Assembly (NCBI GenBank): GCA_963706595.1
Contig: OY970166.1
Location: 1,728,001 to 1,792,000, forward strand
From: an uncultured cyanobacterium
GTDB taxonomy: Bacteria > Cyanobacteriota > Cyanobacteriia > Cyanobacteriales > Nostocaceae
Length of the DNA stretch: 64,000 nucleotides
Direction of reading: 5' to 3'
Part shown: positions 1 to 64,000 of the stretch, piece after piece
Numbering within the stretch: position 1 is the first letter of the stretch
How the letters are laid out: each line of letters opens with the position of its first letter
Position numbers and translations under genes: made by a program
Notes under the pieces: generated by a model
What the model was told of the DNA's origin: nothing
The model's database searches: none
What the model saw: only the letters and a program-made list of their open reading frames with translations

Positions 1-691
1 TACCCAGGTTGGTAAACTCCATGAATTCACCGTTAGCACCGGAGTACATATATTCGGTGATTTGGATGTTTGGTAAAGGCTGAAAAAGGGTAAATGATGA
101 TGCCCAATTAGAAATGTCAGTTATGGTGGAACTAGCTGTCCAATTTGCTGCGTTGGAGATAGCAGCTAGAAGTTCTGCCTGAGTTCCAGAAGTAGAACCG
201 CTATAATAGCCATTTGTCCCATTAGTAGTTATTGCTACTGTTGTAGTACCAGTTTCCAGTGTGCCACCATTAGCAGCACTTGGTTCAGCAGATGTAGACG
301 CGCTAGTTGCATTCAAACTCCAGTTGCCAGAATTCAGTGCATAAATTAAAGTTGGGCTGGCTAATGTTCCTGTATAGATAATCAGCGAGTCACCACTAGC
401 ATTGAGGGCAAAATTACTGGGATTATTAGAGTTAAACCCTGGTGAATTATTGTTATTTACGTTTCCATTTGTCCAGGTGAGAACTGTACCCGCAGAGATA
501 TCTGTAGGTGCAGTGTAAGTCAGAATTCCCTCTCCAGTTCGGAAGCTACCACTACCACTAGATTGCCAACCGTTATCTGTGATGTTGAAGGTTGTACCAG
601 CAGCAATATCTACCAGCACTACTAAACGGATGCTATCAGGATTAGTAGTGTTATAACCTGCGATTGCAATATCACCTTGTGTCAAAGCCAT
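1..691 (-). CDS. 5' part of a large extracellular protein (beta-rich N-domain then lamin-tail-like domain; possibly extracellular nuclease/phosphatase family), runs off the window
   Basis: Not in the ORF track. ATG at 691 reads MALTQGDIAIAGYNTTNPDSIRLVVLVDIAAGTTFNITDNGW...IQITEYMYSGANGEFMEFTNLG, open to the window edge. ITEYMY..EFMEF resembles the start of a lamin-tail domain. Confidence 0.75.
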   Translation of the reverse strand, partial: MALTQGDIAIAGYNTTNPDSIRLVVLVDIAAGTTFNITDNGWQSSGSGSFRTGEGILTYTAPTDISAGTVLTWTNGNVNNNNSPGFNSNNPSNFALNASGDSLIIYTGTLASPTLIYALNSGNWSLNATSASTSAEPSAANGGTLETGTTTVAITTNGTNGYYSGSTSGTQAELLAAISNAANWTASSTITDISNWASSFTLFQPLPNIQITEYMYSGANGEFMEFTNLG

Positions 692-815
692 AAATTTATT
701 GCCAGTTGTATTTTAGAGGGCATCGAGCATGAGCAAACTAACTATGAATTTTCCCAGAACCCATACTTTGCTATCAGTATTAATGTGGCTACAATGCTCT
801 CAACCTATACCAGCT

Positions 816-845
816 AGATTAAGAAACAGCTAGCATCAGGTTAAA
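816..845 (-). promoter_or_regulatory. Putative cyanobacterial Pho box (SphR site)
   Basis: Minus strand TTTAACCT-N3-GCTAGCTG-N3-CTTAATCT. The outer units match YTTAAYYW at 11-bp periodicity; the middle unit is degenerate. Confidence 0.5.
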
Positions 846-1069
846 TTTTGAAATACTTGCAAGTAAATAATTTACCGAAAACAATATCAATATCTTGGTC
901 TTGTAGGGAGCATTCCAAATGTGCAAGTCTAATCTATTTATAGGATTCTGATTGATAAAAGAATGACAAACGAACCGCATTCGCGCAGCGTATGCCCCAG
1001 GGCTTTAGACGCAAAGAACGCCAAGGTAAGAGGGTTTAATAGGTCTTGCGCTTTGCGCTTACCGTCTTC

Positions 1070-1120
1070 TCCCCCCTGCACCCTGCACCCTGCACCCCTG
1101 CCTCTTCCCACTCCCCACTT
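1070..1120. repeat. STRR-type heptamer tract (CCCTGCA)n/(CCCCACT)
   Basis: Direct heptamer repeats. Similar tracts at ~7055-7088, 9226-9360, 32955-33000, 44378-44414, 58180-58256 and 63463-63505. Confidence 0.85.
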
Positions 1121-1266
1121 TTCATTGGCTCTATCGGTTAGAAGACACAGATAAAACCAACTGAGGTTGTAATTAATTATGCTGAAATTATCTTTCCTCT
1201 GGTTGATGTTTATTATGTGTAAATTTTGGAGAGTTAATACATAGGTTCGCTTAGAGATGGAAAACA

Positions 1267-1806
1267 ATGCCTAAAATTAATATTGGTTTGACAGAAGAGC
1301 AGCGCCAAGGTGTAATAAATCTGTTGAATCAAGATTTAGCAGATGCCTACGTTTTGATAGTAAAAACCAAAAAGTACCATTGGGATGTGGTAGGCCCTCA
1401 GTTTCGCAGTTTGCATGAACTTTGGGAAGAACATTATGAAAAGCTAACTGAAAATATTGACGCTTTAGCGGAACGGATTCGGGCTTTGGGCGGTTACCCT
1501 GTGGGTACGATGGAGGGATTTCTCAAGATTGCTACTCTCAAAGAACATAGTGGTGATGTCCCCTTAGCAACAGGGATGGTAGCTCAACTAGGAGAAAATC
1601 ACGAACAGGTGATTCGTAATCTGCGGGATCATGTAGATCAGTGCAGTGAGCAATTTCATGATGAGGGAACTTCTGACTTTTTAACTGGACTGATGGAAGA
1701 GCATGAAGAAATGGCTTGGATGTTGCGCTCGTTCATTGAAGGACAAGCGTTAGAACCTAGCGGTGTACAACCAGCAGCAGAAACTAAAACCCCTGTAGGT
1801 GTATAG
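1267..1806 (+). CDS. dps: Dps family DNA-protection/ferritin-like protein
   Basis: KKYHWDVVGPQFRSLHELWEEHY, DALAERIRALGG and AWML motifs. Confidence 0.95.
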   Translation: MPKINIGLTEEQRQGVINLLNQDLADAYVLIVKTKKYHWDVVGPQFRSLHELWEEHYEKLTENIDALAERIRALGGYPVGTMEGFLKIATLKEHSGDVPLATGMVAQLGENHEQVIRNLRDHVDQCSEQFHDEGTSDFLTGLMEEHEEMAWMLRSFIEGQALEPSGVQPAAETKTPVGV

Positions 1807-1928
1807 AACTAGGTAAATAAGGTATCAACTGAGGGAAGATTGATTCTTTGAAGTTGGCGGGTGACAATCAATCTTCCTATACATCATTCATTTTTCTATG
1901 ACAAAAATAAGTTTTAAGGAGCATTAAA

Positions 1929-2697
1929 GTGCCAGAAGTTTATCAAGCAGAACGTACCATCTCAGTCTGTATTTAAAGAACAAAAGCAAATTGATCAGGT
2001 GATTCGACGTTTACTAGACAGGGGTGTGCCTAGAGATAATATTTCAGTTATGGGCAAAGACTTCCAGTCAGAAACGCGAATTTCTGGTTTTATTACGAAG
2101 AAAGATGTGATTCTGGGAGGCTTGAGAACAGGAGCGATTTTTGGTTCTTTATTTGGTTCGTTTCTTAGCTTGCTGACTGGTGTAGGCGTACTGTTCATTC
2201 CTTTTGTGGGGCCAATTGTGGCGGCTGGCCCTATTGGTGCGTTGTTGCTAGGGGCTGCTAGTGGCGCGATCGCTGGTAGCGCTGGCGCTGGACTAGTATC
2301 GGCCTTAACTGCTTGGGGGATGCCGGAAGATAAAGCCGCAGTTTATCAAACACGCTTACAAGCTGGCGAGTTTATCTTAATGGCAGAAGTACCAAGCGAT
2401 CGCCTGGGAGAATTTCAATTGCTGATCGAAGGTAGTGGTGGTGAAGAAATTCACACAACTGAAAAAACATTGACTCGCCCTTGTTCTGGTCGATGTAACA
2501 ATCCCGAAGATTTGTCTCCTGAAGTTCGCTCTCATCTTTCTGAAGCAGCTCAACGTACATTCATGGATCGCTATAATACCGTTTTAGATCATACAAGTGA
2601 CGAGTTCACAGCTGAACAAGCGGCTTGGGAAGCTGTTCATGAGCAGTTCGATGAAGATGAAAGCGGTGTTTGGTCTAAGGCTAAAGTGAATGTTTAG
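1929..2697 (+). CDS. General-stress (17M-like/glycine-zipper) membrane protein with C-terminal ChaB domain; apparent +1 frameshift near 1966
   Basis: AAGGAG RBS 7 nt before GTG 1929 ([12 protein letters not shown]), which stops at 1976. The main frame ([16 protein letters not shown]...) is shifted by +1. The C-terminus [19 protein letters not shown]...AAWEAV is ChaB-like. Confidence 0.75.
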
Positions 2698-2724
2698 CTA
2701 ATTACAAATCTTCAGCAGACCAGA

Positions 2725-2897
2725 CTTTACAAATTAATCAGGGTATGATCTCAATAAAATACGTCGTTTCAGACTTTTATCCCCGATTATTTTGATTGTA
2801 AATAGATCCGCATTGTAGGGGTTTAGCAATGCTAAACCCCTACGAAAGATATGGTTTTTGATAACACATATTTAATGTTAATTGTCAATGGGTGTAA
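2725..2897 (+). mobile_element. Degenerate copy of the ~190-bp miniature element 'A' with a 29-bp REP palindrome
   Basis: GTAGGGGTTTAGCA-A-TGCTAAACCCCTAC at 2815-2843. Flanks are similar to 23217-23409. Confidence 0.7.
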
Positions 2898-2995
2898 AAA
2901 TAAATAAATATAGAGCGAGTTTGAGGACTAGATGGTTCTGCCCAACAAGATGGATGGTGGCGCAAATCTAGTTAACCCGCTCAGTAGAATGGCGA

Positions 2996-3610
2996 TTAAT
3001 TGATCTTTGGTTCGATCTCCCCTGATAGAGGCTGCTCCAGATAAACTGATTGTTCCGGGGAGGCTATTGCCGCTTTGGGAATTTCTATGACTGGATTATT
3101 CAAGGCCACCATGAGGGGAGAACTTAAAATTACAGGCGTTGCTGCAAGTTGTGTTGGCTCGACTGGTTGTTGTCGCGCCAGTTGAGGTATCTTGAATTCA
3201 CCACCTAGCAAACCAGACATAGCACCAATCACACAAGCCGCTAGAGCGGTTCCTCCAAATGCCCAAACGGTACGGGAACGGCGGCTCACACGCTTTAATA
3301 CTTGCGCGGCTGTTACTTCTGGCGGTTGTTGGGCTGTCGGTACTGGGACAGCCCGCAAGCCTCGCCTGAGATTTAGTAGTCGGCTATACAGGCATTGAAC
3401 TGAGGCATCGTTTTTTAGCCATTCCTCTACTTGCCTGCTTTCAGAGGCTGTCACCTCTCCATCGAGGTAAGCACTTAATAACTCGAAGCGATCGCGCTTC
3501 ACCATATCCATAGCACCCGTTGACTCATTGGTATGCTGACTTATTCCATCTGACAAATCTTGAGGATTTAGCCAGGGAGAACGGTCATCAAATGGAGAAT
3601 TACTATTCAT
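2996..3610 (-). CDS. Transmembrane anti-sigma factor (SapG/RseA-like)
   Basis: FELLSAYLDGE anti-sigma motif, one TM helix, directly downstream of an ECF sigma. Confidence 0.85.
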   Translation of the reverse strand: MNSNSPFDDRSPWLNPQDLSDGISQHTNESTGAMDMVKRDRFELLSAYLDGEVTASESRQVEEWLKNDASVQCLYSRLLNLRRGLRAVPVPTAQQPPEVTAAQVLKRVSRRSRTVWAFGGTALAACVIGAMSGLLGGEFKIPQLARQQPVEPTQLAATPVILSSPLMVALNNPVIEIPKAAIASPEQSVYLEQPLSGEIEPKIN

Positions 3611-3743
3611 TGTAGCATTATGACCAATTCATATTGCGGGTAAAGACAACGATAAATCCTGATAAATTCTTTGAATTCCCGGATGCTGGGAGCAGCCTTC
3701 TAAATTGACATCAAAGTTTTGAAACAATATTTAATTTGTGGTA

Positions 3744-4400
3744 TTAGGCATCTAGATAGGTTTGCAGCTGAGTTTGCAATCTGGATCTAGCTCTAGCAAT
3801 TCTTGATTTCACTGTTCCTAAAGAAACACCAGTAATTTCGGCAATTTCTTCATAAGCCATCCCTTCGATTTCTCTAAGAACAATGGTAGTCCGAAACACC
3901 TCTGGCAAATCCGCGATCGCATCTCGTAGTTGCTCGTAAAATTCTCTAGTTGTCAGTTCTTCCTCTGGTCCGGGAGTATCGCCAGCAATTTCCCAATCCA
4001 TCTCGCCGTCTTCTAGTGTGCGGGGAGCATCCAGTGATAAGGGACTGGCTACCCGCTTCCGTTTACGCAACTCGTCATAAAACAAGTTGGTAGCAATCCG
4101 GCTTAACCAGCCCCGAAACTTGACTGGCTCTTGTAATCGGTTCACATTTCGATAAACGCGAATCCACACTTCTTGAGCTAAATCGGCTCTGTCAGGCCAA
4201 TCTGGAGCCAGGTGGTATAGAACTCGATCAACTTGACTTTGATAGCGGCGCAATAGCTCTGCAAACGCAGCACGATCCGGGCGCAGTCCGACTTGACAGC
4301 GTAAAATGAGATCGTGGTTGGAGAGTTTGTCAACTTGCACCGATGCTTCTGGGTATCTTGCATCAACAGTTGACCAGGATACAGTAATCGATTGGCTCAT
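3744..4400 (-). CDS. sigG: ECF sigma factor SigG
   Basis: Region 2 DLAQEVWIRVY...FRGWLSRIATN; region 4 YEEIAEITGVSLGTVKSRIARAR; Nostoc-type neighbourhood. Confidence 0.85.
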   Translation of the reverse strand: MSQSITVSWSTVDARYPEASVQVDKLSNHDLILRCQVGLRPDRAAFAELLRRYQSQVDRVLYHLAPDWPDRADLAQEVWIRVYRNVNRLQEPVKFRGWLSRIATNLFYDELRKRKRVASPLSLDAPRTLEDGEMDWEIAGDTPGPEEELTTREFYEQLRDAIADLPEVFRTTIVLREIEGMAYEEIAEITGVSLGTVKSRIARARSRLQTQLQTYLDA

Positions 4401-4433
4401 AGATCGTACTGAACTTTAAGTTATCCTTCTCTA

Positions 4434-4461
4434 TTAGACAAGCTAATGGGCGCAATGTTCC
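4434..4461 (-). promoter_or_regulatory. ECF (sigmaE/SigG-type) autoregulatory promoter
   Basis: Minus strand GGAAC-N17-GTCTAA, 33 nt upstream of the sigG start. Confidence 0.75.
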
Positions 4462-4845
4462 TTCAGCAGTGACGGATTTATGACTGGTACATGGCAGTAT
4501 ATAAAATCAGAGACGTTAATAGCACAAATCAAAACCCTGTTTTGATCCCCAACAAATACTTTATTGTATTTATAGCTATTATTTATGGGTTGTTTTAATG
4601 CAGTATTATTACTTGCATTTGTACAATTAACACTATCTGACCATCTACAATTGACAAAAATAATAATATGTGCAATTAAAGATATGGAACAACAGGCGCT
4701 TAACGTCCGTTGATCACAAACACTAACTCCTGAGATGGCAAAGTCCTGTGAGCAGAGTGTTAGGTCGGACTGAGTGTAAACCCAGTTGCTGCAATACTTT
4801 GAGCAATTAAAACCGTCCTCACATCTCTGACCGGAAGAGGCGGAG

Positions 4846-5008
4846 GGGCTTTCTAGCAGGGGGCAGGGGGAGCAATCCCTGCCAGCCGTGAAGCAGAGCG
4901 GAACATGGGTACAAGCCCCGCCCTTCTAGGGCGCTTTTACTGGGACAGAGTACAAGCTCCGTCTCAGTTTTCTCCCTTGCTCCCTGCCCCCTGCTCCCCT
5001 GCTTCTTT
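4846..5008 (+). repeat. Dispersed ~160-bp repeat (second copy 6927-7090)
   Basis: Both copies share GGGCTTTCTAGCAGGGG...GCCGTGAAGCnGAGCnGAACATGGGT...CCCC..CTTCTA and end in TCCCTGC-type repeats. Confidence 0.65.
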
Positions 5009-5076
5009 TGACTACAGCTAGATCATTTTTTAGATGGGTAGCAGCTGCGCCAAAAGGGGCTAAAATTTCACTGCTG

Positions 5077-5259
5077 TTAGTATAGGCAGAGGAGTAAGAA
5101 AAAAGGTGATTTTTCCGGGTTTTTTATGATAATTGTTGTTGATGTTTGTGTATGTGGTGAATGATTAATACCAGCATAAGTTGAATTGAGTAGGCGGATT
5201 TGAAAAAATAAATTCAGGGAAAATGTAATTATGACTGCTAGGAATAATTTTTCAAACAT
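5077..5259 (-). CDS. Small hypothetical membrane/secreted protein (~60 aa)
   Basis: MFEKLFLAVIITFSLNLF hydrophobic N-terminus, GGAG-like RBS upstream. Confidence 0.55.
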   Translation of the reverse strand: MFEKLFLAVIITFSLNLFFQIRLLNSTYAGINHSPHTQTSTTIIIKNPEKSPFFLLLCLY

Positions 5260-5491
5260 GATTTTTCTCTCGCCCGCATGATTAATGATGGATGTTATGC
5301 ACTCCAAGTGTTCCGGGGATTAAAATTTTTCACCAATAATTTTGTGCCAGGATCTCTTGATAGTGTTGGGTTGCCTAAAAGTATCGGCAGAGTTATGAGA
5401 GAACAGATAAGTAACTATAAATTATTGATAATTTTGGATGTACTCATGAACCAATTAGCCCACTGGATATGTCAGGGATAAACAATAGGCG

Positions 5492-6229
5492 ATGGCAATG
5501 GTAAGAAATGAATCTGTAGCGCGCATAGTAATGTTTCTCTGTTTTGGCACAGCCATCTTCTCGCTAGCTGTCCATTGGCACATTACAACAACTCAAGCGC
5601 AGTTTGAGCAGCCAGCTTCAGCCGCAGGCAGCCCGTCTGAGAGTGCTTCTACCGCTCGTGGTGCGTCTACACCTGCTAATCAACCCACTCACCAGCAACC
5701 TGTGCAGAGGAGTTCTGTACCGTATATGTCGGGTGCAGTCAGCTATAATTCCACTGGCTCTACTGACTTAGGGACAAAGATGCGATCGCTGTTTCCCGGA
5801 CAAAGGCAGAATTCCCCAGGTTTATCTTCACCAAACTCATCTCAGACGGAAGTGGTAGTGAATTTAAGCGATCGCCGTACCTATGTTTACAAAGGAGGTG
5901 AAGTGATAGCCAGTTATCCAATTGCTGTCGGTAAGGAAGGTTGGGAAACCCCTACAGGTTCTTTCCGTGTCACCGATATGCAAGAATATCCTATTTGGCA
6001 ACACCCCATCACTGGCAAAGTATTTCCATCAGGTGTTGATAGTCCTTTAGGAGAACGATGGATTGGTTTTTGGTCAGATGGACGCAATGAAATTGGCTTT
6101 CACGGCACGCCGGAGACACACTTGTTGGGCGCGGCTATCTCTCATGGCTGCTTACGAATGCGTAATGAGGATGTGCGCTTATTATATGAGCAAGTCAATA
6201 TTGGCACTCTTGTCTCAGTGCGCGATTGA
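5492..6229 (+). CDS. L,D-transpeptidase (YkuD/ErfK family)
   Basis: YPIAVG...TPTG and IGFHGT...SHGCLRM catalytic motif. Confidence 0.93.
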   Translation: MAMVRNESVARIVMFLCFGTAIFSLAVHWHITTTQAQFEQPASAAGSPSESASTARGASTPANQPTHQQPVQRSSVPYMSGAVSYNSTGSTDLGTKMRSLFPGQRQNSPGLSSPNSSQTEVVVNLSDRRTYVYKGGEVIASYPIAVGKEGWETPTGSFRVTDMQEYPIWQHPITGKVFPSGVDSPLGERWIGFWSDGRNEIGFHGTPETHLLGAAISHGCLRMRNEDVRLLYEQVNIGTLVSVRD

Positions 6230-6316
6230 TTAGGAATTTCCCCAAATTCCATGATTCATTCAGATATGAAAACCCCGATTTATTAAATAAACCGGGGTTC
6301 TCAAGCCACTCAATTT

Positions 6317-6868
6317 TCAATACTCAGATTTTTGCTCAAAATTTGGGGCGTAGACATTCAGTAAATTACTGACTTGGCGCAGAATTTCATTACCAGTGTT
6401 TTTATTCAAGACTGGTGTTCTGTTGTCGTTGGGTTGGTTGATGTTACGTCCTATAGACTCGGTAATTTGCTGGGAAATTAATTCTTGCAATTCTGCCTTC
6501 GCACGTAGACGTTGGTAGCTAGCACCTTCTTCTGTAGTCGCATACAAGGGTGGTAAGCGGTTGAGAGCATAAGCGGCTATATCCCCCACATCCAAAGAAC
6601 TGTCGCTGGTAGCTTCAATTTCTGCGGCTCTGGCGATCGCTTCACTCAAGACCAATTCTTCCATGACATTAATGAATTGTTTGCGAGGTACCGCCACTAC
6701 CTCACCGGTCAGTAATGCCCCCATCAATCGATCCAGCGCCATGTACTCTTCAATTGAAAGCTCGGATGCGTTATCACAGATTCTTCCAACTTCTGCTTCC
6801 ATCACTGGTGTCAAATAACCATCCTGGAGAGCTTGTTCTACAATTTTTTCAATACTCATAACGCTCAT
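6317..6868 (-). CDS. cdgR: ComFB-domain protein, probable c-di-GMP receptor CdgR orthologue
   Basis: INVMEELV...DIAAYALNRLPPLYAT ComFB motif. The order M23-ComFB-LDT-small-sigG matches my recollection of the Anabaena PCC 7120 locus. Start at 6868 or 6859. Confidence 0.7.
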   Translation of the reverse strand: MSVMSIEKIVEQALQDGYLTPVMEAEVGRICDNASELSIEEYMALDRLMGALLTGEVVAVPRKQFINVMEELVLSEAIARAAEIEATSDSSLDVGDIAAYALNRLPPLYATTEEGASYQRLRAKAELQELISQQITESIGRNINQPNDNRTPVLNKNTGNEILRQVSNLLNVYAPNFEQKSEY

Positions 6869-7176
6869 TATCTTTACGCTAACCAAGCAGGGTAGGGACG
6901 GTATCAACGAAGAGGTAGGGGGAAGTGGGCTTTCTAGCAGGGGGAAATGACTCCTTCCTCCTGCCGTGAAGCGGAGCAGAACATGGGTCTGAGTCCCCCA
7001 CTTCTACAAAGTGGTTCTCGTCCTGGTGGGGTCGAATCCCCATCTGGACTTTCCCCCTGCTCCCTGCTCCCTGCTCCCTGCTCCCTGGCCTCTTTTTCAA
7101 TCCATTCCATTTTGCCTAATTATCGGCAAAAAGTATATAATCTATCAACAAATGGCGAGCAATCTTGCTGTTTTAG

Positions 7177-8115
7177 CTAATCGACTCCATCAAATCTCCA
7201 AGGTACTGGATCAATAGATTGCCCGTTGACATATAGACCCCAGTGCAAATGCGGCCCTGTGGAAGCACCTGTGGAACCGACTGTGCCAACTAATTGACCC
7301 GCTTTGACGAAATCACCTTCTTTGACATTAATGCCATTGAGGTGCATGAGAATACTGGTGACTCCTTGCCCGTGGTCGATGCCAATTGTGTTGCCGTGAA
7401 CCCGAAATCCTTCCGATACTCTACCTACCAACGCCACTGTTCCGGGCGCTGGGGCAACTACCCGTGAACCCGTAGCACCAGCGTAGTCAACGCCACGATG
7501 GTAGTAGTCATTGGCAAATTTACCATTATAGTAGCGACGGACACCATAGATGGTGGTAATCCGCCCTTGATTTGGTTGAAGCAGTGGGCCATTCCAATGC
7601 TTTTGCGGTGTTTGGATCTTTTTGAAAGCTGCTACGCGCTGAAGTTCATGTTCTGTGGCCTTCACCCCAGCCCTCCCCGGTGGCAGATTAATCCGTTGTG
7701 TGGGAAAAGTCCGATTACGCAAATTCACTGCCAAGTTTCGCACCTGACCATCTCCAGAAACTTTCAGTGTGATGGTTCCAGGTTTATCCAGTGGAGTTGT
7801 GGGAATTAAAGCCCGATATTTATTGGGGGCGATCGCAAATGTTGGATAAGAATTTTCACCTACAGCCACAGTAGGATTACTGCCATTGGCGGGATTATCT
7901 ACGTTAATCATCACAGATATGGTATCTCCCAACTGAGGATTGCTGGGAGTCACCTGTGCTTGCAAAGCATGTACAGGTAAAGCCAAGATCACAACCACGA
8001 TAGAGGCAAATATGCCGATGAATAAGTTTTTTATGTGGCGGTTGGGTTTGAGTCCTTCAAAATTAAAATAGGGCAACTTCTGGTCAGATTCTCTAGTGTA
8101 ATTATTGATAGTCAT
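7177..8115 (-). CDS. M23 family metallopeptidase
   Basis: HRGVDY and STGPHLHW zinc motifs; start uncertain (ORF open to 8226). Confidence 0.92.
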   Translation of the reverse strand: MTINNYTRESDQKLPYFNFEGLKPNRHIKNLFIGIFASIVVVILALPVHALQAQVTPSNPQLGDTISVMINVDNPANGSNPTVAVGENSYPTFAIAPNKYRALIPTTPLDKPGTITLKVSGDGQVRNLAVNLRNRTFPTQRINLPPGRAGVKATEHELQRVAAFKKIQTPQKHWNGPLLQPNQGRITTIYGVRRYYNGKFANDYYHRGVDYAGATGSRVVAPAPGTVALVGRVSEGFRVHGNTIGIDHGQGVTSILMHLNGINVKEGDFVKAGQLVGTVGSTGASTGPHLHWGLYVNGQSIDPVPWRFDGVD

Positions 8116-8297
8116 AGAGCTACAGAACAATCTCTTACTTCTGTTGACCAGACTAGCTAATAGGCGATAGTGTTTCCTGGGCGAGGTAATTTTTTTCAGA
8201 AAGTAGATGATTATAAGTAGTTTCAACAGCCAATGTGAATGCTAAACTATACTCAAATTAATTAAATTACTGTAAATTCTTGTTTGTATTCGGTGTT

Positions 8298-8494
8298 ATA
8301 GCAACCGCCAAGGTGGTTAGGACAAAAACAGATCAAAAAACTCTTGTCATGAAGGAGTTTTAAGCCTGCCCCCTGCCCCCTGCCATATCGCGTAGCGCAA
8401 CGCACCAGCCCAGATTTTCGGTGCGTAACAGCTTAACATCCATAATGCACCCCACCCAAATGAAAGGTTTTTGGACTTGTGTGTACACCGTAGC
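8298..8494. mobile_element. Composite of miniature-element ends and a degenerate REPIN
   Basis: TAGCAACCGCCAAGG end at 8299, REPIN-like core 8388-8455 (cf. 44581-44660), TIR ACTTGTGTGTACACCGTAGC at 8475-8494. Confidence 0.6.
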
Positions 8495-8495
8495 T

Positions 8496-9203
8496 TTATA
8501 GGGCGGGGTAGTTCACTGCTATAGCAGAAGCATTAACTAGCTTGCCATCTTCCATCTGAACAATCCGATCAGCAATGTCTAGAATGCGATTGTCATGAGT
8601 TACCATCAGGATTGTGCAACCTTGTTCTTTGGCAAGTTTTTGCATCAGGTTGACCACATCTCGCCCTGACTGACTGTCAAGGGCTGCTGTGGGTTCATCT
8701 GCTAAAACTAGGGGAGGATGGCTAACTAAAGCACGAGCGATCGCAACTCTTTGTTTTTGTCCTCCTGACAATTTATCAGGATAATAATCAAGGTGATTTC
8801 CTAAGCCTACCTGTTCTAACATCAGGGCGGAACGGGTTTGCATCTCTCGTGGGCCAATATGCTGGTGCAGTTCTAAACCCATTCTCACATTCTGGAGTGC
8901 TGTCAAACTTCCATGTAGATTGTGGGCTTGAAAAATATAACCATTATGCTGTCGCGCCTGCACCAATTGTTCGACACTAGCACCGCAAAGTTCCCTGGAC
9001 AAGACCTGCAAACTCCCAAACTGGGGAGAACGCAACGCCCCAACTAAGGTGAGGAGAGTAGTTTTACCAGAACCAGAAGGTCCAGTCAAAATAATAATTT
9101 CGCCAGATTTAATCTGCAAGTTAATGTTAAATAAAACTTGCCTACGCAGTGAACCTAGACCAAAGTAGTGGTCGAGATTCTGGATGGAAATAACTGGAAC
9201 CAT
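8496..9203 (-). CDS. DevA-family ABC exporter ATPase
   Basis: GPSGSGKTT, LSGGQKQRVAIARAL, LADEPT and VTHD motifs. Confidence 0.93.
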   Translation of the reverse strand: MVPVISIQNLDHYFGLGSLRRQVLFNINLQIKSGEIIILTGPSGSGKTTLLTLVGALRSPQFGSLQVLSRELCGASVEQLVQARQHNGYIFQAHNLHGSLTALQNVRMGLELHQHIGPREMQTRSALMLEQVGLGNHLDYYPDKLSGGQKQRVAIARALVSHPPLVLADEPTAALDSQSGRDVVNLMQKLAKEQGCTILMVTHDNRILDIADRIVQMEDGKLVNASAIAVNYPAL

Positions 9204-9359
9204 AAGTAGGTGGATGTAAATAAAGGTCATTAGTCATTGGTCATTGGTCATTGGTGATTAGACATTAGAAGTTACAATTTCCCCCCTGCGTCTTCTCCCC
9301 CCTGCACCCTGCACCCTGCTCCCCTGCCTCTTCCCCCCCACTCCCCACTCCCCACTTCC

Positions 9360-10535
9360 CTAAAACATATCAGCCGGGTCAGCAGACCGCAGTTTCCGGG
9401 TGGCGATCGCTCCAGAAATTGAACACATAATTATGGTTAAAATTAGTACATGAAATCCCCGAATTGCCGTCATATACATCGGTAAATTTGTCGCCGTACG
9501 AGTCATTTGGTAAAGTCCCAAGGATACTGCTACCCCTGGAATAAAGCCTAATGCTGCTAAAATCAAAGTCTGTTCAAACACTACACTGAGCAAATAGTGA
9601 TTTCGATACCCCAAGGCTTTAAAAGTAGCGTATTCCCTGGTATGGGCATTGACATCAGTGGAAAGAACTTGATAAACCAGAATTACTCCCACTGCAAACC
9701 CCATTGATACACCCAGGCTAAAAATGAACCCAATGGGGGAGTTTGTTCTCCAGAAGTTGTTCTCAAATTCAATAAATTCTGCGTGAGTCATGACGCTGAC
9801 ATCATCTCTGAGGTAAGCTTGTAAGGCGATCGCTACCTGTTTCGGGTCATAACCTGGTTTTACCTTGATTAAACCGAGACTGATACTGCTGGCTGGTCGT
9901 CGGGAAAATAAGCGTAAAAAGTTTTGATCGCTGGTGATCAAGCTACCATCAGAACCAAAAGAAGCGCCTACTGTGAATAAACCACTAATGGTAATTGTGC
10001 GCCCATCTATTTCGGTAGTCAGTTTTTTACCTTGGTCAATTTGAGCGATCGCCTTTTGATAATCTCCCCTAGCACTACGATCAAACAAAACGGTATCTGG
10101 TAGCTTGATTGACTGTAATTGCTGATTCACATCCGGTAAATCAAAAGCTGGTTTATCTGGATTAAAGCCGATGACTTGCACCGAAGTCTGGCGGCGGGTT
10201 TGGGGATTCTTCCAAATGATGTTGTTGACATACATTGCTTCAGCCGAATATACCCCTGGGATATCCATTGCTTGGTAAAGCCGCCGCCGGGAAAAGGTGG
10301 GCATATTTTGCAGGCTTCGGGCTTGGGGACTAGTTAAAACAATGTCTGCTTGCAAACTGCGATGTAGTCGAGTGTTACTGTCGTATAGCGCGGTTTGAAA
10401 GCCCATCTGCATAAACATCAACACATCCGCAAAGGCAATGCCTGACAATGCTACCAATAAACGGCTTTTTTCGTGACTCAGTTGCAGCCATCCTAAAGGT
10501 GTGCGTCGTCGCAGTTGTTTGATTAGTCCCATCAT
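9360..10535 (-). CDS. DevC-family ABC exporter permease
   Basis: RTPLGWLQL N-terminus, FtsX-like TMs, KLRSADPADMF C-terminus. Confidence 0.93.
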   Translation of the reverse strand: MMGLIKQLRRRTPLGWLQLSHEKSRLLVALSGIAFADVLMFMQMGFQTALYDSNTRLHRSLQADIVLTSPQARSLQNMPTFSRRRLYQAMDIPGVYSAEAMYVNNIIWKNPQTRRQTSVQVIGFNPDKPAFDLPDVNQQLQSIKLPDTVLFDRSARGDYQKAIAQIDQGKKLTTEIDGRTITISGLFTVGASFGSDGSLITSDQNFLRLFSRRPASSISLGLIKVKPGYDPKQVAIALQAYLRDDVSVMTHAEFIEFENNFWRTNSPIGFIFSLGVSMGFAVGVILVYQVLSTDVNAHTREYATFKALGYRNHYLLSVVFEQTLILAALGFIPGVAVSLGLYQMTRTATNLPMYMTAIRGFHVLILTIIMCSISGAIATRKLRSADPADMF

Positions 10536-10597
10536 ATAAATGAAGTGCTTCCTTCTTAAATAGAGACGCGAAAAAACAATGTGTTCCTAATTACGAA

Positions 10598-11830
10598 TTA
10601 CGAATTAGACAGTTGAATGACTGCCTTGACCTGCATATTACTTAAGTTGGCAGCTTTCTGACTGGAAGTTTCATCTAATCGGATATAAACCTCCACTACT
10701 CTGTTATCAATATTGCTAGCGGGGTCAGTATTAATCACATTTTGCCGCCGCACTTGTAAGCCTTTGCGGTCTACTGTTCCTTGTAATTCAATGGGCAGGA
10801 AATCACCAAATACTTGGACTTTCTGCCCTGGATTAACTTTGCCGATATCGCTTTCATAAACCTCGGCAATTACATACATCTCGCTGGTTTGCCCAATTTC
10901 AACAATGCCATTATTTGAGATTAATTCGCCTGGGCGGGTGTGAACCTCGAATATTTGACCATCTTGAGGCGATCGCACATAAGCTTGTTGTAGATTTGCT
11001 TGTGTTCGCTGCATGGCTGCTATGGCTCGATTTACTTCTGCTGAGGCTGCTGCTATATCGACTTGCGGCACTTCAGCAATTCGATCCAGTGTTGCTGCGG
11101 CTTCTTTAATTTGTTGCTGGCTGGTTGACTCGATGCGCGTTAACTGTGTTTGTGCCTCTTGCAGATTTTTTTGGGCTGTTTCCAGTGTTAAGCGCTTGCT
11201 GTCTCTCTGGGAGGCAGATATTGCTCCCTCTTGATACAGCTCTTGATAGCGTTGGTTTTCGGCTGTGGCGTTACGCACTTCGGCTTCCCATCTAGCCACT
11301 GCGGTTTCTTGGGCAGCAATATCACCTTGGCGTTCTGCTTGCAAGCGCGCAATTGTGGCTTCTTGTGCTAAAATCTCTCCACGTTTAGCACCTGCTTTGA
11401 TGCGGTTTAAGTTTGCCTGTTCCACTTTTACTTGTTCTTCAGCCTCTTTCAAGGCCGCCGACAAGCGATCGCGGCTGTCTAAAATTGCGATCACTTGCCC
11501 TGCTTTGATCCTATCCCCTTCCCTCACTAAAAGTTTCTCTACCCGACTTCCTTCTGGGGAAGTAGTCGCAGAGAGTTGAATAACTTTTCCTTTTGGTTCA
11601 ATACGTCCTAGAGCTGTTACCGTTTTTAACTCAGGTAGTAGTACGGCTGGCGCTGGCGTTTTCTGATTTACTGTATCCTGAAATTTTAATACCGTATAAA
11701 CACTACTACCAATTACAGTTAAAGATACAAGGATAGCGATAAACAAGGGCGGACGTAAAATCGATTGGGGAGATATTGATCGATCTAGCTTTGAGTTCTG
11801 CACGTTAGCATACCTTTGAAGCAATTGCAA
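10598..11830 (-). CDS. DevB-family membrane fusion protein
   Basis: VTALGRIEPKG, long coiled coil, DNRVVEV; start may be downstream. Confidence 0.92.
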   Translation of the reverse strand: MQLLQRYANVQNSKLDRSISPQSILRPPLFIAILVSLTVIGSSVYTVLKFQDTVNQKTPAPAVLLPELKTVTALGRIEPKGKVIQLSATTSPEGSRVEKLLVREGDRIKAGQVIAILDSRDRLSAALKEAEEQVKVEQANLNRIKAGAKRGEILAQEATIARLQAERQGDIAAQETAVARWEAEVRNATAENQRYQELYQEGAISASQRDSKRLTLETAQKNLQEAQTQLTRIESTSQQQIKEAAATLDRIAEVPQVDIAAASAEVNRAIAAMQRTQANLQQAYVRSPQDGQIFEVHTRPGELISNNGIVEIGQTSEMYVIAEVYESDIGKVNPGQKVQVFGDFLPIELQGTVDRKGLQVRRQNVINTDPASNIDNRVVEVYIRLDETSSQKAANLSNMQVKAVIQLSNS

Positions 11831-12022
11831 ATAAGCTGATTCAAATGAAAAAAAATTAAATTTTGGTAAATGTCCCGCCTAACTCTCTTTTATCACTCAC
11901 CAGAGCAAAAAATATCATGCTCTCCCTGAATTTTGGACATAATCATCGGTGTTTCCGAGACATATATAAGGTGTACCAGTCTCTAATCCTCAGTTTTCGT
12001 CAAACTGCTCGGTACTATACAA

Positions 12023-12074
12023 AACTAAACGGTTTAGTTCTATAATAGAATTATACTAAACCGACTAGTTTAGT
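12023..12074. promoter_or_regulatory. Paired TetR-type operators flanking a TATAAT -10
   Basis: AACTAAAC-G-GTTTAGTT (12023-12039) and ACTAAAC-N6-GTTTAGT (12055-12074); TATAAT at 12041. Confidence 0.7.
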
Positions 12075-12167
12075 CAAGCTATCTCCAAAAAAAGGAGATG
12101 AAAGGGCGGAGAATAATCGATACTCCAGGACTGATGAATTACAGAATTTTGCTAAAATAAGGACTAT

Positions 12168-12791
12168 TTGAACATGGCACGCCCAAAAGTGGGAGAAATC
12201 GAGCGCTCAAATTCAGCAGACAAAATGGAAAAAATTCTGCAAGGGGCGATGCAAGAATTTTTAGCTCATGGTTATGCTTCCACTAGCATGGATCGGGTAG
12301 CAGAAGCGGCTGGGGTTTCTAAGGCCACAGTATACAGTCACTTTCAAGATAAAAAAGGATTATTTAAAGCATTAATTGAGAAACTTGCCAGAAAACGGTT
12401 TTATTCCATATTGGGGTCACAACCGCTAACAGGAGAACCTTATGTAGTACTGCGTCGATTAGCCGCAACTGCATTGAATCAGATGGTTAACGATCAGGAA
12501 TATCAGTCATTTGAGCGCCTGTTGATGGGAGAATCGGCACGTTTTCCGGAGTTGGCGCAGGTATTTATTTACAGCATGGCAAAACCAGCCATTGAGACGA
12601 TCAGTAAATATTTAGCTTCTCACCCGGAATTGAAGATACCTGATCCAGAAGCCACAGCCAGAATTCTCATTGGCTCGTTGGTGCATTTCGTGATTACGCA
12701 AGAAATTATGCATGGTAAAGAGATTATACCAATGGAAAGCGATCGCTTAATAGATGCTTTAACACACTTGATTGTTAATTGTGCTGATTGA
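12168..12791 (+). CDS. TetR/AcrR family regulator divergent from the devBCA-like operon
   Basis: GYASTSMDRVAEAAGVSKATVYSHF helix-turn-helix. Confidence 0.95.
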   Translation: MNMARPKVGEIERSNSADKMEKILQGAMQEFLAHGYASTSMDRVAEAAGVSKATVYSHFQDKKGLFKALIEKLARKRFYSILGSQPLTGEPYVVLRRLAATALNQMVNDQEYQSFERLLMGESARFPELAQVFIYSMAKPAIETISKYLASHPELKIPDPEATARILIGSLVHFVITQEIMHGKEIIPMESDRLIDALTHLIVNCAD

Positions 12792-12901
12792 CCTAGCAAT
12801 GGAACTTCATTGCAAACTCTTTCGGAAGAAGGAACTCATTATGTCTGTGATTTTTTAGATTGTTCTTAGTAGATGTATAAATTTTCATTAGGCAAAATAT
12901 C

Positions 12902-13228
12902 ATGGCTAAGGAACAAGAAAATCAAATAAATCAGCCAGTCAGTCAAGATTGGCATTCCAGAGAAGAGCCAACAGCCAAGGAAAGACACTTAACAGCGAAT
13001 CCGGGAGATGTAATTGAGGAATCGAAATCACTCCAAGAGAAGGCGAAACAAGTAGCTGTGGATGCACCTGATATTACAGGTGATCACATTACCGTCCCAA
13101 CTTACTTTGTTGTGGAATACCCTGATGGGACAAAAAAGGCACTGCATCATGTCAGAGATGCAGAAGAAATTTCTGATGTGATTCGTCAAGCACGAGTAGA
13201 CGAAGATGGAAATCGCCTTTGGTGGTAG
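12902..13228 (+). CDS. Hypothetical acidic protein
   Basis: 108-aa ORF with natural composition. Confidence 0.75.
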   Translation: MAKEQENQINQPVSQDWHSREEPTAKERHLTANPGDVIEESKSLQEKAKQVAVDAPDITGDHITVPTYFVVEYPDGTKKALHHVRDAEEISDVIRQARVDEDGNRLWW

Positions 13229-13459
13229 TTTCGTGTAGTTTCAATTGAGTAGATTTATTGAACTGGGAAACTTCCATACAAGTCCAAAATTAGCCCTGGT
13301 TGGCTGTCATCAGCACATCTGGGAAATTTATGTAAAATAAGTTTTCTACAAGCAGTATTGCCAAGGGTATTCACAAGACAAAAAAACCACGCTGAAAAGC
13401 GTGGAATTTTATAATTTTACGGCGGGAAGATGATAAATAACCACTTTTAAAACATCCCC

Positions 13460-14323
13460 TTAACGGCATAACAATACAGGAATATTGCTACTTCTGAGCA
13501 GTTGGGCGGTGGTACTGCCAATTACTAAATTACGAATGCGGCTATGTCCGTAAGCTCCCATGAGTAAAAGGCTGATATCTTGTTGGGTAACATAATTGCC
13601 TATGACTTTTTCTGATTCACCTTCTATGAGGCTACAAACTGGCTTATATCCTGCTTTTTGCAAAACTTGTTGAGCTTCATTGAGTCTGTCCATTCCTGTT
13701 TGCACTGTGTTACTTTTAGCCACCGTCAGTAGATGGATCTCTAAATTTTGGAAGCTAGGAGAATCTACTAAAAATTGCAAGAGTTTTTTCCCAGTTGCAC
13801 TACCGTCATAGGCGATTAAAATACGCGAAATCGGTTTAAATTCACGGGGTATCACTAAGCATGGCTGACTACTACTCCGCACAATCCGATCTACATTTGC
13901 CCCTAAATGTCCAGAGGCAAAATCTGCGGCTTCTCCCCGTTGACCTAGAACAATTAAATCGGAATATTTTTCAAATTCATGAAAACAATCTACCAGAAAT
14001 CCGGTTTTATTAGTTAACTTAAAATCTTCGATGCCTTCAGCTTTCAGAGTTTCGCCAGCAGTCTGCAAAATCAAGCGGGCGCGTTGATTGTTCAGTTTGG
14101 CTTTTTTATGTTCTAACTCCACCAATTCATGCAGCAAGTTTTCGGAAGCATCAAGCCCAATGCTACCGCTTAAATTGCCAGTGGAAACTACTTTTTGGCT
14201 GCGAATATCGGTGACAAACAAAACATTGATGTGGGCATGAAATTGACGAGCAAACCAAGCTCCATATTTATAAACATTTTCCGCAAAAGCTGAACCATCG
14301 GTACAAAGTAAGATATTTTTCAT
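13460..14323 (-). CDS. Universal stress protein (tandem USP)
   Basis: MKNILLCTDGS...DLIVLGQRG...MGAYGHSRIRNLVIGSTT. Confidence 0.93.
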   Translation of the reverse strand: MKNILLCTDGSAFAENVYKYGAWFARQFHAHINVLFVTDIRSQKVVSTGNLSGSIGLDASENLLHELVELEHKKAKLNNQRARLILQTAGETLKAEGIEDFKLTNKTGFLVDCFHEFEKYSDLIVLGQRGEAADFASGHLGANVDRIVRSSSQPCLVIPREFKPISRILIAYDGSATGKKLLQFLVDSPSFQNLEIHLLTVAKSNTVQTGMDRLNEAQQVLQKAGYKPVCSLIEGESEKVIGNYVTQQDISLLLMGAYGHSRIRNLVIGSTTAQLLRSSNIPVLLCR

Positions 14324-14368
14324 TCTGGCTTGACTCCCTGGATATAGAAACATTAGAAGGTAAACATA

Positions 14369-15841
14369 TTACTGCTTTTTCAGAGTTTCGGCGTTTTGAG
14401 AAATTGCTAATTTATTGAGCAAAGTGGCACTAGCTTCATTGAGTCCGATGAGTTCTACATCTGCTCCATTGCGGCGAAATTTCATGACTGCTTTATCGAG
14501 GACTTCCACTGCACCTTGATCCCAGAGGTGAGCATGAGTTAAATCAATGGTGACGCGCTCGATGAGTTCGGTAAAATCAAAAGACGCGAGAAACTCATCT
14601 CTGGATAAAAAGAAAATTTGTCCGGCTACTTTGTAAATCCGATGTCCGCCATCTTCACTCAGCACTTTATCCACAAATACCAACTGAGCAATCTTATTGG
14701 AGAAGAATACTGTACTCATGACAATACCCGTCACCACGCCGATGGCAAAATTCCGGGTAAAAATTGTCACAAACATTGTTGTTAACATGACGGCGGTTTC
14801 AGTGCGGGGAATACGGGGAATATTTTTTAAGGATGACCAGCGAAATGTCCCAATTGATACCATAATCATCACGGCGACTAATGCGGCCATGGGCATTTGC
14901 TTCACCCAATCCTGTAAAAATAAAATGGCAATTAACAGGAAAACCCCGGCTGCAAGGGTTGACAGTCTTCCTCGTCCGCCAGACTGGACATTAATTACCG
15001 ATTGCCCAATCATCCCACACCCGGCCATACCTCCAAAGAAGGCGGTAACAATATTAGCAATACCTTGTCCTTTGGCTTCTTGATTTTTATCGCTGGGAGT
15101 ATCTGTGAGTTCATCCACCAAAGCAGCAGTTAAGAAGGAAGCCAATAAACCAACGATGGCTAAGGTGAGGGAATAGGGCAGAATAATCTTTAATGTGGTC
15201 AGATTCCACGGCACTTGGGGCAGCGCAAAGAAGGGTAAGCTTGAGGGTAGTTCTCCCATATCCCCGACTGTGGGAACTTCAAGTTTGAGCGCGATCGCTG
15301 CTATAGTCATCACAGCTAAAGCCACTAAGGGCGAGGGGACTACTTTGGTGAAGCGAGGTAGTATATAAATAATCCCCAAAGAAAGGATAGTCAGTATATA
15401 TACAGTGGGCGGGACGTTGGTCAGTTGGGGTAATTGAGCCAGAAAAATTAACACCGCCAAGGCGTTGATATAGCCAATCATTACCGCTCTGGGGACAAAT
15501 CTCATTTGTCGCCCTAGTTTTAGCACCCCAAACAAAACTTGAAAGATTCCGGTGAAGAAGGTGGCGGCGAATAAATACTGCAAGCCATGATCTTTGACTA
15601 AATCAATCATTAACAGCGCCATTGCGCCTGTAGCGGCGGAAATTGACCCTGGTCTGCCTCCTAAAAAGGCTGTGATCACTGCAATAATAAATGAAGCGTA
15701 TAGCCCAACTTTGGGATCTACCCCGGCAATGATTGAAAAAGCGATCGCTTCGGGGATGAGTGCCAACCCCACTACTGCACCCGCCATCATGTCTCGCTGA
15801 GTGTTAAAAAACCACTCTCGCCTCAAAATTGTTGCGTTCAA
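14369..15841 (-). CDS. SulP family anion transporter with STAS domain
   Basis: [23 protein letters not shown]-terminal STAS; operon with USP. Confidence 0.95.
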
Positions 15842-16277
15842 GTTTCCTCCTAGCGCCGTTATTCATCTAAAGTTACCAGCATTTTGGCGCACTTGAATTA
15901 GTTCACCTGTCAAAAATATCTCGGCAATCAAGCATACTAATTTGCAGAGTTAGATAGTATGCGGAAGGCTGAATAAGTGAATAGCTCGCGCCGACAAACT
16001 ATTATGAAGAACCAAATCAATCCACAGCCTAAACTAGTGGGATGCGATGATATCGCTCAAACTGAATGAAAGTTTGCCTATTTTCCGGCAATAATAGCTT
16101 TAATGCTGCTGTTTACTGCAAGGATCAGGCTGCTCTTTAAGGTGGACAATCCCAACTAATTAAGGCTACCGAAGAGATTGTTACCTGCAACATTATCCAA
16201 ACCTGATTACTACTGAACAACTACAAGGGCGTTGATGAATTTATCGCTAGCATACCACGGCAATGTAAAGATTTGCA

Positions 16278-17324
16278 ATGAAAAAACAAACAACCCGACA
16301 AATTACCCTGAATGGCAAACCACCCATTGTGATTGCACACCGGGGAGCTAGTGGTGAATTACCAGAGCATACTTTGGCAGCTTACAAACTGGCCATTGAA
16401 CGCGGTGCAGACTTCATTGAACCTGACCTAGTTTCTACTCAGGATGGGGTTTTGGTTGCACGACACGAACCCAATATGATTAATACTACAGATGTCGCAA
16501 ATCGTCCAGAATTTAGCGATCGCTTCACCACTAAAATCATTGATGGAGTTGCTCAAACAGGTTTTTTTGCCTGTGACTTCACTCTATCTGAAATCAAAAT
16601 CCTGCGGGCAATTATGCCGCAAGACTTCCGCCCCCAAGAGTTTAACGGTATTTATGAAATTCCGACTTTAGCGGAAATCATTCAGTTAGTTCAGCAAACA
16701 GAAGCTGATACAGGCCAGAAAATTGGCATTTATCCCGAAACCAAACACCCAACTTTCCACGCTGCTTTGAATTTGTCTTTAGAAGCAAACCTACTAGAAA
16801 CCTTAGAAATAAATGGTTTTACTGACCCCAGTCGGATTTATATCCAATCTTTTGAAGTCAGCAACCTCAAAAAACTGAGTCAACAAACTGATATACCTTT
16901 AATTCAGTTATTAAATGCTGGTGGGATCAATCTTGATGGTTCATTGATTGAAACTCAACCCTATGATTTTGTAGTTAGTGCAGATCCGCGCACCTATGCT
17001 GAACTGCGAACCCCAGCAGGTTTAGAAGAAATTGCTACCTACGCCTCTGGTATTGGTCCCTGGAAACGGATGATTGTTTCAGTTCAGGGTGTTACCGATC
17101 AAACCCTGACTGCACCCACAACCCTGGTGCAAGATGCCCATACTGCTGGCTTGGTTGTACATCCTTATACCTTCCGTAATGAAGAGCGTTTCCTCGCTGC
17201 CGACTACAAAGGCAATCCAGCCTGGGAATACATCCAGTTTATTAATTTAGGTATTGATGGCTACTTTACAGACTTTCCGGGTACAGGTAGTCAAGTGCGC
17301 GACCAAAACAGGCTTGGGATTTAA
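16278..17324 (+). CDS. glpQ: Glycerophosphodiester phosphodiesterase
   Basis: [28 protein letters not shown] and HPYTFRNE motifs. Confidence 0.9.
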
Positions 17325-17479
17325 GAGGCAGGGGTGCAGGGTGCAGGGAGCAAGGGGGAGTTAAGAGGCAGGGGTGCAGGGTGCATGCAGGGCGCAAGGG
17401 GGAGTTAAGAGGCAGGGGTGCGGGGTGCAGGGCGCAAGGGGGAGTTAAGAGGCAGGGGTGCAGGGTGCGGGGAGCAAGT
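17322..17479 (+). repeat. Four tandem ~40-bp G-rich units
   Basis: TAAGAGGCAGGGGTGCAGGGTGCAGGGnGCAAGGGGGAGT x4 (last one truncated), no spacers. Confidence 0.9.
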
Positions 17480-17601
17480 TATGCAATTCTATTAGACCCA
17501 AAAAGCATGATAAAAGTGAATTGTGGGTAAAATTAACCGAAAAATAACCTAGTATCAAAATTTCTAGAGTATTATTGTGAAAAGTATTTTTAAGAAAAAA
17601 T

Positions 17602-18387
17602 ATGACAGGAGTTTTAGAATCGGTCAATGTCTGGCAAGAAGCGGCGAGTAATCTTAATAATTTTTCCACAGCAGAAGTGTTACAACTGCTGGAAAAATAC
17701 CAAATGTTGCCGCAGCTAATCAAAGAGATAGTGCTTGACCAAGCGATCGCACCAATTTCATGTACAACAGAAGAAGAGAAAATTGCTTGGGAAAAGTTAG
17801 CCCAACAATATCAAATTACCTCTGATGATGCGCGTCAGCGTTGGCTTGAGCAAAATAACATGAGTGCAGAACAATTGGATGCGATCGCCATCCGCCAATT
17901 TAAAATAGACAAATTCAAACACCTGACTTGGGGAAACGATTTAGAATCTTATTTTTCACAACGCAAACCCCAATTAGATCGAGTAGTATATTCTCTGATT
18001 AGAACCAATGATGTGGGTATTGCTCAAGAAATCTATTTTCGCCTACAAGCAGGAGAACAAACTTTTGCCGAATTAGCACGGGAATATTCTCAAGGACCAG
18101 AAGCACAAACAAATGGTTTAGTCGGTCCCGTGGAATTGCAAACTATCCATCCAACTTTAGCAAAAATATTAGCTACTAGCCAGCCACAACAACTATTACC
18201 ACCCACTCAATTAGAAAACTGGATAGTCATAGTCCGCCTAGAGAAGTTGTTGCTGACACAGTTAGATAATTCCCTACGCCAACGCTTGCTAAATGAAAAG
18301 TTTCATACTTGGCTACAAGCCCAAATAGTAGCGCAAAATTCCCAAATTCAGCCCAGAGGAAATGCCACAGTGAAAATATCAACCTAA
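17602..18387 (+). CDS. PpiC/parvulin-type peptidylprolyl isomerase associated with T1SS
   Basis: VVYSLIR...FAELAREYSQGPEAQTNGLVGP rotamase motif. Confidence 0.9.
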   Translation: MTGVLESVNVWQEAASNLNNFSTAEVLQLLEKYQMLPQLIKEIVLDQAIAPISCTTEEEKIAWEKLAQQYQITSDDARQRWLEQNNMSAEQLDAIAIRQFKIDKFKHLTWGNDLESYFSQRKPQLDRVVYSLIRTNDVGIAQEIYFRLQAGEQTFAELAREYSQGPEAQTNGLVGPVELQTIHPTLAKILATSQPQQLLPPTQLENWIVIVRLEKLLLTQLDNSLRQRLLNEKFHTWLQAQIVAQNSQIQPRGNATVKIST

Positions 18388-18435
18388 CTTTTGGGTTGTA
18401 GTTATGAATACACTTCTAAATATACTTATCCGGGT

Positions 18436-21435
18436 ATGACTTATATTGCAAGTTCCTTTCAAGAATTTATTTCAAAGCTAGAGGGGTTTGAACATCTACC
18501 CACTCAAGAGATAACTCATCTCTGCCAACAACTACAAGCTTGGCGCTATCGTATAGGACAAAAAATAATTGGGAAAGCTCAACTCCCAGAACAAATTACA
18601 ATTCTTTACGAAGGAAAAGTTCGTTTGTTGGGATATCATCCCCAAACGCAAACACCTACGACATTAAAATTATTACAGCCAGGCGAAATCATCGGTGAGA
18701 TTAGTATATTACGTGAGGTTGCCTGTGAAACCGCGATCGCATCCACCGAAGTTATCTGTCTCAGCTTAAGTAAAAGCGAATATTTACGCCTGCTGACTTC
18801 CTACCCAGACTTTAGCAACACACGCTTAAACCGCAGTCATTTAATCGAAATATTTGATGTTCTCGGTTCACAAGTAGAAAAGCAAGCCAACGCAGTTCCC
18901 AACCTCACAGAACTTGCAGAACAAGCCTTATCCAGAGCCAAAATACATTACCTGAATCCCGGAATCACCTCAGCGAACCAATTAGATAACGAAAATATCT
19001 GGTTTGTTAGTGGTGGTAGTCCAGTCACAAATTTCTCTCCTGGTTCCCGCTTAGAATTCAGTGACACACTTCAAATTAAAGGCACAAATCAGGCGCGTTT
19101 GATTGGTTTATCTCCAGCCGACTTATCATTTTTAGATAGTCATCAGACGCAGACTTCTCCACTCAATATTATCCCAGCAACTATCATTGATGACCTAGAA
19201 ATTCCCTACGCCTATGACCAAGAAAATCCCCAGTCTGAACCACCTCCACAGAAAAATCATCAAAAACATCAAAATTATCCATTTGTTAGCGGTAAAGGCG
19301 AAATAAATAGCATCTTCGCCTGTTTTCAAATGCTCTCGAAACACCTAAAAATACCCTTTCGCAAGGAAGTAATTCGGCGCATTTTAACAGAACAAATCAA
19401 ACGCCAAGGTAATATTTCTTTCCCCGCTTGTGCTTACATAGCCGAGTTAATGGGACTCAAATCCCAGTTAGTAGATTTACCTGTAGCGGCAATTACGCGC
19501 ATTCCTGCACCAGCGCTCATTTATTATGGTGATAGTTACGCTGTTTTATATGAAACCGGAGCTAATACTATTGTTGCAGGTGTACCATCCCAAGGAATTG
19601 TCCGTTGCAAACCTGCGGAATTTATCGCCCAATTAGATATTGATGAAAGCAATTTACCTCCCCAGGTAAAAGTTTTATTACTGTCTGCTACGAAAGAAAC
19701 ACCTCAAGAACGCTTTGGTATTCAATGGTTTATTCCTTATCTGTCAAAGCATCGGCGAGTTCTCATAGAAGTCTTTATTGCTTCGTTCTTTGTCCAGTTA
19801 GCCCAGTTAGCTAATCCCCTCGTAATTCAGCTAATTATCGACAAAGTTATCGTTCAAAATAGCATTAGTACCCTAAATGTTTTAGGAGTTTTGCTCTTAG
19901 TAGTCGGGATATTTGAAGCCTTACTCACCACATTAAGAACTTACTTATTTGTGGATACCACCAACCGCATTGATATGGGTTTGGGGTCAGAAATCATCGA
20001 CCACTTACTACGTCTACCACTGCGCTATTTTGAACGCCGACCTGTAGGTGAACTGGCGACTCGCGTCAACGAATTAGAAAATATTCGGCAATTTCTCACT
20101 GGTACAGCTTTAACAGTCGTATTAGATGCCGTATTTTCGGTAATTTATATTGTCGTCATGCTGTTTTACAGTTGGCAATTAACTTTAGTAGGTTTAGGAA
20201 CAATACCTATATTTATTATTCTGACATTAATTGCTTCTCCCACAATTAGCAAACAATTACGCACCAAAGCTGAACGCAACGCCCATACTCAATCATATTT
20301 AGTTGAGGTAATGTCAGGTATTCAAACAGTAAAAGCGCAAAATATTGAATTACAATCGCGTTTTTCCTGGCAAGAGCGTTATGCACGGTATGTAGCGGCT
20401 GGTTTTAAAACCGTAATCACTTCCACCCTGGCTAATTCTACCAGTAGTTTTCTCAATAAACTCAGTGCATTGTTAGTTTTGTGGTTAGGTTCTTATTTAG
20501 TTTTGCAAGGAGAATTAACTCTCGGTGAATTAATCGCTTTTAGAATTATCTCAGGTTACGTTACTAGCCCCATATTGCGTTTAGCTCAACTTTGGCAAAG
20601 TTTCCAAGAAACTGCTTTGTCGCTGGAGCGTTTAAGTGATATTGTTGACACACCACAAGAAGGTGAAGAAGACAGAGGAAATATTCCTTTACCAGCCATT
20701 TCAGGAAGTGTGAAATTTGAAAATGTTTCCTTCCGATTTGCAACTAGCGGTCCTTTACAACTTTCTAACGTTAATCTGGAAATTGCATCGGGTAAATTTA
20801 TTGGCATTGTCGGACAAAGTGGTTCAGGTAAAAGTACATTAATGAAATTACTGCTGAGACTGTACGAAGTCGAATCGGGCAGAATTTTAATTGATGGTTA
20901 CGATATTTCCAAAGTGGAACTTTATTCCCTGCGGCGACAGGTGGGTGTAGTTCCCCAAGAAACACTATTGTTTGATGGAACTGTTCAGGAAAATATAGCT
21001 TTAACGAATCCCGATTCGACAACTGATGAAATTATTGAAGCGGCTCGTATTGCTGCGGCTCATGATTTTATTATGTCCTTACCCAACGGTTACAATACAC
21101 GGGTAGGAGAACGGGGTGCTGGACTTTCAGGAGGACAAAGACAGAGAATTGCGATCGCTCGTTCTATTTTACAACGACCAAAATTATTAGTTTTAGACGA
21201 AGCCACAAGCGCTCTAGACTATCCCACAGAACGACAAGTTTGTTTAAACTTAGCTAAAGCCTTTCAAGGTAACACAGTCTTTTTTATTACCCACCGCCTC
21301 ACCACTGTTAGCCATGCAGATATGATTGTCGTCATGGATAATGGCAGAGTTATAGAACAAGGAAACCATCAAGAATTAATGGCTGCTAAAGGTCATTATT
21401 TCTATCTTTATCAGCAACAAGAAGTCAATGTTTAA
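18436..21435 (+). CDS. Type I secretion ABC transporter (HlyB-like; cNMP domain + C39-like domain + TMD + NBD)
   Basis: cNMP-like N-terminus, GQSGSGKST, LSGGQRQRIAIAR. The C39 catalytic motif looks degenerate (NSIFACFQML; GDSYAVL). Confidence 0.93.
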   Translation: MTYIASSFQEFISKLEGFEHLPTQEITHLCQQLQAWRYRIGQKIIGKAQLPEQITILYEGKVRLLGYHPQTQTPTTLKLLQPGEIIGEISILREVACETAIASTEVICLSLSKSEYLRLLTSYPDFSNTRLNRSHLIEIFDVLGSQVEKQANAVPNLTELAEQALSRAKIHYLNPGITSANQLDNENIWFVSGGSPVTNFSPGSRLEFSDTLQIKGTNQARLIGLSPADLSFLDSHQTQTSPLNIIPATIIDDLEIPYAYDQENPQSEPPPQKNHQKHQNYPFVSGKGEINSIFACFQMLSKHLKIPFRKEVIRRILTEQIKRQGNISFPACAYIAELMGLKSQLVDLPVAAITRIPAPALIYYGDSYAVLYETGANTIVAGVPSQGIVRCKPAEFIAQLDIDESNLPPQVKVLLLSATKETPQERFGIQWFIPYLSKHRRVLIEVFIASFFVQLAQLANPLVIQLIIDKVIVQNSISTLNVLGVLLLVVGIFEALLTTLRTYLFVDTTNRIDMGLGSEIIDHLLRLPLRYFERRPVGELATRVNELENIRQFLTGTALTVVLDAVFSVIYIVVMLFYSWQLTLVGLGTIPIFIILTLIASPTISKQLRTKAERNAHTQSYLVEVMSGIQTVKAQNIELQSRFSWQERYARYVAAGFKTVITSTLANSTSSFLNKLSALLVLWLGSYLVLQGELTLGELIAFRIISGYVTSPILRLAQLWQSFQETALSLERLSDIVDTPQEGEEDRGNIPLPAISGSVKFENVSFRFATSGPLQLSNVNLEIASGKFIGIVGQSGSGKSTLMKLLLRLYEVESGRILIDGYDISKVELYSLRRQVGVVPQETLLFDGTVQENIALTNPDSTTDEIIEAARIAAAHDFIMSLPNGYNTRVGERGAGLSGGQRQRIAIARSILQRPKLLVLDEATSALDYPTERQVCLNLAKAFQGNTVFFITHRLTTVSHADMIVVMDNGRVIEQGNHQELMAAKGHYFYLYQQQEVNV

Positions 21436-21512
21436 CTGAGTAGAGACGCGATTCATCGCGTCTTTTACAAAATCAATTTCTAATAAATTTTTCACCACAA
21501 AACTAAATCATC

Positions 21513-23075
21513 ATGATTCAAATTAATGGGAATGGCAACGGTAAAGTAAAAAGTGATGTTAAAGATTCGCGGGTACTCACATCTTTAAACAAGGCTTCTC
21601 ATCAGCCTTTAGCAAATGCCAATTATACTAATTTTGACCAATCAGTTGTGTTACGCCAATCTCCAATTTGGTCACGCACAATTATGATGACTTTAATCGG
21701 ACTAGCTTGTTTTGGCATTACTTGGGCTTATTTCGCCAAAATCGAGCAAGTAGTACCTGCTACAGGTCAACTCAAGCCGGAAGGGACAGTCAAAGAAGTT
21801 CAAGCCCCTGTGAGTGGAGTAGTAAAATCGGTTCATGTAAAAGATGGAGAAAAAGTCAACCCAGGAGATTTGCTGCTAACTTTTGAAACTGTTGCTACAG
21901 TTGCTGAATTAGATGCTTTAAAAAAGATTCGCACGGCGTTAACCGAAGAAAATCAAATTTATCGTCAGTTAATGGCAACTAGTTATACTACAGCATCTGA
22001 AGTGGAATTTTCACGTGGTAAATTACCAGTAGATGCCGAGTTTCTTTTGAAAAGTAGGACAGCTTTAGTTAAAGAAAATGAATTGTTACGTGCTGAATTA
22101 AGCAACTTAAATACAGCTACAGGTTTAGGAGTTGATGAACAACAACGCTTACAATTTGCTCAAAGAGAATTTGATTCTCGCTCTGCTGCAAGACAGTTAG
22201 AAGTAGAGAAAACTAAGAAAGAACTTGCTCAAATAGAAGTGAGAAAGAGTAATACTCAATCTAGTTTAACTATTCAGCAGAGTATTTTAGACAAAATTAA
22301 AACCCTGGCTGAGGAAGGTGGTATTTCTCAGCTTCAATATCTCAATCAACAACAACAAGTCCAAACACTCACAGCCGAAATAGCGCAATTAGATCAGGAA
22401 CAGCAAAGGCTACAGTTTGGAATTGAGCAAGGACAGCAGGAACTGCAAAATACTGTGGCTGCTTCCGGTAAAAACGTGTTAGAAAAAATAGCTGATAATA
22501 AAAAACGTATTGCCGAAATTGATAGCCAATTCATGAGAATTGTGCTAAGTAATCAACAAACATTGGCAGATATAAATAGTAAAATTTCTCAAGCTCAGTT
22601 GAATTTTCAATATCAAGAACTGCGCGCTCCTGTAGCCGGAACAATTTTTGACTTACAAGCAAAAAGCCCGGGTTTTGTCGCCAATGCGAGTCAGGAAGTC
22701 TTGCAAATTGTACCTGATGATAAATATATTGCTGAAGTTTTTATCACCAATAAAGATATTGGTTTTGTGCGGGAAGGAATGCATACAGATGTGAGAATTG
22801 ATTCTTTTCCTTTTAGCCAGTTTGGGGATATTAAAGGAAAAGTAATTAGTATCGGTTCAGACGCATTACCACCTGATGAAACATATCAGTTTTATAGATT
22901 TCCGGCAACAATTAGTTTGGATAAACAAAATTTAGATATTCAGGGTAGAAATATCTCGTTACAATCTGGAATGTCAATTGTCGCCAATATTAAGGTACGT
23001 GAAGAACGTACAGTCATGAGTCTATTTACAGAAATGTTTACTAAACAAGTTGATAGTTTGAAAGAAGTACGTTAA
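21513..23075 (+). CDS. HlyD family type I secretion adaptor
   Basis: One TM, VPATGQLKP, coiled coil, DIGFV...VRIDSFPF. Confidence 0.93.
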   Translation: MIQINGNGNGKVKSDVKDSRVLTSLNKASHQPLANANYTNFDQSVVLRQSPIWSRTIMMTLIGLACFGITWAYFAKIEQVVPATGQLKPEGTVKEVQAPVSGVVKSVHVKDGEKVNPGDLLLTFETVATVAELDALKKIRTALTEENQIYRQLMATSYTTASEVEFSRGKLPVDAEFLLKSRTALVKENELLRAELSNLNTATGLGVDEQQRLQFAQREFDSRSAARQLEVEKTKKELAQIEVRKSNTQSSLTIQQSILDKIKTLAEEGGISQLQYLNQQQQVQTLTAEIAQLDQEQQRLQFGIEQGQQELQNTVAASGKNVLEKIADNKKRIAEIDSQFMRIVLSNQQTLADINSKISQAQLNFQYQELRAPVAGTIFDLQAKSPGFVANASQEVLQIVPDDKYIAEVFITNKDIGFVREGMHTDVRIDSFPFSQFGDIKGKVISIGSDALPPDETYQFYRFPATISLDKQNLDIQGRNISLQSGMSIVANIKVREERTVMSLFTEMFTKQVDSLKEVR

Positions 23076-23116
23076 TCAAGAGTTTGTAGTGAGGCTTTCA
23101 ACCCTCATTGAGAATA

Positions 23117-23215
23117 TATAGAGGTATCCACTTCAATGAAGTACATCATAGCCTCCTCCTCGCTTGCGGGGAGGGGGTTGGGTTCTTGTATCTCACTTAA
23201 CTGATAACCGCTATA
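23117..23215 (+). mobile_element. Miniature element 'B' (uninterrupted copy)
   Basis: TATAGAGGT...ACCGCTATA inverted ends; interrupted copies at 32943-33504 and 46567-46828. Confidence 0.75.
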
Positions 23216-23216
23216 T

Positions 23217-23409
23217 CAGGACTTACGCACTGTACAAATTAATCATGGTATGCTGTTACCAAAAATAGCCAATTTTCGGCTTGGAACAACGATTATGTTG
23301 ATAGTAAACATACCCGTGTGGTAGGGGTTTAGCAATGCTAAACCCCTACGAAATATCTGCTTTTTAGTGTTACGCATATTGGATATTTATTGTCAAGGCG
23401 TAAGTCCTA
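23217..23409 (+). mobile_element. Miniature element 'A' (TIR AGGACTTACGC) carrying a REP palindrome
   Basis: CAGGACTTACGC...GCGTAAGTCCTA ends; REP at ~23321-23349. Confidence 0.8.
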
Positions 23410-23770
23410 ATTATCACATACAGGAATACAATTTTATTTATGCCCTATTTTAGGCTTGTCAGCGCAAAGCGCAGGCTACGCCAACAAAAATTAAATATTA
23501 GTCATATATATTTCAATACCGTTCAGTTAGCGTCAAACACCTTAAAATGTGTAGGTTGGGTTGTTCGCGTTAGCGTTGCGGAGCAATGGAACGTTAACGT
23601 AGTTTACCGAAGGCGTAACCCAACATTTCCGGGGGCTAAATATATTGGTTTCTTTGGGGTGTAACAGTTGAGGGTGCGGAATGTGGGTTGTAAAGCAAGG
23701 GTGAAAACTATCATTTCTAGGCGGGTGTAGAAACCAACAGAACAGCTATTGTTTGATGAAGTTAATATCC

Positions 23771-26059
23771 TTACTTAAAAAATACCTGAAAAATTACTGA
23801 AAAAATATCATTTGTTGTTTGTAATTCTTGACCAAAAGTATCATCACCAAAATCATGAATATTTCTGCCCCAGTTAAAAGTAATACTAGAAAGATTAGAA
23901 CTACTACCCCATGAATACTTTGAGGAAATGCCATAACTATCAATACTTCTTTGGGGTGAAAAATAAGCAGTTAAGCTGGCATTTTTACCCAAGGATGCAG
24001 TTAAACTGGCTTGAATTTTATTACCAGTTGAATCTGGTAATAAGTCTAAAAGTTGACTAATCCTAAAAGATAAATTTCTCCAATTGATATTTGTACCAAC
24101 ACTTAAAAAATTATCAACGGGATTATCTAAAAAATTAGCATCATCTCGATCCCAAGCGTAACGAAATCCTGTAAATAAACTCAAGTTGCTAGTAGAACTT
24201 AATCTAAATTGTTTTGATAAACTGCCTTCGACTTTACTATAATAATCTTTATCACCATTATCATAGGCGATCGCCCCCACATTTAACAACCAATTATCCC
24301 AATTAATTGTATAATCTCCACCTACATAAACTTTCAGATCCTCGGAAAATATCGCCCCAGTATAGTAACGCAAAACACTATTGTAATTAGTAATATTACC
24401 TGTAAAACTTACATGAGGGTAATAATTAGTTTTCTCATTCAAAGTATTAATAGTCTCAAAATTCACATCTCTCTCCAAAACAGACACATAAGCTTGAATA
24501 TAAAAATTATTTAAGTCCGCAGAATTGATGCTATTAGCAATGCCATTATCATTAGTTGCTAGTGCAAAATTCACATCAGAATTAATTCCACCTTCTCCTC
24601 CCACTCTCACAGTTCTTTTTTCTTCCCCAGTGGGAACATAGCGAAATGTTTGAGGAAAAGATCGTTTTGTAACTGGAGATATTCCCAACCAGACACTATT
24701 AAATTTACCCGCAGGTATGTTTGATTTTCTATTAACTGCATCACCATTATTAGCAGTTCTTTGATTATGTACTGCTTCCCCTACACCACCTTGATAAATC
24801 ACAAAACTATTAGCAGGAACTCTAATATTATTCGCCGCATTAAATAAATTTTTGTTAATATTAGTATTGGCGTTTTCAGGTAAACCTGCTAAACTTGGTT
24901 CTACATCTGGTAAAATTTCCCCCACCGCACCTAATGCAGAATTTAAACCGAAATTCTCATCATTAACTATGAGATTTACACCTTTAATAGTTCTCCCTAA
25001 AACTGCTTTTTCTGCATTAGTTTTGACAATTTGGCGCACTCGGTAATAACCCAAGCTATAGGTATTATCAATAGATTCCTGACGAGTAATAGAAGTTTGA
25101 TTAGATTGACTATTTCCTGGAGTAGCACCAATATTAGGTAAATATAAATCTATTCCTACGAATTCACCATTTACACCTTGATTTTGCCAACCTGGTAATT
25201 TAATAATTGCCAAAGTTTCGGGAGAAACCACATCACCAATATTACCTAATTGTTCAATCCGAGTCGGAACCAAAAATCTTGGTTCAATACTATTTCTATT
25301 CACCACTAAAGGAGGTAATAAATTACATTGTTCTCCAGAAATGGCAGCATTATTATTAACTAAATCACAGGGTCCAATAAAAGTTTGTTGTAATTCAAAA
25401 CCTCTTAATGTTTGTGGTTGGGATTGAATAATGGAAACTTGGCGATTTTCATTAATTGTTCGCAGTTGAATATAATCTGCTTGAAAATCAGAGGTAAAAA
25501 TATTATCCTGGGAAAGACTTTGAATAACTTGACTGTCAACTTGATAAAGAGCATTAATATATAAATTATCAGTACGTTCATTACCAAATACGAACTGACT
25601 ATTTACCACAGCTTTAGTTAAATGATTAACCGTCAAATCATTCAGAGAAAAAGTAGTTAAAATTGCTGGTACTTTATCTTTAGGAACTGCTTGAGGTGGA
25701 GTTTTATAAATGTTATCCCCAGGATTAGAATCATCTGATGGAATTTCTATAGGTTGTGGAATTTCTAAACTTTCTTGGTTGGGATTATTTAGAGGTAATA
25801 AATCTGATGCTTGATGAGAAAAACTTGGCTGATTCTCTTCGATATTTTCAGGAATACTCTTGATTTGAGGAAGATTATTTTTAACATCCTCTAATATTTG
25901 CAGTTTATTTAAGTTAGTGTCGGGTATGATTTCCGAAATGGATTCAGCTATTGGTTGATTTTCTTCTGCTTTTACTGGAGTCTGTTGAGTAACCAATATC
26001 TGGGATAAGCTGATGAAAATTTTCAGAAAAATTTTAATAAGACTTGCCGATTTTTTCAC
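23771..26059 (-). CDS. Hypothetical exported protein with probable C-terminal outer-membrane beta-barrel
   Basis: Signal-like N-terminus (..PVKA|EE). The last ~220 aa show alternating amphipathic strands ending IFSVIFQVFFK. Strongly AT-rich. Confidence 0.7.
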   Translation of the reverse strand: MKKSASLIKIFLKIFISLSQILVTQQTPVKAEENQPIAESISEIIPDTNLNKLQILEDVKNNLPQIKSIPENIEENQPSFSHQASDLLPLNNPNQESLEIPQPIEIPSDDSNPGDNIYKTPPQAVPKDKVPAILTTFSLNDLTVNHLTKAVVNSQFVFGNERTDNLYINALYQVDSQVIQSLSQDNIFTSDFQADYIQLRTINENRQVSIIQSQPQTLRGFELQQTFIGPCDLVNNNAAISGEQCNLLPPLVVNRNSIEPRFLVPTRIEQLGNIGDVVSPETLAIIKLPGWQNQGVNGEFVGIDLYLPNIGATPGNSQSNQTSITRQESIDNTYSLGYYRVRQIVKTNAEKAVLGRTIKGVNLIVNDENFGLNSALGAVGEILPDVEPSLAGLPENANTNINKNLFNAANNIRVPANSFVIYQGGVGEAVHNQRTANNGDAVNRKSNIPAGKFNSVWLGISPVTKRSFPQTFRYVPTGEEKRTVRVGGEGGINSDVNFALATNDNGIANSINSADLNNFYIQAYVSVLERDVNFETINTLNEKTNYYPHVSFTGNITNYNSVLRYYTGAIFSEDLKVYVGGDYTINWDNWLLNVGAIAYDNGDKDYYSKVEGSLSKQFRLSSTSNLSLFTGFRYAWDRDDANFLDNPVDNFLSVGTNINWRNLSFRISQLLDLLPDSTGNKIQASLTASLGKNASLTAYFSPQRSIDSYGISSKYSWGSSSNLSSITFNWGRNIHDFGDDTFGQELQTTNDIFSVIFQVFFK

Positions 26060-26117
26060 AATTATTAAATAGGATTAATGTTGAAGATTTAAAAAAAACT
26101 TTGTGAATACAGGAAAA

Positions 26118-26143
26118 ATAACCTTTCTCAAAGAAAGGTTATT
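26118..26143. terminator. Perfect 12-bp hairpin between the small secreted gene and the barrel gene
   Basis: AATAACCTTTCT-CAA-AGAAAGGTTATT, followed by T-run on the minus strand. Confidence 0.75.
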
Positions 26144-26200
26144 ACTTAGAAGATATTTCGATTAGTTAATAACTTACTGAAGTATTAACATTTATGGTAT

Positions 26201-26593
26201 CTAAGGTGTGTTAATAATGGCTACTGTTCCACCTGTGACATCAATATTGACATCGTTGGCATCCAATTGGTTAGCTTGTATTGCGCCTAAACTAAGAGCA
26301 TCTTCAACAGCAATGGACTGAATATAAACGCTAGATCCAGTTAAGGTAATCTCACCACCAGTACCTCCAGCAAAAGCTTCTGTACCCGCACCACCATTAG
26401 TCACAGCACCTGCATAAGCTGTACTTTTACCAACTGCAACAGCAGCAGATGCTTCAGTTACGTTAACGCCATCTAAGATAAAAGAAGCAGAACCAGCAAC
26501 ACCACCTTCTCCAGCAAAAGCAGAGGTAGCAACACCGAAACTTCCAGCAACAACAGCAGCAGCAACTAATAATTGAGATTTGATTTTCAACAT
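26201..26593 (-). CDS. Small Sec-exported Gly/Ala/Val-rich beta-strand protein (130 aa)
   Basis: MLKIKSQLLVAAAVVAGSFGVATSAFA|GEGGVAGSASF...; AGGGAAG RBS before ATG 26593. Confidence 0.8.
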   Translation of the reverse strand: MLKIKSQLLVAAAVVAGSFGVATSAFAGEGGVAGSASFILDGVNVTEASAAVAVGKSTAYAGAVTNGGAGTEAFAGGTGGEITLTGSSVYIQSIAVEDALSLGAIQANQLDANDVNIDVTGGTVAIINTP

Positions 26594-26770
26594 GGTAATT
26601 CTTCCCTGATTTGAGTTTTGGATTTGTAAATTAATTGAGAACAAGCAGTTCTCAGTCAGGTTGTGGATATATGAAACTTGACTGAGGATGTAGGTTATTA
26701 ACCTAACGGTGGAGAACGAACCCCAATTTGAGTCATGTTTTTTAGTCGTTGAGTATGTAAATTACAGCAT

Positions 26771-29700
26771 TCATACGGACAAAGTATATGAAATCTCACC
26801 AATTGCGACATTACCAACAGTGGCTAAGGTTTCTGTTCCTGATTTAATCAGCACATTACTACCACTCTTTTCTTCAAAGGTAGTGATACTACCCAGAACT
26901 AGAACTTCGTCTATACCTATTTGATAGTCAATGATTCTATCTATTCCTTGTCCAGCGCCGATGACAAAGGTATCTATTCCGTCTCCACCAGTGTAGCGGT
27001 CGTTTCCTGTGCCACCATCAAGGTAGTCATTGCCTGAACCACCGAAGAGAATGTCTGCACCTGTACCACCGTAGAGGCTGTCATTGCCATCATCACCGTA
27101 GAGGCGGTCATTGCCATCATCACCATAGATGGTGTCGTTATCATTACCACCGTAGCCAATGTCTGCACCTGTACCTAAGAAAATGGTGTCATTGCCATTG
27201 AAACCGTAGATGCGATCATTGCCATCTAAAGCATCCATGATGTCATCAGCAGCTGTACCTCTGCCAATCTCACTACCAGAGGTAAATTCTTGGATATCTG
27301 TGACACTCAAGCTGTAAGCAGTAGTGGCATCTGGTGTTGCACCTACTGTGGTGTCATCTACATCAACGTTGACATTGTAACTGGTCTGGGTTTCAAAATC
27401 CAATGTGGTGCCGGCTTTGAGATATAAGGCATGACTGATAATTTCAAAGAAGCTGGCATCAGCGCCACTCAAGCTGAGGTTATTTGTTCCCAGTTCATCA
27501 TCAGTGATAGCAATATCTGCCACCTTAACGGCGCTGGTGGTGTCAGTATTTTCAAGCAAGCTGGTAATAGTGTTGCTGAGAGTGACGGTTGTAGGCGGGT
27601 TGTTGACAATACTTAAAGTCGTTGTCGCCAATGCACTGATATTGGAACTGGCAGCACCATCATCAACTACAAACTCAATTGTCCGGTCAGTGGTATCAAC
27701 AGAAGCCGCCGTATTGTTGTAAGTGATGGTACGGAGGACTTGCTGATATTCGGCAACAGTACCTATGCCACTTAAAGTCAGAACCCCATTGTCGTAACTA
27801 GAGGTAATGCTGCCTGTGGTAGTGGCAGTGAGAGTTTCATCACCATCATTCAAAAGGTTGGTAATAGTAACAGTTGCCCCCACGAGGTTGGCTGAGTTAC
27901 GGTCTACTAGGCTCAAATTGGTATCAACAACTACAACAGGAGTGCCACTAAAAGAGGTATTGAAATCAATGTCGGACAATTGAGAAAGTTCGAGAACCCC
28001 ACTAGAGCCGATACCAGCCCGACCAAACACCACGTAGCTCTGCCCTGAATTACTGCCGTTGGGGTCGGCACCCCTTGCCCCAATAATCAGGTCATCAATG
28101 CCGTCGCCGTTGATGTCCCCGGCGCTGCTGACAGAACTGCCTGAGTAGTCAATCGCATTAATGCCGTTAATAGCGAAGCCGTTGCTGCCGTCGAGGCTGG
28201 AGAGGTTGAGGGTGGAACCCAAGCCACTGCTGCTGCCAAACACCACGTAGCTCTGCCCTGAACGATTATTGCCGTTGGGGGAGGCAAAGTATGCCCCAAT
28301 AATCAGGTCATCAATGCCGTCGCCGTTGATGTCGCCCGCGCTGCTGACTGAATCGCCTGAGAAGTCATCTGCTGCAATGCCGTTAATAGCGAAGCCGTTG
28401 CTGCCGTCGAGGCTGGAGAGGTTGAGGGTGGAACCCAAGCCACTGCTGCTGCCAAACACCACGTAGCTCTGCCCTGAACGATTATTGCCGTTGGGGGAGG
28501 CACGGTTTGCCCCAATAATCAGGTCATCAATGCCGTCGCCGTTGATGTCCCCGGCGCTGCTGACAGACCTGCCTGAGCTGTCAAATTCTGCAATGCCGTT
28601 AATAGCGAAGCCGTTGCTGCCGTCGAGGCTGGAGAGGTTGAGGGTGGAACCCAAGCCACTGCTGCTACCAAACACCACGTAGCTCTGCCCTGAAAAATTG
28701 CCGTTGGGGTCGGCACTGCTTGCCCCAATAATCAGGTCATCAATGCCGTCGCCGTTGATGTCCCCCGCGCTGCTGACAGACCTGCCTGAGCTGTCAAAGG
28801 CATTAATGCCGTTAATAGCGAAGCCGTTGCTGCCGTCGAGGCTGGAGAGGTTGAGGGTGGAACTGAAGCTACTGCTGCTGCCAAACACCACGTAGCTCTG
28901 CCCTGAACTACTGCCGTTGGGGTCGGCACTGCTTGCCCCAATCATCAGGTCATCAATGCCGTCGCCGTTGATGTCCCCCGCGCTGCTGACAGACCTGCCT
29001 GAGAAGTCAAAGGCATTAATGCCGTTAATAGCGAAGCCGTTGCTGCCGTCGAGGCTGGAGAGGTTGAGGGTGGAACTGAAGCCACTGCTGCTGCCAAACA
29101 CCACGTAGCTCTGCCCTGAACTACTGCCGTTCGGGGAGGCACTGCTTGCCCCAATCATCAGGTCATCAATGCCGTCGCCGTTGATGTCCCCGGCGCTGCT
29201 GACTGAAAGTCCTGATCTGTCACTCGCATTAATGCCGTTAATAGCGAAGCCGTTGCTGCCGTCGAGGCTGGAGAGGTTGAGGGTGGAACCCAAGCCACTG
29301 CTGCTGCCAAACACCACGTAGCTCTGCCCTGAATAATCATTGCCGTTGGGGTCGGCACCGAATGCCCCAATCATCAGGTCATCAATGCCGTCGCCGTTGA
29401 TGTCCCCGGCGCTGCTGACTGAATAGCCTGAGCTATCACCCGCATTAATGCCGTTAATAGCGAAGCCGTTGCTGCCGTCGAGGTCGAGGACAGGAGCGGC
29501 GTTGCCAAACACCACGTAGCTCTGCCCTGAATTACTGCCGTTGGGGTCGGCACGGTTTGCCCCAATAATCAGGTCATCAATGCCGTCGCCGTTGATGTCC
29601 CCCGCGCTGCTGACTGAATTGCCTGAAAAGTCACCTGCATTAATGCCGTTAATAGCGAAGCCGTTGCTGCCGTCGAGGGTGGAGAGGTTGAGGGTGGAAC

Positions 29701-30989
29701 TGAAGCCACTGCTGCTGCCAAACACCACGTAGCTCTGCCCTGAATTACTGCCGTTGGGGTCGGCATCGGATGCCCGAATAATCAGGTCATCAATGCCGTC
29801 GCCGTTGATGTCCCCGGCGCTGCTGACTGAAAAGCCTGAGTTATCACCCGCAATAATGCCGTTAATAGCGAAGCCGTTGCTGCCATCGAGGTTAGAGAGG
29901 TTGAGGGTGGAACCCAAGCCACTGCTGCTGCCAAACACCACGTAGCTCTGCCCTGAATCACCGCCGTTGGGGTCGGCACGGTTTGCCCCAATAATCAGGT
30001 CATCAATGCCGTCGCCGTTGATGTCGCCGGCGCTGCTGACAGACCTGCCTGATCTGTCACCCGCATTAATGCCGTTAATAGCGAAGCCGTTGTTGCCGTC
30101 GAGGTTAGAGAGGTTGAGGGTGGAACCCAAGCCACTGCTGCTGCCAAACACCACGTAGCTCTGCCCTGAACCATTATTGCCGTTGGGGGAGGCACCGTTT
30201 GCCCCAATAATCAGGTCATCAATGCCGTCGCCGTTGATGTCCCCCGCGCTGCTGACAGAACTGCCTGAGTAGTAATCTGTTGCAATGCCGTTAATAGCGA
30301 AGCCGTTGTTGCCGTCGAGGTTAGAGAGGTTGAGGGTGGAACCCAAGCCACTGCTGCTGCCAAACACCACGTAGCTCTGCCCTGAAGCACCGCCGTTGGG
30401 GTCGGCACCATAAGCCCCAATAATCAGGTCATCAATGCCGTCGCCGTTGATGTCCCCGGCGCTGCTGACAGACGAGCCTGAGCTGTCACCCGCATTAATG
30501 CCGTTAATTTTGAAGCCGTTGCTGCCGTCGAGGCTGGAGAGGTTGAGGGTGGAACCCAAGCCACTGCTGCTGCCAAACACCACGTAGCTCTGCCCTGAAG
30601 CAACGCCGTTGGGGTCGGCATACTTTGCCCCAATAATCAGGTCATCAATGCCGTCGCCGTTGATGTCCCCGGCGCTGCTGACAGACGAGCCTGAGAAGTC
30701 ACCCGCATTAATGCCGTTAATTTTGAAGCCGTTGCTGCCGTCGAGGCTGGAGAGGTTGAGGGTGGAACCCAAGCCACTGCTGCTGCCAAACACTACGTAG
30801 CTCTGCCCTGAATCACCGCCGTTGGGGTCGGCACCGATAAGCCCCAATAATCAGGTCATCAATGCCGTCGCCGTTGATGTCCCCCGCGCTGCTGACTGAA
30901 AAGCCTGAGTTGTCATTTGCTGCAATGCCGTTAATTTTGAAGCCGTTGCTGCCGTCGAGGCTGGAGAGGTTGAATGTGGAATTTGTCAT
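26771..30989 (-). CDS. FG-GAP (integrin-alpha-like) repeat / cadherin-like / RTX protein, likely T1SS adhesin; +1 frameshift at 30836
   Basis: 14 repeats with AGDINGDGIDDLIIGA Ca-binding loops, Ig/cadherin-like domains (LDFETQTSY) and GGxGxDxLx nonapeptides. ATG at 30989; an extra base at 30836 breaks the frame. Confidence 0.88.
28021..30975 (-). repeat. 14 tandem 213/216-bp near-identical coding repeats
   Basis: Constant blocks such as AGGTCATCAATGCCGTCGCCGTTGATGTC recur about every 213 bp; one shorter linker after unit 7; visibly GC-richer than the flanks. Confidence 0.97.
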
Positions 30990-31012
30990 GTTTTTAAGTG
31001 TTTTTGTCGTAA

Positions 31013-32089
31013 TTATGCGGGATTTTTAGCGTAAACAGCATCATTATCATTGTTGCCAATGGTAATTACCCTTCTGATTTGATCACTGCGAAAACCGATC
31101 GCCATCGGAGAGCGAATTTGTGGTAATACTGCTATGTCATACAATTCGTTAACTACGCCTTCGATGTTCAGGGAGTGAACGATATCCCCTGTTTTCAGGT
31201 CTATAACCAACAAACCGCACCTAGCAGTAGTATCTTTGGCCGCCAGCTTGTCATCTAGGGGTAAGCCACTCAAGGTTTTGGTATGACGGGATTCGGAAAT
31301 ACCAACAATGGCAAAGTTGTGATGAAATGCCAGTCCTCTTTGATAACCTGGACAAAAGGCTATGGCCTGAAATTTGCCTGTTTGTAAGTCTGCATAACCA
31401 AATTCCCCTGTTCCGGAATTAAGTAACCACAATTTGTCTTGATACCATCGGGGTGAGTGGGGCATGGATAGTCCTGCTAAGACTATTTCGTTGCTGTCAA
31501 TGTCTATAATGCAACCTCCTTCTACCCGCTTTTGTCGCCAACCCTCGTTAATATCCGACTTACTAATAACGCTGACGTATTTAGGCTTGCCATCTTTTAG
31601 TGCCACTCCGTTGAGATGACATCTATCCTCTGCTGCGAGTTTAGATATGAATGGTGGTTGCCAAACTGGGATAAAACTATGGGTTTGGCTAACAGTGGCT
31701 AAACAGCTAAATAAAGTGTTAGCAAAAACTATTTGTTGCTTGTCATCAACGACAATATCGTGAATATCTAAGTCCCCTGTGATGTAACCAACTTGGGGTA
31801 GATATACGGCATCGTGATTATTATAAGTTTCCCCTGGTGCGAGGGTATTTTCAAATCGCCACAGTTGGTAAAGGGTGCTAATATAAAGGCTGTTACCTGT
31901 GGCATATAAGCCCATACACCTGTCTAGGGTGCGCTCGAATACAGCTAGTTTACCAGTTGGTTCTAAGCCGATAAAAAATACTTTACCTGCTTGGTAAGTG
32001 GTAAATACAAGGCTAAGATTTTGTTCGTATAGCCAAGGTGTAAATTGCCTGGATGCTGTGATTTCTAGTTGGGGTTTTGTTATATTCAT
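31013..32089 (-). CDS. TIGR03032/DUF4915 family protein (uncharacterised)
   Basis: SLVFTTYQAGK, TGDLDIHD, AAEDRCHLNG and LSMPHSPRW motifs; 23 nt upstream of the FG-GAP gene. Confidence 0.88.
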   Translation of the reverse strand: MNITKPQLEITASRQFTPWLYEQNLSLVFTTYQAGKVFFIGLEPTGKLAVFERTLDRCMGLYATGNSLYISTLYQLWRFENTLAPGETYNNHDAVYLPQVGYITGDLDIHDIVVDDKQQIVFANTLFSCLATVSQTHSFIPVWQPPFISKLAAEDRCHLNGVALKDGKPKYVSVISKSDINEGWRQKRVEGGCIIDIDSNEIVLAGLSMPHSPRWYQDKLWLLNSGTGEFGYADLQTGKFQAIAFCPGYQRGLAFHHNFAIVGISESRHTKTLSGLPLDDKLAAKDTTARCGLLVIDLKTGDIVHSLNIEGVVNELYDIAVLPQIRSPMAIGFRSDQIRRVITIGNNDNDAVYAKNPA

Positions 32090-32784
32090 TTAAGGGTTCA
32101 CCAAAAAATAAATGCCTCAATTTGGTGGGAGAGGGCAAGGACTGCCTATCGTTGGTAATGAGCGGGCAAGATGCCCGCACCACAAGAAAATTGGCATGAT
32201 TTTTTTAATTGGAGTTCTCTAAAAACGGATGTGTTTTTACTAAGAGAGACTATCTATTCTGTACTTAAAATCGCAGCAGAATGAAGCCTTATTTCTAATC
32301 AGAAAAAGACCAGATGAACAGAAATTAAATTTAAACCCAACTTGACCTAAATAAAGGAGTTAAGCTATATCTAATTTTTATCTAAGTGGTTTTTTACGAA
32401 ATGGATTATGTTTAACCTCCTGAAAACCAAAATATCCTTAAATTTTACTATTGTCAAATATTTTACACGCTGTTTTTCCAAAAAATATATAATCAGGTTT
32501 TGGGTTAATAGCAACTTACTTAATAAGCTAAAAATTTGAGCAGAAAAATCAGTAAATACCACCTATTCAAAGTGATTCTTCATGAAAAAATTATCTGATT
32601 TGGTTTATTATCTTGATATAGCTAGTATTTTCACTGAATTTTAGATCATGTTTAGATATGTATAATTTGCCATTGATTCATAAAGCTTTGATATTTGATA
32701 TTTTTTATTAGTAATTTTGTCTATATAAAGTAGAAAAAATAACTTATTACACTGGGTGTAAAAGATGCTTTGGTTTTGCTTTTC

Positions 32785-33536
32785 TAGAACTTACCCATTG
32801 ACAATAAATACTAAATATGAATAACAGTAAAAAGCACATATTTCGTAGGGGTTTAGCAATGCTAAACCCCTACGACACGGGTGTATTTAGTATCAACATC
32901 ATCATTGTTCAAAGCCGGAAATTGCCTATTTTGGTGAGAATATATAGCGGTTATAGCAAAAGTTAAAAGTCAAAAGTCAAAAGTCAAAAGTCAAAAGTGA
33001 AAGACTTGCTTTGACTGGGTTTTAGACTTTTCCTATGTCCTAATCTCCTTGGCGGTTGCTATATCAGTTAAGAGGTTGTTTGAAAAGTCTTATTGTTGGT
33101 AGCAAAACATTCTAGATCCCCCTAAATCCCCCTTAAGAAGGGGGACATTGATCGCTGTTCCCCCCTTTTTAAAGGGGGCTAGGGCGTGTTTTCAAAGTCT
33201 AGAAGTAGGTTGGGTTAAGCGCAGTGCAACCCAACGCACCAAACCCAATATGGGGTAAAGTTGGGTTTCCCAAAACCTCAACCCAACCTACATTTACTTT
33301 TTAAAGGGGGCTAGGGGGGATCTGCGAGTGCCTAAAATCACAGCCAACCACTTTTCAAACATCCTCTAAGTGAGATACAAGAACCCCACCCCCAACCCCC
33401 TCCCATATCAAAGGTTTATCCTTTTCTTCCCCCCGTTTCGGGGGGATTTCGGGGGGTGCGAGGAGGGGGCTATGATGTACTTCATTGAAGTGGATACCGC
33501 TATACCATGATTAATTTGTACAGTGCGTAAGTCCTA
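32785..33536 (-). mobile_element. Nested stack of at least five miniature elements
   Basis: A (32785-33536) contains B (32943-33504). B contains C (32954-33061, TA/TA) and D (33072-33366, TAA/TAA, TIR GAGGWTGTTTGAAAAG). D contains E between 19-bp direct repeats. Confidence 0.8.
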
Positions 33537-33576
33537 TATATAAGGGTTTTGCGCGGTTATTCTTGAAGAAGTTAGA

Positions 33577-35811
33577 TTAAGGAACTTCAATGGGAATCAA
33601 ACCGTTTTCTGGCACATAGTCACGGTAACGTCCTTCATCAGCTAGCAGTAAAACTAGACGCAGGGAATAATCTGGAGAAATTTGCAAATCAGCCCACGGG
33701 ATGGCAATTTCTAAACAATTATTGAAAGCGACTTGGGCGCGGCTAACGCGGGAATACCATTGATCATGTTCTCCAGCTTCCTGAAACTGAATTGATTGCG
33801 TGAGTAAGTTAATTTCTAGATGGTGGTGGTAATGGTAATTAAGTGGCGCGATATCTGGCACATCTGCGATGGGAATGGGGCTATTGTGCATTGTTCTATC
33901 GGGATAGAACCACAATAAATTCAATTCTGTCGGTAAATCTTTTCCGGGGACAACACCACTTTTAAAGTCTACCCGCACATAGAAATTTAGGTGATCTACC
34001 CCATACCACAGTCGCTGAATGAGGCTGCTATTGTGCATGGTTCCCCTCGCGCCACCGATTTCTAAGCGTCCGGCTTTGTCCCAATCCTGTTCATCTCCTT
34101 TACCATTAATGGTGGGATGAATAAACCCTTCGGGTCTATGACTAGCTCGTGTTTCATGCACCTCTAGGGGTTGTCTGAGATAAGATGGTGCGGGTTCGTT
34201 TAAGGCGTGATAAATTCCTAACAGGTGTTCGCGAAATAATTGGTCGAAAATGGCATCCTGATTGGATGAATGTCCTTCGCCAAACCACCAGAACCAATCG
34301 GAACCTTCGGCGGCGTATAAGGATTCCCAGGCTTCTGGGTTACTTTCTTCGGTGGCTTCGGGATGTCTGGCTAGTGTTTCTCTGGCGTGGGTGAGGTAGT
34401 CCCAGGCGCGATTTTTGGCGGGATCTCCTATCCAGGTGGTGAAGCTACCATCTACCCAAGAACCACTATGTAGCTGTTCTCCGGGAATGGTTGCGGTGGC
34501 GGGAAATTGTTCGATAAATTCGGAGACGGTGACGAGTTTCAGATGGGGTTCGTTGCTTAAATTGTGATATAATGATTCTAAAAAGGGTTTGCCGTCTTGG
34601 GGATAATACTCCCAGCAATTTTCCCCGTCCAAGGCAATGGTAACTAGCCAAGGTTGTTCGCTGTCGCTTTCTCTTTGCATTTTAGCGATCGCCTGTAGAT
34701 GTCCCACTAAGTCTGCGGCTGCTTCTTTGGCTGGCATTGAGCCGTAGGTAAAGCCAATCAAATCTGATAATCTGTGGTCACGAAAGACAATAGATAAATC
34801 ACCGGCGGGAGTTTCTAAGCGATAGGGTCTGTATAATAATTCGGGTTCTTCGACATTCCCAGCCCCATCCCGATGAAAGAAGTGTTTTAAAGACCACCCT
34901 AAAACTGCTTCATCTGAGCAAATCCACTTAAAACCTTGTTTAATAATATAAGGCAGAATTTCCGGGCTGACTGATTGTTCTGAAGGCCATAAACCCCGTG
35001 GTTCTTGCCCAAAACGTTCTGTATATAATTCCCAAGCTTTACGCAAGTGGCGAGGAATGTCTTCTACCCACTGAAAGCGCTGGTGAGGTAGTGTCATAGA
35101 AGGCACTGCTACTTGCCCAGAGTTGGTATCAGCTAATAAGGGCAAAATCGGGTGAGTGTAGGGCGTGGTGGTGACTTCTAAGTGCCCGGTTGCTTGCATT
35201 TTCCGGTGTTGGGGAATAATCCGACTCAGAATTTCGCGCTGTTTGGAATATATGCGCTGGCGATCGCTTAAAGTAAAGTTTCGTCCTTGCTTTAACCAAG
35301 CAGCAATTTCCGGATCATCCCAAAATAAAGGATCAATCCAGGCGAGATTATGCCAAGCCAGCAAGTCGCTGTAATCTGGCAATTGCCAATTAGCCAAACA
35401 CCAAGCTTGACCTTTTTCCTGTCTTTGGGAATATAACTCGGCGTAGCGGGGATGAGGATCAATCAGAGTATGGTGATTGGCATCAAAAAAATGTTGGATA
35501 ATAAATTCTCGTTGTGCCTGAGTTATTTGGGCATCAGGTGTCAAACTAGCTGTGAGATAGGGGTCAAAAGCAGTCCCGGCAATATAATCTTCTAATTGTA
35601 AGATCAGGGATGGGACTAAATTTACCGTCTGGTGTAACTTCGGATACTTTTCCAGAATTAATATTAAATCTAAATAATCCTTGGTTCCATGCAATCGTAC
35701 CCAAGGCAATCGGTAATGCTGACTGGTAGAAAGCGAAACGCCTCTGTTCGGGGACTTGTACAGAGGCTGGTGTTGATGCCAGATAAAAGCGATATGTAAT
35801 GGATGAGACAT
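33577..35811 (-). CDS. Glycoside hydrolase family 57 (amylopullulanase-like)
   Basis: WHQHQPLY, GLWPSEQ, ALDGENCWE and AEGSDWFWW motifs. Confidence 0.93.
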   Translation of the reverse strand: MSHPLHIAFIWHQHQPLYKSPNRGVSLSTSQHYRLPWVRLHGTKDYLDLILILEKYPKLHQTVNLVPSLILQLEDYIAGTAFDPYLTASLTPDAQITQAQREFIIQHFFDANHHTLIDPHPRYAELYSQRQEKGQAWCLANWQLPDYSDLLAWHNLAWIDPLFWDDPEIAAWLKQGRNFTLSDRQRIYSKQREILSRIIPQHRKMQATGHLEVTTTPYTHPILPLLADTNSGQVAVPSMTLPHQRFQWVEDIPRHLRKAWELYTERFGQEPRGLWPSEQSVSPEILPYIIKQGFKWICSDEAVLGWSLKHFFHRDGAGNVEEPELLYRPYRLETPAGDLSIVFRDHRLSDLIGFTYGSMPAKEAAADLVGHLQAIAKMQRESDSEQPWLVTIALDGENCWEYYPQDGKPFLESLYHNLSNEPHLKLVTVSEFIEQFPATATIPGEQLHSGSWVDGSFTTWIGDPAKNRAWDYLTHARETLARHPEATEESNPEAWESLYAAEGSDWFWWFGEGHSSNQDAIFDQLFREHLLGIYHALNEPAPSYLRQPLEVHETRASHRPEGFIHPTINGKGDEQDWDKAGRLEIGGARGTMHNSSLIQRLWYGVDHLNFYVRVDFKSGVVPGKDLPTELNLLWFYPDRTMHNSPIPIADVPDIAPLNYHYHHHLEINLLTQSIQFQEAGEHDQWYSRVSRAQVAFNNCLEIAIPWADLQISPDYSLRLVLLLADEGRYRDYVPENGLIPIEVP

Positions 35812-35896
35812 ATTGAATAATAGAAAATGGGGGATTAGGCTTGGGAAATGGGGTATGGGGCATTGGTTATTCCCCTTTTCCCCATCACCCCAGCCG

Positions 35897-36127
35897 CTAG
35901 ATTACTTGCTCAATTTCGGCGATTTCGGGAATCATTTCCTTGAGGCGACGTTCAATACCCATTCTCAACGTCATTGCGGAACTAGCACAAGAACCACAAG
36001 CACCTTGTAACCGCAGTTTCACAACCGGACCATCAAGTTCTACCAGTTCCACGTTACCCCCATCAGACATCAAGTAAGGGCGCATTTCATCCAAGACTGT
36101 TTCAACGTTGTCAATTGTCAATTCCAT
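35897..36127 (-). CDS. nfu: NifU-C/Nfu Fe-S carrier
   Basis: [13 protein letters not shown]...GACGSC. Confidence 0.92.
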
Positions 36128-36300
36128 TATGTGAGGCCTCTTTGGGTAGGAAAATTTTGATATTCAAAGTTTGTTAACTTAATTTTAGATACAATTGTCC
36201 CTATATTGTGTATTGATTAAAGTTGAAAAGCTCATAGTCATGCATTGATGACTCGCAAACCAACGACTGCTGGATAGTACCAGGGCAAACATCAATAATT

Positions 36301-38064
36301 TCAATCAAGATCATTAGCAGAAACTAAGACTGGTTGCTGATACAGAGGGACTGTAAATGTGACTGTTGAACCAAGTCCTTCGCCGAGACTGTAAAAATGT
36401 ACTTCACCGCCCATAGCCTCGATCAGCTTTTGGGATATTGCTAGTCCCAAACCTGTACCGCCATACTGGCGAGTCCGGGAACCATCCACTTGAGAGAACA
36501 ATTGAAATAGTTTGTCTTGTTTGTCCAGGGAAACACCAATACCTGTGTCGGCTACTCTTACCCTCACCATTCCGGGGAATTCCTGCTCTTTAAATTTTGC
36601 CTTTTTCAAGACTAAATCAGCGCTGATGGTGATGCCGCCTTCTTGGGTGAATTTGATGGCATTATTCACCAAGTTGAGCATGACTTGGAGCAACCGTTGG
36701 AAATTACCTTGGACAATAATTTCATCAGAGGTGGGAAGGGTATCCATCCGAAAGCTGAGGTTTCTGGACTCGGCTTGGGGACGGAGAAAATTTTCCACAT
36801 CTTCAAATAGCTCATTCAGCTTGACTGGAGAGCAAACTAGCTCCATTTTGCCGGCTTCGATTTTGGCTATATCTAAGATATCGTTGATGATATTGAGCAA
36901 ATGTATGGATAGATGATGGGCTTCTGAGAGGAACTGATGCTGTTCTTCAGGATCATCTGCCATACCTTCTAAAATCAGCTTCAAAAATCCAATCATGCCG
37001 TTGAGGGGAGTGCGAATTTCATGGGATACATTAGCCAGAAATTCACTTTTGAGGCGGGAGGCTTCTTCGGCTTTTTGACGGGCTGCTTCTAATTCTTTGT
37101 ATAAGGTAGCATGAGCGATCGCTGTACCCAACTGATCGGCAAACTCTTTTGCTAGTTCTAGTTCTGTATCTGTTAACGGATCAAATTCATCTCGCAGACT
37201 CAGGCAAATCAGTCCGTTGGCTTGGTCTTGATGGCTGGTAGCCACCACTAATAGTTTGTGCTGGGGACACAGATTATACCCCGATACTTCCATGACAATG
37301 GGTTCTAGGGTTGCCAACGCCTGAGCAAAAGCTGGCTCAGAAGTTACATCCATTTCTAAGCCAAGCACCGAAGCCCGTTCTGGGTGGTGATACTCTGCTA
37401 TCACCCTCACTATAGAACTAGAGGGCTGGTAAGGACAGATAATGCAGCGTTCTAGCCGCAGCGCTTTTCCTAAACTGTCAACTGTTTGTTGCCAAATAAT
37501 ATCTAAATCCAATGTCCGGCGAATATTTCTGGTAATTTTATTTACCAATTTCTGGTATTGCTGCGTTCGTCCAGCGTGACGCAGTACACTTAAAGCCAAT
37601 TCTACCTGTGTCAGTTCTTGTGGTGTTTCCTGAACTTCTGTTTTGTTCGGTATAGCTTGCAATAACCGTCCCATTACTAAAACTGTAGTGGCGGCGGTTC
37701 CTAATTGCGGCATCATCGGGGAAATCACCAACTCCAACTCAAACAATTCTTGGCCATAGCTAAACCAGCATTGAAACTTCTCCGGCACCAAACTATTTAA
37801 AATCCGGTGCAACCGTTCCAAGTAAGCACCATTGTCTACAGGGACAAAACCTTCGTCCTCATTGCACTCATTCACTATTTGCTTGGGGTTTAATCCTAAC
37901 AGTTCACTATCCTGCCAATAAAATGTCAGGTAGCGTCCTGCCCCATCTTGCGTGTACACCAACTCACAACCGAGAGTTGGCAAGGAGCCATCGGTTTTAT
38001 TCGTCGAGTAGTCCAGATTCTGGGGAAATAAGTTAGGCAATTTGGAGTTAGCAGTAATAGTCAT
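36301..38064 (-). CDS. GAF-domain sensor histidine kinase
   Basis: SHEIRTPL H-box; NLVNNAIKFT, DTGIG and GGTGLGL boxes; start approximate. Confidence 0.93.
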   Translation of the reverse strand: MTITANSKLPNLFPQNLDYSTNKTDGSLPTLGCELVYTQDGAGRYLTFYWQDSELLGLNPKQIVNECNEDEGFVPVDNGAYLERLHRILNSLVPEKFQCWFSYGQELFELELVISPMMPQLGTAATTVLVMGRLLQAIPNKTEVQETPQELTQVELALSVLRHAGRTQQYQKLVNKITRNIRRTLDLDIIWQQTVDSLGKALRLERCIICPYQPSSSIVRVIAEYHHPERASVLGLEMDVTSEPAFAQALATLEPIVMEVSGYNLCPQHKLLVVATSHQDQANGLICLSLRDEFDPLTDTELELAKEFADQLGTAIAHATLYKELEAARQKAEEASRLKSEFLANVSHEIRTPLNGMIGFLKLILEGMADDPEEQHQFLSEAHHLSIHLLNIINDILDIAKIEAGKMELVCSPVKLNELFEDVENFLRPQAESRNLSFRMDTLPTSDEIIVQGNFQRLLQVMLNLVNNAIKFTQEGGITISADLVLKKAKFKEQEFPGMVRVRVADTGIGVSLDKQDKLFQLFSQVDGSRTRQYGGTGLGLAISQKLIEAMGGEVHFYSLGEGLGSTVTFTVPLYQQPVLVSANDLD

Positions 38065-38243
38065 TAATAGAGTTGGATAGACAAATGGCAACTCAAAACA
38101 GTTTTGCTGAAGCTGATCAAAAAAATTTAGCGTAAATTATTACAGCTTTAGCATTCTTACATTAGGTATTTTGGCGTGTATTGAATCTAGATTGACAAAC
38201 TTTACATTTTTTTCATGTTCTATTTACAACAAGTTAATGAATG

Positions 38244-38480
38244 TCAATCATTCCATTCACCCCGTGGCGGCACAGGTATGCGGCGAGGAGTACGTGTCAG
38301 TTCATCATCTCTGTTAACCTCACCGCGCAACCATTGACGAATAGCCACTTCAATCACTTTACTGGGGTCGTTGGTTAAGTGCTGAATTTGTTCTAGTAAC
38401 TCCGAGTCCAGGCGGACAGCGATTTCTACCTTGTCGGCTCGTATTGACTCCGCTCCGGTAGCTTTCTCTTTCATATTCAT
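38244..38480 (-). CDS. Small ribbon-helix-helix (CcdA-like) protein
   Basis: KVEIAVRLDSELL...SKVIEVAIRQWL RHH pattern. Confidence 0.7.
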   Translation of the reverse strand: MNMKEKATGAESIRADKVEIAVRLDSELLEQIQHLTNDPSKVIEVAIRQWLRGEVNRDDELTRTPRRIPVPPRGEWND

Positions 38481-39026
38481 AGATTTCTATACTCAGAGAT
38501 TGTTGCCTCTAAAGCCTTGTCGCGCGGTGATTATGTACCATTCGGGTGAGTTGACTAACTACTGTGAAAGCGCAAATTTACCGCACAGTTAGATAGTTCC
38601 CCAAAATCCCACCAAAGTAACAGCATTTGGTTTTAAATGGTAAATGTGATCGAACTCGCTAGACAACAGCTCTAGAAATTGTGTGAGTAAATCAGTAGTT
38701 ATAGGCAGTTACGCAGTGTAACAGCCCACGATCTCCACATTCTTTACTTACATATATTTATTGTACGCTCCTGGTTGGTCAATCCCATCATGTAAAATAG
38801 ACTTTATATATATTTTGCAAAATCCCCAATCCCAAATCTAAAATTGGTGCAGTCAAAAAAGACGAGAGGCCGCAGGGGGTAGGGGGATGAAAGAGGCAGG
38901 AGTGCAAGGTGCAGAGGGAAAAATCTAATTAATTATCCCAAAACAGCGTCTTTGCTAAGAAAGCATTAAAATATATGAAGTAAATTTCTTGTTTAACCTT
39001 GGTTGCTGCTTCAGCAAAGATAGTAT

Positions 39027-40838
39027 ATGACTGATGTTCCCGCAGATCGCATTCGCAATTTCTGTATTATTGCTCACATTGACCACGGGAAATCTACCCT
39101 CGCTGATCGCTTACTGCAAGCCACTGGCACTGTAGATGAGCGCAAAATGAAGGAACAGTTCCTCGATAACATGGATCTTGAACGGGAGCGCGGCATTACA
39201 ATTAAGCTGCAAGCTGCCCGGATGAACTACAAGGCCAAGGATGGTCAGGAGTATGTATTAAATTTAATTGATACTCCCGGACACGTGGATTTCTCTTATG
39301 AGGTGTCCCGGAGCCTTGTGGCTTGTGAAGGTGCGCTGTTAGTGGTAGATGCTTCTCAAGGTGTGGAGGCGCAAACCTTAGCTAATCTGTATTTGGCTTT
39401 AGAACATGACCTGGAAATTATTCCGGTTTTAAACAAAATCGATTTGCCTGGGGCAGAACCAGACCGGGTAATTGCCGAAATCGAAGAAATTATTGGTTTA
39501 GATTGTAGTGGTGCTATTCTGGCTTCTGCCAAAGAGGGAATTGGCATTAATGAAATCTTAGAAGCAGTTGTCGAGCGGATCACACCACCCAAAGATACCC
39601 TAGATGCACCTTTACGGGCATTGATTTTTGATAGCTATTACGACACCTACCGGGGAGTGATTGTTTATTTCCGGGTGATGGATGGCACAATCAAAAAAGG
39701 CGATCGCGTTTATTTGATGGCATCCGAAAAAGAATACGTCATTGACGAATTAGGCGTGCTTTCTCCCACAGAAATGCAAGTTGAAGAACTTCACGCTGGG
39801 GAAGTAGGCTATTTTGCCGCAGCCATTAAAGCGGTAGCCGATGCGCGGGTGGGAGACACAATCACCTTAACTAAAGCTAAAGCCTCAGAACCCTTACCTG
39901 GTTACACAGAAGCCAAACCAATGGTATTCTGTGGAATGTTCCCCATTGATGCTGACCAGTTTGAAGACTTGCGAGAAGCTTTAGGTAAACTGGAACTCAA
40001 CGATGCGGCGCTCAAATACGAACCAGAAACTTCTAGCGCCATGGGCTTTGGCTTTCGTTGTGGGTTCCTGGGATTACTGCACATGGAAATTGTCCAGGAA
40101 CGCTTAGAGCGAGAGTATAATCTAGACTTAATTATTACAGCCCCTTCAGTAGTTTATCGGGTAGTGACGATCGCAGGTGAAGAACTGTATATAGACAATC
40201 CCAGCCGCTTACCCTCTCCCAATGAACGGCAAAAAATTGAGGAACCTTATGTCCAAGTAGAAATGATTACGCCGGAAACCTACGTTGGTAGTTTGATGGA
40301 ATTGTCGCAAAATCGGCGGGGCGTTTTCAAAGATATGAAATATCTCGCCCAAGGACGTACCACCCTGACCTACGATTTACCTTTGGCTGAAGTCGTCACT
40401 GACTTTTTTGACCAGATGAAATCGCGATCGCGCGGTTACGCCAGCATGGAATATCATATCATTGGCTACCGTGAGAATCCCTTGGTGAAGCTGGATATCA
40501 TGATTAACGGCGATCCCGTGGATTCCCTAGCGATGATTGTTCACCGAGATAAAGCCTATAACATGGGACGGTCAATGGCCGAAAAACTCAAAGAACTAAT
40601 TCCGCGCCATCAATTTAAAGTGCCAATTCAAGCATCAATTGGCAGTAAAGTCATTGCCAGTGAACACATCCCCGCTTTGCGAAAAGATGTCCTAGCTAAG
40701 TGTTACGGTGGCGACATCAGCCGGAAAAAGAAACTTTTGCAGAAACAAGCCAAAGGTAAAAAACGGATGAAATCTGTGGGAACAGTAGATGTACCCCAGG
40801 AAGCTTTTATGGCTGTGTTGCGATTAGACCAAAGTTAA
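39027..40838 (+). CDS. lepA: Elongation factor 4
   Basis: [20 protein letters not shown]...[14 protein letters not shown]. Confidence 0.99.
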
Positions 40839-41070
40839 TTTACCGAAAAACCTCACCCTGCTTTTGCTGTGCAGAACCTGTCCCTCTCCTTGGTAAGGAG
40901 AGGGTTTTGTCTACTTTGCAAGTAAATGAAGTACACATCTTAATATGATAAATCTTGCCCGCCCTTAATAAACAATGTCCTAACCTCCTAGGCGGTTGCT
41001 ATATTCTCAAAATCTCCCCTCTCCTTGGTAAGGAGAGGGGCTGGGGGTGAGGTTATTAAAGATTTTTCAG

Positions 41071-41529
41071 TTAACGTTGCTTTTTGTAACGTCCAATGAG
41101 TTCTGCGGTGGCCAAAATGTGATTTTCCATGGCTGCTTCTACTTGTTCCTTCGTAGAACCAAAATCCAACCCTAACGGCGCATCTAAGGCGTAAAGTTTG
41201 AAAAAATAACGATGGATGCCACTGGGCGGACAAGGAGGAGTATAGCCTACCTGTCCGGCATCATTTTTGCCCTGGATGCCACTTCCCTCTAGCATCGGTT
41301 CGGTGGGAACCCGTTCTGGTAAATTCCTAGTTTGGAGAGGTAAATCATAGAGAACCCAATGAACAAATGTGCGATTTGGGGCATCAGGGTCATCGACAAT
41401 CAAAGCAAAGCTGCGGGTTTCAATGGGAACATCTTCCCACTTTAATGAGGGAGAAATACCTTCGCCTTCACAAGAAAATTTGATTGGAACCATGCTATCG
41501 GCAGAAAAGCTGTCACTTAGCAGTTTCAT
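41071..41529 (-). CDS. YbhB/YbcL (PEBP/Raf-kinase-inhibitor-like) protein
   Basis: DDPDAP..FVHW, PPCPPSGIHRYFFKLYALD. Confidence 0.92.
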   Translation of the reverse strand: MKLLSDSFSADSMVPIKFSCEGEGISPSLKWEDVPIETRSFALIVDDPDAPNRTFVHWVLYDLPLQTRNLPERVPTEPMLEGSGIQGKNDAGQVGYTPPCPPSGIHRYFFKLYALDAPLGLDFGSTKEQVEAAMENHILATAELIGRYKKQR

Positions 41530-41983
41530 TTTTTTTGGCTCTTTTAACAGAATTATTACCAGTTCCGCAAATCTGTGATGGTGCGGTAGCCCTGCGGTGG
41601 AACACATCCTACTGCCCAATTTGCGGTGATGTCTGTAAATTCCGCAAAATTTGGTTTTCTTGCGGTTGTGGCTGTCACATTGCTGTATTTGTTTATATCA
41701 ATTCCGCCGTTGTATCCACACACCCGTTTTCATGCTATGCAACTTGGTCGGTTAATTTCAACTAACTGTATTGCTGGCAGTGTTTACCTTTGCAGTCAAG
41801 GTGAAAAAATTATTGCTGTGACGAAATTAAAACCATGCTAAAAAGCAGAAAGATTTTTCTCCTCTTTCGCTGGTTGTGTTATTTTGATTGATTATCTGTA
41901 GCGAAAAATTGTAGTAAATATACTCGTTACGATTACCATTTTTGTATTTTTAGATATTTATAGGGTATTGGAGACTTTAGTAA

Positions 41984-43174
41984 ATGAAGATATTGGTGCT
42001 GAGTTGGGAGTTTCCGCCGAGGTTAGTTGGGGGAATTTCCCGTCATGTAGCGGAGTTATATCCGGAACTGGTGAAGCTAGGACATGAAATTCATCTGATT
42101 ACCTCAGAATTTGGTCAGGCTTCGATGTATGAGGTAGTTGAAGGCATAAAAGTGCATCGAGTCCCAGTGTCCCATAGTAACGACTTTTTTCACTGGATAG
42201 TCAATCTGAACCAGAGTATGGGAGATCATGCGGGGAAGTTGATTCTGGAGGAAGGCCCCTTTGATTTAATTCATGCTCATGATTGGTTAGTAGGAGATGC
42301 AGCGATCGCCTTAAAGCATAACTTTAAAATCCCCCTGATTGCTACCATCCACGCCACTGAACACGGGCGACACAACGGAATTCACACGGAAATTCAACGG
42401 TATATTCATCATAAAGAATATTTGCTCGCCTATAATGCCTGGCGAATTATCGTTTGTACAAACTATATGCGGCGAGAGATAGAACAAACGCTATACAGTC
42501 CTGGTAACAAAATCGATATTATCTATAACGGTATTCGACCAGAAAAGAAACAGCACGACGAAGGCTTTCATGCTCAAGAATTTCGCCGCCAATTTGCCGC
42601 AGACCATGAAAAAATTGTTTATTATGTTGGTCGCATGACTTATGAGAAAGGCGTATCTGTATTACTTAATGCTGCGCCTCAAGTGCTGAACTCAATGGCA
42701 GGTCATGTAAAATTTGTAATTATTGGTGGTGGAAATACTGACCAACTCCAGCATCAAGCTTGGGCTTTGGGAATTTGGCATAAGTGTTACTTTACCGGAT
42801 TTCTCTCGGATACATACTTAGATAAATTCCAAACCATTGCTGACTGTGCTGTATTCCCCAGTCTTTACGAACCCTTTGGGATTGTGGCTTTAGAAAGTTT
42901 TGCCTCTCGCGTTCCAGTTGTAGTTTCTGATACAGGCGGATTTCCCGAAGTAGTGCAGCATACTAAAACAGGCATTGTCACCCAGGTAAATAATCCTCAT
43001 TCTCTCGCTTGGGGAATTTTAGAAGTTTTGCAACATCCTGGTTATCGACAATGGTTGATTGATAATGCTTACAAAGATTTAGCGCAACGCTTTAATTGGA
43101 CAAAATTAGCCCAGCAAACAGAAACAGTTTATCAGCGAGTCGTGCAAGAGCGATCGCAAACTGTCTGGGATTAA
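41984..43174 (+). CDS. GT4 glycosyltransferase
   Basis: MKILVLSWEFPP, HAHDW, YEPFGIVALE. Confidence 0.95.
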   Translation: MKILVLSWEFPPRLVGGISRHVAELYPELVKLGHEIHLITSEFGQASMYEVVEGIKVHRVPVSHSNDFFHWIVNLNQSMGDHAGKLILEEGPFDLIHAHDWLVGDAAIALKHNFKIPLIATIHATEHGRHNGIHTEIQRYIHHKEYLLAYNAWRIIVCTNYMRREIEQTLYSPGNKIDIIYNGIRPEKKQHDEGFHAQEFRRQFAADHEKIVYYVGRMTYEKGVSVLLNAAPQVLNSMAGHVKFVIIGGGNTDQLQHQAWALGIWHKCYFTGFLSDTYLDKFQTIADCAVFPSLYEPFGIVALESFASRVPVVVSDTGGFPEVVQHTKTGIVTQVNNPHSLAWGILEVLQHPGYRQWLIDNAYKDLAQRFNWTKLAQQTETVYQRVVQERSQTVWD

Positions 43175-43336
43175 AACTGACAACAGATGCGGAGATTTTA
43201 GTCACATAGTCCAGAGAATTAAAGTTTACTCTAGATTATTTAGCGTTAAAAAACAGTACAATCCCTATACGCTGGAAATTTCACCCTTTCTGGTGCGAGA
43301 GTTAGCAATAATTGTGGTTTGCACCAGCAGCTTAGT

Positions 43337-44371
43337 ATGACAAAGGTATTCCCAAGCATAGCAAAGTGGTTAAAGAATCTAGGAACCTTATGGAAAAAGA
43401 TGGGAGCCTCGATCATATCCCGTCTCACAGCATTCCTGAAACCCGACTTCCAAGAAGACAAAACTGTAGATTTACGTCCCCCCTTACCTAGCCCCTTAGC
43501 CGGGCCAGTGCATCTTTTAGGTGGGGGCGGACCCGATGTAGAGGAAGCTATTCAATGGATGATTAATCAAGTTAGGGGATCTACCAACTACTCGACCAAA
43601 ATTAATGTTGTCGTCATCCGCACTTATGGTAGTGATGATTACAATCGGTTAATTTATGATATGCAGGGAGTGAACTATGTAGAAACTCTAGTCATTAGTA
43701 ATCGCCAAGATGCCAACAGACCTGAGATTCTGGAGAAAGTCAAAAATGCTGGCGTGATTTTCTTTGCTGGTGGGGATCAATGTGAATACATCCGTAGCTG
43801 GAAAAACACCAAGTTAGAAACTGCCATTGAATCAGTTTATGCCAAAGGCGGTGGCATTGGCGGCACCAGTGCCGGTGCAATGATTCAAAGTGATTACGTC
43901 TACGATGCTTGTGCTTCTTCCGAAGAAGGTATTGAAACCAGAGAAGCCCTCGAAGATCCTTACCGAGACATTACCTTCACTTATAACTTTTTCCCTTGGA
44001 GTCATTTGAGGGGAACCATCATCGATACCCATTTTGACAGACGCAAAAGAATGGGTCGAATTATGGCTTTTATTGCCCGTCAAATTCAAGATGGCGTATC
44101 AAAAACTGCTTTAGGGATAGCCATTAGCGAAGAAACATCCCTTGTTGTCGATAAATACGGGATGGCGAAAGTCATGGGAAGAGGTGCAGCATATTTTGTC
44201 TTAGGAGACCATGCACCAGAAGAATGCAAACCCCAAACTCCGCTGACATTTTCCGACTACAAAATTTGGCGAGTTCCCCGTGGCGATACCTTCAACTTAA
44301 GGGATCTACCCACCAGAGGTTATTATCTCCGCAGTGTCAAACGTGGGCGATTTGATTCAGACCCCTATTAA
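43337..44371 (+). CDS. Cyanophycinase-like peptidase S51
   Basis: FFAGGDQ, GGTSAGA, IDTHF..RMGR; start approximate. Confidence 0.85.
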   Translation: MTKVFPSIAKWLKNLGTLWKKMGASIISRLTAFLKPDFQEDKTVDLRPPLPSPLAGPVHLLGGGGPDVEEAIQWMINQVRGSTNYSTKINVVVIRTYGSDDYNRLIYDMQGVNYVETLVISNRQDANRPEILEKVKNAGVIFFAGGDQCEYIRSWKNTKLETAIESVYAKGGGIGGTSAGAMIQSDYVYDACASSEEGIETREALEDPYRDITFTYNFFPWSHLRGTIIDTHFDRRKRMGRIMAFIARQIQDGVSKTALGIAISEETSLVVDKYGMAKVMGRGAAYFVLGDHAPEECKPQTPLTFSDYKIWRVPRGDTFNLRDLPTRGYYLRSVKRGRFDSDPY

Positions 44372-44580
44372 ATCAGTCAACAGTTAACAGTTAACAGTTA
44401 ACAGTTAACAGTTATCACGCCGATTTAGTCGGAAATTGTGACCCAAAGTTGTCTCCTCACTGATAACTAGGGCTGGCAAAATATTATCTACACTCTTGTG
44501 GTGCGGGCATCTTGCCCGCTTTTCAATTAACTCAGGCTACAATGTATACAATAATGATAAATTACTCCAGACCCTATTTT

Positions 44581-44660
44581 GTAGGGTGTGTTGTCGCGTA
44601 GCGCAACGCACCATCCTAAATTTTCGGTGCGTTAGGACTAACGTCCATAACGCACCCTAC
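44581..44660. repeat. REPIN-like inverted REP doublet
   Basis: GTAGGGTGTGTT...AACGCACC...GGTGCGTT...AACGCACCCTAC, followed by a degenerate ACTTGTGTG..TAC TIR. Confidence 0.75.
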
Positions 44661-44725
44661 CCAAATCAAGGTTGTTAAACTTGTGTGTGTATACGCTAGG
44701 GCGTGTTTTCAAAGTCTATCTGACT

Positions 44726-45892
44726 TTATGCTCTGGCTGTAATAGACTGTAAACTTTGAACAGTAGAAATTACCTGCTGTGCTACTGTGTCTATTTCTTC
44801 AGCAGTATTAAACCGCCCAATTCCAAACCTTACCGCAGCATAAGCTAATTTTTCCGAGTGTCCCAAAGCAGTCAGCACATGGGAAGGTGCTGTGGTGGTT
44901 GAAGAACAAGCAGAACCAGAAGAAACCGCCATTACTGGCTGTAAACCTAACAATAAAGCAGCCCCATCTACACCCTCAACACTGATATTTAAATTTCCCG
45001 CTAGTCGCTGGGTAGGATGTCCATTCAGGTGAACCCCTGACAACTGCGAAAGTTGTTCCCATAATCTTTGTCTAAGTTCAGTCAGGCGTTGATTTTCGGT
45101 TTCTTGCACTGCTAAAGCGATTTCTACAGCTTTCCCGAAACCGACAATTTGGGGCGTGTATAAAGTCCCAGAACGCATTCCTCGTTCATGTCCACCGCCA
45201 TGCTGTTGGGGTGCAATTTGGACTCTGGGATTACGTCTACGCACGTATAAAGCCCCGATACCCTTGGGACCGTATACTTTATGTGCAGTCAGCGACATCA
45301 AGTCAACTTTCATCGTCTGCATATCTAAGGGAATTTTACCAATAGCTTGGGCTGCATCTGTATGAAAAATTATATTGTTTTCTCGGCACATTTCCCCAAT
45401 TTCTATCAACGGTTGCAATACACCAATTTCATTATTTGCAGCCATCACCGAAACCAAAATTGTTTCCGAACGAAAAGCTTTTTTTAATTCATTTAAATCA
45501 ATTAACCCATCTGGCTGAACTGGGAGAATAGTAATCTCAAAACCCAGAGATTTTAAATAAGTACAAGGGTCAAGAACTGCACTATGTTCTGTCGCTACAG
45601 TAATAATATGCTGACCTTTAGAAAAATAAGCTTCAGCTACACCTTTAATAGCTAAATTATTCGCTTCTGTTGCACCACTTGTAAAGACAATTTCTTCAGG
45701 TGTCGCATTAATAGCTGCGGCTAAAATTTCTCGTGATTTTTTAACAGCCGCTTCTGCTTCCCAACCGTAAACATGACCAATACTAGAAGGATTTCCAAAG
45801 TGTTCTGTAAAATAGGGAATCATTGCTGCTAATACCTGTTCATCTACAGGTGTAGTAGCGTGACAATCGAGATATATAGGACGAATAGACAT
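44726..45892 (-). CDS. iscS: Cysteine desulfurase (IscS/NifS family)
   Basis: IYLDCHATTP, TAHKVYGPKG PLP-Lys, SSGSACSS. Confidence 0.88.
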   Translation of the reverse strand: MSIRPIYLDCHATTPVDEQVLAAMIPYFTEHFGNPSSIGHVYGWEAEAAVKKSREILAAAINATPEEIVFTSGATEANNLAIKGVAEAYFSKGQHIITVATEHSAVLDPCTYLKSLGFEITILPVQPDGLIDLNELKKAFRSETILVSVMAANNEIGVLQPLIEIGEMCRENNIIFHTDAAQAIGKIPLDMQTMKVDLMSLTAHKVYGPKGIGALYVRRRNPRVQIAPQQHGGGHERGMRSGTLYTPQIVGFGKAVEIALAVQETENQRLTELRQRLWEQLSQLSGVHLNGHPTQRLAGNLNISVEGVDGAALLLGLQPVMAVSSGSACSSTTTAPSHVLTALGHSEKLAYAAVRFGIGRFNTAEEIDTVAQQVISTVQSLQSITARA

Positions 45893-45895
45893 AAC

Positions 45896-46522
45896 TTAAC
45901 TCAAAATTTGACTGAGGTGTTTTAAAATACTGAGGACTCTGTATAATTCATTTTCTCGCCTAGACAAAGTAAATTTATCTGACAAAGCATACTCAGATTT
46001 ATCCTGTTTGATTAATTTGATAAATTGAAAATCTTCTCCACTAGTTACACATCCAAACACAGCTTTTTCTGGATGAGGATTAGCTAACATATAACTTAGC
46101 GCTTGAGGTATAGCTTCTAAAAGAGAAAAACTAGAACGCTTAGATTCAATAACTAATAACCAGAATTGTTCTTGAATTACCAAAACATCAATTCTACCTC
46201 GAATAACTTCTCCTTTATCCTCCGCCGAAATTTCAATTGATTGTTCACTCCTCATAAAAAAAGGTTCGTCATAAAAACCAGCCAGATTTAGCAAAGGTGA
46301 TAAAACAACTAATTTTACTGTTTCTTCGGATAAAGGAGGATATTTTGCTAAACGCAGAAAATGAGATTTGATTTTGTCTAACTGTTGTTTTTCTAAATCT
46401 GTAATTCCTGGTAAATTCTCCCACCATTCTGGAAAAAAGTCCTCATTTTTAGCCTGTTGTAGACCAAACTTTTCTTCTAAATAGGCAATACCAACATTTT
46501 GCTCTTGAATAAATTGAACCAT
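45896..46522 (-). CDS. HsdR N-terminal-like PD-(D/E)xK protein (stand-alone)
   Basis: GRIDVLV...LLVIESK...AIPQALSYM. Confidence 0.8.
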   Translation of the reverse strand: MVQFIQEQNVGIAYLEEKFGLQQAKNEDFFPEWWENLPGITDLEKQQLDKIKSHFLRLAKYPPLSEETVKLVVLSPLLNLAGFYDEPFFMRSEQSIEISAEDKGEVIRGRIDVLVIQEQFWLLVIESKRSSFSLLEAIPQALSYMLANPHPEKAVFGCVTSGEDFQFIKLIKQDKSEYALSDKFTLSRRENELYRVLSILKHLSQILS

Positions 46523-46566
46523 AGTTTTCTCACAGTATATAATTGGTTTGATTATAAAAAACAAAC

Positions 46567-46828
46567 TATAGCGGTATGCACTGGAATGAATTACATCATA
46601 GCCCCCTCCTCGCTTGCGCTACGGTGTACACACAAGTGATCTAATCCCCCTAAATCCCCCTTAAAAAGGGGGACTTTAAATAATTTTCCCCCCTTCTCAA
46701 GGGGGGTTAGGGGGGATCGAAACGCTGTTAGGCAAATTGATAAAACTTGTGTGTACACGGTAGCCTCGCTTGCGGGGAGGGGGTTGGGGGTGGGGTTCTT
46801 ATATCTCACTTAACTGATAACCCCTATA
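46567..46828 (+). mobile_element. Element B interrupted by a 147-bp MITE (46618-46764) with 9-bp TSD
   Basis: TIR GCTACGGTGTACACACAAGT (19/20 match); CTCGCTTGC duplicated at 46609-46617 and 46765-46773. Confidence 0.88.
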
Positions 46829-47241
46829 AAATTTTGACCTAATTTCATTAAAATTTGCAAAATTTTATATAATTCATTTTCACGTCTATATAAAGTAAAC
46901 CTATCAGATAAGGCATATATTACGGCTTTATCTTGTTTAATTAATTTAATAAATTGGAAATCTTCCCCATTCATGATTAACGAATATACAGGATCATCAG
47001 AAGTAGTGCTTTTCTAATTGGGAAATTTCAGGTAAAGAGTCAAACCATTCTGTAAAAAATTGCTGACCTTCAGATTTTTCTAAAGCAAAATTTTCTTTTA
47101 AGTTAGGACTTATGCAAAAACTCTCTCAAACCCTTATTCCTCTGTGTTCTCTGCGTCTGTGTGGTTCGTTATTCCGTAATTTGTGCGTAAGTCCTATAAG
47201 TAAGCGAGGGCGATATTTTGTGCTGGAATAACTTGAACCAT
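46829..47241 (-). pseudogene. Decayed paralogue of the 45896-46522 gene
   Basis: MVQVIPAQNIALAYL[MITE]KENFALEK...FFTEWFDSLPEISQLEK, then deletion, GEDFQFIKLIKQDK, frameshift, YALSDRFTLYRRENELYKIL. Confidence 0.85.
47104..47196. mobile_element. 93-bp MITE with A-family TIRs and 5-bp TSD
   Basis: TAGGACTTATGC...GCGTAAGTCCTA flanked by TAAGT on both sides. Confidence 0.88.
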
Positions 47242-47298
47242 GTTTATTGCAACTGGCGAAAAGTGTTATACCCTACTTCAATCATAACGCTGTTAGGC

Positions 47299-47790
47299 TC
47301 ACTGGGGATTTGAAGTGGCTGCTAATTCCTGTAATTTGTTTAATACGGCTTGTGCATGACCTTTGGTTTTGACATTCGGCCAAGTATAAGCAATTATCCC
47401 ATCAGGTGAGATCAGAAATGTTGACCGGGCTACACCCATATATTCTTTACCCATGAATTTTTTTAAGCGCCATGCACCATAGGCTTCTATGAGATGATGT
47501 TCAGGGTCACTTAACAGGGTGATGGATAAGTTATGTTTGTCTATAAATTTACAATGAGCTTTTTGTGCATCTGGACTCACACCTAATATTTTTGCTCCCA
47601 AGGTGCTGAAGTCTGGAGTCAAGTCTGTAAAGTCTTTAGCTTCGGTGGTACAGCCTGGGGTGTCATCTTTGGGGTAAAAGTACAGTACAACCCACTGACT
47701 GCTAAAATCACTGAGGCTGACAGGCTGATTATTTTGGTCAGGTGTGGGGAAATTGGGCGCAGGTTGTCCAGTTTGGGGAATGTTATTCAT
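47299..47790 (-). CDS. bcp: Peroxiredoxin Q (BCP)
   Basis: LYFYPKDDTPGCTTEA. Confidence 0.93.
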   Translation of the reverse strand: MNNIPQTGQPAPNFPTPDQNNQPVSLSDFSSQWVVLYFYPKDDTPGCTTEAKDFTDLTPDFSTLGAKILGVSPDAQKAHCKFIDKHNLSITLLSDPEHHLIEAYGAWRLKKFMGKEYMGVARSTFLISPDGIIAYTWPNVKTKGHAQAVLNKLQELAATSNPQ

Positions 47791-48049
47791 GATTGGTGTT
47801 AGATGGGGATGGCATCAAAATTTTACCTGCATTAGGCGACCATGAATTTTTTATCACGCAGAGGCGCAGAGTCGCAGAGAGGAAGAGTTAAAGAGATGTA
47901 ATTTTGGCATTTTATCTTCAAATTCAGCAATGCCCACTTTTTTATCTCATGTCACACTATTTATATCTTGCTTTGCGCCTAACGTACTTCGTACTTTGAT
48001 GCGCCTTTGCGCCTTTGCGTGAACCTTTCATCCAAATTTAAACCTCGCC

Positions 48050-49396
48050 GTGATTAAAATGTCATCTGAATTTAACTTTTTCCAACAGTGGTATCCTCTC
48101 TCACCTGTAGAAGATATCGACCCCACACAACCAACTCCTGTTACTCTTTTAGGAATTCGTTTAGTTATCTGGAAACCTAAGTCATCTGAGACTTATCAGG
48201 TATTTTTAGATCAATGTCCCCACCGTCTCGCCCCTTTGAGTGAAGGACGTGTTGACGAGAAAACTGGTAATTTAATGTGTAGTTATCATGGTTGGCAATT
48301 TGATTCTCAAGGGATTTGTACTCACATTCCCCAAGCAGAGAAGCCAGAAATGGTTGCTAAAAATCCAGAAAAATTCTGTGTAATTTCTCTACCAGTTCGC
48401 CAAGCTAATGATTTACTTTGGGTTTGGCCTGATGCTAAATCAGCAGAAGCAGCAGCCAATACACCGTTACCACTTTCACCTCAAGTAGATGCTGATCAGG
48501 GATATGTTTGGTCTTCTTTTGTCCGCGATTTGGAATATGACTGGCAAACTTTAATTGAAAATGTAGCAGATCCTAGTCACGTACCTTTTACCCATCACGG
48601 GGTACAGGGTAAGAGAGAATATGCTACACCCATACTTATGGAGGTTGTAGAATCAACTTCTAAGTTAATTGAAGTGGTGATTGATAGACGCTTGAAAACT
48701 ACCATCACTTTTGAACCTCCTTGTCGGTTAGAGTATGCTATCAGCCTTGGTGATTCTGGAGAGAAGAAAATTGGACTGGTGACTTACTGTATTCCTGTGT
48801 CTCCTGGTAAGTCCAGAATTGTCGCCCAATTTAGCCGCAACTTTGCTAAAAAACTGCATCGGTTGACACCCCGGTGGTGGACTCATATCAATACCCGTAA
48901 TCTGGTGCTGGATGGCGATATGATTGTTTTACATCAGCAAGAAAAATATCTGCAACAAAGACAAGCAGTTGAAAGCTGGAAAACTATCTACAAGTTACCA
49001 ACAGGTGCAGATCGTTTGGTAATTGAGTTTCGGAATTGGTTTGATAAGTATTGTTTTGGTCAGCTACCGTGGAGAGAAGTGGGAATTACTGTTCCACCCA
49101 GTCCGCAAATTAATGATAACCGTTCTGTGTTGCTGGATCGTTATTCACAACATACCCAGCATTGTAGTAGTTGTCGTAATGCGTTAAAGGTGATACAGCG
49201 CTTACAACTGGGACTTTTAATATACAGCATGATTGTAATTGCTGCTGTGGCTTTACTTCCTGATGCACTCAGAATTAAGTTGGGTTTACCTTTGGTAATT
49301 ACGGCTGGTTTAAGTATGGCTGCTTATTCTTGGCTGAAATTCCGGCTAATTCCTAAGTTCTACTTTGTAGACTATATCCATTCTGAAAAAGTTTAG
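48050..49396 (+). CDS. Rieske oxygenase, pheophorbide a oxygenase (PaO) family
   Basis: CPHRLAPLSEG..CSYHGW, ENVADPSHVPFTH, HTQHCSSC, two C-terminal TMs. Confidence 0.92.
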   Translation: MIKMSSEFNFFQQWYPLSPVEDIDPTQPTPVTLLGIRLVIWKPKSSETYQVFLDQCPHRLAPLSEGRVDEKTGNLMCSYHGWQFDSQGICTHIPQAEKPEMVAKNPEKFCVISLPVRQANDLLWVWPDAKSAEAAANTPLPLSPQVDADQGYVWSSFVRDLEYDWQTLIENVADPSHVPFTHHGVQGKREYATPILMEVVESTSKLIEVVIDRRLKTTITFEPPCRLEYAISLGDSGEKKIGLVTYCIPVSPGKSRIVAQFSRNFAKKLHRLTPRWWTHINTRNLVLDGDMIVLHQQEKYLQQRQAVESWKTIYKLPTGADRLVIEFRNWFDKYCFGQLPWREVGITVPPSPQINDNRSVLLDRYSQHTQHCSSCRNALKVIQRLQLGLLIYSMIVIAAVALLPDALRIKLGLPLVITAGLSMAAYSWLKFRLIPKFYFVDYIHSEKV

Positions 49397-49507
49397 CTAC
49401 ATTCTACCCTCAGAATAGAATTCTGGGGCTATACAGACAAAGCCCACCTACGTGGGCTAATTAATAAAGAAATGGTATCAGGAATTACGAATTACGAATT
49501 AAAAAAT

Positions 49508-50341
49508 ATGCGACGTGATTTTACTAACCGCGATGATTTAATAGCCTACCTGCGGGAACAATTCCCCAATGCGGTAGAACGTGATGATCATATTAGTGAA
49601 ACTGTGGGAGGACGTAAAGCGGCTGAGAAAACCCTGCAAAAAGTTAATCCTGTGGATTACGCAAAAACACGCAACTCTTTAACTGGTGCTGTAACCAGAC
49701 TTTCGCCTTATATTCGTTATGGGGTTTTAAGCTTGCGGGAAGTTCGGGATAATGTGCTGGAAAAAGTACCAGATCCCAGCGATGCTAGTAAATTGATTAA
49801 TGAATTGGGCTGGCGTGACTATTGGCAGAGATTATATGTCAAACTAGGCGATCGCATCTGGGAAGATCAAGAAGAATACAAAACTGGGTACACCCCAACA
49901 GATTACGCTGAACAACTACCAGCAGATATCACCGCAGGGACTACCGGAATGGTTTGTATTGATAGCTTTAGCCATGAATTACGGTCAACTGGCTACTTAC
50001 ACAACCATATCAGGATGTGGTTAGCCGCTTACATTGTCCATTGGCGGCGTATTCGTTGGCAAGCCGGAGCCAAATGGTTTCTAGAACACCTGCTAGATGG
50101 CGACCCAGCCAGTAATAATATGTCATGGCAGTGGGTCGCCAGCACTTTTAGCCATAAACCTTATTTTTTCAATCGTGAGAACCTAGAACGCTATACCAAA
50201 GGAGTTTATTGTCGCCAATGTCCCCTTTACGGCCATTGTGGTTTTGAAGGTAGCTATGAAGAATTAGAACAACGACTATTTCCCCAAGGTGAATTTAGCA
50301 AAAAACCCAATAGTCAAAGTTGGCAACGAGGTAAAAAATGA
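49508..50341 (+). CDS. Photolyase FAD-binding (catalytic) domain only
   Basis: TRLSPYIRYG, ELGWRDYW, GYLHNHIRMW, LLDGDPASNNMSWQW. Confidence 0.88.
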   Translation: MRRDFTNRDDLIAYLREQFPNAVERDDHISETVGGRKAAEKTLQKVNPVDYAKTRNSLTGAVTRLSPYIRYGVLSLREVRDNVLEKVPDPSDASKLINELGWRDYWQRLYVKLGDRIWEDQEEYKTGYTPTDYAEQLPADITAGTTGMVCIDSFSHELRSTGYLHNHIRMWLAAYIVHWRRIRWQAGAKWFLEHLLDGDPASNNMSWQWVASTFSHKPYFFNRENLERYTKGVYCRQCPLYGHCGFEGSYEELEQRLFPQGEFSKKPNSQSWQRGKK

Positions 50342-50760
50342 ATAAACCTAAACCAATAGTTTGGGTACATGGAGACTCCCTGAGTCCCTACAACCCCGCT
50401 TTACAAGAATACCCCCAAGCCCCAGCCATCTGGGTATGGGATGAGGAATTAATTACAGAATGGCAACTGAGCCTAAAACGGATTACATTTATTTATGAAT
50501 GCTTATTAGAATTACCCGTGATCATTCGTCGTGGTAATGTGGCACAAGAAGTTTTAGCATTTGCCCAAGAACATCATGCCGATTCAGTCGTAACAACCAC
50601 CAGCCCCAGTCCCAGATTTAAACATATTGGCGACGAAATAAAAAAAACCTTAACCCTAGAAACCTGGGAAACAGAACCATTCCTTGAATACCAAGGCCAC
50701 ATAGACCTCAAAAGATTCTCCCGCTATTGGAAAATAGCCGAAAAACACCTCCTCCCCTAA
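50338..50760 (+). CDS. Truncated photolyase antenna-like (Rossmann) domain
   Basis: IVWVHGDSLSP...IWVWDE...KRITFIYECL...RFSRYW; ATGA overlap with the upstream gene. Confidence 0.75.
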   Translation: MNKPKPIVWVHGDSLSPYNPALQEYPQAPAIWVWDEELITEWQLSLKRITFIYECLLELPVIIRRGNVAQEVLAFAQEHHADSVVTTTSPSPRFKHIGDEIKKTLTLETWETEPFLEYQGHIDLKRFSRYWKIAEKHLLP

Positions 50761-50824
50761 CTCCCCCCTCCGCGTACCTTTGCGCTAACCTCCGCGCCCC
50801 TTTGCGTTTAAATCTTACCCCCAA

Positions 50825-52219
50825 ATGCTAACCACCCTCGCTGACACCCAAAACATCCTTTCCGACCTCATCGCCCGCTACTCACCCCGTGTAGATTACT
50901 TAGTCATCCGCCTCGAACAATCCGAAGGAACGGATATTTTATTACGTGGCAACCAAGTAGAAACCCTGAGTGAAGGCATTTCCATTGGTGGACATATTCG
51001 AGCTTGTTATAAAGGTGGTTGGGGATTCAGTAGTTTTAACCAACTGGCGACCATTAAAGAACGGATTGAAGAAGCGATCGCCGCAGCGAGAATGGTAGGT
51101 GATGAAAAAACTATTTTAGCCCCCATTGACCCGGTACAAGCAATATGCAGACTACCTCTCACAGGTAGTGATCCCCGCAAAATCCCGGTGGGGCAGAAAA
51201 AAGAACTGTGCGATCGCTATACTGATTTATTAAAAAGCCTTGATCATCGCATTACCACCACCTCAGTCCGCTACGGTGACAGCGCCCAAAAAGTAATTAT
51301 TGCTACCTCAGAAGGAACCTTCATCGAACAATCTTGGGTAGATATGGAAATGCGTTTTGCCGCCACAGCCAGAAACGGCGACACTGTGCAAACCGGCAGA
51401 GAAACCACTGGTTCTCGCAAAGCCTACGAAGATTTAACTGTTTTGGATCAACAAGTTCAAAGTGCAGCCCAAAGAGCGATCGCAGCCTTAACTCTACCAT
51501 CAGTCAAAGGCAATACCTACACAGTAGTCATTGACCCTATTCTCACCGGCTTATTTGTTCACGAAGCCTTTGGACATCTTTCCGAAGCTGATATGGCTTA
51601 CGAAAACCCAGATTTATTGGAAGTCATGACCATTGGTCGGCGGTTCGGCACAGAAGAACTGCAAATTTTTGATGGTGCTGCCCCCGAAGGTCATCGCGGT
51701 AGTTATTTTTACGATGATGAAGGCACACCCAGTAGTACCACGCAACTAATTAAAGATGGCATTTTAGTCGGACGTTTACATTCTCGTGAAACCGCAGGCA
51801 AATTAGACGAAGCACCTACCGGGAACGCTCGTTGTCTAAATTATCACTTTAACCCCATTGTCCGGATGACAAACACCTGGATTCAAAGAGGTCAAACACC
51901 AGTTGCCGACTTATTCTCAGGGATCAAATCAGGAGTATACGCCCGTAACTGGCTAGGTGGCATGACCAACGGGGAAATGTTCACCTTTAGTGCTGGGGAA
52001 GCGTGGATGATTAGAAACGGTGAAATAGCCGAACCTGTCAGAGATGTGACACTTTCGGGTAACGTTTTCCAAACCTTGGCGGACATTGAAGCCGTTGGTG
52101 ATGACTTTTATTGGGATGAGTCCGGTGGTTGCGGGAAAGGTGGACAGAATGGCTTACCTGTTGGTTGTGGTGGTCCCAGTCTGCGGATTCGGGATGTAGT
52201 AGTTGGTGGGGAAACGTGA
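50825..52219 (+). CDS. tldD: TldD/PmbA family metalloprotease
   Basis: HEAFGHLSEAD, RMTNT, GCGKGGQ. Confidence 0.92.
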   Translation: MLTTLADTQNILSDLIARYSPRVDYLVIRLEQSEGTDILLRGNQVETLSEGISIGGHIRACYKGGWGFSSFNQLATIKERIEEAIAAARMVGDEKTILAPIDPVQAICRLPLTGSDPRKIPVGQKKELCDRYTDLLKSLDHRITTTSVRYGDSAQKVIIATSEGTFIEQSWVDMEMRFAATARNGDTVQTGRETTGSRKAYEDLTVLDQQVQSAAQRAIAALTLPSVKGNTYTVVIDPILTGLFVHEAFGHLSEADMAYENPDLLEVMTIGRRFGTEELQIFDGAAPEGHRGSYFYDDEGTPSSTTQLIKDGILVGRLHSRETAGKLDEAPTGNARCLNYHFNPIVRMTNTWIQRGQTPVADLFSGIKSGVYARNWLGGMTNGEMFTFSAGEAWMIRNGEIAEPVRDVTLSGNVFQTLADIEAVGDDFYWDESGGCGKGGQNGLPVGCGGPSLRIRDVVVGGET

Positions 52220-52244
52220 ACGACTCCCCACTCTCCACTCCCCA

Positions 52245-53654
52245 TTACTCTGGACTAGAGTCTTGTCTTTTGTCTCGCACTTGGCGCAACTGTTGTATAA
52301 GTTTTTCGCCTGATTCGAGGGTGGAAGACAGTGAATTGTTATTGGCTTCGGATCTAGTCGATGGTTTGGGACTCATCGCGGCTGCGGGTGCTGATTGCTG
52401 ATTGGGGATTCGCAGTTCCGGTAATGGTTTGAGACTAGCTGCGGGTGATTGCTCAAGAGTAGTTGCAGCCGTTTTACCGTTGTTTTGGAAACGTAGGCTA
52501 AATGGATAACTGCTGATTTGCTCAACTCCTTTAGGAGACCTAGTATTAAAATATTCTCTTACCTTTAACTGCAAGTCAGGAGAAACTGATTGGTCTTGGA
52601 ATTTAATATCTAAAACCCTGCCTTCAGGATCTACCACTAAGAAACCCAAGACTGTACCTTCAAGATTGGGCTGATTTGCCGCCACAGTTTCCCGGATAAC
52701 TGGTTTTTCTTGAGAATTGGGGTACGCTTGCTGAATTTTTTGTCTCAGTCCTTCGTATGAGTTTAACTGGGCGATTAGTCCTTGTTGTTGCTCATTTACT
52801 TTTTTCAAGGGCAACTCAGGTGTTTTCGGAGTCAATTCCGGCTGCATTCTGGGAATGCGTTGATTTGCCAGGGCTAACTGATCTTGAGGTTGTGGAGTTT
52901 GTTGGAGGCGAGCTATTAGCTCTTGCTTGCCATTATTCCCAGCCTGTGAGGTTTGGGGAGTGGGATTTGTGACTGTGGTGGTGGGGGGGGTATTTGGCAA
53001 GTCACTAGGTAGTCTAGACGGAGTATTTGGCAAGTCATTAGGTAGTCTAGACGCAGTTACTTTTGGCAATCTTTCTACAGCTACTGCTTGGCCTGCCACT
53101 CTGACCTCGCTTTGATCAAAAGAGCGAGTTGATGGGGTAAAACTTTGATCAGCAGCGTTGAAACCAGAGGGATCAAATCGAAATTCCTCTCTAGGTGCTG
53201 TCGGTGCAGACGCAACTGCATCTGTAGGCTGCCTTTGGGGGAAAGAAACATTGCTGCGATTAGCAGAAATCCGATAGTTAGGTGTTGGTGTTCTGTTAAT
53301 TGGCGGCAAGACAGACTGCCTATAGGTAGATGATGGCAAGGGTGGCAATACACTTCTGGACACATCCAGATTTGGAGGCAGAAGTTGCGGTTGTTGAGGA
53401 AGTTGTGGTTGCAGAGCCACTTGGGATGGGAATGTACTGGGAGTCTCTGGCAAACGGTTTTGATCAGCTTGGCTTAATTCCAAGATGCCGACTGATTCTG
53501 GAGATGCTGAGACTTGAGATTGCTCAGAATCTACAGGCATCAATGGCACAATCAACGCAATAGCACCGTGAATGCCAAGGGAGGCTATTGCTGCTATCCC
53601 AGTTGGTTGGCTGAGGATTTCTGGTATATTTTTTAGCAGGGAGACGTAAGACAT
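52245..53654 (-). CDS. Pro/Gln-rich membrane-anchored protein, TonB-like architecture
   Basis: N-terminal TM with SLGIH, low-complexity linker, folded C-terminal region (LVVDPEGRV). Confidence 0.65.
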   Translation of the reverse strand: MSYVSLLKNIPEILSQPTGIAAIASLGIHGAIALIVPLMPVDSEQSQVSASPESVGILELSQADQNRLPETPSTFPSQVALQPQLPQQPQLLPPNLDVSRSVLPPLPSSTYRQSVLPPINRTPTPNYRISANRSNVSFPQRQPTDAVASAPTAPREEFRFDPSGFNAADQSFTPSTRSFDQSEVRVAGQAVAVERLPKVTASRLPNDLPNTPSRLPSDLPNTPPTTTVTNPTPQTSQAGNNGKQELIARLQQTPQPQDQLALANQRIPRMQPELTPKTPELPLKKVNEQQQGLIAQLNSYEGLRQKIQQAYPNSQEKPVIRETVAANQPNLEGTVLGFLVVDPEGRVLDIKFQDQSVSPDLQLKVREYFNTRSPKGVEQISSYPFSLRFQNNGKTAATTLEQSPAASLKPLPELRIPNQQSAPAAAMSPKPSTRSEANNNSLSSTLESGEKLIQQLRQVRDKRQDSSPE

Positions 53655-54118
53655 AGCTATTATCGTTCACTCGGCTCGGTTGCGGTTGACTAGCAAAGCA
53701 ATTTTATCTTAACTACAAGAGATGCATTTTGATAAAAATCATCACTTCCTATACTGGTAGTTAAAATGGCAGGATAGGTTTTTTCAAGTTTTTAATTTTT
53801 CATCTCAATGAGAAAATGTTTCTTTTACTCACTAGGCACTGGAAAATGTTCACTTTTGAATTGCGATTTATATGAGGAGATGCACAGTATGGAATGGAAT
53901 CTAGAGTAGTTGCCACTGATCGCCATCGCATCAGTCTAAATATATAACTATATCTGTGGCAGTTGCTGGTTTCATTAGCCGACTGTCTTGGACTGAGTTA
54001 CTTTCTTCTAACAAATACCAAACTCGCTTTGAAAACAGAAGATAGTTTCGCTTAATCTTATCACATCAGCCCAATTTTCCACTGTAGCCAAATTGGCTAT
54101 TTACCCCGACATTCCCAG

Positions 54119-54808
54119 ATGCCACTACCCACAATTATTCTGCCTGGATATTTAGAAAGTGCGATCGCCTACCGTCAATTAGAGCAATCTTTATTGCAGT
54201 TAGGTGTACCCACAGCAACAGTACCACTGCGGCGGCGGGACTGGTTAGCTACCATTGGCAGACCCGTAACACCCATTGTTCAGCAACTGGATTGGACTGT
54301 AAAACAGATGCTGCACAAACATAACGCCGCTCAAGTCAATTTAATTGGGCATTCCGCCGGAGGCTGGGTTTCCCGCATTTATCTAGGAGACCAGCCTTAT
54401 TCAGGAAGAGGTAAAGTCACATCCTGCTGGAAAGCTCACCCTTTGGTTGCTAGTTTGATCACTCTAGGTACACCCCATATTAGCCAAGAACGTTGGACAC
54501 GGGCGAACTTGGATTTTGTGACTCATCACTATCCCGGTGCTTTTTACAAAAGTGTGCGTTACGTTTGTGTAGCCGGAAAAACTATCTTTGGTCAAAGGAG
54601 ACCCGGCGGCTGGCTAGCTTACAACAGTTATCAACAAACCTGCGGTCAAGGTAACACCTGGGGCGATGGCATCACACCCATTGCGGCTGCTCATCTAGAA
54701 GGCGCAGAAAATTTGGTAATTCCTGATGTCCAACATTCGCCAAGAAGCCCTGGAATTTGGTATGGCTCCCCAGAACCTTTAAAATCTTGGGTGGAGTATT
54801 TATTTTAG
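54119..54808 (+). CDS. Alpha/beta hydrolase (lipase/PGAP1-like)
   Basis: IGHSAGG nucleophile elbow, TLGTPH, GDGITP. Confidence 0.9.
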   Translation: MPLPTIILPGYLESAIAYRQLEQSLLQLGVPTATVPLRRRDWLATIGRPVTPIVQQLDWTVKQMLHKHNAAQVNLIGHSAGGWVSRIYLGDQPYSGRGKVTSCWKAHPLVASLITLGTPHISQERWTRANLDFVTHHYPGAFYKSVRYVCVAGKTIFGQRRPGGWLAYNSYQQTCGQGNTWGDGITPIAAAHLEGAENLVIPDVQHSPRSPGIWYGSPEPLKSWVEYLF

Positions 54809-54912
54809 AGAAATTTGTCTTTCTTTGAGAAAAGCAAAATAAATTCATATTTCTTAGTTAAAATTGTAGTAAAAGTACATACACATTTAGCTAAGAATAG
54901 GCAGGGGAAACT

Positions 54913-55530
54913 ATGCAAAGTACCCAGTTCGATCGAATTTTCCGGCGACTGGCAACAATTTTAGCCGTAGCAATGCTGAGTTTGTGCTTGATTTATATCA
55001 CCACAGGAATTTTGCTTTCTTTTTACTACGAACCCACCGCAGGGGGAGCATATCAATCCTTGAAAACGATTAATACACAAGTACCCTACGGGTGGTTGTT
55101 CCGCAGAGCGCATGATCTGGCTGGTAATGCAGTCATTGTGGTCGCGTTAGTGCAAATTGTCGTGATGTTTTTAGGGCGGCAATTTAGCAAAAGTTGGCTC
55201 ATTGCTTGGATTAGTGGAATTTTCTTAACTTTAAGCGTCATTGGTCTAGATTGGACAGCGATGCTTTTAGACTGGACTCAAGTAGGCTACTGGCGTTTTA
55301 GCATTGAGCTAGGAACCATCGAAGCAATTCCGTTTATAGGTGGGCAACTACGAGACATTCTCACAGGTGGTGGTGCCATTAGCACAGTCACGGTTGCACA
55401 TCTTTATACCATTAACAGTTATATCCTGGCAGTTGCTGCCATCATCTTGGCTGTGGTACATTTATCCGCCCTAATTTGGCAAGAACAGCGAATGTATCAA
55501 TTCTTAGGCACATCACCCGTAAAAAGTTGA
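54913..55530 (+). CDS. Cytochrome b N-terminal-domain protein (divergent petB paralogue)
   Basis: TGILLSFYYEPT, GWLFRRAH, QVGYW, EAIPFIG. Confidence 0.85.
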   Translation: MQSTQFDRIFRRLATILAVAMLSLCLIYITTGILLSFYYEPTAGGAYQSLKTINTQVPYGWLFRRAHDLAGNAVIVVALVQIVVMFLGRQFSKSWLIAWISGIFLTLSVIGLDWTAMLLDWTQVGYWRFSIELGTIEAIPFIGGQLRDILTGGGAISTVTVAHLYTINSYILAVAAIILAVVHLSALIWQEQRMYQFLGTSPVKS

Positions 55531-57416
55531 GATAATTTTTCCAAGGGTAGTTCTTCCATCTCCGGTAAAGTTTCTAGAGATAGGCGAGTTGATTGGGTAC
55601 CACCGGATAAACGCTTTAACAAGTTGGGTCTGGGGTCATGCAATAAATAGATAATGCGATCGCCTACTAACCATTCTTGACTAGCTGGCATCACCTGTAA
55701 ACGGTCTTCTCGCTCTACCAACAACGGAATCAAATCTCCAGACTTAATTTTTTCTTGAATGCGCTCTTGTTGTTTACCAAATTCAGAATCATTGAGTGTA
55801 GTTGTTCCCAGCTTCACTCTGCCATCGTTCAGGTACTCATTCCAAGTTTTAATGACTAACTCTGTCGCGAAAGCTTGGCTCACTTTATGATTGCTACTGG
55901 AATTAGCTTGGGGTTTACGGGGAAAAACTGCCAAAACACGGGGCGGACTAAATTCTTCAGCCGCCCGTTGCGCCAAGACAAAATTCACCTCACCGTTATT
56001 AGTCATCGCCAAAAAAGTTCCCATAGAAGCCAGTCCAGCTTCTTCCAAAACAGAAACATCCAGCGCACTGCTAGAAATCACCCGAATATCTTGCTCTGCT
56101 GCTTGTTCACAACGTTCCGGGTCAGTGTCAATCATCACCACCGTTTCTCCCCGTTCTTGAAAGAAACGGGCAATTAACAAACTCAAGGGATTGCAACCCA
56201 CAATCACCGCCCCAGTAGCATCCTTGGAAGTGATGCGTAGCCATTTAGCAATGGTTCCAGCTGTTAACCCTTGACAAACCACCGTCATGATAATTGTCAA
56301 GAAAACTAAAGCTTTGATGGCATCACCACCGTTAATACCGCGCTGTGTCAACGAAATGGCAAACAAAGAAGCCACAGAAGCCGAGACAATTCCTCTAGGG
56401 GCTACCCAGCTTAAAAATAGTTTCTGTCGCCAATTCAGATTACTGTTCCAAGTACAGCAGAGAATGTTAATGGGACGAACCACGAACATGAGTACTAAAA
56501 CAGTAAAAACACTACCCCAACCCAAAGCAAACACACTCGCAATGGAAAGGTCAGCCGCTAGGAGAATGAATAGCACCGAGACGCTGAGAATAGTCAGTTG
56601 ACCTTTAAAGCTTCGCAATGAACGCTCTTCTGGTACAGACGAGTTAGCAAATACCGCACCAGCAATAACTGTAGTCATGACTCCTGATTCACTCCGAATC
56701 GTCTGCGCCACAGTAAACAGACCCCAGAGAATCGCCAGCACTACCAGATTCTTTAACTCTGGGGAGAGAAAGTTAGCGCGTTTGAAAATTAAGCTCATCA
56801 AGTAGCCGCCTGCGCCACCAATAGCCGCACCAATTCCCAGACGCATCACTAAACCGATAATGGCATTGATGGGGTCAGCATCACCATTGATAATGGTGTC
56901 TAGGACAACGAAGGCGAGAATAGCTCCTACTGGGTCGATTAAAACTCCCTCTCCTTCTAAAATCGTTGCTACTTGACGATCTACATTGATTTGTTTGAGC
57001 AGGGGGCTAATCACAGTGGGACCGGTGACAACAATGATCGAGCCATAGAGAAAAGCGATATTCCAAGGAAACTCGCCCAGCCAGTGGGCAGCCATACTAC
57101 CACCAATTAATGTGATTAGTGTTCCCAAGGTGACGAGCAATTGTAGGCTGACGGAAACTCTGCCCAACTCCTGTACATCCAGGTTAAGTCCGCCTTCAAA
57201 TAAAATTATTGCCGTTGCTAGGGCAACAATCACTTCTAGTCCAGAACCTAGTACATGAGGATGCAACACGCCCAGCCCATCGGAGCCAAGGAGAATGCCT
57301 AGTAACAATAACAAGACAATACTAGGTAAGCGAAAATATGCAGCCAACACCTGGGCGGTAATGCCTGCAACAACGACGCTCACTATCTGTAGGGTTATTT
57401 CAAAAGATGCTTCCAT
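55497..57416 (-). CDS. CPA1 Na+/H+ antiporter with TrkA-N domain
   Basis: VTGPTV, LEGEGVLIDP, APRGIV, IVGCNPL. Confidence 0.92.
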   Translation of the reverse strand: MEASFEITLQIVSVVVAGITAQVLAAYFRLPSIVLLLLLGILLGSDGLGVLHPHVLGSGLEVIVALATAIILFEGGLNLDVQELGRVSVSLQLLVTLGTLITLIGGSMAAHWLGEFPWNIAFLYGSIIVVTGPTVISPLLKQINVDRQVATILEGEGVLIDPVGAILAFVVLDTIINGDADPINAIIGLVMRLGIGAAIGGAGGYLMSLIFKRANFLSPELKNLVVLAILWGLFTVAQTIRSESGVMTTVIAGAVFANSSVPEERSLRSFKGQLTILSVSVLFILLAADLSIASVFALGWGSVFTVLVLMFVVRPINILCCTWNSNLNWRQKLFLSWVAPRGIVSASVASLFAISLTQRGINGGDAIKALVFLTIIMTVVCQGLTAGTIAKWLRITSKDATGAVIVGCNPLSLLIARFFQERGETVVMIDTDPERCEQAAEQDIRVISSSALDVSVLEEAGLASMGTFLAMTNNGEVNFVLAQRAAEEFSPPRVLAVFPRKPQANSSSNHKVSQAFATELVIKTWNEYLNDGRVKLGTTTLNDSEFGKQQERIQEKIKSGDLIPLLVEREDRLQVMPASQEWLVGDRIIYLLHDPRPNLLKRLSGGTQSTRLSLETLPEMEELPLEKLSQLFTGDVPKN

Positions 57417-57807
57417 GTTGTAGATTTTGAGCTATATATTTCAAAATCTTTTGTAAAGAATAGTAAATATCACCTCTACAGAGTACAACATCACATCCTC
57501 TGTCCCCAGCGAAATCCAGAGTTTTTTCATACTTAGTCCTCTATATCACTCCATTGTGTCATGACTTGGAGAAACATCTGATGGTGCTAGTACCGCCGTG
57601 AAGTCAGGAGGGGCGGATTGCAATCCGCCTGTACTTCGTAGCGTATGCAGCGCCGCAAGTATTTTAGATTAACTTTCCCCTTGTGGGATGAGGGAAACGA
57701 GCAGGTCTTTAGACTTGAGTTCATTATGTGCGTGATGCACAAATTTAACTATAAGCTATGTCTTGCCGCCCATTTTAGCCGGGAAAAAACTTTTTTTGCA
57801 AAAGCTA

Positions 57808-57836
57808 TTGACATCAACCAGGAAATTAGTTATTTT
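57808..57836 (+). promoter_or_regulatory. sigma70-type promoter of tRNA-Glu
   Basis: TTGACA-N17-TATTTT, 20 nt upstream of the tRNA. Confidence 0.75.
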
Positions 57837-57856
57837 ATAAAAGGTCTAGGACATAC

Positions 57857-57929
57857 GCCCCCATCGTCTAGAGGCCTAGGACACCTCCCTTTCACGGAGG
57901 CGACGGGGATTCGAATTCCCCTGGGGGTA
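57857..57929 (+). tRNA. trnE: tRNA-Glu(UUC)
   Basis: GCCCCCA...TGGGGGT acceptor, anticodon arm CCTCC-CTTTCAC-GGAGG, T-loop TTCGAAT; CCA not encoded. Confidence 0.97.
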
Positions 57930-58274
57930 TTTCCAGAATAGAAAGTAGAATAATGTGGTTTTTCGATAAGCCTTTTCTTGTGTGACTTGTTCCCAAGGAA
58001 AGGCTTATTACTTTTATAGCAACTGCCAAGGAGGTTAAGACATAAACTGATCATCAAACTTAGACACCAAAAGGGTTTTAACTCACTCCCCAGAAGAAGC
58101 AGGGGAGCAGGGCGCACCGGAGTAAGGGGGAGTTAGAAATTATTTTAAACTTCCGGTTACTTAACAACCATTCTTCTTCTCCCCTGCCCCCTGCCCCCTG
58201 CCTCCTGCCCCTTTTCCTCTTCTCCCCACTCCCCACTCCCCACTCCCTACTCCCCAGCTATATATCTAAGTAGT

Positions 58275-58889
58275 TTAGTTTTTTAACTGTTCTACACGTT
58301 GGTGAATAGCTAAAAGATTTACCCGCAGATCATTGCTGAGGCGACGTTCAATGATTGTGATGGGCATCGTGAGCTTCGGCCAGACTCGAATGGTGTAACA
58401 CAGGGTAGTTCCGCTATCTTCACCCTGAGAATAAGGCTCTAAACACCAGCTACCAGAAAAGCCTTTGAAATCTCCTTCTACCATTGAGAAATTAATTTCT
58501 TTAGGGAAGCATTCTTCCAAGTCCAAGACGACACGCGCACAAAAGTTGAATTTGAGTAAGCGCTGAGAGCCGATTTGTTCGAGTCGAATCCCACCTTGAG
58601 GATGTTCTAACAAACAACTCTTAGCCAAGTTAGGAATGAAATCAGACAAGGCTTCGTAATCTGTGAGAACTTTCCAGATTCTTTCCACGGGCTGAGGAAT
58701 TTGGATTTTAGCGGTAATTTGTCGCTGTCTCTCGGCTATTTTCTCCACTTGAACTGCTACATCTGGTAAACCAACTGCATCAATAGTCAAGATGTTTTCT
58801 AGCTGGATGTGATCACTAGCGGCGCTAAGATCAAGATTTTCGGTGATGTTGTATTCTTCAGTCACTTTGGGAATATGGTTTGCTTTCAT
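58275..58889 (-). CDS. SRPBCC/START (polyketide cyclase-like) protein
   Basis: IWKVLTDYEALSDFIPNL, MVEGDFKGFSGSW. Confidence 0.9.
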   Translation of the reverse strand: MKANHIPKVTEEYNITENLDLSAASDHIQLENILTIDAVGLPDVAVQVEKIAERQRQITAKIQIPQPVERIWKVLTDYEALSDFIPNLAKSCLLEHPQGGIRLEQIGSQRLLKFNFCARVVLDLEECFPKEINFSMVEGDFKGFSGSWCLEPYSQGEDSGTTLCYTIRVWPKLTMPITIIERRLSNDLRVNLLAIHQRVEQLKN

Positions 58890-60900
58890 CGGAAAATTGG
58901 GGCAGAGTCAGGGTGAAACAAACTTCACTCAGGGAAGAATTTGAGATTGGCATACTCTCAACAGCGATCGCCCCATTCAAGTGCTGCACTAAAGATTTGA
59001 CTAGGGCAAGTCCCAGTCCAGTACCTGGATGCCAGCGTCCTTTACCACGACGAAATTTGTCGAAAATATAGGTGGCTTCCTCTTCAGATATGGCCCGCCC
59101 TGTGTTGGTCACTTTAATAATAACTTGATCGATTTGGGCTTCAACTTGGTGAAATGCTTGCAGGTGGACAATGGTATCATGCTCAGAATACGTATAGGCA
59201 TTATTTAATAATTCTTGGATGATGCGGTCAAAACTTTCTAGTTCGGTTTGTAGTATTAACGGTTTCGATGGTAAATCTACGGTAATCCTTGAACCTTTTG
59301 TGACTAATTTCTCCTCGAAGGCTGCACCTAATTCCTGAATTTTAGTATTTAAATTAATCGTCTCAAATTGCAAAGGTTCTTGATCAGATTCTAGTTTCTG
59401 TAAGGTCAGCAAGTCATTGATTAAGTTGATTTCCTTGGTACATTCTTGCTCTAAAATATCTAAGTATTTAGCTTGACGTTCTGGTGCTATTCCTGGCAGA
59501 CGTAAATTCTTAATCGACATCAGCATATTTGTCAGGGGATAGCGCAAGCGATCGCTCATGTTGCTCAAAAATTCATCTTTAAGCTCGTTGATTTCCCGCA
59601 GTTGCCCAACATATCGCCGCGTTCTTTCATGCAATTTTGCTTGGAGTTCCAGACTGCTTTTTAATTTTGCCGTCCGTTCATCCACCACCGTCTGTACTTG
59701 CCGTAGTGTCTGGGACTGAATGATGGCATTGCTGACTTGGGCGCAGACCATTTCTACCAGATTTAATTCTGCTGGTTGCCAATGGCGGGGTAGTGCTTGT
59801 TGTAACACTAAAAATCCTAAAACTTTGCCTTGATTCTCTAATGGCATTAACAGCACTGTCGGTAAAGCCTCAATTGTAAACAATGGGGCCACTGTGCCAG
59901 CATCCTGTACGTTTATATAATCAGTGATGATCACCGGGTTGCCAACTTCTGTAAACACGCGTTGACACAAACTACACTCGGCAAGGGAAAATGTCTGAGC
60001 TAGAGTATCCGATTGCATCCCAGGGGAAATTGGTTTTTCCCGATTCCATTCCCCAGCAACGGTAGCTTTGGCTTGGGGAATTTGTTTTTGAGGTTTAATT
60101 CTAAATAGCGGATCTGTGTATTTGAGCAGGATCAACAAACCCCGATCTGCTTGTAGTGATTCGGCTGTAGAGGCGATCGCTAACTGGAGCATTTGATTCA
60201 ACTCCAAGTTAGTCCGGCTGAGTGTGGTTAATTGCTTGATTAAGCTTTGATGGTGGTGAAACTTGTGTATATACTGACGTTGAGTAGCAATCAACTGGGC
60301 TTGTATGACTTGGGAAAAGGCGATCGCGCAGGAAGATTCTATGCATTTGAGCAGTTGTTTTTCTGACTCTTGCCAATCGTAAGTCTGGAATTTGATTAAA
60401 CAAATCACGCCGTTATTTTTGCCTGCCAACCGTGTGGGGAGTGCCAAAACAGCTTTGATCGGTAATGGCAGGTATTGAGATCCAACTACCAAACTGTTTT
60501 GAATAGTGGAAATGTTCTCCATAGTTAATGGTTCAGCCGCACATTCCACGACCGGTAAGTTCGTCATTAACTGCTCCATCGAGAACATCTGGCCCGAATG
60601 CTCCATTGCCAGATACTCATCAGAACACCAATTAGCAGCAGTTGCATGATCTGAGACTTCGTTAGTAACTGTCACTAAGCAGCAGCAGTCTACATTGAAG
60701 CTAACTCCTAGCAATTGAGCAATCTCTTGCAACATCAAGGCCGTAACCGAACTGTTGGCAATGATGTGGTTGATTATTTGTGGCAGATCGTGGACAACTT
60801 CTTCCTGATGCTGCATCAGCTTAACTGTGTATGATTGTTTTGGCTGTAGGTCATCCGGGTATTGTAGTGGCAATGATAGATAATTGTTCATTCCTGGCAA
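58858..60900 (-). CDS. Double-GAF histidine-kinase-like protein lacking the canonical H-box His
   Basis: EFLSNMSDRLRYPL, ELLNNAYTYS, GTGLGL. Confidence 0.85.
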   Translation of the reverse strand: MPGMNNYLSLPLQYPDDLQPKQSYTVKLMQHQEEVVHDLPQIINHIIANSSVTALMLQEIAQLLGVSFNVDCCCLVTVTNEVSDHATAANWCSDEYLAMEHSGQMFSMEQLMTNLPVVECAAEPLTMENISTIQNSLVVGSQYLPLPIKAVLALPTRLAGKNNGVICLIKFQTYDWQESEKQLLKCIESSCAIAFSQVIQAQLIATQRQYIHKFHHHQSLIKQLTTLSRTNLELNQMLQLAIASTAESLQADRGLLILLKYTDPLFRIKPQKQIPQAKATVAGEWNREKPISPGMQSDTLAQTFSLAECSLCQRVFTEVGNPVIITDYINVQDAGTVAPLFTIEALPTVLLMPLENQGKVLGFLVLQQALPRHWQPAELNLVEMVCAQVSNAIIQSQTLRQVQTVVDERTAKLKSSLELQAKLHERTRRYVGQLREINELKDEFLSNMSDRLRYPLTNMLMSIKNLRLPGIAPERQAKYLDILEQECTKEINLINDLLTLQKLESDQEPLQFETINLNTKIQELGAAFEEKLVTKGSRITVDLPSKPLILQTELESFDRIIQELLNNAYTYSEHDTIVHLQAFHQVEAQIDQVIIKVTNTGRAISEEEATYIFDKFRRGKGRWHPGTGLGLALVKSLVQHLNGAIAVESMPISNSSLSEVCFTLTLPQFSDESKPYSQSD

Positions 60901-61423
60901 TCTCTTGGATAATTAGCCCATTTTTCGGATCACCAATTGCTTGGCATATCTTTGACGGTGAATTACGTTGCTCAACTTTGACAAATTGTCAACCTTTGAT
61001 CAAGACTTTCTTTCCCTCTGTTATAGCCCCTTTTTGATTTCAGATGACCAAGTTACTGATAGAGATATTAAATTGGTGTCTATGTAAGCATAAAAATATT
61101 TAAAATATACTTAAGATCCTGGATTCAGAATAATATTTAGTTTTTCATGCAGATTTAACTAACATAGAACTAGGATATCTTCTCTATAAATATACATAAA
61201 CCGTATTTTCTCTTGATTTTAGACAATAAATTGGAAGTCCCTAACTGTATTAACACTGTACTGACTAATTTTGCGTGGAATTATCTTTTGCTGTAAACTT
61301 AATCAGGAGGTAACATATAATTGACCTCCAGAGAATCTACCCATAGAAGGAATGAAGCTAAATTCTGAATGCAGCCCCTTTGGACTTGTGAGTTAAATGG
61401 GCTGCATTCACCGGCATAAAAGG

Positions 61424-61759
61424 CTAAGAGGCTAAACTTTCGACACTTAGAGGCACCATATCGCCATTCTTCGTTAGTCCTAACAACATCGCTTCTTGGG
61501 CTGGTATTAATTGACCCGTGAGTACACAACGTTCTTCTTGCTGCGCTGTAGCAGCTATACTAGCTCGAATATCGGCTCGCGAAAATCGGGGTTTCCACTC
61601 ACCTGATTTTTGTTGTACATAATTCCAGAGGATATCTCTAATCAAAGCTTGATATCCCTGATTACCGGCGATTTCTTTGAGTTTATCTTTGAGTTCTCGC
61701 TCAAGACGGATGCTGGTAACTTCCATGTCAGTGGTGGGAGTGCGAGCGATTGTATGCAT
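61424..61759 (-). CDS. trcR: Ribbon-helix-helix repressor, probable TrcR orthologue
   Basis: EVTSIRLERELKDKLK...YQALIRDILW RHH; AAGGAG RBS; divergent from an alr0857-like gene. Name assigned from recalled synteny. Confidence 0.65.
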   Translation of the reverse strand: MHTIARTPTTDMEVTSIRLERELKDKLKEIAGNQGYQALIRDILWNYVQQKSGEWKPRFSRADIRASIAATAQQEERCVLTGQLIPAQEAMLLGLTKNGDMVPLSVESLAS

Positions 61760-61780
61760 AACTTTTGCTCCTTAAAGGTA

Positions 61781-61809
61781 TGGACAGTATAGTAATACAA
61801 GTGTAGTAT
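61781..61809 (+). promoter_or_regulatory. Promoter with overlapping imperfect palindrome (putative RHH operator)
   Basis: TGGACA-N17-TAGTAT; GTAATACA-AG-TGTAGTAT overlaps the spacer and -10. Confidence 0.7.
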
Positions 61810-61815
61810 GTTTGA

Positions 61816-62105
61816 AGAAATCTTCAAATCAGTGCAATTTGCTGTGAAATTAGTCTCTGCCATCTCCACTTCCTTGTGTGCGTCCATCTGTCCAGCCAGT
61901 TGGGAATTAGCCGCCTTGGGAGTGAAGTATTTATTTATGGGCGATGGTAAGCGAGATCATCGGCAAATCACAGCAGATGATTTGAGATTGATCAGCATGA
62001 GTTTACGGAGTTACGGGCTGAAGAATATTTTACCCAGGTGAGACTAGGAGATTGTGCGGTCAAATTTCAACCCCCGACTCACCCAAAGGAGAAACGGGGG
62101 TTTTT
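61816..62105 (+). ncRNA. Candidate structured ncRNA or leader
   Basis: Three nested helices at 61837-61978 and a terminator-like stem at 62069-62105. Confidence 0.5.
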
Positions 62106-62183
62106 GATCAGGATGAAAGCTGTGACGATACAGTTTTGGAACAGATGTGCAAGCAAACCTGGAATAACAGGAGAGCATAAGGA

Positions 62184-62621
62184 ATGCTGAAATTAACTTA
62201 CACCGAAAGGAGCTTTTATTTAGAGTGTATAGCTCAGTCACTAGAGGAATGGGTGGCGCAGCGAGTGGTTTTTGCCCTACGTGTTGGGCAAAGTCTGTAT
62301 GTTGAATCCAGCACTGCTTCCTTTCTGCTTCCTGTTGATTTACCAGGAATAGATATGCTCAAGGCTGAAGTTAAACCAGATCACAGCGAAATTATCAGCT
62401 TGTGTGCTTGTGATAGTGAGTATATGGAAGTGACTTTGAAGGGTTTTTGGCTATCAGATGGTTCTGAAGATGCTGTGGGTTTGTTTGTCACCACTATCAG
62501 CGATCGCACTTCCACTGGTGAGGCTTTGTCGCTAGCTGCACCCATTGAGGTATTTTTGCATCAACTTTGGCAAGAAGCGCAAGCTGGCAATTCTATGATC
62601 AGCCAGTGGTATGATTCCTAG
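62184..62621 (+). CDS. alr0857-like hypothetical protein
   Basis: MLKLTYTE..FYLE...LEEWVAQRV..ALRVGQ..STASFLLP. Confidence 0.75.
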   Translation: MLKLTYTERSFYLECIAQSLEEWVAQRVVFALRVGQSLYVESSTASFLLPVDLPGIDMLKAEVKPDHSEIISLCACDSEYMEVTLKGFWLSDGSEDAVGLFVTTISDRTSTGEALSLAAPIEVFLHQLWQEAQAGNSMISQWYDS

Positions 62622-63016
62622 TCTCAGAGTTATACGTAAGTAATTGCAGCAATTCATAAATTGCCCCTACTTAAGTATTTCAGGCGCTCTTCCTAAAGGT
62701 TGATTTTATTGCCAATATAAATAAAATAAATTTCATTCTAGAGGTCGATACAAGTGTGAGCCATTTAAGAGTAAAAGTGTAAAGTATGAAATTTGCTGAA
62801 AGAGAATATCTGTGTAAACCACAATAATTAATTAGGTATCGAAAATTTGATGATTCAAATCGGCAATACCAAAAAACTTTCCGACCGATTTCATAGTTTA
62901 ATTAACTCCAAAAGCACACATTAATAATTTCATGTTACCCCTTTACTAACAAAGGGATTGCTTGATGATTAAATGTGCAAATCTTGCGTTGTTGAAGCTG
63001 TTAGTGAGGATAAAAA

Positions 63017-63376
63017 ATGAAGATTTTTGATTTTGTTTTATCTATTTTGCGCCCAGTCCGTTTTGTAATTGTGGCTTCTGCTTGTACGCTGCTATTTTTA
63101 TCCAGCGCATCTCCTGCTTTTGCCATCAGTAGCTATCAAAGTAATCCTCAAGAAGGCACTACACAACTTCTGGAAACTCAACGAAAAACTGATGAAGTGG
63201 CTAAATCCGATCCCCTGAAATTGAAAGAGGTGCAAGAAAATTCCAACAAAGGGTTGAATGAAGTTCAGGGAGATGCTGACATTGACAAAATGAAGAGTCC
63301 TGAAAATTCACAGAGTTCAACCTCAGTAGAAGATAATGTCCAGAATTTTTTCGATAAAGTGACAGGGAAAAAGTAA
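63017..63376 (+). CDS. Secreted/membrane-anchored general-stress-type hypothetical protein
   Basis: Signal peptide (SPAFA), GLNEVQGDADIDKM, GAGG RBS. Confidence 0.75.
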   Translation: MKIFDFVLSILRPVRFVIVASACTLLFLSSASPAFAISSYQSNPQEGTTQLLETQRKTDEVAKSDPLKLKEVQENSNKGLNEVQGDADIDKMKSPENSQSSTSVEDNVQNFFDKVTGKK

Positions 63377-63773
63377 GTTGTAAAACTAATTATAAGTAAG
63401 ATAAACTTCCCCCGATTTTGCAAAGTAATCGGGGGTTTCTATTTTCTATTGTTTTCAATAGCTGGGGAGTGGGGAGTGGGGAGTAGAGGAAAAGGGGCAG
63501 GGGGCTAAGAGTACCTTATATAATTGGAAATTGCTGTATGCCAGAGATTTAAATTATGGTATAATGGTTGAAAAAATTAGTAATTGCGTGGCTCTTGTAG
63601 TTTTCAGTGCAAAAAGAAAGACGGGTGAGCATTTACCAAAATTTACTATATAAGTAATTCCCGCAATCCCCTACAGCAGTGTTTTCTACCATCATGACGC
63701 GAGAGCCAATTTTAGTTCAGGGAAATTACGGGGATTAACTTAAGATAATTTATTGTGCAGTCGCGCCTGTCAG

Positions 63774-64000
63774 ATGATGATCTGCTGCTTAAATCCCGAT
63801 TGCCCAAATCCCCTAAATTCTGACAAACAGAAGTTATGCCAAACTTGTAGCACTCCCTTAGTGCCACTTTTGCGAAATCGCTTCCGCGTCATTCGGGTGC
63901 TTTCCGATGAGGGGGGATTTGGCAGAACCTATTTATCCGAAGATACAGATAAACTCAATGAACGTTGTGTAATCAAGCAGTTAGCGCCGAAGTTTCAAGG
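63774..64000 (+). CDS. Ser/Thr protein kinase with N-terminal 4-Cys ribbon (partial)
   Basis: Not in the ORF track. MMICCLNPDCPNP...CQTC...EGGFGRTYL...CVIKQL, open to the window edge. Confidence 0.9.
   Translation, partial: MMICCLNPDCPNPLNSDKQKLCQTCSTPLVPLLRNRFRVIRVLSDEGGFGRTYLSEDTDKLNERCVIKQLAPKFQ

Follow-up and report, generated by a model that had tools for sequence, protein, structure and literature searches.

Near-identical FG-GAP repeats with apparent diversifying selection on one propeller face in a cyanobacterial gene

The 64,000-nucleotide stretch of cyanobacterial DNA analysed here (the window) contains a gene built largely of near-identical repeats, in which a few codons differ from unit to unit at positions 1 and 2 but keep position 3. 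What kind of process leaves this pattern? The original prediction read the gene as a possible diversifying adhesin, its binding surface tuned either by gene conversion with diversifying selection or by a trans-acting mutagenic mechanism resembling a diversity-generating retroelement (DGR).

Tandem Repeats Finder reports a period of 213 and 13.9 copies for the array, and a split by codons gives fourteen units whose mean pairwise identity is 0.893 over a 165-nt core, bearing out the near-identity first noticed; the array extends past the 28021..30975 first assigned to it (Table 1). It makes up the 5' 70% of a gene whose start codon is the ATG at 30989. FG-GAP repeats occur in sets of seven (PF01839, E 2e-102; 13 stretches in the open frame plus unit 1), and the short unit 7 (195 nt) is the junction between two seven-blade propellers. 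The DxNxDG calcium-loop motif is present in 14/14 units, and the protein is predicted to bind calcium. The propellers are followed by a spacer, a cadherin-like segment with a weak match below its cut-off (PF00028, E 0.006) and RTX repeats (PF00353, E 2.4e-24); only FG-GAP-type and RTX families exceed the Pfam cut-offs. Models of RTX haemolysin (66 against a cut-off of 1000) and serralysin (25 against 500) scored far too low, and a toxin or protease reading was therefore dropped.

The surplus base in unit 1 possibly reflects an error of assembly. The closest relative of full length, G115, has the same start and an intact 14-blade frame, and single-base frame breaks affect 7 of 163 conserved ORFs of this assembly (6 of the 7 being +1), with an error rate of roughly one per 27 kb of conserved ORF. 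Unit 6 carries two singleton changes. The single sequencing run that matched, at a share of 0.05, covers 240 bases of the gene's tail, with the array and the frameshift outside its coverage.

Table 1. Features of the FG-GAP locus (positions within the window).
Feature	Position	Strand	Remarks
FG-GAP x14 / spacer / cadherin-like / RTX gene	26771..30989	-	about 1405 codons
FG-GAP repeat array	27977-30989	-	two seven-bladed propellers (predicted)
Propeller 1, units 1-7	29477..30989	-	unit 7 ends in a remnant of the spacer-domain start
Propeller 2, units 8-14	27977..29476	-	seven-bladed integrin-alpha-type fold (predicted)
Loop 1, example from unit 8	29423..29440	-	strand d to strand a; hypervariable codons c, e, f
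Loop 2, example from unit 8	29333..29362	-	strands b-c; hypervariable codons g, h, i, j
Surplus base (+1 frameshift), unit 1	30833..30839	-	near 30836
C-terminal spacer, cadherin-like segment and RTX nonapeptide repeats	26771..27976	-	Pfam
TIGR03032 / DUF4915 gene	31013..32089	-	ends 23 bases upstream of the FG-GAP gene start
Island of ~10.5 kb	23100..33570		between hlyD and a GH57 gene
Type I secretion locus (PPIase, HlyB, HlyD)	17602..23075	+	TIGR01846 and TIGR01843 over cut-off

The surroundings of the gene suggest how its product may leave the cell. No signal peptide was seen in the protein, its RTX nonapeptides are a signature of type I secretion, and HlyB/HlyD exporter genes lie about 4 kb away; this resident locus is a candidate exporter, and the protein is probably type I-secreted and located at the surface or outside the cell. 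Other cyanobacterial FG-GAP proteins were detected in vesicle fractions, according to the available text of PMC9003413. The island holds a 762-aa ORF, a 147-aa ORF, the FG-GAP gene and the TIGR03032 gene, and in G002, G003, G006 and G009 the gap between hlyD and GH57 is 175-502 bases. Neither the array nor DUF4915 was found among 10 genomes of the same genus, and alleles were likewise absent from all 10. The TIGR03032 gene is a frequent neighbour of such arrays, at 22 of 77 related loci; a literature search on TIGR03032/DUF4915 found no paper.

Variation among the units proved to be concentrated in two loops that are present in every unit of the array, the second with an optional extra codon besides its four hypervariable ones. 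That nearly all of it falls there was slightly overstated, since the loops account for 84% of pairwise differences and seven codons alone for 58% (units 2-14). Aligning the units and computing per-position variability gave mismatch rates at codon positions 1, 2 and 3 of 0.60, 0.65 and 0.20 for the seven codons and 0.016, 0.012 and 0.061 for the scaffold, so positions 1 and 2 vary and position 3 is mostly kept, as had been foreseen. The T endings recorded earlier were all recovered: the codon preceding GAC/GAT/TAC and the one preceding GCC end in T in 14/14 units (the latter located after the surplus base in unit 1), as do 32/32 codons between CCC/CCG AAC GGC and TCA GGG, and the exceptions to NNC elsewhere (AGA, AGG, TCG and AAG) are real. 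The codon usage of the host fails to account for the T endings (joint chance 2e-7, with 24 distinct alleles taken as independent draws).

The variable residues were then mapped on a predicted structure. An AlphaFold model of propeller 2, built with an alignment of 65 sequences, reached pLDDT 96 and pTM 0.94, while a single-sequence fold was unusable (pLDDT 35). Its best Foldseek matches are integrin alpha (E 3e-23), including alpha-5 and alpha-V at TM 0.6-0.7, and on this model the protein consists of two integrin-alpha-type seven-bladed propellers. All seven hypervariable sites fall within the d-a and b-c loops, across the propeller from the face that bears the calcium loops, rather than being scattered over the fold.

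Counting methods applied by codon class show a strong excess of amino-acid change at the seven sites, with dN at 1.09 against a scaffold dS of 0.074 and dN of 0.017. A minimum-step count gives 36 nonsynonymous changes over 16.8 sites versus 10 synonymous changes over 32.9 (ratio 7, P 9e-10), the seven sites in this array having been picked after the data were seen. When the sites defined here were carried over unchanged, each of the 18 other young arrays gave a ratio in the range 1.8-5.9 (P<0.03). Pairwise proportions agree: pN exceeds both synonymous measures in 18/19 young arrays (this one counted) and exceeds scaffold pS in 34/38 parsed arrays, these 38 being left after 43 of 81 sources were dropped for a shortage of parsable units, with parsing anchors that by design cannot vary. 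Heterozygosity within proteins at the same positions is 0.80-0.87 (0.54 at i) for the 67 parsable of 120 homologues. In L055, among the youngest arrays, scaffold pS is 0.04 and pN 0.57, and one column holds six codons that all end in A.

Silent change behaves differently from amino-acid change. Between pairs encoding the same residue, synonymous differences at the hypervariable codons and in the far scaffold were 0.089 versus 0.060 in this array and 0.185 versus 0.192 in others, a similarity that indicates no local excess of mutation. Alleles encoding different residues share a third base at a frequency of 0.534 within arrays, compared with 0.42 +/- 0.013 after shuffling between arrays, and related arrays have G, C or A, not T, as their 'fixed' third base. 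Under a conservative path (fewest nonsynonymous steps, the seven codons alone), the ratio is 2.6 here (P 0.034) and 1.13 for the 18 other arrays pooled (P 0.10), so some of the variation may consist of older alleles that escaped homogenisation. Single-step connectivity of alleles was uninformative as a test of stepwise mutation, because sets of NNT codons drawn at random prove connected in 34-95% of cases. Taken together, these counts point to apparent diversifying selection on the seven face positions.

Comparison between genomes indicates that the scaffold is homogenised while the faces turn over. The units of this array differ by a scaffold distance of 0.03 among themselves and of 0.20 from G025, which has the same 7+7 architecture and both propeller endings. 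For 105/116 units the nearest neighbour comes from the same genome, and the 36 units of G025, spread over three genes, group as one clade (support 100/99); the units of this array were not resolved as a single clade in the tree (2 changes). The combination of a common 7+7 architecture with genome-specific blades points, at sequence level, to continuing homogenisation. Blade by blade, a comparison confined to G115, as G161 and G271 differ in blade number, residues match at 0.18 for the same blade versus 0.15 for other blades, with identical faces at blades 2/5, 8/11 and 10/13; as far as these sequences go, the closest 14-blade relatives do not share conserved blade faces. The four-gamete test is failed by 93/153 marker pairs, for which recurrent mutation is another possible source. 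A search of metagenome contigs with an exact 45-base scaffold pattern gave 0 matches, and no conspecific allele turned up.

We therefore consider it likely that concerted evolution and diversifying selection act together on the binding face of a calcium-binding, probably type I-secreted two-propeller protein. The first branch of the original prediction thus gains support from the dN excess cross-checked in other arrays, from the location of the sites in two loops of the same face and from the clustering of blades by genome, while its mutator branch does not. Gene conversion and unequal crossing over among near-identical blades would keep the scaffold homogeneous, and the same recombination would spread blade variants through the array. 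Point mutations that alter residues at the seven face positions would be favoured and escape homogenisation. Because the favoured changes fall at codon positions 1 and 2, the third base of the founder codon would survive, giving NNT here and NNG, NNC or NNA in other arrays; NNT is best read as an inherited founder base, with only the amino-acid-changing positions driven apart. The outcome would be a binding face specific to the lineage, and ordinary mutation, repeat shuffling and selection most likely underlie the fast loop change, not a dedicated mutator. We infer that the variable face binds a partner, so that the terms adhesin and tunable binding surface would be apt, and that the selective agent is a changing biotic one such as phage, grazer, host surface or neighbouring cells. 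In the available text of PMC13747020, sponge uptake was unaffected by a cadherin and FG-GAP protein of a sponge symbiont, which therefore lends no support to a role against phagocytosis.

A DGR would instead have rewritten the adenines of an AAT/AAC template, with the array as its remote target. As in the DGRs described in the portions consulted of Wu et al. 2018 (PMC5758913) and Vallota-Eastman et al. 2020 (PMC7517822), positions 1 and 2 vary on a constant third base across a presumed ligand-binding surface; 80/90 hypervariable codons here end in T or C, the commonest first base is A (43/90) with C rare, and 30/40 variable columns include A, while 27 A columns are invariant. The reported absence of a reverse transcriptase (RT) holds for the window (44 ORFs scanned) but not for the genome, in which a DGR RT-Avd cassette lies ~2.9 Mb away and adjoins an FGE-sulfatase/C-type lectin target; remote targets are described from cyanobacteria in PMC7517822. 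Genome-wide blastn and tblastn searches for the proposed non-coding template nevertheless found no unit copy outside the array, and the best hits of an adenine-tolerant scan had 22-23 non-A mismatches, against 4 non-A and 14 A mismatches for the genome's own TR-VR pair (one of two controls recovered). For the second control VR, beside the RT, the template was likewise not recovered, so a template could be missing from this assembly (completeness score 94%). The two silent TCA adenines, already singled out as fixed, are kept in 26/26 positions (P 0.003 at a 20% rate). Across the 18 other arrays A or G is the last base of 262/1243 such codons, and W, K, E, Q or M is the residue at 94 of them; 83 related stretches yielded neither a DGR RT or Avd nor a C-type lectin target. 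The array also departs from the DGRs of those papers in lacking a template repeat and adenine specificity, in its unlinked RT/Avd, in its 14 internal 5' repeats in place of one 3' VR (most VRs are C-terminal in the text of PMC5758913) and in its propeller in place of a C-type lectin or Ig fold. With no template found, fixed silent adenines and an array-specific third base that may be A or G, the DGR reading is already largely refuted, and we give it next to no credence.

An unknown template-free mutator acting on positions 1 and 2 of these codons could explain the extreme contrast in the youngest arrays (L055), and the uncharacterised TIGR03032 gene often adjoins arrays; yet silent change is not raised at the sites or between them, old diverged arrays such as G028 also have TIGR03032 beside them, and such a mutator would have to recognise the reading frame, a distinction that selection makes at no cost. 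We judge it highly improbable. Only a slender chance attaches to its fuller form, an extracellular antibody-like repertoire in which a dedicated, template-free and non-adenine-specific mechanism, perhaps involving TIGR03032, rewrites positions 1 and 2 of the seven face codons and recombination deals the variants among blades; the data favour plain selection over dedicated rewriting. It is also unlikely, if less so, that the loop alleles are old variants of the FG-GAP pool, recombined horizontally and tolerated, without positive selection on new mutations. Loop words do recur in distant genera (YFASPNG and AEFD in G028), some pairs differ by two or three bases without intermediates (AAA/GCT, GCA/AAT, GAC/TCC), the gene arrived on an island, synonymous differences next to the loops of this array are high (0.35) and the conservative ratio is near 1 in other arrays. 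Relaxed constraint, however, could not raise pN (0.57) eightfold over pS (0.07), codons that lie among the variable ones show as little variation as the far scaffold (here 0.08 vs 0.06, in other arrays 0.17 vs 0.19), and array-specific third bases are not expected from imported old patches. Finally, the error rate of the assembly and the anomalies of units 1 and 6 could suggest an assembly or polishing artefact of the tandem array, but the same seven sites show the same contrast in independent assemblies from many genera, and errors are blind to codon position and protein face; this we regard as extremely unlikely.

Selection on homogenised propeller repeats has its closest parallel in fungi. 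In the consulted text on the HNWD genes (HET-D and HET-E WD40 repeats) of Podospora anserina (Paoletti et al. 2007, PMC1805685), concerted evolution acts within and between genes with a few positively selected codons per repeat, and the selected sites of HET-E sit in the d-a loop and b-c turn at the top of the propeller, corresponding to the two loops found here; Dyrka et al. 2014 (PMC4986451, in part) report fungal NLR repeats of high internal conservation. Several traits that mark HNWD-type repeats recur in this family, namely high internal identity (0.893), repeats that group by genome and counted selection on one propeller face. In contrast to HNWD as there described, the present gene is bacterial, its product is predicted to be extracellular, the repeats are FG-GAP and not WD40, there are seven sites instead of four and RIP is absent; by Pfam it also has no NACHT, NB-ARC or effector domain. 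Bacterial integrin-type FG-GAP propellers (Pfam PF01839) were described by Chouhan et al. 2011 (PMC3192720), in whose text, as far as consulted, seven repeats in each propeller, a DxNxDG calcium loop in every blade, propellers in tandem and an integrin-alpha fold match our case, whereas near-identical blades, an RTX tail and a TIGR03032 neighbour set it apart, and DNA-level homogenisation and positively selected face positions are not described. For recently amplified beta-propellers such as WRAP Npun_R6612, Pereira and Lupas 2022 (PMC9218822, main text in part) found blades more alike within a protein than between homologues, noted FG-GAP members and found frameshifted copies to be common, as here; they read the arrays as independent fresh amplifications, while we see a strong site-specific amino-acid excess. 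The supplements of that paper may contain FG-GAP alignments relevant to novelty. Fast divergence of copies under positive and relaxed selection also fits the biphasic model of Persi, Wolf and Koonin 2016 (PMC5120217), whose consulted text has each copy later fixed and conserved, unlike the faces of the closest 14-blade relatives. A literature search that covered few subscription journals and no supplements turned up no earlier description of selection in bacterial FG-GAP arrays.

The family is large (7909 matches among 8000 candidates scored), and seven face positions under apparent diversifying selection on a constant scaffold offer a testable handle, both in a wide range of cyanobacteria and in some bacteria outside that group. 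For genome scans, codons that vary at positions 1 and 2 over a fixed third base may reflect selection on homogenised repeats, and this combination alone is not a DGR signature. The array is a putative natural binder scaffold whose variable positions are already mapped. It would extend the fungal HET-E mode of repertoire building to a predicted secreted bacterial protein with an integrin-like fold, and the pattern suggests an arms race with biotic partners at the cell surface.

A single gene covers the array (see table), and its closest homologues suggest that the host is a filamentous cyanobacterium, probably of the Nostocales. Its 14 units, each of 195–216 nt, encode FG-GAP repeats and are followed by a spacer, a weak cadherin-like segment and then RTX nonapeptides. 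Unit 7, a short one, closes with the opening residues of the spacer domain that relatives carry after a single propeller, and we therefore read the array as two seven-blade propellers. The model of units 8–14 (pLDDT 96, from an alignment of 65 sequences) matches integrin alpha heads. One surplus base lies in unit 1, for which an assembly error is plausible, because single-base frame breaks also affect 7 of the assembly's 163 conserved ORFs and the closest 14-blade relative, in genome G115, is intact; the alternative is real decay. GC3 is 0.70 in the repeats, as against 0.40 for the tail and a genome-wide value of 0.35, which could reflect a GC-rich donor or GC-biased conversion. Across 120 homologues (P0001–P0120), calcium-loop motif counts peak at 13–14 (68/120) and 20–21 (25/120), multiples of seven, with peaks shaped by the length filter of the homologue search.

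The codons listed in the original prediction were correct on recheck. Of the pairwise differences, 84% fall in two loops and 58% in seven codons per unit (c, e and f in the d–a loop; g, h, i and j in the b–c loop). Seven-residue sets are all different among the 13 in-frame units, and the T endings are unexplained by host codon usage. At these sites G, S, N, D, R, F and Y predominate in the homologue comparison, a mix typical of binding loops, and the variability pattern is present at the protein level in 67 of the 120 homologues, those that could be parsed. On the predicted structure of units 8–14, the seven sites are confined to the d–a and b–c loops, and the calcium motif lies in the a–b loop. 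Strand order suggests one common face for all seven: in integrin blades, the calcium-bearing a–b loop and the d–a and b–c loops sit at opposite ends (excerpts of PMC3192720), and selected sites of the WD40 repeat gene HET-E fall in the same two loops as here (sections of PMC1805685).

Pairwise counts gave dN of 1.09 and dS of 0.12 at the seven codons, against dS of 0.074 and dN of 0.017 in the scaffold, in line with the proposed diversification. With sites fixed from this array, pN exceeded scaffold pS in 34 of 38 parsed arrays and both synonymous measures in 18 of 19 young arrays; 43 of 81 sources were left out for too few parsable units, and the arrays, being related by descent, are not fully independent tests of selection. 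The minimum-step count ratio was 7 here and 1.8–5.9 across 18 other young arrays. Counting against selection, the within-codon ratio along the most conservative path was 2.6 here and only 1.13 pooled over other arrays. Silent differences between same-residue pairs at or between the sites, relative to far scaffold, were not higher in other arrays and slightly higher here, which disfavours a regional mutator and wholesale old patches. Within arrays, different-residue alleles share their third base at 0.534 versus 0.42 ± 0.013 in 1,000 shuffles, a pattern that descent from a single founder codon would produce.

The 7+7 layout, the junction motif and an ending after blade 14 are common to our array and those of genome G025. 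Scaffold distance is nevertheless 0.20 between them versus 0.03–0.07 within each, which supports the gene conversion envisaged in the original prediction. Blades of the three G025 genes form one clade; a clade of our array's own was not recovered. The third G025 paralogue is frameshifted, likely by assembly error, since neighbouring housekeeping genes are split too. In G115, faces at the same blade are no more alike than at other blades, and faces recur three blades apart. Junction wording differs from lineage to lineage, so the propeller junction may have arisen more than once.

A diversity-generating retroelement (DGR) acting on the array had also been considered, and was a live option because one of five RVT_1 matches in this genome is accompanied by the accessory protein Avd and an FGE-sulfatase-type target. 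The NNT/NNC likeness stands: first positions are A-rich, C is rare and the last base is T or C in 80 of 90 codons. A DGR origin is very unlikely. No unit copy was found outside the array in this genome, and an adenine-tolerant genome scan for a template returned only poly-A noise with 22–23 non-A mismatches, its control recovering the template repeat–variable region (TR–VR) pair for one of two VRs and none for the VR beside the RT. The two TCA codons flanking variable sites retain their silent adenine at all 26 positions, and 67% of positions 1–2 at c, h, i and j are not A. The third base, moreover, is G, C or A in other arrays: in G025 it is G at codon h (35 of 39 units) and C at i (36 of 39), with TGG the most frequent f codon, and in another young array (L055) it is A at each of the seven e codons. 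Neither a DGR RT nor Avd nor a lectin target occurs within 83 related stretches, and we consider the likeness superficial.

Elsewhere in the genome, the RT of the DGR cassette, possibly truncated, runs up to a small palindromic repeat, and the cassette's target yielded no template. An AAC-rich template and a template-like stretch are possibly orphans served in trans, since none of the five RVT_1 matches lies near either. Two longer RT ORFs resemble defence-associated RTs.

Features and their locations (window coordinates unless a contig is named; G000, this genome)
Location	Strand	Feature	Remarks
30989 (ATG) to 26771 (end)	minus	FG-GAP/RTX gene	
27977–30989	minus	FG-GAP repeats	
~23100 to 33570		Island	
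23117–23409 and 32785–33535		Dispersed repeat elements	Inverted copies flanking island
23771–26644		Two passenger ORFs	147 aa, Gly/Ala-rich, apparent signal peptide; 762 aa, 33% GC; neither with Pfam or NCBIfam match
G000:C1:4623926–4626917		DGR cassette (L003)	FGE-sulfatase/C-type lectin target; Avd (NF033474 over cut-off); 304-aa RT
G000:C1:1870928–1871069		Second target	VR 84% identical to that of L003 target
G000:C1:3654047–3654455 and 4450859–4450972		VR with downstream AAC-rich template; second template-like stretch	14 A, 4 non-A mismatches (template)
G000:C1:2269227–2271473		RT ORF, 748 aa	P-loop-like C-terminal part; nuclease-like ORF adjoining
G000:C1:5299509–5303057		RT ORF, 1182 aa	
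G025:C1:3923189–3937732		Three tandem 14-blade paralogues	One TIGR03032 gene ahead of all three; common pool of blades

The gene lies directly downstream of a TIGR03032 gene and ~4 kb from an HlyB/HlyD locus. The island is absent from four same-genus genomes, where hlyD adjoins a GH57 gene; in a fifth, these two are on separate contigs. Searches of 10 congeners found no array and no DUF4915 in any of them, and a strong DNA match is present in 45 of 300 genomes from the family. The flanking copies (148 nt at 86%, 47 nt at 96% and 34 nt at 100%) belong to elements abundant in same-genus genomes and may have mediated insertion. The genome encodes two further paralogues of the 762-aa passenger, which has a weak atlas likeness to outer-membrane proteins; neither passenger was found among the 83 related FG-GAP stretches.

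The hypervariable repeats are genuine, and their protein is a member of an already known family. By analogy with the fungal HNWD genes of Podospora anserina (parts of PMC1805685 and PMC4986451), the array most likely evolves by an HNWD-like process, in which many repeat copies would supply mutations, recombination would spread or erase them among blades and selection would retain new residues on one propeller face. The pattern seen here departs from the 'diversify then fix' one in the abstract of PMC5120217, as faces here are not kept blade by blade, and goes beyond the one-off amplification described in passages of PMC9218822, as scaffolds are homogeneous within genomes sharing the 7+7 layout. 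Those same passages already list highly repetitive FG-GAP propellers and propose self-recognition roles, and in a different cyanobacterium FG-GAP proteins turned up in vesicle fractions (extract of PMC9003413). The RTX tail and the HlyB/HlyD exporter suggest that our protein is secreted. No prior report of such selection in bacterial FG-GAP propellers was found in the literature searched; what is new is a family-wide, HET-E-like mode of evolution in a predicted secreted bacterial propeller of integrin type.
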